Shown here: positions 1 through 51,978 of the stretch, piece after piece | Layout of the letters: each line of letters starts with the position of its first letter | Numbering within the stretch: the first letter of the stretch is position 1 | Assembly (NCBI GenBank): GCA_000934665.2 | Contig: KZ538174.1 | Span: 62,001 to 113,978 of the forward strand | Reading direction: 5' to 3' | Source of the DNA: Catajapyx aquilonaris | Taxonomy: Eukaryota | DNA: 51,978 nt | The notes under the pieces: generated by a model | What the model was told of the DNA's origin: nothing | What the model saw: only the letters and a program-made list of their open reading frames with translations | Database searches by the model: none | Made by a program: the position numbers and the translations under genes

Positions 1-300
1 CCCATTCTATAACTCCTCATATTACTGCTGCAAACTACAAAAATAACTGCTATCGGGAGATATCCGTTATCAAGAAGTGACCCACGAACTTGGAACAGCC
101 TGTATATGAGGTGCTTTGAACAAAAATGGCCCAAGTCCAAAAAACTAAAGTTGGGATAATTCACCTGCAAGTTTGGAAGGCCCAAGAAAAAAGGGAAATG
201 TCTGGATCCATATTATGTCAGCTTGGCAATCATTATAGGTTATAGGGTAGTCATTTTTAGATGTATTGCTCCTGTCACGAAAAAAACTGATTTATTGATA

Positions 301-388
301 AAAAATCATGTGACTTACACCATATTAATCCTACAAAATCATGGACTTACACCATATTAATCCTACAAAATCATGGACTTACACCATT
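301..388. repeat. Short tandem repeat, ~32-bp unit (aaaatcatggacttacaccatattaatcctac), ~2.7 copies
   Basis: Direct repeats visible in the sequence. Confidence 0.8.
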
Positions 389-405
389 GTTGATTGGGTG
401 TAATA

Positions 406-582
406 CAGTTGAATCCGGATATAACAGACTTCAAGGTGCCTCGTAAATCAGTCTTGTTACAACCAAGGTATATTATAGCGGAATACGCAAACCATATATG
501 GAAGTATGCCGGGACCGGCCTTTCGAGTATGTTATAACCGAAAGTCTGTTATATCCGAGGCAGTTATATCTGGATTCAACTG
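406..582. mobile_element. Tc1/mariner (pogo-like) MITE
   Basis: TIR cagttgaatccggatataac / gttatatctggattcaactg, flanked by TA. Confidence 0.8.
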
Positions 583-1638
583 TATTAATAAAATTTCCTT
601 TGATCATTTCTTAATTTTAACACAAATAATTTTAGCAAAAATTAATTTCATTACAAAATTTTAGAGAAGGGAATTTTCAACAAAAATTAAAAATTCACAA
701 ATTCACAAATTAAAAATAATAACGTAATTTTAAACATGGCAAACTGACAGCTACACACTTATTATTTGTCACACAATATTATTTTGTCCGTAGAGGTCCC
801 CATCGCTTGGATCTTTGTCAGCCATCTTTAACAGCTGGTATGGGACTTACCCCAGGGATAGGGAACGCTCCTTCTACTCCCCAATACCGCTCAAATATCC
901 AACTTACGACTTATACCATTTTTTGACCAACTTGGAGTAGTTCTCTGAATGTGACGGCAGTCCTACCTTGAAAATGGCATTTTTGGACTTGAGCAACATT
1001 TGTTCTAAGCGCCTCATATGTTCTCTGAGTTGAGTAGTGAAAATCTGGGATCAAAAGTTGAGAATTAGCAATATTTTCAGATTTTGAAAGGTCACACCAG
1101 GCACTAGGAACCGTGCTAGGAACCTTCCAAAATGTTAAGTTTATTTTTTCTGACAATAGTTGAAGGCCAATTTTTGGAGTTACATATGTTCATGAACAAT
1201 AATTATATTAAAAATTAAAATATTCATAAGCATGATTCCACATTGTAATATCCCAGTTGCAGTGTTGCTACAATGTGCAACCCACCAGCATTTATTTTAT
1301 TGGATAATACTTTTTGTGAGCAATATACAACTCAAAAAATTGGCCATCGTCTACCATTTTCAGTACAATTAAAAACAAAATTCTGGAAGGTTCCTAGTGC
1401 CTGCTGTGGCTATTTAAAAAGCAAAAAAATTAAAAATTCTCAACTTTTGAGGACAGGTTTTCACTACTCACAGAACAGACACTTAAAAACTGAGTTTCAC
1501 TTTTTCCCCTATTATTATTAGGAACATACTCTAATGAAAATTATTGTGCCTCACTCCAAAATCAATCCTGAAGACATCCTTTTGATTGGAAGCCCACATT
1601 TCACCTCTCCCAAAATGACAAGCAACACAAAATACTAA

Positions 1639-1786
1639 GGGCCAGTTGCACCGGCCTCAGTATAACTTAGAACCTCGGGTATATCAAGAATTGCCATAGC
1701 AATCATTGTTGACCAACAATGATTGCTATGGCAATTCTTGTTATACCCTAGGTTCTAAGTTATACTGAGGCCGGTGCAACTGGCCC
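1639..1786. mobile_element. PIF/Harbinger-type hairpin MITE
   Basis: Near-perfect 148-bp palindrome with GGGCC...GGCCC ends and TAA on both sides. Confidence 0.85.
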
Positions 1787-2095
1787 TAACTTGGCTGGAG
1801 TCATTCCATATGGCCACTCTATTTAGATTCTGGAGTCACATATACCAACTTGTTCTGAAGGCCTTAATAATCTAGCCTACATAAAACTGACCTGGAATTC
1901 TGTGAGGTCCGGTTCCTGTGCCAAATGATGCCATCTCTGTGTTGTTAAGTGAGGATTCCTTTGGTGTGCGTCCACTAGACATTTTTCTTGCTTTTCCTGA
2001 AGCAACGATGCAGTAAGTTGTATCTGACTTCCCTTGTTTTGTGGCATTATCTTCACTTGTTCGTTTCAGTTGCGCAGGTACACTATTCACTGACT

Positions 2096-3067
2096 TTAGC
2101 ACATGTGGTAATTTTTAAACCAAGATTTTATCTGTGCTTCACTCAGCCAGAGCTGTTTGCAAAGCTTTCTACATTGGATATCTGTAAGATATACACTTTC
2201 TGAAAGTGATCTCTTCAAGACCTGTAATTGCTTTTCAATGTAGGCAATCCAGATTCCGCTATTCTTGTCCCTCTTGACTCTGTCAGTAGTATAATCAAAA
2301 TTATATCTACTACATTTCCTGCCAGAAGAACTGACTCTCTCCACACAACTTCTGGCTGTACTACATAGGTTATGCTTTTCAGGGCTTTCAGTTCCCTTCA
2401 AGTCAGAAATCAGCTCAGCTGCCTTTGACTTTTGACTTGTTACTGGTTTGGGTTTTTCTTCTCTGCAATTTTCAAACCACATTTTTACCTGCTTCTCAGG
2501 TAAGTGCAGTGGCTGAGCTTCAGGCTTCATGAAACATGCCTCAGCATTACTCATTCCCCCACAAAATTCACTTTCATGCATGTCACAATCAACTATGGCC
2601 ACATTCACTGATTGACCAATTTCATTTTTACTCTTGTACAAGGTGAATAAACCACCAGCATTAGCTCTTGCTACATTTTGTGATTCTACAGAAGATGGAA
2701 GTAAGGGTGGCATATTTGTCACATCATGTTTAGTGACATTGTGTATGTCAATGCCCAACATCGCTGCCAAATCAACCACTTGCTGGACTTCTTCACCATT
2801 GCTGGCCCACACCTTCCCAATGTACACCAAGGTCAATACTTTTTGCATGGTTGTCTGCATGATATCAGGTAAGACTATGTTACCTGCCCATCCTACATGT
2901 GAACTCTTAAGTAGCGTTCTGAGAAAAGTGCTTGCAGAAGCTAGAATTAAACGATGCACTCTCAGTTGTCCATCAGAACAAGTAATGGTGACATCCAGGC
3001 AGGACTGATCATGCCACAATTCCAGCAATGCATCAGGAAGAAAGAAATTAATTGTAGGGAATTCCAT
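2096..3067 (-). CDS. BTB/POZ-domain protein with C-terminal degenerate homeodomain(s); single coding exon, 323 aa
   Basis: First ATG at 3067, just after a splice acceptor (tttctttcag, exon starts at 3089). The N-terminus DVTITCSDGQLRVHRLILASASTFLRTLL...IVLPDI...LVYIG...LAAMLGI is BTB-like. The C-terminus AYIEKQLQVLKRSLSESVYLTDIQCRKLCKQLWLSEAQIKSWFKN has homeodomain spacing. A second helix-3 motif, LHLPEKQVKMWFENCR, lies internally. Confidence 0.8.
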   Translation of the reverse strand: MEFPTINFFLPDALLELWHDQSCLDVTITCSDGQLRVHRLILASASTFLRTLLKSSHVGWAGNIVLPDIMQTTMQKVLTLVYIGKVWASNGEEVQQVVDLAAMLGIDIHNVTKHDVTNMPPLLPSSVESQNVARANAGGLFTLYKSKNEIGQSVNVAIVDCDMHESEFCGGMSNAEACFMKPEAQPLHLPEKQVKMWFENCREEKPKPVTSQKSKAAELISDLKGTESPEKHNLCSTARSCVERVSSSGRKCSRYNFDYTTDRVKRDKNSGIWIAYIEKQLQVLKRSLSESVYLTDIQCRKLCKQLWLSEAQIKSWFKNYHMC

Positions 3068-3361
3068 TGTCACCCAGGGACCTCACATTCTGAAAGAAAA
3101 AGGAATATTTTTTACCCACTGTACCACATTCATAATGAAATAGGCAAAACTTCACATGCAGTAGAATTCATGAATTCTAGCAGTGGCCTTCAAATATCCT
3201 GCTTTGCAAACTTTTGCTCTTGACAAACTTTGCTGGAATCCTTTAAAAAGCCCTGCACCAAATTTTTATAAACCTAATAACTGCATCCTACGAATAACTC
3301 AACTTAAAATGAATAAATTAAAAAACAGAGTTGAACAATTTAAAAATAAAAATCCAGCTCA

Positions 3362-4160
3362 AGTTTAGGTTTAGGTTTATTAAGAAGAAGCCAAAGCAAC
3401 TATGGCTATCTGGGTACAATAATAATAATTGGGTTAGTGCACTGCCCATTTGATGGGCATCTGGCAAGGTACCTTTATTTGCTTTTTTTTTAGGTGTACA
3501 AGCTTTGTTGGTCCTTTTCCGTAACGCCCGGGTACTGCTAGTGAGGGAAGGGTGACTGGGAGGGGATGTGCAATGTGCAGTGCAATGTCGTTGCTGCAGT
3601 CATTTTGTGAACTCCCTCGGATGGTTAGTCTCAAGGAATCCCACCCAAGACGAAGCCAGAGATGACCCAGAACTCTGCACAAGATGAAGGGGGGGAATTC
3701 CCGGGCTTAGGATCAAGCCCAGGACCCATACATCTGTGGGCGCATACGTTACTGCAGCGCCACTCCGCCTCCCCGCTATCTGGCTATAAGATAATGCAAA
3801 GGTGTGACAGATGAAGAGAGAAACGAAGAGGGAAAAGAAGAGAGGAAAGACTGGATTTGTATTCATAACAATGCGGGTGATGCCTGGATAATCTTCCCCC
3901 TGGATGGTATCTCCACCTTATCGTGGTGGTGGGGTTTGCGTTTCTTCCGTGACCCCAAGGGCTATGCCGGCTGTAGCTTCATCTACTGGTAGGGTCACCC
4001 AAGCTGGACAGGTCTTTGGGATAGGAGACAGACTAAGAGAGATGCCAGTCTTTCCTCTCTTCTTTTTCCTCTTCGTTTCTCTCCATCTGTCCCACCTTTG
4101 AATCTTCTATAGCCAGATAGCCACAGTTGCTTGGCTTCTTCTTAATAAACCAAACCAAAC
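3362..4160. mobile_element. Foldback element enclosing an RTE-type 5'-UTR motif; left arm interrupted by a SINE
   Basis: 3366-3413 plus 3775-3853 is the reverse complement of ~4044-4160. The centre 3910-4041 resembles RTE/REX3/BovB 5' ends. Confidence 0.65.
3414..3774 (-). mobile_element. tRNA-derived SINE, family 1
   Basis: Pol III-like head and direct repeat gctatctgg at 3405-3413 and 3775-3783. Related copies at ~26490-26684 and ~30340-30517, and a degenerate one near 46660-46800. Confidence 0.7.
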
Positions 4161-4770
4161 CCGGATAATCTGCACCCAGATAATCAGGAGTAGAGTGTAA
4201 ATTTAACAAAATGGGTTTACAGTAGAACCCCAATTATCCGACTCCTCAGTTTATCTGATGGTCCCGCTCCAGCAATAAATATATATTTTCCAATGAAATA
4301 CTGTAATGTACTACCAGGTGAAAAAAATCACAGCTGTACACACCTCTTCCATAACTCTGCATATAAAGTTTCAGCCATATTGCACAATACCGTGGAGAGG
4401 GGAGAAATGGTGACATTATGGAGAGACATATGACATGCTTTAGCAGCACCTCTTAAAATTGATAACAAAAATGCGATTTAAAATGTTGACTAAACTGGCT
4501 GCAAATATAGCGGTATCATATTGCTCTGACTTTTAAGTATGTTTCCCTTACCCATAAGATCAGTGAGATGTACTTTTCAGACATCTTACAAAACGCAAAG
4601 ACTTCAAATTTTGGCTGACATTTTGAGATGCTGTACTTCTATGTAGTGCATTCCATTCTAAACCACACCTACACACCACACTTCATTTACAAACTGATGC
4701 AAGCCAGCTGCAAAAAAGAGGTGTGATATTGCTATTGCATATGGTATTGCTAGACAGCCTACAAAACTTA

Positions 4771-5276
4771 CAGGGGTGATTGGAAGTCAGCATACTCATT
4801 GACCATAAACAAGTTGAAAATGTAGGGGTGTGAAATGTCAAGGGGCCAACCGGTAACGAGGTAGACGATCAGAAACACAGGCCTAGCCCTAGAAACATCA
4901 TGACACCTCTTCATAGCAGATCCCCTGGCTGATGGACCTGCCCACCCTACAATAGTTTCCTAGGAAGCAGGATATGAAAATGATAATCATGACTGTGAAA
5001 GAGGTGATCTCTCAAAATCCCATCAGTAATAATTATCACGTTCATGTCCTGTTTCCTAGGAAACTATTGTAGGATGGGCAGGTCTATCAGCAAGGGATCT
5101 ACCTATGAAGAGGCGTCGTGTGTGTTGCAGCATGTGTCTAGGGGTAGGCCAGTGTTTATGGTCGTCTACCTCATTACTGGTTGGCCCCAAGACATTTCAC
5201 ACCCCTACATTTTCAACTTGTTTTGGGTACACGAGTATGCTGACTGCTGGTTGACCTTGTAGTAAGATACACCCTG
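4771..5276. mobile_element. Tc1/mariner-like foldback MITE with long TIRs
   Basis: TA-CAGGG...CCCTG-TA ends with ~200-bp inverted arms. Related copies at 29468-30242 and ~45040-45250. Confidence 0.75.
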
Positions 5277-5338
5277 TATATTTCTGTTTTTTTTTTCTAC
5301 CACAATCAGCAGATATGCAAATTAAAATAAATTCTTAC

Positions 5339-5870
5339 CAACAAAGCCCCTTTTTCAGGAATTAACCATAGCTGCCTGTGATGAGACAATGCCTAGAGTC
5401 TTCAGTTTGTGTCCTGCACTTTCATGTGAGGCTGTAAAAAATATACATATCCAATGATTACTATGCATAACTGTGAGATGCATTATTTCATATGCATGAG
5501 GAAAGACTCTTGTTACTGTTTCCTAGTACAGATCAACAATTTTTAAAGCACCCAATGTTACAGTTTAGCAGCCAAAGTCATCTGAAGTTCAAGCCTGTCA
5601 TCCACATTTCCCCCCCGTTTGCATTCCTGCACGTGGATGCTGTCAATTTTCCTCCACGCCTACCCATGTTGATTGTAACAATTTCGGTCGACATTTTATA
5701 AGCATGGTAATTATGCCGCAAATTCACCATGCATCCTGTATGCTCTACCTGAAGACAAGTGCATCTCTGTGCTCATCTCAACCCGTCTGAACCAAACAAT
5801 AATGCAAGCATCTCTGCCTTCAAGCCTTAGCATATATCCAACGGGGTCAAAAGGCAGCCATCTTTCTTCT
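5339..5870 (-). other. Probable non-coding 5' exons of the BTB-homeodomain gene (~5749-5870 and 5339-5431)
   Basis: Donor cag|gtagag at 5749. Exon 5339-5431 is bounded by ttttttacag and ttg|gtaaga. An AAGATGGC motif lies near 5860. No long ORF. Confidence 0.55.
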
Positions 5871-6096
5871 AGTCACAACAAGTTGAACCACTTTATATTT
5901 TACGTTTTAATTTAGTTTAAAGATGAAACATTTAATATGGCGAATAAATTACATTTTACATACTATCTTCCACGATAAGACTTTAAAATTATGACATACC
6001 TAATGTTAGGCGATGCTATGTTGCAGACTGCACTTTCTTATGGTGTCAACCTCCATGCAAAGAATTTGTAATTTTTGTTTTCGCCGGCGGTTTACG
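5860..6096. promoter_or_regulatory. Probable short bidirectional promoter between the BTB-homeodomain gene and NATD1
   Basis: Divergent first exons about 230 bp apart, separated by an AT-rich spacer. Inferred from the gene models only. Confidence 0.5.
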
Positions 6097-9000
6097 ATGG
6101 CAGGAAAACAACTGGAACCGATCCATGACAAGCACAACAAGCAGTTTTACTTGCATATTGGCAATGGTAGTGTATTGTATTAGCTGGGCTTGCATGTTTG
6201 TTCCTATTTGTGTTTTGACATGCATGCATGGCAGGGACACACCTGGCCTTGTATTATGCTGAGGACATTTTGTGATTTCAGAAAAGGCTGTGCTACAGTA
6301 TGACAAGATTGGACCGGACACACTAGACATGTACCACACTGAAGTTCCAGAGTCGTTTCGAGGAGCTGGTGTGGCTCAAATCCTGGCGAAGGTAATTTGT
6401 GACATTTCGTGACTAATGCTAGCCTACATATGTTAATGGGGTTGTCAGGTATTGCATAGGTTCCTGTATGTGTAATGAAGAGATAGTTTGGAAAAGTTTA
6501 TAAGTTTTAGCAGCCATTATCTCTTGAGTAACTTCGATACCGAGTGAGAAGGTTGGGCATGAGTTGTGGGAGGAGGACATATGCGACATTAATACCAGCA
6601 GTCAGGATGTGACAGTAATTGCAGAGTTCTGGTTTATTACAAAGATGTAATACCAAATAGTATGGGAAGACATAAGCAAATGCTGTTCGGTTTAAGTAAT
6701 AATCTACGACAATATTGGCAATACCATATGGCCTCGCCCACATCACCTGTCGCTGCCCCCAAGAACTGACCAGGAGAAGGGACAGTGTGATTGGCTCCTC
6801 TGTGTGGTAGAATGGAGAAAGGATGTTGGTATATACTTTCTGCTGGATGTACTTTATTCACTGTACATACTTTTTTTTCTTCTTATTAATGTGGTTTTTT
6901 CCCTATTTGTGGCTAGGCGGCCACAGGCTAGCAATGACGTATTAAAAACCATTTTGACTTGAAATTTTAAGCTGACGTTAAATTTGTTACTGAAACTGGT
7001 AGCATATTTGGAAGCAGTAATTTTCTGATTTTGGTGCCCTACTTGCCTAATGACCACACCCTTCCTGTTAGGAGAACAGTGTCATCAGATTGCAGCTACT
7101 CTCATATTGTGGAAGAAAGCAGCCTAAAGCAATCATGGTGTCGTATGTGAAGGGAAGCTCTACATGTAGTCATGATGTGATATACAGTAGACTGTGTGAA
7201 TACTAAGGGAGGGAAGATGCAGTTGAAATGCTATAGATGGGAAACACCCTGTTTACACAAGGAGCACATTTCAGATGAGCTACCCCAGTCATGCCTCGAA
7301 TTGGTGCATTTCTGACTTGTCAAAGACCAGACAATGGGCGGGGCATTATATAAAGATGAGCAGGTGCACCAATCCATTCTTTTAGATAATAATGTGTTAT
7401 TGTATATTGTATCTCAAGTGCTACAGCCCTGGACTCTGATCAACATTTCAAAACGTATGAACTACTCTTGACCTGGAATAACTCTCTGCTTAGCCGTTGA
7501 CCTGGTTGGTGTCACTGACACAGCATTTACAAAATGTCGCTTCTGAATCACTGTTGAGATGAGCCCTATAGTGTTAGTGCACCTGAAGTCTTGGCTTACT
7601 TTGTCGAAACTTATGTTGCCACCACCCTTCACCCTATGCCCGGAAATAGGGCTGTCAATTAGAGAAATCAATTAGTCATTCGTAGCATTCACTAGAATTA
7701 TAGTCATGATACAATATTAATTGTGGCATGCAGGATGTGTGTGCCACTGGCAGGTTCACACACCTAATAAGCCATTGTTGCACTTATTGGGTCATATTCC
7801 AGTCATCTATAGGCAGTCTGTGTAGACATATGAGAACAGCCTCTCTAACACCCTAATAATGTACTTTGTCAGGAACCAATGGCAACATAACTTTCGAGGT
7901 GACTATATTCATCTTACATGCCATTTTATAACCCTACATTTTCAACTTTTTTTGGACTGAGAGAAATGGTAGGATGGCAGGAAGTGCACATATGAGTGGT
8001 CTCGAACCGAGTTGTCAGTTCTGAGCAAGGCTTTCCTGATCAACACCCTACATAAGTCTAGTTGCAGCTGAGACGTAGCTACAAATTACAGCAAAATCTG
8101 CTTATAGTGGAAACTTGTCTAAACACAGAGAAAAATCTTGTAGTAAAAGTAGCGAGATCTAGTCCTTTAAACTAAAGAACGATGTGACGTCACACCAGCC
8201 GTGTTTTCGATTCAGGTACGTGATAGGAGGGAAGAGACGGGTGGAGGGGGGTTGACCATGGCGTCATATCGTCCTTTGGTTTAGTGGACTGTAGCAGAAC
8301 CTGTCTAGTGTGGAAACATATAACATTTTTTGGTCCATCAGTTAGGAAAACCCTGTAACTAGTGAAATTCATATTGCATTGAGGCCATTTAGCAAAGTCT
8401 CAAATTGATAAGACGGCTAAAAATGAGTGGAAGTGATTCATGAGAATGAAAAATCGCACTCTTGGGTGTCAAGTGGTGGCAGGTCTCACTCATTTGACAG
8501 TTGAAAAGGGTACTGCTTGCAGGTTTAAATGCAGAATAAAGGGTGCTTTCAACCTTACTTGAGAACAAAGTCTCAAACTCCATAGTCCTAACATTTTTTT
8601 CTGTCAAAACCCCCTCCCCACAAACTTGTCCCGAGTCATTGACTGCCACTTCCATCCCCTATTCATATAGTCTATTTGACACCCAATAAACTGCAAATAG
8701 ACCTCGAATTATGGACATAAGGGTACCAATTTGGAAATAACTTAATTCATCTTATATTCTTGTTCCTAGTTTAGTGATGTCCAATATAGCAGAGATTGGT
8801 CTAATATGGAAAAGGATGTGTTCCAGGATCATTTTTGCTGTGAATCACCACAATTTTTAGTGGGAATAGTTAATAGAAAGTGGAAAAGGGAAACTCAGAT
8901 TTGTCCTATCTGTATTGCAGAAATGTGCAATTTTTTGAAGACATGCTACTGAGTGTCTTAATGCACATCATTTGATCCTACTAATAGGTCTCTGCATTCT

Positions 9001-9129
9001 TTTATGTTACAGGCAGCATTCAAGTACGTCGTCGAGAATGACCTGAAAATGAAGCTCTCGTGCACCTATTTGCAGAAGTATCATCGTGACAATCCATCAC
9101 TCCAGCACCGCAAGAGAATTGTAGATTAG
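6097..9129 (+). CDS. NATD1: Protein NATD1 (small GNAT-like N-acetyltransferase-domain protein), exons 6097-6166, 6282-6391, 9013-9129, ~98 aa
   Basis: Spliced translation MAGKQLEPIHDKHNKQFYLHIGNEKAVLQYDKIGPDTLDMYHTEVPESFRGAGVAQILAKAAFKYVVENDLKMKLSCTYLQKYHRDNPSLQHRKRIVD* matches NATD1 motifs (HTEVP..RG.G.A..LAKAA..VVE.DLK..L.C.Y.QKY). Introns are canonical GT-AG and phases are consistent. ATTAAA at 9131-9136. Confidence 0.93.
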
Positions 9130-10371
9130 AATTAAAGTCACTTCAGAAAGTGCAAGTTGGCCTTATAGCATCTTTATTACACATCGTTAATGCAGTTACA
9201 ATATTGGTTTAGTTAGGGTGAAAATGTTTGGTACTGATCCCTCATGAGCAGTGAATGTAGGTGTGCATGTGGCCTGGTAAGAAATGGGTGTTATGAACGT
9301 GCAGAAAATGTGGCAGTGGCACAGGAAAAGCAAGCTTATGAAGGCAACAGTGGGAGTGAGAAAAGCTTTTTGGCCATTTTATGAATTAATACCCATGTAA
9401 ATATGGGGTGACTGGACTACTGACTATGCTCACGGTTTTTTGCCAACAGGCAAAATGCCCAAAATGCAACTGGATAAAAATTCTCCCAATTTGCACATAA
9501 ACATCCTTCTCCAGTTGACTCTAATGCTGTACAATATGTCACTTGTGTGAAGGTATGGTCAAAATTGTCATGTACAGAACATAAGTACTAATGCTCCTAT
9601 TATCACAATACACACAACGTTCACTTTAAAAAAATATAAACTAAAAATGAAACAACAACTTGACTTTAGCATCAGATTGAAAAGTCTCGGGTCAGCATGA
9701 TCGTGTTTGGTATCAAATCAGAAAAATTGGCAGTAGTTGACCATTACAGAAGATTTTGAGGACAACTTGCACACTATAACAGCAAAAGGCACCTTGAACT
9801 AAGTGCAAATGAACATGAGAAGAGTTACGATTAATCAGCCTTACTTTCCACCTCATGTGGATGCATAGCAAAACAGACTGGTCTGTGTAGGAAAATGTTC
9901 AAATAACCAGATTTTTTTCCCCCTGTATGAAATGATGCAAGTGAAACAGAACTTTGGATAGTAGAAACTCTTTGTGCTCACTCTTCTCCAACAACTTTGG
10001 CATACCATCAGTCATCATACCACAGACTTGCTTTTCATTATTCAGCATAGTCTCTCTTGAAGGATTCAAGGCACATGCATAATGGCACTACTCTACTTGT
10101 TTTTTTTTTTGTTTGTTTTTTAAATCTTCAAATTCTTCAATCATTTTGGAGAAAGCTTGTTTAATAGGCAAAAGTTGTAAGCCTTTTCTCATATTTCCAG
10201 AGATCTTGCTGGATATGTAAACAAAACTTCTCTCCTCTTCAAACCTTCGATTAGTATTAAGCAAAAGTTGCAAACTGTGTTGCACATGTAACAGCAAATC
10301 TTTTAGTTGCCACAGCTCTAAGTTAAGCAGCAACAAACTGGAATGGACTTGGGGGGAGCATGTTAAGCTGG

Positions 10372-13300
10372 TCATTTTGATATCTTCATAATAAATTCAA
10401 TCTTCCGTTGAATCGTCTGGAATATGTACATCAAAGATATATATACATATATTTGTGCCCTTGCATTCAACTGACATTGTACCTACCGCAGCATCCTCCT
10501 TGTTGTGAACTGATACTATTTTTCCTGAATCTGTCCCAAACAATCCAAACACTTTCTTCTGCTCTTTGGCAGAAAATAGTAATCCTTTATCAATGAGGCT
10601 TGGAGGCTCTGACAATTCTGCCCAAGTGTAGCGCCATTGAACCTGTTAACAGATGGTTTGTTAGGAAGATGTAGCTGGTATCAGTGACATCTCTCAGTAT
10701 GCAGCCAATACTCACCTGCCACTGACCAAATAGATCACTCCGTTCAAGGTAAAAGACGCGCTTGTCAGATATGAGCAACGCTGTTTTGTTATCTGCAGAG
10801 AGCATAATGTGTTCAACGTACTGGTCTGTAGAGGCAAAGCGACCTTTCTCCATATCCTGTAAGATCAGCATTGGTAAGAAACAGTAGCAGTAACTATCTG
10901 TGCCCATACGCACCCGTAATATTTTCCAACCGACAGCTTCATGTGCACGATATGGCAGCACCAACCCATCCTGTTGTATTAGACGAGGGAGTCGTTGGCG
11001 CCTTGTCTCATCTCCCACTTCAGCAGCCCTATTAACAATCAGGTAGTAATGCTAATGGAACAGATGATCCTATCATGGCATACCTTTTGACAGCATCAAG
11101 TGAGCCACTGGCAAAATCAATAACTCCAGCAGTAGGTCTCGTAACCAAACCCATAACTCCTTTCCCAACACCCTTGAAAAATCCCTCCACGCCTTCTTCT
11201 CGTGCTCCGGATATTGGCTTCATGATTACTCCAGACACACCATCAAAAACTCCCTGCATAGAGTCCAAGTTTTACATTACACACAGCCAAATGGCATGAG
11301 ACCATGTTACACTTACCATAACAAGACCTTTGCCACTCTGCGCTAGTCCAGATCCTAGATCAGCTGGGCGCTGGTTCAAAGCCTGTCTTCTCTTACGCTG
11401 GTAATCCTCATCCATGCTTAGAGCAGCTATACCCTTGCCCAGAGTCCCTGTGATTCGGGAAACTGCTCCAGCTGCTCCACCTACAGTGTGTCCTAGTAAA
11501 CTTCTCATACCCAGAGCCAGACCTTCCGCAAATTCTCCTGGCCCTTGAATTGCTCCCTGTGAAAAACCATGATTTTCATCTTGCATCCATATTGCCTCTC
11601 AAGTGTTCCTCACCTGAAACGGCTCGTAGAATAAATCTTCTACTCCTTGAGTGATCCCCAAAACCAGGCTGAAGGGATTTCCAATTACATCCAAACCCAG
11701 GACCAGGACATACAGCTGCTTGATGGCTTGGCCCGTGTAGTGAATAGTGGCTTGCTGTATCAACTGCTGGTTGGTTATGAAGGTATGCTCACGCTCAAAA
11801 TAAGCCAACCTGTTTGAAAGACACTGGTAATGTCGCAGCAAATGGCATTTCAGGCATTATACAAACCTGAACACAACATCCTGTATCTCTGTGACAGTGA
11901 CACCAACACTCTGCAGAAGCAGGTTGAGGAAGTTCGTGTGTAATTGAGCAGGCCCTGATCCTTTAGTCCCACTACCACCACCCATGGAGAAGCTCACATG
12001 AACCTGTAAATGACCAATACGTAAGGCACATGCAAGCAAAAACAAAAAGCGAGTCAGCTCACCTTGAGTGGAGAGAAATGTAATAGGTCAAAGAAGTTCT
12101 TCTGATCCTGTGTGCTTTGAAGAACCACATGATGCATGAGAGGTGCATCAACTAATTCCAAATCCTTTTTGAACAACTTTTCCTGCAAACCACAACGTAG
12201 TTTTCCAGTCCTGCCTCCAGAATTTTAATTCCTCCACTCACATTAATTGAATCCTTCTCCTCCTGTGCAAACATCTCCAGAAGAGCGTTGATAATTCCTT
12301 GATCCACTTTGACATGAAACTCTTGAATCAGTACTTTAAAATACTTAAACTGCTGGATGGTGCTGTGCTGCGTAATCCTCTGCATTATGCTCACTTCGGT
12401 GAAGGGTTTGTGAGCTGCAAATGTTGTCATTTTAAGTACCTTAGGATAGTTTCACTGTCTTGGGTACTTACCACTATCAGCGGCAACACTCTTTGGTAAT
12501 GGAACTGGTGCAAACATGATGGGAAAAACGCAATCTGGAAGTTGATTGTCAATTTGGATGCGATTGATTTTAGCATGAATTTGAATCTGATGTGGAGAAG
12601 TTTTGTACTGCAGCCACAACCCAGTTTGAAAACTCCGACGCAGACGGCGTTTCTGTGGCTTCAACATTGTCCCCAAGGCAAAGTCGACCTATACGAGACA
12701 GTTGCTTAGTTGTCGAACTTTACGTACAATACCCTGTTAATTACCTCAAGCTTTGGATCAAGATGAATTGGCATCTGGGTTTCTTTGCCTACACGCAATT
12801 CACCCAGATAAATCTGATATGCAGTCTCAATTGCGAAACAGTCTTTCATGCTCAAAGCCTTGTAGCGTTTTCCCGCCTTTTTTGCAGTTTCCCAAATGAC
12901 TCCAGAGCTGAAATAAGGTCAGTCAGCAGTCATGGTAACATAACACAAGCTATAGCTTACCTTGTAATCCCCAAGTATAGAAGTTCTGTCTGTGCAATGT
13001 TGTTTATCAAGGAGAGACCAACACCATGCAATGATATTGTGATTTCCTGGTCCATTCTCTCCCATTCACCTGAGTTTTCTGCTCCAGATGCTTGGGCAAA
13101 ATAGTTGGTGAACATCAGGGTACGCTGCATCCCATCCAGAAATGACACCCAGAAAATACTGCTTTTGCTGTGGGGTACTTCACCAATGCCGTCCTTAACT
13201 AAGGTGTCGGTATGTGAACCTTTGTCACATTTCCAGGTTAGAGTACACGGGCCAGTGGGATTTTCCCATGCAAACAATCGAACTTGTTGGGGTTGTAGAC

Positions 13301-16300
13301 ATCTGCAAGAAGTTATAGTTAATCCTGGACATACTATTCATTTTGCTAGTACTTACATTACTTCATCAGCTCCCTTTTCAGTAAACTCAACTGGCACATC
13401 ACTGTGATTAATCAACCTTGCTGGAGAAAGTCCTGGACGGTATGTGTCAAGGGTAACATATACTGAAGACTCTGTCAAGTCACACTTGACGTGTAAAGCA
13501 CCATACTGGAAGAAATTAGAAATTTCAGTTCTGAACTCTTTGGCAAATTGCGTAAGATGATGCATAATTCTTAAGTGAGGCTTTCTTGTAACAAATTCAA
13601 GTTATATTCAACACTTGAACAAGTGAAAGTCTCAACTGCACCTGACTTGGATCTTTACTACCTTATCTGCCTACACGGATAATTATTGTACTGCACTCTG
13701 TCAATTAACTCTATCACACAAATCAACATTTCAATTTAATTAAAATCATAGGTCACATTGTCCAATTACTGGTCAAGTAAAAATCCCACTTGGTGAGAGA
13801 TGCCACAAGCGGCCAACTACAGTTTCTACCTGCTGCCTATGGTCCATTTCACCTGTTCGCAAATGATACTAATTATATTACTGGTGTGCATGGGAAGAAG
13901 AAAAAAAACTTGCCAAGAGGCTGTATTGTCCACAACAGAGTTAAGTTCTTTGCTCAGCACTGTATCATGATGTATTATAAAAGTCCTTTCCCATAAACAT
14001 GTCCCCTGCTTTTCGATCATTAGGAATGAGGTGCAAAAGTGCATTCCTGATAATTAAAGTTGTCATTACCTTGCATAATCTATTACTTTACAGGCTGATC
14101 CAAACTTTCTGTGCTTTCAGTTAGCCATTTCTTGGTACCAAACCACTCATTTTTATGCAGTTACTTTGTGGGGATTTTAAGATGCCATTATTAGCTAAAT
14201 GGAAGCATCTTTTCCATGTCCTGAGGTTTAATGGCTAATTGAAATGACAATGAGTTTGGGATACCCTATATTCAGCCATGAAATAGTGTTGCAAAAAAAA
14301 GGCCCCAGTAAGAAACATCTCTCAGGAATTCAATCAATTTTTTCTGAAATATATATCCCCCATTATGGAGGGTGATTCCAAATCTGTCACAAACTTCCAG
14401 GTCATGTTCCTAGGTACTAGAACTAGAGGATCATTTTATGTATAGAAGTTATTTGGTGAGTGTTGCTTTGCTACATAGAGAATGAGCTCAAATGCCCAAT
14501 GCAGAATATCCCGGTAGTGACACAAGAACCTGACTTAGTTATAAAATGTGTCTGTTATCATATAGTTTAAATTTACATTGGGACTATTACATGTAGAGGT
14601 CAGTCATCAAGAAAATGAAATGTTGAAGGCAAGCTCTGAAAAGAAAGACATGGTATGCACTATTTATTAATTAAGGCTAATTATCTTGATAATAATTTGA
14701 GGGGATACCTCTACATATAATGATCACCTAATATCCAGAAATTCACCTCAAAAGTGCCACAGAGGTTTGAAATGAAAATGTCCACATGATATAATTACTT
14801 TTGGAGAGTAACCCTGATGCATAATAAGAATTTCCTGTGCAGCACCCACAAATTACAATGCTTGCAAAAAGCAAAGGCATCACAAATTTGTTAGTTATTG
14901 GATGTCTCAGTTAAAATTGGAGTTATTATAAGGTTTGGAGAGATTATCATTTTCCTTCAAATGCAAGTTATCATTCTACTGCATGTCCCTTGCAGCAATC
15001 AATCTAACCTTGTTGTCCATTTTCAGCAAACTAGTATGCTCTTTGGTGAGAGAAAATGGGCTGGATTTCTCCTGAGTGCCTGGAATAGTAGCCACCAACT
15101 CCAGGTTGTTGGAATTCTTGGGCCAAAATGGAACACATTCTTTTGTTGGAATTGTGACCCAGGCAGAACTTCCATTCTTCTCTTGCACTTGTATGTCAAA
15201 TGGTGAGTTGTTTACAAGGATATGACGTGGAGTGAAGGTGATGAGCTTGGTAAGACTGATGTGGCTCAGCTTGATCTCAACTCCAACCTAAACATACAAA
15301 AAGGACATGGTTAACGTAGCATTAACTTACGACTTATTAAAAGTGAAGCTAGACTGACCTGAAATTGCATGCCAGCAGCCTTACATGTCACCAAACCAGA
15401 GCTTCCAGCCACATCCAATGAGAACTTGTCAGACCATTCACTGTCACCTATCTTGATTACTGCCTTCTTCTTGCCAAAGAAGGCCTTCCCACGGAAGGAG
15501 AACATGATTGGCCCACTATGGCCCAACTCGTGGGTGACAACGTTGGAAGGATCATCAGCCTGACAAGAAATTACATTGTTCAGAAACGTCTAGACTAAGC
15601 TAGTCCTAAAATGCAACAAAATGCAATGCACGGCACAGGAATCCTAGCACTACCCACCACCACCTGTTAATAGAATCAATGCAGTCATCCTGATACACTC
15701 GGTTGGTACCTTTGCAAAAGTGAATCATGGCAAATATGAGTTGCAGGGACAGGTGGAAAAGAAATGATACATGCGAAGGTATCTGTCAATGTGAGTCAGA
15801 TCAATCCACCATGGTTAGGGTAGAAGTTAATTGAGTTGCGTCACCTGACAGTTATATTAACTCACCTGTTCAGAATGTTTGGAACCAAGAGGAAAGCTGC
15901 AGACCCAAGACTGCAAGTAAATGATAAATGAAATCCAGAGCAATGTGTTGTCTACTGTTACTTTTTTATCCATAGGTTTAGAATGTGAGTCTCATGATCC
16001 GTGTCATTCCCAGAGAGTGAACCATGCATGTCACACTGACACATGCCAAATAGTGCAGGTGCAATTGGTAATTATCAGTAGAGTCTGGATTGTCATTTTT
16101 TCCCAACCGAATGGTGTGCCACATAAAACTTGCAAGTACTACTTGAAACATGTGCCTTTCCATTGATTAGCAAACAGTCATCAAGAAAAATTACGATGTG
16201 ATGGTAATCAACAATTCTACCAGGTGAAACCAAACTATTATTTGGTGATATGTTATTCCAACAATTAGTGATCTCAACTTTACTTCCACAACTGCACTTC

Positions 16301-19300
16301 ACAAACGTGAAGGTGGAAATGTGATACCTGTGAAACATCTCCATTTTCGGTTTTTGTCCCTTTGCCGTGCTTCTGTAAAGGGGCAACAAAAGAGAGCAAA
16401 AATGAGATGAGCATGCAGTATCAAATAAGCTCACGCCAGTTTGGAAGATCTGGGGCGCTGTATAAAGTAGACATATGCCATTAGAGAAGCTACAACAATT
16501 TGCAGCTCCTGCGAGTGACTTGATACATGACAGTACAATACATGACAGTATCAAATGTAACTTTCAAACAACAAGTGAAGGTAGAGAAAAGGGTTTCATT
16601 GGTTCTGCAAAGGAAAGGACCAAGGCAGAGGATAGTCACCTGGTATGGTTGGGTAATCAAACGGGTAAAGAGAAATTCCATGCAGTTGAAGGCCTTGCCT
16701 TGGCGCTGGAAAGGAGGTAGGCAAGGGATTTTAAAATTTGGAAGGAAGAAGGAATCTAAGTGAATGGTATGGAAAAAAATCACTCTGTAGATAACTATGA
16801 TTGATGTTGATAATAATCCAAGTACTCACTCGATATGTCAGTGTCATACCAGTCTTGTTCACCATCCAGAATGGGCTGTACAATGACATGGTATGAGTGC
16901 CTTCAAACTGAGTGCTGTGCATACCCAAATCCATGTAAATTTTATTGGAGTCTGTTGATTCAAATGTCCAGATATTCAGCTCCTGTACTGGCACTTGTAC
17001 TGGTGCTGTGCAAACCCAATTCTTCCCCAAGTACTCCTTTATCTGCAATCGAAACATGGCTTTACCACAAGCCCACAACAACAAATCTCTAACATGACTC
17101 ACCACTACAGTGAGCTGTGAACTGGTCAAATCAGCATTAGTGATGTGGACTTGGGTTCCAGATGGCACCTCTGTTCCATCTTGACTACCGTGCAGACTGT
17201 AGCATACTGGCACTGGCAGGTGACTTGTGAAAACCAGTGTAGGACGCAGGTGGATATTAAAGCAAGTGCTCACCATAGTACGCCTCTGCGAGTTCTCAAA
17301 AAACATTTGGTCTACCTCTCCGACAGCCTAAATACATTACAGCAGTTGAGTTATACTAGGTCAATCACTACAGGCAAAACCCAGAACATACATTGATGTA
17401 GAATGGTTCTCCTCCACTAGCAGACCGTGAGTTGCATTGCAACAAGGAGTGGGTGGTGATGTCCTTCAGGAGACTTTTCCATGCTACTGGACTCACTGAG
17501 AGAGTATATCTGCAACAAAGAAGGTTTGAAAAGTTATTCAAATTTTGTACCTTTCACCTAACCACTTACCCTGTGACACCAAAAAATAACTCGCTGGTAG
17601 GTGTGTAGATAGCATGCATTGGTAGGTTCAAGTATTTCTCCGGTTCGATGGTGCCTATACAAACCACCTCATTTCCTCGTTTGCTCATGTAATATGCATC
17701 CACTGACACATGAAAGTGATTGTAAATCTAGAACAAAGTTGCAAGTGTGACCATGTTTTCATCTCAGCCCGAGCTTTAACTCACCTTAATTATGCTACGC
17801 AAATTGATGATTTTGCATCCCTCCACCACACTAATATCGGACACAAGGGCATAATGATCTCCCTTCTCTGTGCGCTTGGGCAATGGAAAGTAACGCTTGT
17901 CTGCACGAGCCACGGGGATGTCTCGAGCATACTGAAGATCAGGAAGAAATATTGCCAAATTTGTTTCCTTCACTTCATCTTGCTCCTCCAGTAGAGATGC
18001 TCCCTTCTTTGAAAACCGCGAGACTTTCTCATCTTTCAAAACCAATGGCGTTTGGGTGCCTGGTTCCAACATGACTTCATTGTATTCTTCTTGACCACTG
18101 ACCTATGACAGGAAAATAGGTTGCATTAAAATCCAAGTCTTGTGGCACAAAATGGGAGCCATATGCCATTGAAAAGGAGGTCTGTGCTTATGCTGAAGTT
18201 CCCTACTGAAGAACAAGTGCAAATATGACTGGCTCTGACTGCATCTACTTATTTCATTACCTCCTTGCTGGAACAGAACTTCCACACACTCATGTCCACA
18301 AAACCCACACCCTCAGACCTTAGGCCTGGTTGCACCATTCACAGGATCAATCTCAGCAGGATTCAACAAACATGGTTTAGTGTTGGCAAGAATATTTATA
18401 TACTCGACCAATAGCAGCAGGTAAATGTGAGTAGATCTGCATGGGTTGATGCACCCCCCGGACACCCCCTGCCACTTTGTGTGAGCTTAGAGGTCCTGCC
18501 CCACCAAGGGGATTTGCCACAGGCGGCGCTGGGATCACGAACCTAGATAGGTTCGACGCACTAGAGAGGAAATTGTGAACCATATGGGTCGACTCCGATA
18601 GGCTGGGGTAGTTAAGGGCTCCCAAACTACCCCAGCTAATCGGAGTAAAACTAAGAGCTTCAGAATTTCCCGCTAGTAGCGGCGCACCTATCTAGGTTCT
18701 TGATCCCAGCGCCGCCCGTGGCAAACCCCCTTGGTGGGGGAGGACCACTAAGCTCACAGGGGGAGCAATGTATAAGGTATTCGAGTGTCCAGGGGGTGGG
18801 TTGATGCAACCCATCCTAAAGGTTCAAGTTTCTTTCCAGGAAAGTAGCAATGATTCTTTTGTTATCCAACTGACCTAAAATACTACAGTGAAACCTGCCC
18901 ATAACAGACCCTGGGTATAGCGGAAACCTGTCAATTGCGGAATTTTTTCCGGGAACGGGCACATGCATAGGGAATGCAATGTATTTTTGACGGATATAAT
19001 GGAACCTGCCCAATGTGGAAACGGAAGGCATTTTTGTCTCCCTTCAAAGAAAATCCCTGTTCATAACAGAAATCAAAAGGCTCACATTATCTCCTACGGG
19101 TTACAAAAATAGAAACTACAGCTGAGTTCCCATCAGCCTTCCCAGGCCCCTTTTTGGACCGCCCATGTCCGTGTGTCTCATAATTGCTGGAATAATTGCT
19201 TCCGTCCCGTGGCCTTGTTGATAAAGGGTGAGGAATGGGCCTATTTTTGGTTGGGATACTCGAAAAACTGCTTGTGGGACGGGTCAAGAAGATGTGACTC

Positions 19301-22300
19301 ATGTGATACGTAGATGCCTTTTAGTTCACTGTTCAGTCCAGTTTTAAAATGTCGGGGAAGAGGAAGGGGATTGACACGGGTTCAACATATTGCCCGAGTC
19401 CGGACTGGTGGTCCAATGGAGCAAGCAAAATTACGATTTTGCACCATATTGAGGTAAGGTGCTTATTTTTGTTCTCCCCATTATCCTCTCTTTCTCGCGG
19501 GCAAAAAAAAAATTAGTAAAGTCCTTGATCTGGTTATAGTGGAAAACTGTCCATAACCGAAAATTTTTGAGGTCCCGTGCGATTCCGCTGTACACAGGTT
19601 TCACTGTATAAGCTGTAGGTCCATTTCATTTACTATTTCAAATTACTTGCCAATTGTCAAACTTGTACCATTTTAACAATGGGCTTGATGATACTTTTGA
19701 CAACCACACTACACATTTCACTTTATGACAGGAAACTTTGCCAAACAGTTAGTGCTGCTGAAAACACAAAACTCTTTTGGGTACAAGGTAAGCATCAAGC
19801 GTGATTATATATCACATGTTGTGATGCTGTTGTGCATGCAAGAAAATATTTCCTTATATTTTACCTAAATAATGCACGTCCATACTGTTAGTTTTTAAGA
19901 TGGATTTATACCTCTGACATAAGGGCTGCATCATGGCCATAAGGTGGCATATCTGACTGTAAGTTTATGTCCACTATTCTTTTTCTTTAATTCTAACTAT
20001 ATCATGTGTTTCAGAATTTAACCTACATACGTATTGGGTAAAATTTTGTGGACACTAGCCTCAGTCGCCTTGCCTTAAAAGTTATTAAAAGTTATGGAGA
20101 CCACTGGAAACCCCTTTAATATACATGGTGGTTCCAAGTATTCATGTTGCTTTAGTTATAGGAAATTTTGCTCGAGGCTGTTATTTTTTTAAATTAGTTG
20201 CGCCCCAATCCAGTTGCCCTATTATATAGAAACTCCTATATTCAACCATCTGGGAATAATTGGGCATCTGGATCTTGGCACAACAGGGTACACAAAAATA
20301 ACTACCGTACTTCAGATGATATTAGCCATAACTAAAACTGACCCTGATACTTGGAACACCCTGTATATAACTATAAAACCCATGAAGACACTTGCAGGTG
20401 AGGAAACATGAGCAAGTGGAAATAAGAATCCCTAGGATTTTCACCAATACATAAAGATAAGAGCTCAGTTCGGAAACACGTGGTATGTAATATAGAGAGC
20501 TGTTGTGTATACAGTATTGCATAAATGTATGTGGAACATTAGCAGTCACATACACTGTCTGTTATTTGGTCCTGAGTGGTGTCTCTGCCTAGGAGATCAC
20601 AGCAACAGTGAAATTATTTGACTAATACAAGCCAAAATTGTAGGAGTGAGAAATGTTGAGAGACCAACAGGTAATGAGAGCCAATAAGATACATTTGTAT
20701 GCCCACATTACACCCTTTTGTATAGAGACCAGCAAGCAATTTTTTTGGCATACTTGCATGGTCACTTGTTATAGAAGTTATTATAATTATATAATTTTAA
20801 CAGTTTGAGTTATTTACTGCACTAACTAGCATTTTTTCTGCTCTTATCGCCAGGTGAAGACCATTTAGCCCTAAATATTCAAACAGAGCCAGCAAGCCAG
20901 GATTTTCTGTTTTCATTAGCCTGTACATATATGCAAGACAAATCTTTGCCTTCGATTATCTTGTAATTGGTTATTTGGCCTTGATGAATTTCACTTGTAT
21001 GCCCAGGATATATAATATCTCCTTAGTTGACACAGCATACGTTATGACAAATGACGTCTTCTGAACTATAATCTGACTATAATCTATATTGGGTCATATG
21101 CAGCACTTTGTCATTGTAAGAACAACCCATCTGTGGTATACCCATCACAACACTTCAGTTCCTAAAATCACACTAGTGCAAGATTAGTGGCACTGTGTAC
21201 AGAAAAAGGCCTGCACCTTTACCTTTGCTGCCTTCTCTGAGCCCTTCATTTTCTGCAAGAGATTAAATGTCACTACAGAACTCCTCAGAACAATCAGCCT
21301 ATCCATTTCCTATGCACTTATCTAGTACCTTCAAAGGCATGAGGAACATGACAAACATGACATTGATAACAATCATTAATACATGCACACTACGGATATA
21401 TGTTGAGAATCGTGTTCTGAAATATTTCAGGAAATGATATGTGCTCTTTGAAAAATCCAGACTGATAACAAAATATCAGAAAGTGTCTGAGGACAATTGA
21501 AACTTTACAAAGCACAAAAAAACTACATGCAGAGTAGAAGCACAGCTGTATTGTCTCAGCCAAAATTTGTGGGTTGTCGAGTCATTCAAATATCACCTAC
21601 TTGGAAAGCACTGTCTTTTAGTTGCAAAACAACAGTTGTCCCAGTATCATTTAGCACAACATATGGGCCAGCAGGTGATTCTCGTTTTGTAGATTTGGGC
21701 TTCACGGCTTCTTCAAATGATTCACCAAGAGAAGTTAACACTTCCAGAAAGGTTTTTGTCACTGTCAGGTCCAATGTTTCCTGTTGGAAATAAAAAGAGG
21801 ACCATAAACATGCAGCAGCAATTCCTGATGCTAAATTGTAAAAGAGTATTGTCCAAATGAAATACATAATAATCTACCCAAATCAGTGATAATGCCCAGT
21901 CTTGTACAAAACTACGTTAATGCAACCAATCCTATACACTCTAGTATATTATGCCCTTAAACAGAGGTCTCAAACATGCGGTCCGCGGGCAACTCAATTG
22001 CGGACCCACTGTCCTATCTCATGTTTTTGGCCATTATCAACATGTTTAGCAATTTGACAATGGACAATGAACAAATACCTTTACTTGATGTCTTTATACA
22101 GTACCTAGGTATTTATGGCTCTGCCATGAGTTCAGTGGGGAAGTCTGGGAAAATATTTCTTCTGAAAATGTCAGGTGAAGTACTTTGTCAGTTACACTGA
22201 CCTAAGATTGTGTGACCTTGAACACAAAAAATTTCACCTGCGGCTGGCTCTACTTGTTCTCTTCCCAGTTATTGTTTGCTTACCGTATTTACGCACATTT

Positions 22301-22821
22301 TTTCCGATTTTTGTAGCTCAAAAAGTAGGGTGCGTCTTATGCGGCAGGGCACAACGAGTGAAGCCCGTGAGAAATCGTCCACACACGTGCACAATTCCGG
22401 TGTGACCTTGCCACCTATACCTTTCAGATGCGTAGCATTGTCCCATTTTCCACTTGCCCCCCCTTTTTACTGGATTCTAATGGATTCCACATGCACATGC
22501 ATTGCACAGCATGCATTGCACGCGAGGTTGCTGCCGGCAGCTCGAGGCCAGTTCCCAAACTACGGCAATAAATCTGGGTGCGTCTTATATAAGTCAACAA
22601 CCGATTTTCCACGATTTTTCGCCTCAAAACCGGGGTGCGTCTTATACGCGTGTGCGTCTTATATGCACGTAAATACGGTAATACTACTTTCCTGTTCGCA
22701 TATGGCACTTCTGGTAAGTGCGGCCCGCACTAAAGTTCCCACAAGCTTATGTGGCCCTTTATCTAATCGAGTTTGAGACCCCTGTCTTACAACACTACCC
22801 AGACTTTTCAGAATAACAGGT

Positions 22822-22879
<58 letters not shown>

Positions 22880-25800
22880 TAATAATAATAATAATAATAA
22901 CAATAATAATAATAATAATAAGAATGGATACCCCGTGATAGGCCTCCTTGGGCCTCTTAGGGGATCATTGAACAACCATCTTTAATCATTGCCTGCACTG
23001 TGATGGATTATGATTGCGGGAGGAAACGGGAGAACCCCGAGAAAATCCACGTGAAAACGGAGAGAACCCATCGAAACTCTATCCACATAAGTATCCTCCG
23101 TCCGACCCAGGGATCGAACTCGGAACCTTAGAGGTGGAAGGCTGTGGCACTAACCACTCCGCCACTGTATCGCCCTATCAGAATAACAGGTTATTCCAAC
23201 CATTATATCTGGCTTACCTGTGAAACTATGTTAACCGACATCTTTGGTGGTGGCAGGCTTAAATCCTCTGAGTCCGTTTCTTCTATGGCTAAGCCTTTGT
23301 CTTCATTGCTTATAACCTGTGTGACATATGACATTTATTACCTGTAGAATTCTTTACACTCAAGATAAACTTACCTCAAGGCTGAGCCCCCATGCATTCC
23401 GATAAAACTTCCCATCAGTCATCATTTCCACTGATTCAATCAAAGGCTCCCATAAGGCCAGTTTACTGTTGTAGTATGCCATTTCAAGGCATAGTTGGCC
23501 CAGGACATATAACTGAAACCAGATGTTTTGCAATTGATGGAATAATCTCTTGATAACTAAGCCTACCTGAGTACTCCAGTCTCGAACTTCAGCTTGGATT
23601 CCACAATCAAGCAGGATCATAGGCATCGTGCGGTTTCCAGTTCCAGCTTCCACCGTCACTAAAATTCTACTTGAAGACAGCAGTAATTGCTCATGGCGTT
23701 TCTCTGGCGCTTGTGCCTGCACTGGCTCTTTCAGTGCAAGAGCATCTTGGCCAACTTCTGAAAGTGATGTGCAATCTCACCATCAGCATACCAGCCAAAT
23801 TGAGAGTGAAGGTTGGGACATGAATCATAATATATCATAAATTACCTGTCGCCAAAAACCAAAAATCATTCTCATTTAAGGACTTCACATCCCACAAATC
23901 ACTGTAGTCAGGTTCCTCTTTTACTTCCAAAATTGAATGATCACTCGGGGCACTAAATGAAGAGCTGAGCTTGCTCAAAAGTTCAATTGTCCCTGGAAAA
24001 TGTCAAAAGTCATCAATAAAATTATCCTACATCTCGAAATGCTTCTACATGCCTGGAGAAACTTGAAGAATGATATCTGTCAGATTCACATCCATATGCA
24101 TTCCTTGCCCTTGTGGTGTGTTCCCAACTACATATATTTGACAAGGACTCAAGATCTAACAAAAAATATAATAATTATTGTTAGCCACACCTCTTTCAAG
24201 TAAGTCTGGATTTTGCACTACTTACCAGTGCCATAGTGTTTTCTCTTTCTTGTGGATTATAACAGCAGGTGAAAAGCTGAAGATCCTTCACAGTGGCACT
24301 GAAACTTTGCTGATCTTCATTGGACCTCATCTTCACTGCTATCTCAGTCTGAAAATGTGCAATCATATTTGCATTAAGAAAAGGTTGTCAAGCTATTTCC
24401 CAAACACAAAGCGAAATTACCTGTAGCACTATTGCATTGGAGTCAATGTCCTCAACATCTTCAACAATTATAATGTTTGGACGTTCCAGTTTTAAATTTA
24501 AGGTCATCACTGCAGTGGATTCAGGAAGGTCAGCTTCTGGTAACTTCTGTTGTGACACTGTAGATGGCATGGTAACCTCCTTTGCCTTGGGTGTTTCTTC
24601 TGAGCCACTAAATATACCTAGCACTTGCATCATGAATGGGGGACACAGAACCAAATTGAATCCAAACACCTTCACCTCAACTGGAAGACAAAACGCCCAC
24701 ATTTTAGATGTACATTTTCTACATATACCCTGTACAATGAGAAACCACTCACTGAATTTATCTCCATTCACTCCTTGTGTAAAGGTGATGTCAATCATGC
24801 CTTCACTTTCGGTTTGATCTTGTTTTTCCATGTATCGCTTCACACCACTCATTCGTTCCTGTCGTAAATCATCTAGGATGCAGTTCATCAGGACCACACG
24901 AGCCCAGATGGTATTATTGGAGAGCATGTTTCCTTTGATAGATATGACTTGCAGTGCCAAACGTCCCAAGGCTTGCTTTTCCTGGCGAGGAACTTGGCCT
25001 TTCATGATATCCTGTGCAATAAATTAAATTTTACCCTGTTCTAATCACACACAGACAAGCCTTCACTCTCTCTCTCTCACCAGATCAGATTTCCCACTGT
25101 ACAGCGCAATACTCAATTCCTCAAATGTAAAAGAGAATGTGATCTTTTTATGGGTGATCCCCAGAGATGACAACTCAGCTTCAACCTTGTCAGCTGATTC
25201 TGAGTGAGAAGCAGGCTCTGTAAAATATAATTTGAGGTATTGAAAGAAGGGTCAAGTTAAAAAACTGATTTCACACTCACTTGACTTCACTTCCTTTTCT
25301 TTCACTGCATTGGAAATGCAAGAATAATATACAATAGTTTAATACATTATAAAATGGTGCAGACCCTCAAGCTACAGCACTGTATTACCAACAAGTGGTG
25401 AGCACTGGCAAAATTACTCTGCATCACTTCAGACATCTCTATTTCTGTTTTGATGAGAGGCAGGCACATAAAGGCCTGTCCTTTCACTACCCAGTCCATT
25501 CACACCCACCACGTCTGCTCTGGCATGTATACTTCCTCTCAAGGCAGAAATAAACAGGCTAGAAGTGATAAACGTAAAATTTTACTAGAGCTCACTACAT
25601 GGTGATATGGCATGTATGCGGCATGTACAGAAATTACCTTACCCAAATCCCATAGTTTTCGCGCGCGCCCCAAAAAAGTGGAGGGGTGGGGTAGTAAACA
25701 AAACGTAATTAAAAATCTCCATTAAGATTATCTGGATTTTAGAATTCATATTTGTGAAGAGTAACAATGGAACTAGGATGGCACCAAAGTTAAAGTTAAT

Positions 25801-27058
25801 TTGACAGTTAACTGAAAAAATTGGATTACACTTTGGACAGTGAATTTCTGTGGAGTGTGGTAATAATTGCTGTCACTACATTAATTTGTTACGAGGCAGG
25901 ACATTAATTTTAATAATGAACCTGAGGGGCCACACAAACCTGAAGACAGCATTAAAATTAATTACAAAAATTCCACCACTGAATTTTGAAGTTTTTATCA
26001 CAGCTTGCAGATGTCGAATTTTCTGTGCATTTTTGAATGCAGGGATTTTAAAAGCCATTTCACATTAATTCGAAATCACTTATCGTGCACATTAGACTGA
26101 GGTCTAAATACACAATATCATCACATTTTAATTTATTAATTAATAACAATGTTAAATGTAGTTCAGCAAAGTGTAGCAATTTCTGAAAATGTACACAAGA
26201 TATCAACATTTTAAATTCTGTGACAGAATTTTTGTAATTAATTTCAATGCAGTCTTTGGGTTTATGTGGCCCCCTCAGGTTCATCATAAAATGAATGTCC
26301 TGCTACGTAACAAATGAATGTAGTGACAGCAATTATTATTACCAGACCCCACAGAAATTCACTTTCCACAGTGTAATCATATTTATAATAAATCAATAAT
26401 AATCCTGGGGTAGCGCTTTCACCCCCAAATGGGGGTATATCACACGGACCTTTATTTTTTATTATTATTGTACAGTTGGTGCCTATTAATTGAAGCGCTC
26501 GGGCCCACGGGCAGGATGACAGGAGGGGATGTGCAAAGTGCAGTGCGCGGACTGATATGGGTACATTTTGTGAACTCCCCCGGGTGGATACGTCTATTGG
26601 AGATTCCACCCGAGACGAAGCCAGAGAAGACCTAAACTCTGCACGAGATGAAGGGGGTGTCCCCGGTATGGGATCGAACCCGAGTATAATCATATTTGTT
26701 TCAGTTGTTAACTGTGAAATTAACTTTAACTTTGGTGCCATCCAAGCTCCATTGTTACAATAAATAATTATCAATTTTAAAGCCCAGATAATCTTAACAA
26801 AGATTTTTTATCACATTTTGTTTACTATCCCATCCCTCCACTTTTTTGGGGTGTGCGTAAACTATGGGATTTACGTAAGGTTCTAACTTCACTGGCTAAC
26901 TTCACCCACATTTTATGAATGACCATCACATTTGTTTTTGTCCAAGTACTATCATTTGCATTGTTCTAGTTTACAAATATATACATCCGAAGGCATTCGT
27001 AATGACAAGCACATTTCCCCCAAATTTTGAACCACAGCATATGTTCATTGTTATTATT

Positions 27059-27120
<62 letters not shown>

Positions 27121-30100
27121 TATTATTATTATTATTATATCCTCCTGAGACCTGATGTCCAATATATTGGACATCAGGTCTCAGGAGGATGTGGATCACT
27201 GCAAAAAATGTGTGCAAAAGGAACTACTCTGAACATGGAATCAAATAAAAGTACACTGTCCCAGCAATAAACATTTGGTAACATGATACTGTACACACCA
27301 GCTAGATTGCCACTGTATCTAGTTTTTACTGAATTCATTCATTATTTTGGAATACCTACTCAATAAATATGTTAACATTTTTACATAATTTAGAAAAATG
27401 TTGCAAAACCTGTGTCATAAAATAATCTGGTGTTGTACAAATATTGTCTAAATCATGATTTTGTATTTCCAGATGGCTTCGTAAATCTTCCTGCACACAG
27501 GCAGGTTAATTTCACACACACCCTTCCTTACATTTAGTTTTACAACTGCTCACAAAAAAAACCCTCTCAGAATTAAGGTAACATATTCTCATATCTGCGA
27601 ACAGTTGACTTCTGGCTGCGAAGGTGCCTCTTCTCGCACGTGAGTGGACTAGCTGTACGAGAAGAGTTTATATTTTCGGGCAACACACCGGTCCATGTGA
27701 TACGAACGTGTCTACCTAGGGTTGAAAATTATCGCAGGGAAGCACTATTTCATACTCCCAGGACCAATCAGGGCGCAGAGCTGAGTCACGTGGCATGCTC
27801 CCTCCCCTCCCCTCCCCCGACCTCACCTCACCACCCCCTGACCCATGTCCAGAAGCTGGTAGAAACTAGAAAGATGGCAGCGACTGCAATTAGTGCAGTA
27901 GCGAAGGCCCGCGGAATGTGTCGAGCAATTGAGGAAAGGAATCAAGTTGTGGTAGAAGCAGCAGGTGAAGGGGCATAGGGCCAGCTCATTGAGGAGGTGC
28001 AGTGCCGGCCCCGACTGTGGGACTTGTCCATTTTTCCTACATGTCCACTTGGGGTCTCACATCTTATGTCCTTGCACTAATGAAAACACCCCTTGTGAGA
28101 AGACAAATTCGCATGCATCAAAAAGTGCCCGTTCTTGTGCGAGAGTTGCCTGTTCGCAGATATGAGAATAGACCTTTAGTCTCACGGTCAGATCTGATAC
28201 AAATACAAATCTAGTAGTCAATAGTTAAAGCAGTCAAAATTACTCCAGCAATGCTAACAAAAACATCTCAGAGAGATTGTGGACAGTACCAGTTGTGCAT
28301 GGCATATTACAGAAGATATGACTCAAGAAACACCCTGCTGTAATCATTATTGAAAAAAATTGATGCTGTTAACAGCATTTGACACCTTCTGGACATTTGA
28401 AAGCAGGTCAGTTACCTAATATGTGGCTGACCTGTTTAAATAGAGCCGTATGTCAATCGAGACCCCTATTTTAATTGAGCACACAAGTGAAAATCACACT
28501 CCAACACATTCATTACCTATGTGGCTGACCTATTTCCTAATGTCTAGAACAGGGCTATTCAACTGGCGGACGGCGGCGCAATTTTGTCCGGACAGCGACA
28601 ATATACAGGACAGTTTGAAATATCATGATAAATTACTAATTCATGATGTTTTTGTGCCTGTACAGTACATCATAAAGGGCAAAAATGTCTTAATATGGCA
28701 TGTCTTGATAGGCCCTTCTACCCTTGCTGCACATGTTTCTATTTTCGAATATGAACCCTGTGGTTCCATATAAAATCTATATATTTTTATCCGGGGGGGT
28801 CTGGACCTTCAATGGCCCAGGAAAGGTAAATACTGGACCTTGTCATAAACTAGTTGAATACCCCTGGTCTAGAAGGTGTCAAATGATGTTAACAGCATCA
28901 ATTTTTCCCAATAATGATTATACAAGTGCAGGGCATGCTGAAGTTACGTATGATAATTATAACCCATGCAGAAACTCTCAAATGATGAACAATGTTAATG
29001 TCAAATAATACAACAGCAACTTTTGGCACAGAAGGTACCCTGCATTATTGATCTTGAGATTTTATTTTTCCCTTCCTCAGTTGCAATATACCTGGCCACT
29101 GTATGAGTATGTTGGATAGGGCCCAGGTGCCCTGTAACAATTGTGGCTCAAGGCGACATTTTAAATAATGTTTTCGTCTTAAGAATATTTATTTGCACAT
29201 TTAAAGAATGAATTATGAGAAATTTCTCCATTCAAAATCAGACCCTCCCATAACGCACTTCCACAAATACAAACTTGACACCAACCTGCAACAGTTGATG
29301 GACCACCACCTTCCATCACTTGCTTCTGCCCACCAGCTTCAGGACCATCACCCAGGTTTTCACTAAGAATCTGCATTAGTGTGGTGTAGTCCTCTTCACT
29401 GAAGGTAAGCTGCAAGAAAAAAGTAACATTTTACACAGTGTTTGAAAATGACTTGGGCAAATATCTACAGGGTGTATCGTACTAGAAGGTCAACCTCCAT
29501 TCAGAATACTCGTTGACCTAAAAGAAGTCGAATATGTATGGGAAAGAAATGTCGAGGGACCAATCGGTAATGAGGTAGATGACCAGAAACATTAGCCTGC
29601 CCCTAGACACATGTCGCAAGACATGATGTCTCTTCATTGAGAAATCCCCTGTCAGACGGACTCACTCACCCAGGGGTCACCTGGGGAGCAGGGCACAAAA
29701 TAATATTGGGTAGTTTGGATCTCACATCAGATATAGCATGGACCTTTATATAATGCATACCTTTTGAGCATCCAGAGGAGCTTGTTGGTGCAATACTTTT
29801 GGGATGGGATTTGATCCCCAGACCTCCCGCTTGGCTGGCCAGTATCATAGACCCCCATGTCCCCCTACTCCCAGGGAGCAGAATATGAGCATGAAAATCA
29901 TTACTGATGGGAGTTTGAGAGATTACCTCTTTTGCAGAAAAATGATCATGATCATATCCTGCTCCCTAGGCAACCTGTGTAAGGCAAGCAGATCTGTCAG
30001 GGGATCTCCTTACAAAGCGGTGTCAGTGAGTGTTGCCACATGTATCTAGGGGTAGGCCAACGTATCTGGTAGCCTACCTCATTACTGGTTGGTCCCTAGA

Positions 30101-30679
30101 CTTCCCCCCCNNNNNNNNNNNNNNNNNNNNNNNNCCCCCCCCCCCCCCCCTCCAAACACTACTGTTTTGGGTCAATGAGTACATTGACTTTCAGTTGCCC
30201 TGGGCATCAGAGGATCACTCTCGGGGTGTCACTTGAGAACTGTATCTAGTACATACTCTCCTTTCAGCAAGAGAATAGTACTGGCATTACAGATAATGAA
30301 TAAGGTGAGTCGGGGCAAGTACGACCCTGTTTTACATAGGTTTTAGTGAACTCCCCCGGGTGGTTCAGTCTGTAGGAAATACCACCCGAAACGAAGCCAG
30401 AGGTGACCCAATGAACTCTGCACGAGATGAAGGGGGTGTCCCCGGGCTGGGATCGAACCCGGGACCTTAACATCCGTGGGCGCATACGTTACTGCAGCAC
30501 CACTCCGTCTCCCCCCAACCCTAGGTCTATAGGATCCATTTGAGAGATGGCGGCACTTGATTGGCTCCTTAGGTGAGGAGTTATGCGAGTTTTCCCACCT
30601 CGTAAATGTAGGATAAAACCGCATTAAAATGGCATAGAATGATACAGATCCACTCTGCCAAAGTATTACATGGTAATAC

Positions 30680-30750
<71 letters not shown>

Positions 30751-32529
30751 GATACCCCGTGATAGGCCCCTTGGGCCTCTTAGGGGATCATCTTTTGAAT
30801 AACCGATTTTAATCATTTGCCTGTAATGTGATGGATTTTGATAGTGGAAGGAAACGGGAGAACCCCGAGAAAACCCACGCGAACACGGAGAGAACCCATC
30901 GAAACTCTATCCACATAAGTATCCTCCGTCCGACCCGGGGATCGAACTCGAGACCTTAGAGGTGGAAGGCTGCGGCGCTAACCGCTCGGCCACCGTGTCG
31001 CCCACTACATGGTAATACTATGTGATCACAACCACTAGAAAACTGGTATTGCACTATTGTCTACCTCTCAGGGGCAATATGTTGTAATGTGGTGAATCAT
31101 ATCCATGTTAAGTCATTCTGATGGCACTAACAGACACTGGAACATTTCTTAGAACTCTAGTTCACCTTCTCGAATGCTGTAAATAAGAAAACAAACAAAC
31201 AAACACCTGTACTTTATACATTATACGTGTAACATACGTTAACTCATATCCCATTGACAACGGCCACCGCACTGGCGAAGTTCTGTGCACGGCAAGTTAG
31301 CTTTTTTGCACTTGCACTTCACCATGCACAATTTCTTGCATCCGCATTTTATCAGAAGGAGCAGAGACTCTTGTGGTACTGGAAGAGTGATCCATACAGG
31401 CTCCCATGACACTGTACTGCCCTGAGCAGCACGAATCCAGCCCCAGCCTGATGGATCTGGAAGATCTTGCATGGCATTCAGACATTGGCCCCAAACCTGC
31501 CCTCCCTGGTAGCCAGCTCAGAGGCAACATCTTGGGTGGGTGGTGACACCTTTTAGCTATATTCAGGGTCCTTTGTGGACAGGTGTCACCTCATTACCTT
31601 GTAATACTTCGGCAGAGTGGATCTGTACCATTCTATGGCATTTTAATGCGGTTTTATCCTACATTTACTAGGTTTCCATGTTTTGAGCCTGACCAGGTGG
31701 GCAAACTCACATAATTCCTCACCAACCGAAGCAGGTTGGCATAGTGGATAAGGCTTCCGACTGCTAATCGGGAGGTCCTGGGATCAAATCCCGGGGCCGG
31801 CAACTCTGACCGTGGTTTTCTGTGGTTTCCCACGGTCCTTCCAGGAAAATTCCGGAGTTGATTCCGTAATTAACAGGCCACAGCCGCTTCCTTCCGTCCC
31901 TATCCCATTTCAAAAAGAGCAGTAAAATGAAAGCAAAGAGTTCCAGGCAAAAGAAAACTTCCCCCCTAAAGAGCCGAAAAAGGCTGATAACGGGGTATGA
32001 ATTATTATTATTATTACATAATTCCTCACCTAAGGAGCCGATCAAGTGCTGCCATCTCTCAAATGGATACTATAGACCTAGGGAACATGTCTGCCAAGTG
32101 GCACCTTCTTGTCACAAAGTGCCGAGTTAAAACTCTTAGTTCCCTGATCAGGTTGGCAACACAGCATAACTCGTGACCTAAGGGGCCAGTCAGTTGCCTC
32201 CAACTCGGAAATTGCTCCTATAGGTCTAAGGAACATATGTACCAAGTGGCACCTTCTTATCCCAAAATCCAAAGTTAAAAATGGTTCAAAACGCTCAGGT
32301 CCAGGACCAGGTTGGCAACACCTCATAACTCCTGACCTAAGGAGCCGATCAAGTGCCGCCATCTCTCAAACGACTCCTACAGACCTAGGGAACATATGTG
32401 CCAAGCGGTACCTTCTTATCACAAAATGCAATTTTAAAAACGCTCAGGTCATCCCCGGCCATGTTGGCAACATCGCATAACTCGTGACCTAAGTGGCCGA
32501 TCAGTTGCCTGCAACTCTGGAATTGCTCC

Positions 32530-32587
<58 letters not shown>

Positions 32588-35500
32588 GACCTAGGGAACA
32601 TGTCTGCCAAGTGGCACCTTCTTGTCACAAAGTGCCGAGTTAAAACTCTTAGTTCCCTGATCAGGTTGGCAACACAGCATAACTTGTGACCTAAGGGGCC
32701 GATCAGTTGCCTCCAACTCTGGAATTGCTCCTATAGGCCTAAGGAACATATGTGCCAAGTGTCACCTTCATATCACAAAGTGCAAGGTTAAAAGGCTTAG
32801 GGCCCGGACTAGTGTCAAAGTATCCATTTTCAATAAAAATCTGCATAAGACTTGAGTATGCCAAGAGGAGAAAAAGTCCCCAATTTACATAGTTTCAGTT
32901 GACATGTGAACCGCACTCACAAGTTTAGCACACATTTAAACCTGAAAAATCCACTCCAAATAATAATGCTCCACCTCTGCGGTCTTCCATAGGTGCACTT
33001 GCCCCAGTGTCACATTGTCATGGGGCAACTGCGACCTAGGCAACTAAAGGTGACGTCTTATTCTTATCGTTAATTACACAATATCTATGAAAAGGTCATA
33101 GAAAATGCTTCATAACTATGCAAAAATAGAACACCCAGCATGTTGAAGTGTACCTACCGAAAATACAGTAAAACTTCTTGAGTTATAGAAGATTCGAGTT
33201 AGAGAAGTTTGCAATTTTTAAAGCACATAACTCTATAAGGAAGCCTACCTTTATATCCAGCGACGAAAGGTTTTCAAAACTTAAAAATAACTGTCATTAT
33301 TACACTTACAATGTTCCTCGTTGTTTTGGTGTGAAAAAATCTGTTATGGACATGTTGCCTACTCTTAGATTCAAGGATTCAATTGTCACAATCAAGTCAA
33401 ACACTTCTTTCGGTACGTCTGGTAGACGGAGATCAGGAAATTGAGCCTTTCTGTACACGTGGCCTACTCTCGACCCTTCGTCTGGGAAGTGAGAAGATTT
33501 TCCGTACTCGCCAACATGAACTTCGACTTAGGGAGACTGAAAATGCATCGATATCCCATCGTAAGGCCCTGCCTGCACTTCGAGTTATAGAAATTCGAGT
33601 TAGGGAAGTTTATTTCCTATTATTTTACATTGTGACCAACCAAGCTCATCATTTTATTCGAGTTATAGAGAACTTCGACTTAGGGAAGTTTGACTTATAG
33701 AAGTTTGACTGTATCTTCCGAAGTTCGTCAATCTTCTTCTGAAGGTGAGATGTGAGGGTCGCGCGTTCCGCCTCCGTCATAGCCACACAAAGCCAGTAAC
33801 GAGGGAACTGTTTTTGCCCTACGTTGACCGAGGTCAGGACAATCGTATGGGGCTCCCATACCGTGGTAGGATTTTTTCCCAAAGTCGCACTTACCCCGAT
33901 TCGGCACTTGCCCCGACTCACCTTAAGTGACATTGCCAAACTAACTTACGCACATAATATTCTATTTGCTTTATATAATATTTATGTTACAACAAATTTA
34001 ATCCTCAACTCTTTTGCAGTTTGTGTGCAATTAAGGGAAGAACCGCACGTCATAACTACATTTGACTTTCACAGCTGTATGTAAATGATAAACTAATAAC
34101 ACCAGGTTACTAGCTGCATAGCACCTATCCTCATCCCAATTGCTATAACCAATACATTGAAAGAATACCTGAAAGAGGTCAATGACCCAGATGCCTGGGA
34201 TTTAAAAATCTGCAACTAAAAAATAACGAACCAATGCAGTCGGACATATGACACGTCCTCTTTTTTTCTATCTCCAGTGGACACAAAGAAGCACTCATTC
34301 TATCCATTAGTGGCTTTCTGAATTTAATGGCAGGCTGCAGAATCCTTTTTAGGATAACAGATCTGTTGCACCCGTGACAGTATTTCTTCTGCTACTACTT
34401 ACTTGGAGTGGGCCCAGCCAGCCTGAAATGTCCAATTCAGGCGCTTCTTTGTACCAGTGGACACTCAAGTTGCGAACCACATCCAATCCAAAACTAGCCG
34501 GATCGAGTACAAGGCACTCTGATAAAATATCGAGTGCCTCTGTTTCTAAGATAGACCTGAAAAATTACAGAAAACCATGATTAATTCAATATAATCACAA
34601 GCAGATTATTGGCTTTCAGTGGTTTCATGCACCAGGTAAGTGCATAGAGAGAGAGGGGGGGAGAGGGAGGGAGGATAGAGAAAGTTGGGAGAGAAAGGAG
34701 AATAGCTGCCTTTTCACCCCCAAAAAACCATACACTGTATAAATAGCACTGGCCAAAGTCAATTAATGAACATTGCTGCCTCCAGAAAAGGATAGGTTGA
34801 AATTTTCGTCTCACTTATAGTTACTGCTAACTTAGCAGTATCAGTGGTGGCAATGGTAGTCTCAGTTAGCAGTTTAACTATCAGTGAGACGAAAATTCCA
34901 CCCCTACTGATCAGTCTTACCTTGAGAGCTGCAGCTGTTGCAAGTTTAGTCGGATTTTGTCAAATATGGCTGGCATTCCCAGCTCATTGGTTGCTGACTG
35001 CAATTCAAATGTATTCTTCAATGTGAGGAAACCAAGATCAACAACAATGGCTGCTGGGCTATTCTTGTTCCTTGGCACAATGATTATGGGTGCCTGGAAA
35101 ATAATGATACCATCAAGAGTATAGTACTGAGTTAGTGTTAAGCAATAATAATGATTAAAGAGTCTCTCGGCCCTTGGTAAACAACCTTCAGCTTGATATT
35201 CAGAGACATTCTGCTAGCTTGTGAATACACCTCTTCCATATTATGCCTTGCTGCTTCAGCAGCTGCCGCTGATGCAGCGAGTAAAGCTTCTTTTGCTGTT
35301 TGGAATTGGTCTACAAAAGCCTATCAAAACACAAGAAAACTGTCACAAATTTGTCAAATTATTTATATATAGCTGAAACACACACCATGACGTCTGCCAC
35401 AAACTTGTTCAAGAAGACGATTTTGGTGCCACCGAATGTTACTTTAACTGCCATGTCAACCGCATTCACATCTACCATTCCCTTGCCATCAGTTGCATCA

Positions 35501-38500
35501 TTATAGATGTTCAAATCAATCACAAGTGCTTCTGAGTCCGTTGTGGTTAATATCTGTAAAAAAAATCATTTCTCCAAATCAATTTCACTACCAACACTAT
35601 ACAGGTTTGCTTAACAACAGAATTCACAATTACTTCTCTCTATATCCACACCAGAGGTGGAAAAGACTATTGATAAAAAGGTACTATTCGCACTGGTAAA
35701 TGGTGGTTATTTAATATCATTTGTTTGCTTCAAAATACCTTGTGATAAGAGGTAGCTGGATCAGGATCAGCAACAATGACATCACGCAAGACAGCCGAGA
35801 CACTGGTTTTTTTCTTCTGAATCTCCACTGCTGCCTGCAACCCCTTGATGCTAGCTTCAATTATACTCCGCTTGGAATTGCTGATCTGCATTGTGAGGTC
35901 GAGCAAGTGGGCAATTATTTTCATGTCAATATATTCTAGATTTTTGCGTTGACGACGAGTAGCTCCAGGGAGAGCTGCATAAAAATCCATTCATTAAACA
36001 TTTGGGTTCAGAAAGCTCAAAATATTCCACTTACACATCATAGATGCTGATAACTTCCTGTATCCACTCTCCAGTTTGGATTTTGCAATAACTACTTCTG
36101 ATTTCTGGATCTCTTCCAGCTTTTCCATCAAATCCTGCTGAAATTTCAATACATCCAACAATGCATTTTCCTTGAGGTTAATTGCAAATTTAGCAAAGTG
36201 AATGTCAACAGACTGCAGGACACACCCATAGACAGTACGAAACTCTGGTGACTTCTTGTCTACCTGAAAATATGTTGAAATTCCAGTTTCAACACGTAAC
36301 AGTCTCAAGAGTACCAAGGCTCACCACAAAACAACTACACTTACCTTGGTGTATTTCCCAGTAAACAAATGATTCGAACCTTCAGCTGGAGGGGTTTTCA
36401 AAATATCAGTGCAAGTATCTGCAGCACCATAATGTCGTAGAGATATGCTTCCAAGAGCAACTATGGCAGACATATCGTAAGTCTTTTTGACAAAATTTAC
36501 TCCCAGAGAGTTGATCCAGAACTCAAGAAGAGTTTGATCAACTCCATCTTTGCAGTTTAGCACTTTTAAATGTATCTCTGTGAAACCAAGACAGAAAGTT
36601 GTCAATTACAAATACTGCCTTGCATACATTGTACAGTTAAATCCTGATAACTCGAATACTGATAACTCGAAATTCTCGAAAAGTCGAGGAAAATCGTGGA
36701 CTTGGCAGATTCTCCATATAAGTAATACCAATTGAATTCCGATAACTCGATTTTCTCAATAAGTCGAATATATTTTGTGAACTTTGCAGCACTTTCACCA
36801 TTAATAAGTCGAATTTTGTCAACACCGGGGAATTTACAAGTTGAGCAAACATGTGGTATGATTCATTCTTGGAGATTTCCACCCCAGCTGGTTAATTCTC
36901 GATAAGCCTCGAAGGAATGCACAAAGCCCTCTGAAAGCCACTTGTTTAAAGCTCCCTTTCCTGTAGGTAGTGACTCATGCCTTCCTCTGCAGTGGTGACA
37001 TGCCTTTTGCCTCAGAGGAGTCAGAGGCCCTAGTCTACAGTCGTCTAGCGGTCACTTGCAATCATGTCCCAGTAGCGAGACACGTACTGTAGGTGTTTCA
37101 TTTGTGCAGGTGCTGTGTTCCCCACCATATTCAATAAGTCGAATTTTGTTCTCAGTCCCATGGTGGTTCAAGTTATCGGGATTTCACATTTTCACTGTAT
37201 TTTACCTTCTAGCGTAAAGTCAAAATCCAAATCAATTATTTGAGCTAGCTGTGCTTTCGTCTCTTCATCCTGTTCTCTTGGGGTAGGAATCGTCAACTGC
37301 TTCAGGTTTACAACTTGGACCCTATCAGGCTTCATGTTGTCCTCAAGTCGCAACTGAAACGATGATGCAGTGTAAACCAGCACATTTCACTCACAAACAT
37401 TATTTCCCCCCCCCCCCATTAAAGACTAACCTTAAGTTCTTCATCTTCCAATATTGGCTGCAAATTTCCAGTTGAGCCCTGGTCATCAAATGGTATGCTG
37501 CTCACCAAGCTCGCCAGTTCAATGACACGTTTATCTAATAGGATGGATATGTTAGGGAGGCACTTTCATGGTCAAAGAATGTTGTCTTACCTGAAATGTT
37601 CAGACTAATTTGTTCCAGGTGCCCTGTAATCTTCATACGTGGCAAACGTGGGTCATCCATAACCAAGCATTTTTCCATGCCAACAATGAGATTGACAGGA
37701 TTAATCAAGTGAAGCTCTGTGTGGTGCTTTTGCAAAGCTGCATGCCAGTCTTCCCCAGGCAAGGCCAGTATCACCTAATTTAGGCAATAATATCAATATT
37801 CCTTGGACATTTTCAGTTACAATACCACCTACCTGAAAATCTTTGAGTTCAACAGTAAATTTATCATAGCTCTGGGACATCAGCTCTTTCATGATGCCCT
37901 CCTCATTTGCACCAGATTGAAACATTGTCTTTACGGAGGGCATGTGTGCATCTCGATCAACACTGTGCATTTTAATGCTGCCTAGATTCAGCACCAGGAC
38001 ACTCTTATCACTTTCAAAAGGGAAAGGAAGAGTTTTTATGTCAGATATATATTCTATGGTCAGCTTAATTAGCTTAGGAAAAAACTTTCATGTGATCCTT
38101 GGCAAGAAATCCGTCCTATAACCACATTTCTACTGCTCTGCTACTGAATGGGGAAGTAGCCTTGGTCTGGGATTTGGGATTTTTGTTCATAACTAGCTAG
38201 CCCATGCCTGTAAACATACATTCCATCACTCTGTTGCATCAAAATGACATTACTGGATAAATTACAGCACATTTAAAAGTGCCTTCAAAATTGGCGGGAA
38301 AAAAAGGCGCAACAGAGTGGTGCCAATCGAAAGGGTACTCTGAAATGCCTGGTTGACTGCGAGATATGAGGAATTTGACTTTGAATTAACCGCGGACACG
38401 ACGGAAAGCATTCGCAAGGCGGCTGTAGGCCATCGAGGTGGAGAAGGGGGGCCTTTATGTGCCTAATTCGGGAGACAGATATTTCCGAGCTGGTGGCATC

Positions 38501-41500
38501 ACTGCCACATACAAAGCGACTTGAGTGGCCTGGAATAAATACGCGCCCCGGCCGCTATCTTGCTCACGGAATGGGACGGTTGCTAACAACAGCGATACAT
38601 TTTACGACAATGACGGGGCGCGTTCTATAACACCATTTTTGCGTTCATTTCACTTCGCGTGACGTCAACATTTTCTAGGGAAACAGTGACGTCACCATTT
38701 CCCTACATAAAAACCCCAATTACTCCGGAACTGAAACTGATATCTTAAAACGGAATATGCCAAAAAAATCCAAAAAATATGGGCGAATTTATTATGTAGT
38801 TTCCAAAATGAAGGCTAGTTCCCCATTACAATTCCTTATCCCATTCTTCCCATTGCATGAGGTTAACAATTATGAGCATGCACATATCTACCTAGAATAG
38901 GTCCCACCATATGGCACCATGACTTGTGATGCTGTCAAGTCTACTCTCAATTCCATCCTTTTGTGTGCATCAATTGCATGCTGCAGGCCGGCAGCTGACA
39001 TTTCTTGGAAGTCAGCTAATGTGGACGCTGCTACAGCCTGTAAGCTGTAAAATTAACAATAAGTATAATATTCTAACTGTAACTGAACTTTACAAAGTGA
39101 AGCAGTAGGGAAAGACGAAGGGAATTATTTTGGTCATGTTTCATATGTTCACAAAAAGCAAAGATATCCACTAAAATTTCATAAATCAGTTCCTATTGGT
39201 AATACACATTACTGCAACATTTAAAAACCCTCGAACATATTTTTATATATTATGGATTTAAAAAATTAAAAGTTGTTGTAATATCAAGAGCCGTTAAAAT
39301 ATCCCCAACCACACAATCCACACTGCAGCATGATTGAGGAACTCTGCATATTATGAGAACAAATCTTGAATGCCTGTCATGGAGATGCTTGTCACCAAGT
39401 CAAGCCTTGCATCTCTTGGTTACTCCCCAGACTCGTGCCTAGCAAAAATTTTCCTCACCTAGTAAACCTGTAAAATTAACTCTCAAGTGCAAAATAATGT
39501 CAGTGCAAGTTAAGGACTGCATGGAGGATTGTCAAATACACATATCGCACAAGAAATGATTGAAAAAGATGCCAGACAATTCATGACTACACGGTGCAGT
39601 CCTTACAGTCAGATAACTCAGGGTTTCTACAGTTCAAACCAGCCCCCGGGCACTCATACTACCTTCTGATGTTATCACCTGCTGGGGCGTTTTGCAGAAG
39701 GTGCTCACTTGAGAGCGTCATGAGACATTTCAGTCTCCGGATAAGTGGCGACCCTACCGGACTAGGCTGAACTTTATAGGTACAAAAGGGAAGCGCTACA
39801 TTGGGGGACCCAACATGAGCGCCGGCGACCATTTTGGGCCCGTATGTAGCGCTTCCCTTTTGTACCTATAAAGTTCAGCCTAGTCCGGTAGGGTCGCCAC
39901 TTATCCAGAGACTGAAATGTCTCATGGCACTCTCAAGTGAGCACCTTCTGCAAAACGCGTTGGCAGGGGGTGGGTGGGAGTGTCCACACCTTACTTTCTA
40001 TGACCATGGTTCAAACCAACCCCCTGCAACTCCCTATCTAGCCTTATGGGGAAGGCTGTTTAACATAAAAGTCTCCGCCAGCCTGGAATTTGGTGCTGGC
40101 ATGGCCCCACAGGGATCTTGTGGTTCGGGTGGCTGACTGGCGATCTGTAAATACCCTCCGGACCCAGCTGCAGTGGAAAGAATGGTTCAGATTGGTTCAG
40201 GCATCTGAGCATGTCCGCCCGAACCACAAGATCCCTGTGGGGTTGCGTCAGCGCCACGGACGAAGACTTGGATATTAAACTGCCTTATCGTAGGAGTTCC
40301 ATGAGGCTGCGGCTGGTTCAAACTGTGTCTTTGAATATCCTGCATGCAATACCAATGTTCTTGGAGGGATTTTCATGCCTTTCACGATTTCATTAAAATT
40401 TTTTGATTCAAGATTCTGAAGAGTGACTAAATGCCAAAGACTTGGCAGCAAATATCTTTGATGCATGCATGGAAAATTTGGTCCCATAGTATTAAAGTCC
40501 CTTAATCGACATGGTGATAGTGTGCAGTAGTATTTAAAATTGAAGGTGTGTGCCATCATGCTGCAACAAATTTTTGGGAAGAGGAAATTCTTTAAACAAT
40601 TATCCATAAGTACCATACTTGACTATTTATCCGTACGTGTGGCACCATATAGTACACAGCTGGACAAAATAGAAGTTCCTAGAAAATTTTGTCCAGCCAT
40701 GTACATATGAGAGTGACGATGCATGACCTTCATTATTTCTATTTCAGTAGTCATTGTTAATTTCCATAACATGTACAGTATACAATGTATCAACCAAAAC
40801 GTCCATAGTGGTAAGAGATGTTTTGCATTAAGCAGCTTATTTTGAAGCAATTATTTTAGAACAGCTATTTTTAGAAGCCATCAAAAATATTAGATGCTAA
40901 TATTAGGCTAAATGGATGCATGGTTTTTAACTAATGCAAAAGGTTCTATCTAGGCTTCTAAAAATGGACCAACCTTTGGAAACAATGTCACTGGGTAAAA
41001 ACAAGTCACAATAAATATCTTGAATTTGGTCTGAACCAATGCTTCCATTCAACCTAATGATGAGAGTTAATATTTATAGACCTCCTACAAGCAGCTGAAT
41101 AAAATTAAGGAGCTTAGTGACACACAAAAAAAAAAAAAGCTAACCAACATGGACACTTCATTTGGAACAACTGGAACATGCATGAAATTATCCTAAATTA
41201 AATAATCTGTCAATGTTTCCCAAAAATTAATGGAAGAATGCGACAAACATCATAATGATTATCAGAAAACAAACGTTCTGTGCTTTTGAAATTATCTGGA
41301 GTAACTGGAAAACTGGACTGTCGAGTATTACTGATCCTAGAATTTAAACAACAAATAATTACCTCTCCAGTTGGACACTTTTGGGTGCTTGGAACACCTT
41401 CGCCAGCTGGTTGATAGTCTTGGCATGGTACACAACTTCCAGTGGCTGCGTTCGGAAGTGTATCCTCTGATCACACAGTTCATCAAGTGGGTTAGTCTCA

Positions 41501-44500
41501 AACAATAAACTCAGCAGCACTTCTTGCTTCTTTCCTTCTACAGACCGAATTAGTTTTGGTACTTTTAGTTCACTGTGGGAACCATGTACGGTGATTGACT
41601 CCATGTCCACAGTCAATCTGAAAAAAATCAACACTGTAGCTTTTCTGCCCTACCCATAAAAGAGCTCTTTGTTAACCTACTTTAGAGCTTGTGCTGAAGG
41701 TCTCTGCTCAACACAACTGGACACATTCTTAAGTTCCACCATCATGACTTCACTGTGACTTAAGTTTTCATCAGCAATCTGGATGCGCAAACGCTTCAGT
41801 AAGAACTGAAGCTTGTTTTCAACAAAGGTTGTGGGATACACTGCAGGTGCAGCATTTTCCTGATACCCAATAGCATCATACATCTTTTGCTTCTCTTCTG
41901 TAGTAAGTGCATCCTCAAACTGTTTCACTGTTTGCAAAAAATATCAAACCTTATTTCACATATAGAAGCATCATATCACTCTTCATTATGCATTATGAAC
42001 CTATCATTATGCTACATATATGCTTCATGTATCCAGTGAATGTCCTACACATTTCTTCCAGCCATTACCTAGTACAGGTTGAGAATTCTTTATCTGAGAT
42101 TCCAAAAACTGAAAACCTCCATATCACAACCACACTGAATGCTGACATGACATGTCACAAATGGAAAATTTTCCAAAACACTGGGAATGCTCCCAGACAA
42201 TGTACAGCTGTGGTGCCACATGGATGTGAGCTGTGTAGCATTTGCTGCTATTTATCTTCTCTTTGCAAGCAGTGATCAGAATGTTTTTTGGTACAGGTAC
42301 AGTAAGTACGAAACATTATTTTTACATGAAATCTGAACTTCACCTTCAAATCCATGCAAGTGCAACATGAGTAGCACCATTACCTGTATCTCTGAATATA
42401 CAAAATTACTTAAAATTGATATAAAACTACCTTCAGGGTTTATGGGACCTCTATTATGATATATATACACGCACTTGTCACTGCTATTTGACAATCACTC
42501 TTAGGCCCAATTGCTAAGTGGCAAATGATCCATTATCGCAGTAATGAGGCTGCCCAGCCTCATTACTGCGATAATGGATAATGCGTGTCAGTGCATGTCA
42601 GTGTGTGCTGGTCTGTGCCATGCGACATGCTAGTAGCCAAATGGAAAAGCTGCTATTATTTGACCGGTGATGCGATTTCGGGGCTGAAGGTTCCCATACC
42701 TCCCAGGATACTTTGTACTTGTCGTTTGAAGGCATTTATTTATCTCACAATGGAAGGTCACAGGGTGATAATGACGGATCTTGATGAAATTGATCATGCT
42801 AATACAGGACAATATATGATACCCAAAAATGAAATATTTCGTGCGGAACCCCATATTTGCAAAAGTTATGACGTCTTCAAGTTCCAACAATAATACATTT
42901 TCATACTCCATGGGATTACATTAGCGACCACATATAATGACATTGAAGTGTGTACTAATCAGTTTCTAGTCCTTTTCTCATTCTTTCAGGGAGCACGTGA
43001 ATCGATATATCGTCACCTAGGCAACATATCGATTCCAGTATCGGCTTGGGCGATAACATCATGGCAGCCGATGACGCTCATTGCAAACATGTCCAACGTC
43101 AGGAATAAATTCCACAGCCCCAGCGCCAGAGAGTCAGGTAAAACCCAGAGTAAATCCCCAAAAAACACGGTCAGGAATACACAGAAACTATCTTCGAAAT
43201 CCAACGATAACCAGCCCGTAAAGTAGACTTGTGCGGATAGAGTGAAGCCGGAAGACCGGAAGTGGCGGGTCACCAGAAGTTGACCATGAAACCTATTTTG
43301 GTCACGCTCAATCCGAATATGAAAACCGTTTGTCGCTATCTCTTAACGGTTTAGGCCTTGATACCTGTCCACAGACGGACGGACAAACGGCCAGAGCCGT
43401 TCTGTATGACTTTTTTCCGATGAGAAAAGGTCTAGAAACTGATTGCACACTTCAGTGGTCGCTAATGTAATCCCATGGAGTATGAAAATGTATTCTTTTT
43501 GGAACTTTAAGACGTCATAACTTTTGCAAATATGGGGTTCCGCACGAAATATTTCATATTTGGGTATCATATATTGTCCTGTATTAGCATGTTGAATTTC
43601 ATCAAGATCCGTCATTATCACCCCGTGACCTTCCCTTGTCAGTAATGAGGCTGCCCAGACATAATGACTCCTCTACATAACATGATCCTCTGGTGTCAAC
43701 TGAGCCACGGGTACAGGTCTGACTGGTCTGTTCACGGACACCTTGTATAAATATATCGTATTTAGGCTTTGGTGCCATCCCATACCTGTTCATAAATGCA
43801 AATATACAAATATTACAAAGTCCAAATTCTGAACACTTGCGGTCCCTAGCATTTTGGATTAGGGATTCTCAACCTGTACCAATATGCCACAGTCATTTTA
43901 ACTTGAAACCTCCCTTGTACAAAAAATGTCAAGTAAGCTTTCTGTAAATGCCCTGTCTGTTGGAATTTTCATTGTACCGTCAAATGGGGTGAACTTGGTC
44001 CAAAATTTCCGTTTTACGAAGATATAAGTGTGAAGATATTAACCCACAACTGTGAAATTTTTTTATTGGGTGTTAGACCACGCTGGCCAAAAGGGCGAGT
44101 ACAAGAAATTTTTTCTGTGCACAGTGGCGGGAGGAAAATTTTTGACGTCATGGCCATGCAAGTCCACCAAGTGGGGGTGGACTTGGGCTCTAATTTTCCC
44201 ATTACAAATGCACTGTGGGAAACAAGTTCTGTCAGGAATTTTTAGTGTGTTTTTAAGGAACGATATTCATAAGCTGTAATACATATTACCACCACCTTAA
44301 TCTCTTAAAAATGGACAATACCCTTGCTTATCAATTTCTTGATTTGCAAAATAAAGTTTGCACACTATGAAAATTGGGTGGTTTCATGGGGTGGACTTTA
44401 ACATTTATTTCCCTGCTCACCTATGGCAGCACAGGTGAATTTTTTGGTGTACAACATGGTAAGTGCTGCCGTAATGGCATGATGTGATTAAAAGTCTCAT

Positions 44501-45524
44501 TTTTATAACACATGTTACCTTAAATATTCATTAATTACATTTTTGGAATTGTGGCCAAGTTCACCCTGGCGACCAACGTCACCCCATTTGACAGTATTCT
44601 ATTCATCCCTGACTACTGTTCCCAGCCCCCAGACACTCATACTACCTTCTGATGTTATCACCTACCGAAGCGTTTTGCAGAAGGTGCTCACTTGAGCGCG
44701 CCGTGAGACATTTCACTCTCCGGATATGTGGCGACCCTACCGGACTAGGCTGAACTTTATAGGTACAAAAAGGAAGCGCTACATGCGGGCACAAAATGTT
44801 GGGTCCACTGGGTCCACCAATGTAGCTTTTGTACCTATAAAGTTCAGCCTAGTCCGGTAGGGTCGCCATTTATCCAGAGAGTGAAATGTCTCATGGTGCT
44901 CTCAAGTGAGCACCTTCTGCAAAACGCGTCGGCAGGGGGTAGGTGGGAGTGTCCAGACCTTATCTTCTATGACCGTGACTGTTCCTTTTACTTCAAAAGT
45001 TGCGACTGCCATAGTGCACCTTACTCCCTAGGTGGAGATACAAAATGTGTTTTTATTAGTGGGACATCCTGCGGGCAGAACATTTGTTGGCCCTAAACTA
45101 AAATGTAGTGTGAGAAATGTCAAAGGGCCAACTGATAACAAGGTAGATGAGAAGGTGCATTTGTCTGCCCCTAGACATGCACAGCAACACACATTCAGGA
45201 GGATTTCATATGGAGAACTAAAGGCAGATTTACTAGCACAAATTCAATGGCAATCTTAGCCTTATTTGTCATTTTAAAAGTTGGGTACTCCATCAGGCAT
45301 GTGTGGCCTCTTCGGGTATCCTCTTTTACATCCCCACCTTTATTATATTGCTCTGTTGCTAATGTAACCCACATGAGAATGGAGAAAACCCACTGACACT
45401 CTTTCTACATGAGAACCTCTTCCTGATCAATAGTCGGACCTGAGATGGAAGACTGTAGGTCTAACCTTTACAGCATCTTATCACCCTTTGCACAAGCACA
45501 TTTTGCTCATGAAAATATCAGAAG

Positions 45525-45583
<59 letters not shown>

Positions 45584-48500
45584 GTAATCATCATCATCAT
45601 CATTATCATCATCATCACACCCAGCTTGGTGTTCCCAAAAAGGCACAATGCTGGCTCACATTTTGGCCATTACATACCTGTATTAGTGTAAATTGCGGTA
45701 GCAGGATAGTATACAGATGCTTGGTGATTACAGGTATTGTGGTGAGATGGGCAGAGGAGAAGGAAATAAAAGTTAGGTTGGTGGGGATGGGAAATGAATT
45801 TGAAGGAAGGAATCAAAAAAGATGACACCCTAACTTCATACCTATTCCACCAGTTGGATCTTGGTCTTGCTCTTTCGCCTTGCTACCACCCCACCAGCTG
45901 CTAAACCATCCACCTTTTTGCTGCTCTTTTTGCTGGTTCCCACGAATCTCCACCTGTCAAAAATTTCCAGTGACAATCCATTCGACCCCTTGCTCAGTAG
46001 GGGTAAACCAGACAGTTATGGCCCACCATACTTTCTAATTGATATAATAATAATAATAATAATATCATACCCCATTGAAGCCGTTCTGGCTTTTTAGGGG
46101 GGAGATTTGTTTTTTTGGCTGGAACTCTTGTAAACTTTATTTCGCTTTTTGGGACGGGATAGGGATGGAAGGAAGCGGCTGTGGCCTATTAACTAGGAAA
46201 CAACTCCGGTATTCACCTGGAGGAACCGTGGGAAACCACAGAAAACCACGGTCAGAGTTGCCGGCACCGGGATTCGAACCTCGAACCCAGGACCTCCCGA
46301 TTAGCAGGCGGACTCCATATCCACTACACCAACCTGCTTCGGTTTTATAATTGATATTAAGGAGGTTGGCCCAGCATTGCCTTTCAACCTCCAAGGATAG
46401 GGAAGGAAGGAAGCAGCTGTGGCCTATAATACGGAAGCGACCCCGGAATTATCCTAGGAAGACCGTGGAAAACCACAGAAAACCACGGTCAGGGTTGCCG
46501 CCCCGGGATTCGAACCCAGGACTTCCCGATAAGCAGTCGGATGCCCTATCCACTATGCCAACCTGCTTCGGTGGCCCACCATACAGTAATGAGCCACTTA
46601 TAGTAATCTTATTCATATTAATGTGTGTAATGAAAGTAGTGATAATTATTGCCCATGGGTGGCTGCACTGCATTGTTGGACGAACATTGTGTGCAGTTTT
46701 TCCCCGGTTGGACTTTCATCAAGGTGGCCAGAGCCTCACGTCTCTGGGTCACTTCCAGCAGGGGCACTTCCTTAAGTAGTCGGTAAGGAGTAGCACTGCA
46801 GCTAGTGATAAGTTACAAGGGTTTTCGTCACTCCAGGTTGCTGATGTCAATTTGCATGGCTAGGATACACTCCATGGTTTCATATTTTGTAGATAATGAT
46901 GAGTCAGTGTAGATAGCATGAGTAGAAGGGGGTGGCCCACAACTGTGTGGATCAAAACCTTCACTTTACTCTAATGGGCATACCCCATAAATACATAAAT
47001 TAATAATAAATCTACAGGGTGGGCGAAAAGTCCCAGGACACCTGGCTTTTTTTGCCTGCAAAACAAATCTGTGCATGGAAAATGTGTCGGATTTGCTGGT
47101 GTAACATCTTCTGGACACTGACGGAACTGTTTGATGAGGGGAGACATCTGGGGACCCCCAACAACACCCACAATAAATTAACAATGTTAACAGTGCAAGA
47201 TGGCGGATACGAGCGGGTTCACTGTGGAGGAGAGACTTGTGGCTACTGTGTGGGTCCACGAGAGGCCTCATACGGGAAAGAACCTAACGCACATCATGCA
47301 GGATATCAGGGCTCATTTTGGTAAGGCGCCACTGAGAAGAAGTAACTTGTTCAAGTGGGAGAAAAAAGGATTCAGCATGTGATATGTGAAAGACGGGAAG
47401 CGTGAAAGACACTTCCCTTGCTAAATGCTTTTTTCTCCCATTTGAACAAGTTACTTCTTCTCAGTGGCGCCTTACCAAAACGAGCCCTGATATCCTGCAT
47501 GATGTGCGTTAGGTTCTTTCCCGTATGAGGCCTCTCGTGGACCCACACAGTAGCCACAAGTCTCTCCTCCACAGTAAACCCGCTCGTATCCGCCATCTTG
47601 CACTGTTAACATTGTTAATTTATTGTGGGTGTTGTTGGGGGTCCCTAGATGTCTCCCCTCATCAAACAGTTCCGTCAGTGTCCAGAAGATGTTACACCAG
47701 CAAATCCGACACATTTTCCATGCACAGATTAGTTTTGCAGGCAAAAAAACCCAGGTGTCCTGGGACTTTTCGCCCACCCTGTATATTATATCAATAAAGA
47801 CGGATGTGATTCTGTCTGCCAGTCTGTCCGCCCACCAATGCCATCTCTGGTCCTACTCCAACACCTTCAACCTCTCCCGCCTGTATAACGCCAACCTGCC
47901 ATCTGTGGGCCTGACCCGGCCTTCCTAATATGTTAATAAAGACGGATGTGAAGTCTGTCTGTCTGTCTGTCCGTCCGTCCGTCCGGCACGCCAACCATCT
48001 CATTCGCCTGCCATCTGTGGTCCGCTTCCTACATCTCCAACCTCTCCCGTCCTTCCGACCCAGCCTTCCTAAAAGTATCATGGCGGTTCTCTGTGCGTGC
48101 AAATTTTTACGGGGCTACAGGTACGAGTAGGTGTTATCCCTTCATTCATTTCTTCCCGGGCAACGCCGGGTGCCACAGCTAGTTAATAAAATAAGTCTGC
48201 ATTCATATGATTTTACACATGGTTAGACGAACACATGACACCCCTGGACATGATATTTTGCCTTTACACATACATACAGGGTGTCTCAACTTTTTTGTCT
48301 GATCAGTTATCCGAAAAGCCTATGTATCTTCTAGCAATGTAGCCAGAATATGCCCCAACATTCCTGGCACATCCCTCAACTGTTGAGGGATGTGCCAGGA
48401 ATGTTGGGGCATATTCTGGCTACATTGCTAGAAGATACATAGGCTTTTCGGATAACTGATCGGACAAAAAACATGAGACACCCTGTATAACCGTTTTCAG

Positions 48501-50015
48501 TTACCAGGATACTTGGCTTCAGCACCTGTATATTAGCCTACCGCTTAGCCTGCATCATTTTATCCAATAGTGCCCCTAGACCAGTGGTTCCCAAACTATG
48601 GGCCGCGAGGCTCCTCCAAGTGGGCCGCGAGCTTTATTTTTTATTTTTTAACTATGAAATAATGATCTTGCGAAATGAGGAGCAAGAGCACAGTACGTAA
48701 AAAAAATACATATATTGTGTAGCATGAATTTTGCAGCTCTCAATAAGGGAGGTGACTCTCACTCAAAAGATTGGGTCGAGTCTTTTTCGCCCAGCTGTGA
48801 CACTTGACAAATTCCCTCAAATACACACCCATTCAAATCTCCCACATTCACCTCTAGGCTCGTGTGACCTTGAACTCCCCCAAAAAATTACGCCTGCGGC
48901 GGGCTTTCTCNNNNNNNNNNNCCCCCCCCCCCCCTAGGTGGGCCGCGAGATATATTCCCTATCTAATGTGGGCCGCGAGCAAAAAAAGTTTGGGAATCAC
49001 TGCCCTAGACCCTATCCAACATGAAGGAATAAGGGGAGACAGGGAGGTAGACACCTCCAGATGTGGGGAGGTAGGTGAATGCGACAATCATGAAGGAATT
49101 TCAGGTGAGAAAGTCATCGGTTCTTAACAAAATTCTTTGCTTGGCAGGCAGGTTTGGTAATTCCGGAGTAAATGCATCTATCAGGCAAATGACGACAAAG
49201 GCTAGGGGGATGATCATTAAAACTTGAAAAACTTCTGAGACAGTAGGAAACAGTGCTGGGCAACACCCTGCACCACGAAAGTGCGGCAAACAACAATGGA
49301 GTCCCTACAATTAGGTGGCCCACCACTGTCACAAAGGCGGCCCATAACTGTGAAAAGTGGCCCATAACTGTACTTATGTGACTCTTTTGGAACTCTTCAT
49401 TACCAAAAATGACAGTAAAGGAGAATTTCAAAATTACAGTTGCTCCTTGGAATAGAACATTCTGAAGATTTAGGAAAAAATATAATCAAACTGCAGATGT
49501 AATTACTGTGGGTCATGTGACGATGTGAACTTGAAAAATTTCTTAAGTGGCCCATAACTGTATGGTTTACCCCTACTCAATCTGTACCTGAATTTCCACA
49601 CGCTTCCTGATGAGGGTTAGGTTGAACACATCCAGTTCCTTTTCACATTCCTCAAGGACATCCGTCACCTTTTGTGGCAGTTTTGCTTGAGTCAGTTTAG
49701 CATAATATGCTTCTTGATAGGCCCGGCACATGACTCTGTGCTTTTTCATATGGCTCCATGACCAGTTGTCATGATTTCGCTTCACAGTGTCAGCCATAAC
49801 ACAAGCAAATGCAAAGTGCCACCTGTAAAAAAATATATATTTGATGATTGTCTAGAACTCTAAATCATCACTGCAAGAATGTACTCACCAAGTTTTAGGA
49901 CTTTGCATCACACTGATGTTCTCAGGTCTAAACTTTTGGAATGGAGCAGCCCGAGACATCCACTCAAATGACTGCAGCAGTTCCATGATGTCTTGGTATT
50001 GGTTCTTACCCAACC
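10372..50015 (-). CDS. VPS13: Vacuolar protein sorting 13 (VPS13A/C-type intermembrane lipid transfer protein), 5'-partial, ~51 exons
   Basis: Exons (5'->3'): 49889-50015, 49588-49822, 45842-45953, 41681-41927, 41363-41617, 38892-39044, 37833-38010, 37591-37774, 37431-37534, 37206-37353, 36345-36577, 36035-36263, 35739-35974, 35386-35553, 35186-35320, 34921-35093, 34403-34556, 29286-29409, 25281-25304, 25081-25217, 24753-25011, 24421-24680, 24226-24348, 24053-24155, 23846-23992, 23567-23757, 23375-23512, 23218-23316, 21601-21780, 21223-21252, 17785-18102, 17570-17727, 17392-17509, 17103-17327, 16830-17042, 15359-15559, 15009-15287, 13357-13505, 12961-13302, 12745-12907, 12472-12688, 12242-12414, 12063-12182, 11867-12003, 11614-11809, 11317-11556, 11084-11253, 10914-11028, 10716-10856, 10487-10642, 10372-10416. 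The sum of 8762 nt stays in frame (~2920 codons) and ends [14 protein letters not shown]. Hallmarks: [84 protein letters not shown]. Confidence 0.97.
15866..15910 (-). CDS. VPS13: Candidate VPS13 cassette exon, 45 nt ([15 protein letters not shown])
   Basis: Acceptor tttatcatttacttgcag, consensus donor cag|gtgagt. Phase 0-0, open. Confidence 0.65.
16328..16372 (-). CDS. VPS13: Candidate VPS13 cassette exon, 45 nt ([15 protein letters not shown])
   Basis: Long pyrimidine tract ctctcttttgttgcccctttacag, donor cag|gtatca. Phase 0-0, open. Confidence 0.65.
16640..16705 (-). CDS. VPS13: Candidate VPS13 cassette exon, 66 nt ([22 protein letters not shown])
   Basis: Acceptor cctcctttccag, donor cag|gtgact. 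Phase 0-0, matching the flanking exons; no stop codon. Confidence 0.6.
18440..18813. repeat. GC-rich inverted-repeat (foldback) element
   Basis: gtgagcttagaggtcc...ggcggcgctgggatcacgaacctagataggt is mirrored by acctatctaggttcttgatcccagcgccgcc...ctaagctcac. Confidence 0.7.
18886..19606. mobile_element. pogo/Tigger-like MITE
   Basis: TA-cagtgaaacctg ... caggtttcactg-TA. Confidence 0.75.
21962..22784. mobile_element. hAT-like MITE with a nested Tc1/mariner MITE (22283-22678)
   Basis: Outer TIR cagaggtctcaaac / gtttgagacccctg; the TSD is imperfect. Inner element TA-ccgtatttacg ... cgtaaatacgg-TA. Confidence 0.75.
22825..23177 (-). mobile_element. tRNA-derived SINE with V-domain-like core (family 2) and (ATT)n tail
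   Basis: A/B-box head (gagttcgatccc), (AAT)n tail, 17-bp TSD tcagaataacaggttat. Confidence 0.85.
25636..26881. mobile_element. Long foldback element containing a family-1 SINE (~26490-26684)
   Basis: Several hundred bp of inverted arms (accttacccaaatcccatagttt... / ...aaactatgggatttacgtaaggt). Confidence 0.75.
27053..27138. repeat. (ATT)n microsatellite
   Basis: Direct reading. Similar tracts at 32531-32583 and 45526-45582. Confidence 0.95.
27576..28175. mobile_element. PIF/Harbinger-like MITE
   Basis: TIR aggt..tattctcatatctgcgaacag / ctgttcgcagatatgagaatagacct, with TTA on both sides. Confidence 0.7.
28550..28866. mobile_element. hAT MITE inserted into the arm of an older hairpin element (~28338-28921)
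   Basis: TIR cagggctattcaact / agttgaatacccctg, with exact 8-bp TSD gtctagaa. Confidence 0.85.
29468..30242. mobile_element. Tc1/mariner-like foldback MITE (same family as 4771-5276); spans an assembly gap
   Basis: TA-cagggtgtatc start; arms similar to 4771-5276. Confidence 0.65.
30682..31005 (-). mobile_element. tRNA-derived V-domain-like SINE (family 2)
   Basis: Same sequence as 22825-23177, with 15-bp TSD tacatggtaatacta. Confidence 0.85.
31724..32015 (+). mobile_element. tRNA-derived SINE (family 3)
   Basis: A box tggcatagtgg, B box-like ggatcaaatcc, (ATT)n tail, 15-bp TSD acataattcctcacc. Confidence 0.85.
33166..33711. mobile_element. pogo/Tigger-like MITE
   Basis: TA-cagtaaaacttct ... 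agaagtttgactg-TA, with internal ttcgagtta repeats. Confidence 0.75.
36634..37197. mobile_element. pogo/Tigger-like MITE
   Basis: TA-cagt...actg-TA ends with repeated gataactcgaa motifs. Confidence 0.7.
38147..38827. mobile_element. Unclassified TIR element
   Basis: aatggggaagtagcctt / aaggctagttccccatt inverted ends; CpG-rich interior. Confidence 0.5.
39640..40008. mobile_element. Non-autonomous element with 8-bp TSD, asymmetric termini and an internal hairpin (copy 1)
   Basis: TSD gttcaaac at 39632-39639 and 40009-40016; internal inverted arms of ~115 bp. Confidence 0.8.
40060..40278. mobile_element. Small TTAA-flanked hairpin element
   Basis: TTAA at both ends; internal inverted repeat ccccacagggatcttgtggttcggg / cccgaaccacaagatccctgtgggg. 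Confidence 0.55.
42075..43876. mobile_element. Tigger-like MITE hosting a nested palindrome-ended foldback (Helentron/DINE-like) element at ~42528-43670
   Basis: Outer TA-caggttgagaat / attctcaacctg-TA. Inner palindrome with 25-bp arms at 42528-42579, inverted arms ~42750-42985 and ~43420-43635, and a short (GACG)n tract. Confidence 0.7.
43977..44594. mobile_element. TA-flanked MITE
   Basis: TA-ccgtcaaatggggtga ... tcaccccatttgacag-TA. Confidence 0.75.
44623..44977. mobile_element. Non-autonomous element with 8-bp TSD, asymmetric termini and an internal hairpin (copy 2)
   Basis: TSD actgttcc at 44615-44622 and 44978-44985; same termini as 39640-40008. Confidence 0.8.
46032..46571 (-). mobile_element. 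Tandem dimer of family-3 tRNA SINEs inside one TSD pair
   Basis: Two heads at 46571 and ~46342, and a single 13-bp direct repeat tggcccaccatac at 46019-46031 and 46572-46584. Confidence 0.8.
47015..47781. mobile_element. Tc1/mariner foldback derivative: two inverted left ends, each with a transposase N-terminal HTH fragment
   Basis: TA-cagggtgggcgaaaag ends and ~355-bp near-identical arms. ORFs 47200-47382(+) and 47372-47596(-) both start [14 protein letters not shown] and the minus copy continues [24 protein letters not shown] (DUF4817-like HTH). Confidence 0.85.
47784..48182 (+). mobile_element. Non-autonomous Helitron
   Basis: 3' hairpin cccgggcaacgccggg (48155-48170) followed by CTAG|T. 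The 5' aataaagacggatgtg motif is duplicated and followed by (GTCT/GTCC)n. Confidence 0.75.
48277..48485. mobile_element. Tc1/mariner-type near-perfect palindromic MITE with a 1-nt loop
   Basis: TA-cagggtgtctca ... tgagacaccctg-TA, centred on 48381. Confidence 0.85.
48582..49002. mobile_element. hAT MITE
   Basis: TIR cagtggttcccaaact / agtttgggaatcactg, with exact 8-bp TSD ccctagac. Confidence 0.85.
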
Positions 50016-50338
50016 CTGTCCCAATTCAAATATTTCACACAGTCATACATCCATTATAAAATGTTACAATTTCTCATTAAATATATTACTGTGTCTCAAA
50101 AGTATTCTTTCATTGTAAATTTGGCTAAAATCACGGTCTTAGAAGGGCTAAAATCAACATAAGCTACATGCATTGCATGACTGCAAATGGCAGTTCTTAC
50201 AAAAGAATTTCTCACAATCTCAAATAGTTCCAAGAGGTACACCATTGAGCACACAGACCATGATTTAGACCTTGCATCAAGTGCCCTCATTCCACCACAT
50301 CCGTAAAGTTTTTTGGCAGGTGAGAATCTTCAAGTGAC

Positions 50339-50571
50339 TGACTTTAATTGATATTTAAGGAGGTTGGCCCAGCATTTGCCATTCAACCTCCAAGTATAGG
50401 GAAGGAAGGAAGCGGCTGTGGCCTATTATACGGAAGCGACCCCGGAATTATCCTGAAAGACCGTGGAAAACCACAGAAAACCACAGTCAAGGTTGCCGGC
50501 CCCGGGATTCGAACCCAGGACCTCCCGATTAGCAGTCGGACGCCTTATCCACTATGCCAACCTGCTTCGGT
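50339..50571 (-). mobile_element. tRNA-derived SINE (family 3, alternative tail)
   Basis: A/B boxes and 14-bp TSD aatcttcaagtgac. Confidence 0.85.
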
Positions 50572-51978
50572 AATCTTCAAGTGACCAAGAAATTAAAGAT
50601 AAGCTTGGTGGGAGTGCTCATGACAGGAATACAAGTACGCTGTCGTGGTTAGGGAAATTATTTAATTGGCATGGTTTCTGTATCCAGTAGTATAGCTAAA
50701 GATCTGTGCCATCATGTGACTCTACGCGAAAAATTATTTTAGGTGTTTATGCAGCCAAATGAAACTTACTTTTGAGATGCAGTAATACAGTTTCTAATTT
50801 ATCCCATAATATGACCTTCTGTCAAGTAAAGGTCTATTGTATCTTAATTCTATAGCCATCTATAGCATTGCTATGCATGATCGAGCCAAAAAACAACAAC
50901 TGCAAATGGAATATTTTAGGAGGTTCTTGTCTGCATAATCTTTACTATGCACAATTCATGCATGGCCCCAAATTGTCACTTTCCATAACTACTACAAAAA
51001 TTCATTTAAAAAAAGAAACCTAATAGCAAATATCTATGTAACTCTTCAAAGTAGCATTATGAGTGGGGATTCGTTATGTACAGGAAGTGTGATTAAATTC
51101 ACCAATTATTCAGGAAATGAAGGCCTTCACTGTTTCTATGTACAAGATGGATGCCTATAAACCACATTAACCTGACCTAACATGACCTAATCTGCCCAAG
51201 TAGCCTACCACGTGCATCTCGAAATTATCCCTGGAAGAACCCAAAACAATAGTGACTAACCAGGACCTAAGTTCACACAAGCCACTTCTCCGCAACATTC
51301 ACATGTGCAACTCTTTGAGACAAGGCCCACCTCCTTACACCATCCCACAATGGACCCCATACTGCCAGGGCACATGTAAAACAAAATGCCCTGTGATTCA
51401 TGGCCAGTTGTTTATTAGAACAGGGTTACAATTATTGTTCATTGCTCCCACACTTCCAGCCTGAAGACTAAGGGCTGTAAAATGAACGCCCGCCTGCAAG
51501 TACTTGCAGTAAACAAGTTACCTGCGTTTCGTCGCCATGGTTACGGTGCGAGCTAAAAAGAACACCGTTTTCGTGCGGTTGCAAATGTTGCGGTCGGCCT
51601 GCAAGTAGGCAGGTTTGGAAATACAGAAATCGACCCGGAGGGAAGCCATATCATGACGTCACGATTGTTGTACCCATTGTTATAGTACCTAGAATAAACT
51701 AGTATGCCGATCGGGTATCCCTCCAATGGAAAAGCTCAGCCTCCCAAAAAATCGAACGCCGCACCGCCAGGCGGCACTGCTGTCGACAGATGTTCACCTC
51801 TCCTGCCTGCCGCTTATATGGCGGGCTGCATGGACGCAGGTAGTTTTATGCCTACAATTGCGGTTAATTGTGCTCGGATAAAATTATCATTATTTTTTGC
51901 GGTAGACTTGAAACCATAACTAACTGTTCGGTGCAGGTCCATCGTCTCTGGGGACATGCTGGAGTGTGAGAGAGAAGC

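Follow-up and report, generated by a model that had tools for sequence, protein, structure and literature searches.

The window analysed here is a stretch of 51,978 nucleotides from Catajapyx aquilonaris, in which a single reading frame joins a BTB/POZ domain to homeodomain sequence. The question raised by this locus is what such a frame would encode, that is, a working transcription factor, a protein acting by some other route, or a gene in decay. The parts of the frame and its upstream border are as follows.

2096..3067, minus strand: whole coding frame of 323 amino acids, from the ATG at 3067-3065 to the TAA at 2098-2096
2747..3019, minus strand: BTB/POZ domain, residues 17-107 (Pfam PF00651, AlphaFold2, Foldseek)
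2267..2734, minus strand: linker, residues 112-267, predicted to be disordered (AlphaFold2 pLDDT, Pfam)
2453..2518, minus strand: homeodomain remnant, residues 184-205, AQPLHLPEKQVKMWFENCREEK (our own HMM, second Pfam stretch, motif statistics)
2099..2245, minus strand: terminal engrailed-like homeodomain, residues 275-323, equal to homeodomain positions 7-55 (Pfam PF00046, PDB phmmer, AlphaFold2, Foldseek)
3083..3100, minus strand: likely 3' splice acceptor, a polypyrimidine tract with an AG at 3091-3090 (direct sequence reading)

The reading frame and its genomic setting

An earlier note on this DNA had described one uninterrupted open reading frame at 2096..3067 that joins a BTB domain to a homeodomain. 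This was borne out, as the 323 codons run without interruption on the minus strand (3067..2096) and both domains score above their Pfam cut-offs. With 328 codons from stop to stop, compared to 211 for the runner-up, this is the longest such frame in the 52-kb window, where 0.003 frames of that length are expected from the window's own stop-codon frequency. The start ATG lies in a good context (ACAATGG), and the AG of the likely splice acceptor is 23 nt upstream of it. Stops are present in all three frames between this AG and the ATG, so the coding sequence begins at the ATG and continues no upstream exon; the same stops rule out that the frame is a 3' exon of the VPS13 gene that lies upstream. 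The interval also holds a minimal upstream ATG-TGA (3088-3083). Judged from the polypyrimidine tract and its AG, a putative 5'-UTR intron is likely upstream of the ATG, which leaves unproven the earlier description of the gene as intronless. Retroposition, which had been proposed on that ground, did not hold up well either. No A-run of 8 nt or more was found within 2.1 kb downstream of the stop, so the mark of a processed retrocopy is not seen, and together with the likely acceptor just upstream of the ATG this argues against a retrocopy origin.

The region 1760-3392 was covered by one read contig per run in three DNA runs, with 0 differences and a depth of 28-36, corresponding to a single copy. 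These three runs probably come from the assembly's own sample and thus give no independent support; within those data, the identical contigs indicate that the TAA of the frame is no assembly slip. The sequencing runs found to match the locus are all DNA runs, four of them from one sample, perhaps the source, and a fifth with the same species label that matches the flanking repeats only; this has no bearing on expression. A read joint from 1523 to 3671 was considered as a deletion allele and not accepted; it appeared in one contig per run with a side of 24 nt, and we attributed it to the flanking high-copy repeats.

The frame sits in a single-copy island of 1.6 kb (1760-3392), which is flanked by high-copy repeats with a depth of 10^4 or more. 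The following element lies on its downstream side, 309 nt past the stop and within the presumed 3' UTR.

1638..1787, no strand assigned: palindromic high-copy element, MITE-like, with 74-nt arms that are 97% complementary and 2 nt between them

The read depth of this 150-nt palindrome was 16,000-38,000, compared to 28-36 over the frame, indicating that it belongs to a repeat family of very high abundance. Inverted-repeat elements of a similar kind occur at 1031-1470, 3816-4083 and 4785-5245. Directly upstream of the island, 3350-3700 is highly repeated sequence (depth 4,000-60,000) with many variant contigs. Downstream of the stop, 795 nt pass without a polyadenylation signal before the first AATAAA of the coding strand, at 1301.

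The VPS13 gene, which encodes a lipid-transfer protein, is a multi-exon gene at 10590-50000 on the minus strand, with VPS13_N, VPS13_M, VPS13_VAB and VPS13_C following one another in order of decreasing coordinates. Its end is about 7.5 kb away from the BTB-homeodomain frame, which it precedes on that strand. A PDB search with one VPS13 piece gave no match. Two 72-nt sequences (31731-31802, plus strand, and 50494-50565, minus strand) were identified as tRNA-Ser(GCT) by ARAGORN and Rfam, and Rfam found nothing in the window beyond these two tRNA-like matches. They are identical to each other at 69 of 72 positions and lack a long variable arm, which a real tRNA-Ser is expected to have. The pair are probably the heads of a tRNA-derived SINE inside VPS13 introns. 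Elsewhere in the window, a 32-nt unit is exactly duplicated in tandem at 312-375, a plus-strand frame at 45427-45825 with about 21 Asn in a row and then a stretch rich in His is an AAT/CAY microsatellite, and short N runs mark assembly gaps at 30111-30134 and 48911-48921.

The BTB domain and the two homeodomain segments

The BTB domain matches PF00651 over residues 17-107 (E 1.1e-11; 45.3 bits compared to a cut-off of 20.5). Its fold was predicted confidently by AlphaFold2 (residues 10-103, pLDDT >90), and the best Foldseek matches of this model are BTB/POZ structures, including the NAC1 POZ domain (3ga1; E 4e-6, TM 0.74 on the target). An alignment of 20 BTB proteins has 6 invariant columns, and the domain carries the invariant residue in each of them; the same is true of the 15 columns invariant across the 5 closest BTB relatives. 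Prediction of a BTB homodimer gave a score of 0.19 against a mark of 0.32, which we take as evidence neither way. In sections of a survey of BTB proteins (PMC11426971), the motif FxLRWN in the BTB N-terminal extension is described as the Tramtrack-type mark and as arthropod-specific. This motif is absent from the present protein, placing it outside the Tramtrack (TTK-type) group.

At the other end of the frame, Pfam found the Homeodomain family PF00046 in two stretches (E 1.2e-13; 51.1 bits compared to a cut-off of 22.9), the better of which covers residues 278-320, or profile positions 9-51 of 57. Our own homeodomain HMM, built from 167 homeodomain segments of fetched proteins, aligned residues 275-322 of the terminal domain with profile positions 6-53 (43.8 bits). 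Three C-terminal helices (278-290, 296-306 and 310-322; pLDDT about 95) were predicted in an AlphaFold2 run that used a 20-sequence alignment. Because five members of this alignment are homeodomain proteins and may bias the model, the last 64 residues were also folded alone without an alignment; again, three helices were obtained, with a mean pLDDT of 70. Searching Foldseek with this single-sequence model returned homeodomains in 50 of 50 listed rows, with engrailed on top (rmsd about 2.2 A over 44-45 columns), and with weak E values (0.02-0.15) that are usual for so small a domain. Both the profile match and the three-helix fold, which the earlier note had named as checks on its homeodomain, were thus found.

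Comparison with solved structures by PDB phmmer identified engrailed homeodomains as the best relatives (E 1.7e-6, about 47% identity over 45 residues), sharing the stretches LKR..E..YLT and L.EAQIK.WF.N with the terminal domain. These were followed by GSX2 and HHEX, with scores about 1000-fold worse. Engrailed Q50K variants rank first because the present protein has K50. Drosophila En (PDB 1enh, 2hdd and 3hdd) is thus both the best per-domain sequence match and the best structural match. Unlike engrailed, the terminal homeodomain has K50 in place of Q50, has lost arginines 5, 31 and 53, and ends at position 55. The Engrailed family has a Q50 homeodomain flanked by the motifs EH1-EH5. No EH1-like (FSI-type) motif occurs in the protein and nothing follows the homeodomain where EH5 would stand, so it is not an Engrailed family member.

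The C-terminal end reads W48 F49 K50 N51 Y52 H53 M54 C55 and then stop, and the engrailed alignment agrees with the earlier reading of K50 and N51, a His at 53 and an end 4 residues after N51. An end at this position could also result from a mis-read gene structure, in which the frame would be part of a spliced gene with a downstream exon that completes the homeodomain, or in which parts of the linker would be introns. Consensus-like donors are present within the remnant (CAG/GTAAAA, about 2490) and at 1891 (CAG/GTCAGT). However, the donor at 1891 comes only after the stop, the TAA comes directly after C55, and from the N51 codon to the stop there is a single GT (cacat/gtgcta), which stands in a poor donor context. 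Moreover, Pfam found a further BTB or homeodomain piece in none of the 104 minus-strand frames of at least 65 aa, and a tblastn search of the window with the protein gave none either. We consider a mis-read structure very improbable.

We then compared the residues of the hydrophobic core with those that contact DNA, using homeodomain position numbers taken from the engrailed alignment. All 11 core positions (8, 13, 16, 20, 26, 34, 38, 40, 45, 48 and 49) are hydrophobic or aromatic, compared to 4 of 13 DNA-contact positions that are kept (Y25, K50, N51 and M54; Fisher p = 6e-4); the contact positions other than 5 and 50 are those generally assigned in homeodomain-DNA work. The changed contact positions are S2, G3, W5, I6, C31, S47, H53 and C55, and position 57 is missing. 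A homeodomain core signature of L16, F20, W48 and F49, and key roles for positions 5 and 50, are given in parts of Burglin & Affolter (2016; PMC4901127). The terminal domain has L16, W48, F49 and N51, with L20 as a conservative change from F20, and it is not a complete 60-residue homeodomain with R5, R53 and a full helix 3 (W5, H53, stop after 55).

These residues bear on whether the protein could be a working transcription factor. In such a factor the BTB domain would dimerise, the K50 homeodomain would bind a bicoid/Q50K-engrailed-like TAATCC site, and the upstream RVKRDK would replace the contacts of the N-terminal arm. Consistent with this, W48, F49, K50, N51, Y25 and M54 are kept, the engrailed Q50K-type variants that match best in the PDB include some solved on DNA, the fold is predicted both with and without an alignment (pLDDT about 95 and 70), and complete BTB + homeodomain proteins are known elsewhere. 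However, R5, R31 and R53 are gone, I47 is replaced by Ser, and with the helix ending at 55 the K55/K57-type contacts are absent; the roles of contact positions other than 5 and 50 are here partly presumed. A working factor of this kind seems unlikely to us. HOPX is a homeodomain protein that does not bind DNA and has no BTB domain. The present protein may offer a parallel to it, with the homeodomain fold retained, the DNA-contact residues gone and an action that would proceed through protein contacts.

The linker between the two domains has a pLDDT <50 at residues 112-193, 214-222, 224-227 and 231-267, and of about 57-60 at 194-213, and contains no Pfam family apart from the homeodomain remnant. 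The earlier note had pointed to a second, isolated helix-3 motif in this region, and our results support it. Residues 184-205 match homeodomain positions 34-55 only, which comprise helix 3, the turn before it and the last part of helix 2 (18.3 bits with our own HMM), and carry E50, N51, C52 and R53. When the window is translated in six frames, two instances of the motif [IV][KR].WF.N are present, both belonging to the BTB-homeodomain frame, compared to a mean of 0.02 in shuffles (n=100). Residues 184-205 are thus the remnant of another homeodomain, and the protein once contained more than one.

Relatives and comparable architectures

An exhaustive HMMER search of 1.84 billion representative proteins gave 246 matches at E <= 1e-3 and no close relative at E <= 1e-30. 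The sole match at E <= 1e-10 is a protein with six BTB repeats, whose scores are summed over the repeats. None of the 1250 candidates from a word-indexed protein search reached E <= 1e-3, and a metagenome contig scan produced 59 pattern matches and 0 relatives. A lineage-specific BTB + homeodomain chimera, as proposed earlier, is in agreement with the single frame and with the lack of a close relative among these representatives.

Among the matches listed, the closest BTB domains are those of P0003, P0004, P0007 and P0009 (32-36% identity) and of P0018 (32%), the last being named 'uncharacterized protein LOC110859928' from the springtail Folsomia candida, which among the relatives is the one pointer, and a weak one, to arthropods. 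They form a BTB-only family with a C-terminal DHAY/DHPY motif and share 15 invariant columns; this family has no homeodomain or other DNA-binding domain, and the present protein is without its C-terminal motif. Multi-homeodomain proteins rank high in the search because their score is summed over several domains. When single domains are compared, engrailed has 28 bits compared to 22.6 or less, which rules out the multi-homeodomain proteins as the source of the closest homeodomains.

Proteins with a BTB domain and a complete homeodomain do exist. Five of them, confirmed by Pfam, are among the best 150 of the 246 matches, and a search started from P0029 gave 6 more (P0152-P0156 and P0158), so that at least 11 are now found (P0106, P0152-P0156 and P0158; P0017 and P0091; P0021; P0029). 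None is named in its source (ena, jgi, and lgn, which is Logan). Most lie on transcript-sized contigs (1.3-1.6 kb) and most have a Tramtrack-type BTB with FCL[RK]WN. P0106, P0152-P0156, P0158, P0017, P0091 and P0021 make up a conserved set with a Tramtrack-type BTB and a complete Hox-like homeodomain. These at least 11 proteins share with the present one both Pfam families and their order, and are of similar length (265-522 aa). In contrast, their homeodomains are complete and of the Q50 type (WFQNRR[MQ]K), while that of the present protein has K50 and stops at 55, and the identity in the alignment is 20-25%. In none of them is the homeodomain doubled or truncated, and they are likely independent fusions. 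Given this identity and the absence of FxLRWN, we regard the present protein, on the strength of its sequence, as a separate fusion. The suggestion that it is a degenerate paralogue from a BTB-multi-homeobox family can be kept in part: the protein is degenerate and truncated and has a second remnant, although no family of that kind was found.

In the BTB survey (PMC11426971), the DNA-binding domains reported for BTB transcription factors are of the C2H2, psq/HTH or FLYWCH kind. The word 'homeobox' is absent from the main text of this source as far as consulted, and a search of supplementary files 1-12 (of 14) did not turn up BTB + homeodomain. Across these 12 files, 'homeodomain' occurs 9 times in a single file, and the 2 of the 9 occurrences viewed are PHD-finger rows. 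Exact phrases for BTB + homeodomain had 0 occurrences in about 8.4 million texts, and keyword searches of the literature found no description. With at least 11 unnamed proteins in the databases and nothing in the literature searched, the BTB + homeodomain class seems real but undescribed. The combination is not unique to the present protein.

A comparable architecture is that of the BTB + Pipsqueak/psq HTH proteins (Drosophila Psq and Bab), described in the same survey (PMC11426971). As here, a BTB domain at the N-terminus is joined by a long disordered linker to a small three-helix domain of DNA-binding type at the C-terminus. The nearest two ESM-Atlas clusters are also BTB + HTH_psq (scores 0.77 and 0.76), although these are leads only. 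Unlike those proteins, the C-terminal domain here is a classical homeodomain (PF00046), and HTH_psq (PF05225) is not among the 5 Pfam families found at E <= 10, so the protein does not belong with BTB + Pipsqueak. Nor is it a ZBTB protein, since no zf-C2H2 family was found by Pfam at E <= 10 and no C2H2 pattern is present. Proteins of the ZHX/Homez type contain several complete homeodomains; the present protein has one near-complete homeodomain and one 22-residue remnant, and its Homez match is below the cut-off (E 0.12; 12.5 bits compared to 21), which sets it apart from this type as well.

Decay, constraint and the likely role of the protein

The composition of the frame is unusual for this window. 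Its CpG observed/expected ratio is 0.10 (4 CpGs in 969 nt), compared to 0.30 in the Pfam-positive VPS13 pieces and to a median of 0.42 over windows of equal size, ranking 7th lowest among 491 windows. Arginine is encoded by 1 CGN and 12 AGR codons, compared to 39 and 27, respectively, in the VPS13 pieces (p = 7e-4). Four codons at homeodomain positions that usually hold Arg are one CpG-deamination step from a CGN Arg codon, namely C31 (TGT), C52 of the remnant (TGC), H53 (CAC) and C55 (TGC). This suggests that the DNA-contact arginines may have been lost under relaxed constraint. As a compositional signal, the CpG-deamination pattern resembles unconstrained decay and would count against reading the frame as a selected gene.

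The locus could accordingly be viewed as a relic or young pseudogene. In this view, selection would have ceased on a gene that once encoded a BTB domain and two homeodomains, its frame would still be open through recency or luck, and the premature stop at position 56 of the homeodomain would be among the changes that disabled it. The truncated homeodomain with its arginines swapped for CpG-decay products agrees with this view, and the strong CpG decay fits a relic equally well. No relatives were found in the protein searches or the metagenome contig scan, a high-copy palindrome lies shortly past the stop (309 nt), and the first AATAAA is 795 nt away. Against it, a frame of 323 open codons has an expectation of 0.003 per window, and the BTB domain keeps every invariant residue and a confident predicted fold. 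The losses fall on the DNA contacts (4 of 13 kept) and spare the core (11 of 11), which is unlike random decay, and helices 1-2 of the first homeodomain have decayed without one stop or frameshift. A pseudogene is possible, though in our view less likely than not. Because the loss hits the DNA contacts while the core is spared, and because the loss of helices 1-2 with 323 codons still open would be hard to achieve by neutral drift, the sequence suggests that the frame was kept open by selection, at least in the past.

The reading that we favour, tentatively and at slightly less than an even chance, is that of a genuine single-copy, lineage-restricted BTB gene with degenerating homeodomains, the product of which would act probably via BTB contacts and would bind DNA in the canonical way only weakly or not at all. 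It has behind it direct evidence on the two domains, their predicted folds, the truncation and the pattern of residues kept and lost, and the good start context, the plausible acceptor and the single-copy read depth agree with it. The frame encodes a BTB/POZ domain that is intact, a long linker predicted to be disordered and the leftovers of two homeodomains. The first of these is reduced to helix 3, and the second, engrailed-like and of the K50 type, retains the predicted three-helix fold with most DNA contacts gone and a stop at 55. Such a protein would most likely still function by means of its BTB domain, either self-associating or forming pairs with different BTB proteins, and the homeodomain would add no more than a protein contact or weak DNA binding of a non-canonical kind. 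Its role would be that of a modulator or a dominant-negative type relative of BTB transcription factors, and not of a classical homeodomain factor. The 'degenerate or dominant-negative' option of the earlier note fits the loss of DNA contacts with the fold kept.

A further version of the argument, which we think has a small chance of being correct, holds that the protein is a newly evolved 'micro-regulator', whose captured engrailed-type homeodomain would have been turned into a protein-interaction or decoy module that titrates BTB partners or homeodomain cofactors. If this were true, the locus would show the re-purposing of a homeodomain caught in the act, within a BTB + homeodomain class that is undescribed in the literature searched. 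Under the favoured reading of a BTB gene with degenerating homeodomains, the locus would represent a divergent BTB + homeodomain member that records the stepwise loss of a homeodomain. Should the locus be expressed, it would show how a homeodomain can become, in nature, a module that does not bind DNA; should it not be expressed, it would be a lineage-specific gene in ordinary decay.

Follow-up and report, generated by a model that had tools for sequence, protein, structure and literature searches.

What activates VPS13 bridges and directs them to their targets is still an open question, and a VPS13 gene of Catajapyx aquilonaris raises it in a particular form, i.e., whether a single long intron can hold optional exons that alter the VAB domain and, if so, whether these exons act as a switch. 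The sequence-only reading of the window, namely the whole stretch of 51,978 nucleotides analysed here (contig KZ538174.1), had proposed a cluster of small in-frame cassette exons in this intron, used combinatorially or to the exclusion of one another, the loops of which would retarget the lipid bridge to different membrane contact sites.

The host gene and its long intron

The host gene shares 55% identity with the Vps13 of Periplaneta across 1,280 aa and, judging from this alignment, is a VPS13A/C-type gene orthologous to arthropod Vps13; in a quick tree it falls loosely between lobster and winged insects. VPS13A/C-type bridges (insect Vps13, human VPS13A and VPS13C) have in common the VAB domain PF25036, within which the insertion site falls, whereas the solved human and fungal chains are devoid of the cassette. 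In the gene model of 20 exons and 19 introns, where one acceptor was set from RNA, 17 of the 19 introns measure 53-73 nt, whereas the host intron (15560..16829, minus strand, phase 0) reaches 1270 nt. This intron is single copy, its sole match genome-wide being itself in a search that omits very common words; positions 15400-17000 gave no Rfam match, and the repeats recovered there were short chance families of two or three copies, with neither an exon duplication nor a docking array among them. It is bordered on the same strand by two constitutive exons, namely (i) the upstream exon (16830..17042), which has a phase-0 donor and ends in strands beta1-beta2 of VAB repeat 4, and (ii) the downstream exon (15359..15559), which encodes the remainder of this repeat. 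Used as a homolog query against proteins of 126-2000 aa, the upstream exon returned no match.

Three short exons and their counterparts in relatives

The three exons proposed lie on the minus strand of the intron exactly as claimed, namely E1 (16640..16705, 66 nt), E2 (16328..16372, 45 nt) and E3 (15866..15910, 45 nt), all flanked by AG and GT, in phase 0-0, stop-free and encoding the expected peptides. All pass a strict filter, the thresholds of which were chosen after the exons had been seen (pyrimidines at least 15/20, AG-free zone of at least 30 nt, donor score of at least 2.5), while the other VPS13 introns (26.3 kb) yield no open 3n unit and three units in any frame. Counts of pyrimidines and of AG-free zones were adopted in place of a PWM trained on the short introns of the host gene, by which E3 alone stood out, because this PWM, drawn from 19-20 own splice sites, under-scored the acceptors of E1 and E2 and failed to recover the genuine exons A and B of a relative (L002). 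The cluster of cassette exons is real and beyond chance.

Cross-species conservation differs by exon, being strong for E2, moderate for E3 and nil for E1. E2 corresponds to an arthropod basic exon, termed A, with the pattern K-x-x-K-x-x-K-x-E, and ranks first of 2963 AG-anchored peptides against 24 class-A inserts; its donor is weak (2.5 vs 5.8-12.0 at constitutive donors). E3 resembles the second exon of stick insect, cockroach and lobster, and is likely an ortholog of this Trp/Ser-rich exon, termed B, as it comes third of the 2963 peptides, and tops those of the sense strand, when scored with three B inserts that had been chosen once the likeness was noticed. E3 is also the exon met in RNA. 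In the one run, of unrecorded tissue, which by its joints is spliced RNA and consists of assembled contigs only, a joint from 16830 to 15910 (CT..AC on the plus strand) connects the upstream exon directly to E3 and skips E1 and E2, in a contig of depth 8.2 with 30 nt on the E3 side; the E3 acceptor is thus in use, and a second joint (17042/17103) falls at the upstream constitutive exon. The E3-to-15559 joint, the skip joint and any E1 or E2 joint are absent among those listed for this run, in which gaps in cover at E1 and E2 do not imply that these exons are absent, and the states displayed by the one contig of this species are only skipping for E1 and E2 and only inclusion for E3. As for E1, it encodes 22 aa with one Cys, a net charge of +2 and an amphipathic stretch (hydrophobic moment 0.59, reached by 22% of shuffles), behind the best pyrimidine tract (18/20), an AG-free zone of 48 nt and ahead of a donor scoring 7.7. 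Its peptide matched none of 11 known second-exon peptides, and E1 is somewhat probably a real exon, a candidate outside RNA and homology support. Homology of E1 to the Cys-bearing inserts of mosquitoes, moths, beetles, bees and spiders was considered and rejected, none being better than 14% of background.

Among annotated VPS13 isoforms, counterparts of E2 at this very position are found in insects, one amphipod, spiders and one scorpion, and relatives display four classes of isoform, namely none, A, B and A+B. A single species has both insert-bearing and insert-free isoforms in the case of Diabrotica, Camponotus, Battus, Homalodisca, Periplaneta, Anopheles funestus, Toxorhynchites, Lygus, Trichonephila, Argiope, Centruroides, Cimex, Tribolium and Bombus, which, together with the rank of E2, bears out the conservation of alternative cassette exons across arthropods. 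In the genome of L002, A precedes B, both in phase 0-0, and the A exons of L002 and L009 measure 42 and 48 nt, also in phase 0-0. Isoforms with and without inserts are already present in database annotations.

Since none, A, B and A+B all occur in relatives, the combinatorial half of the proposal stands and the mutually exclusive half does not; independent inclusion of the short exons is well supported. A switch admitting exactly one of E1, E2 and E3 per transcript would agree with the sole RNA contig carrying E3 alone, with two orb spiders whose Cys-rich and Ser-rich second exons are never together in the isoforms listed, and with a 10-nt complement of the E1 donor described below. Such a switch is nonetheless very improbable given the A+B isoforms of at least eight arthropod groups (mosquito, moths, bees, ants, cockroach, stick insect, spiders, scorpion), the spacers E1-E2 (267 nt) and E2-E3 (417 nt) that both exceed the minimal intron of the host gene and the reading frame kept in every exon combination tried. 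Dscam-type mutually exclusive clusters also gather several optional exons in one arthropod intron, whereas the VPS13 exons are no duplicates of one another, are co-included in relatives and come without a docking or selector array.

Insert sequences, those of second exons especially, differ strongly between orders, and Cys is present in 28 of 41 distinct second-exon peptides vs 3 of 50 A-only peptides. Amphioxus and a nemertean (Lineus) have unrelated optional inserts of 5-6 aa at the corresponding position; in Haliotis and Asterias no insert appeared, the motif being present in 12 of 12 and 9 of 9, respectively, and the two isoforms reported for Drosophila Vps13 differ only in the 5'UTR, two constitutive exons only being given for the fly gene in table S2 of PMC8797185. 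As such, the module is dispensable in some animals. Divergent second exons, unrelated short inserts, flies apparently managing without any and a loop that, short in human at this site, is natively longer in fungal Vps13 would all suit real exons that are near-neutral passengers, a permissive phase-0 intron having let them come and go repeatedly at a loop tolerating insertions. This explanation is quite improbable, considering that exon A is recognisable in both chelicerates and insects and nearly unchanged over many moths and butterflies, and that the same intron in the paralog L025, in phase 0 at the same codon, has remained 57 nt long, too short to accommodate a cassette.

Candidate regulatory signals

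A further 23-nt exon (16435..16457, minus strand) had been put forward; the stretch is present but not 3n and, alone, with E2 or with E3, brings a premature stop in the next exon. As it shifts the frame, is skipped in the RNA contig carrying the 16830/15910 joint and matches no insert in the isoforms of relatives, it is unsupported as a coding cassette and would be at most a poison exon. The TGCATG motif, which we take to be an Rbfox-type hexamer, does occur where reported, upstream of E2 (16412..16417, minus strand) and of E3 (16023..16028, minus strand), and a third copy inside E1 (16679-16684) had been missed. Rbfox control, on the contrary, is unsupported at these sites, since three copies in the 1.27-kb host intron are no significant excess over the 0.72 per kb counted elsewhere (p=0.066) and sense and antisense counts are similar in relatives (8/7 in L005, 10/8 in L006, 6/9 in L009; one site in L002). 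A perfect 10-nt complement of the E1 5' splice site (16218..16227, minus strand) would form a duplex of -17.4 kcal/mol, an energy matched by 2 of 100 shuffles, with E1 the sole standout among donors; because 12 donors were tested, this pairing is insufficient as evidence, and the element is possibly an RNA-structure repressor of E1, or chance.

With the microexons of the eMIC/Srrm234 (SRRM3/4) programme (PMC8797185), E1-E3 share a short in-frame length, a surface-loop location, long AG-free zones and pyrimidine tracts as well as, for E2, a weak donor. They differ in size (45-66 nt), the inserts of amphioxus and Lineus being those of microexon size; UGC near the acceptor is no more frequent at E1-E3 than at the constitutive exons, 15 of 20 of which have it, and a search for a strong CUAAY branch point close to E1-E3 returned none. 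In mouse Vps13c, an orthologous gene, the regulated exons MmuEX0051462, 0051463 and 0051464 (PMC8797185 table S2), which are eMIC-dependent or -sensitive, are likewise short and 3n, two of them in one intron, but unlike E1-E3 they lie, as read from coordinates, near both gene ends and outside the VAB.

The repeat-4 loop and its possible role

Aligned to structures 9YQP, 9YG5 and 7U8T, the insertion site falls just after R2785 of human VPS13C, in VAB repeat 4. VAB module motifs recur ~100 aa apart, the site being in the fourth Asn-containing module, and N2521 of repeat 6 follows the aligned Chaetomium Asn after, by arithmetic, ~220 aa, or two modules. As modelled by AlphaFold, a moth fragment containing A has a fold matching 7U8T, its insert running between strands 252-256 and 277-280, where pLDDT drops to 58. 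That the inserts lengthen the flexible beta2-beta3 loop of repeat 4 with the fold untouched is well supported.

Basic, Cys-bearing or amphipathic loops are thus indeed inserted into the VAB, whereas retargeting via the adaptor site is weakened, as the mapped PxP site corresponds to repeats 5-6, mainly 6 (PMC8978259, 10.1101/2025.08.12.669934). The inserts might still create or block a protein-adaptor site, isoforms then reaching different contact sites via receptors of, e.g., the Rab or sorting nexin type; Rab7 (PMC13430412, the accessible text of which assigns the surface to no repeat) and SNX5 (PMC10053439) are bound by the VAB alone, and exon A has retained its N-terminal pattern from scorpion to locust, as expected of a linear motif. 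The location of the insert away from the mapped adaptor repeats and a charge pattern conserved more than the exact sequence render this explanation unlikely. VAB splicing goes unmentioned in the portions of the VPS13 structure and adaptor literature examined, and literature searches returned no account of the cassette module; the supplements of bioRxiv 10.64898/2026.09.05.749416, on tissue-specific splicing across animals, may already list these exons.

The reading we favour, with moderate confidence, is that of an old frame-preserving cassette module in one VPS13 intron, the loops of which tune the VAB arm. Exon definition would recognise the cassettes, by their long pyrimidine tracts and long AG-free zones, in an otherwise tiny-intron gene, and inclusion would be tissue-regulated. 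Exon A would bring a lysine-rich patch to the mobile VAB arm, exon B in Catajapyx a Ser-rich patch, and E1, together with the second exon of moths, beetles, mosquitoes and spiders, a Cys-bearing amphipathic patch. In the closed state, loops of the autoinhibitory cap bind VAB repeats 3 and 4 of human VPS13C (PMC13430412), in line with this reading; against it, fungal VABs show no liposome binding and have lysin-like loops at module interfaces (PMC8978259). Most likely, the exons would tune the arm by adding membrane-binding or phosphorylatable patches, such an extra handle moving it between cap-bound closed and membrane-docked open positions and leaving the PxP adaptor site unrewritten. More tentatively, a splicing switch predating the spider/insect split could set both autoinhibition and membrane anchoring, a polybasic, phosphorylatable or palmitoylated repeat-4 loop giving a tissue-specific "easy-open" VPS13; it would have been overlooked because the yeast, fly and human chains are without inserts. 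From the short inserts of amphioxus and the nemertean, such a switch would perhaps be as old as bilaterians.

The isoform set has been kept for more than 500 million years, an age taken from the arthropod split. In the model proposed from structures of 2026, the VAB arm, closed while bound to the cap, swings to an open position, the triggers being largely unknown, and natural isoforms differing only by a repeat-4 loop of 15-37 residues are ready reagents for this model, usable in beetle, moth, bee or mosquito cells; they also point to the human VPS13A/C loop near VPS13C R2785, seemingly never probed. While the splicing mechanism itself is ordinary, small exons may, if the favoured reading is true, tune where or when VPS13 passes lipid between organelles.

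Host intron and its candidate exons

The host gene is of VPS13A/C type; its 3' part, modelled as 20 exons that encode 1,278 aa without a stop, shares 55% identity with Periplaneta Vps13. In a quick tree it groups with pancrustaceans, outside the winged insects and not clearly separated from lobster, and it would come from a wingless hexapod. Because 17 of the 19 modelled introns measure only 53-73 nt, the single-copy intron of 1,270 nt (15560-16829, minus strand) stands out. At the identical codon of repeat 4, a VPS13 paralog of the same genome (L025; G000:C141) carries a phase-0 intron of 57 nt (L025:1438-1494). The intron position is therefore older than the split of the two paralogs, and the intron has expanded in the host gene specifically. 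Just upstream, an intron of 60 nt (17043-17102, minus strand) is in frame and stop-free, and its RNA-used acceptor (17042) is followed 6 nt downstream by another AG.

Three candidate cassette exons, namely E1 (16640-16705), E2 (16328-16372) and E3 (15866-15910), all on the minus strand, lie where a sequence-only reading had placed them, each flanked by AG and GT, of 3n length, phase 0-0 and stop-free. Their pyrimidine tracts reach 15-18 of 20 and their AG-free zones 39-55 nt; with cut-offs chosen post hoc (pyrimidines 15, AG-free zone 30, donor 2.5), three open 3n units pass in the 1.27 kb of this intron versus none in 26.3 kb of other introns. The acceptor-side splice architecture is strongest in E1, a PWM trained on the short introns of the gene singles out E3 only, and the exons partly follow the acceptor design of the Srrm234-type microexon programme (eMIC). 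As for the 23-nt piece also proposed as an exon, it brings a premature stop alone or combined with E2 or E3 and found no support; the only role it could have is that of a poison exon. Control by Rbfox, likewise suggested, is not borne out, the hexamer TGCATG giving p=0.066 and showing no strand bias in three relatives' loci (L005, L006, L009).

Of note, the 10 nt of window 16218-16227, between E2 and E3, are perfectly complementary to the E1 donor (16636-16645), possibly by chance, and 16210-16227 also pairs with the E3 donor, less well than with that of E1. Elsewhere, the long intron that interrupts VAB repeat 1 at a comparable loop contains an exon-like stretch of 30 nt (21223-21252, minus strand) that is stop-free and of phase 0, has a good acceptor and encodes a lysine-rich peptide; 34 proteins compared show no difference between isoforms there. 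An open frame of 328 codons (2099-3082, minus strand) starts with a BTB-like domain.

Splicing in RNA

In one RNA run aligned as contigs over window 12400-17400, three contigs, each at least 99% alike, cross six canonical constitutive joints; the run therefore represents spliced RNA of the host gene. A seventh joint runs from 16830, the upstream donor, to 15910, the E3 acceptor, which is thus in use; 30 nt of this contig, whose depth is 8.2, fall within E3. E3 is spliced and E1 and E2 are skipped in this contig; an isoform without E1, the 23-nt piece and E2 hence exists. A further contig, of depth 2.9, reads through 15881-16197 without splicing, and both the joint from E3 to 15559 and the full-skip joint are absent from the contigs of this one run, contigs dropping rare forms. 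The deepest contig begins 22 nt inside the intron (15560-15581) before the downstream exon, probably as an unspliced tip, but the in-frame AG at 15590 might serve as a minor acceptor.

Conservation and combinations in relatives

The optional inserts of relatives' VPS13 fall at exactly the insertion codon of E1-E3. Both anchors, i.e., the protein sequence on either side of this codon, occur in 136 of 148 proteins, 100 with an insert and 36 without, which is not a frequency since the query itself bears an insert; in the whole protein set they occur in 320 of 477, and 143 start with a basic insert of class A. This class is found in moths, beetles, Hymenoptera, mosquitoes, bugs, Orthoptera, a cockroach and stick insects, as well as in an amphipod, orb spiders and a scorpion. 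E2 is homologous to it: when AG-anchored peptides without a stop are taken from both strands of the window, 2963 in all, and compared with 24 lineage representatives, E2 ranks first. Ten of these 24 end in S/T-P-x-K, a CDK-type phosphorylation motif, which E2, mosquitoes and orb spiders lack.

The second exon, an optional insert after A (also called B), is Trp/Ser-rich in Timema, Periplaneta and Homarus, and E3 ranks third of 2963, first on the sense strand, against these three, a set picked after the likeness was seen. In moths, leaf beetles, mosquitoes, bees and spiders it bears Cys and is often basic or amphipathic; of 41 distinct second-exon peptides, a few of them probable intron read-throughs or A variants, 28 contain Cys, versus 3 of 50 A-only peptides. 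E1 has no match above background among 11 second-exon peptides and lies upstream of the A-type E2, every second exon of visible order being downstream of A. Conservation in arthropods is strong for E2, moderate, with its post hoc set, for E3, and absent for E1 among the peptides compared. The E1 peptide has a Cys, a net charge of +2, a make-up like that of a mosquito exon and a hydrophobic moment of 0.59, equalled by 22% of shuffles; E1 is somewhat more likely than not to be real and lineage-specific.

Database gene models, mostly RNA-supported, and some Logan contigs give all four isoform types (none, A, B and A+B) in Anopheles funestus, three each in Diabrotica, Periplaneta and Bombus, and four in Argiope with two different second exons. 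Genomic DNA agrees: in L002, whose protein matches Atta, an intron of 1.5 kb contains A of 42 nt followed by B of 66 nt, each of phase 0-0, and B is a single exon of 102-111 nt in the cockroach-like loci L005, L006 and L009, A being present in L009. Exon use in relatives is thus combinatorial; the mutually exclusive switch also envisaged at first is not supported, given A+B isoforms within single species of relatives, and is very improbable for E1, E2 and E3. The cassettes would be governed by exon definition and included tissue-specifically.

At the same site, an optional insert of 5 aa occurs in 7 of 8 isoforms of an amphioxus hybrid (P0288-P0294) and one of 6 aa in 12 of the 15 isoforms listed for Lineus (P0414-P0427), neither resembling class A in sequence. 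Such microexon-sized inserts were seen in one chordate and in nemerteans, including Tubulanus (P0366). No insert was seen in Haliotis (12/12 with the motif), Asterias (9/9), Strigamia or Tachypleus (one model each).

Position in the VAB domain and putative function

The insertion site lies inside the Pfam VAB domain and aligns to its fourth module, just after human VPS13C R2785. An AlphaFold model (mean pLDDT 73), built from an alignment of 22 sequences for a moth-like 359-aa fragment that includes exon A, has a fold matching 7U8T (E 9e-14) and predicts the insert as a low-confidence loop between strands two and three of repeat 4. Were this loop simply tolerant, the exons would be passengers, which is decidedly unlikely. 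The PxP adaptor site maps to repeats 5-6 (PMC8978259; bioRxiv 2025.08.12.669934; PMC10053439), and creation of a new adaptor site by the cassettes is an unlikely reading. In the soluble form of VPS13C, the VAB forms an arch above the bridge, with repeats 3 and 4 bound by cap loops (PMC13430412); in VPS13A-XKR1 it is swung aside, in a plane that faces the membrane (bioRxiv 2026.01.07.698282). We slightly favour that the cassette loop may tune membrane contact of the VAB arm or its release from the cap.

No published description of a VAB cassette module was found in the literature on VPS13 splicing, arthropods and palmitoylation, few subscription journals being covered. In table S2 of PMC8797185, mouse Vps13c has three regulated exons, elsewhere in the gene as judged from coordinates, and fly Vps13 constitutive exons only; the two isoforms described for fly Vps13 differ in the 5'UTR (bioRxiv 2026.05.15.725286), and the accessible portions of PMC8370404, bioRxiv 2024.02.28.582420 and PMC7613979 hold nothing relevant to the insertion site. 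Isoforms with and without inserts already stand, unremarked, in NCBI annotations. The cassettes are a real and ancient module at a mechanistically interesting place of VPS13, with an ordinary splicing logic and a putative function.
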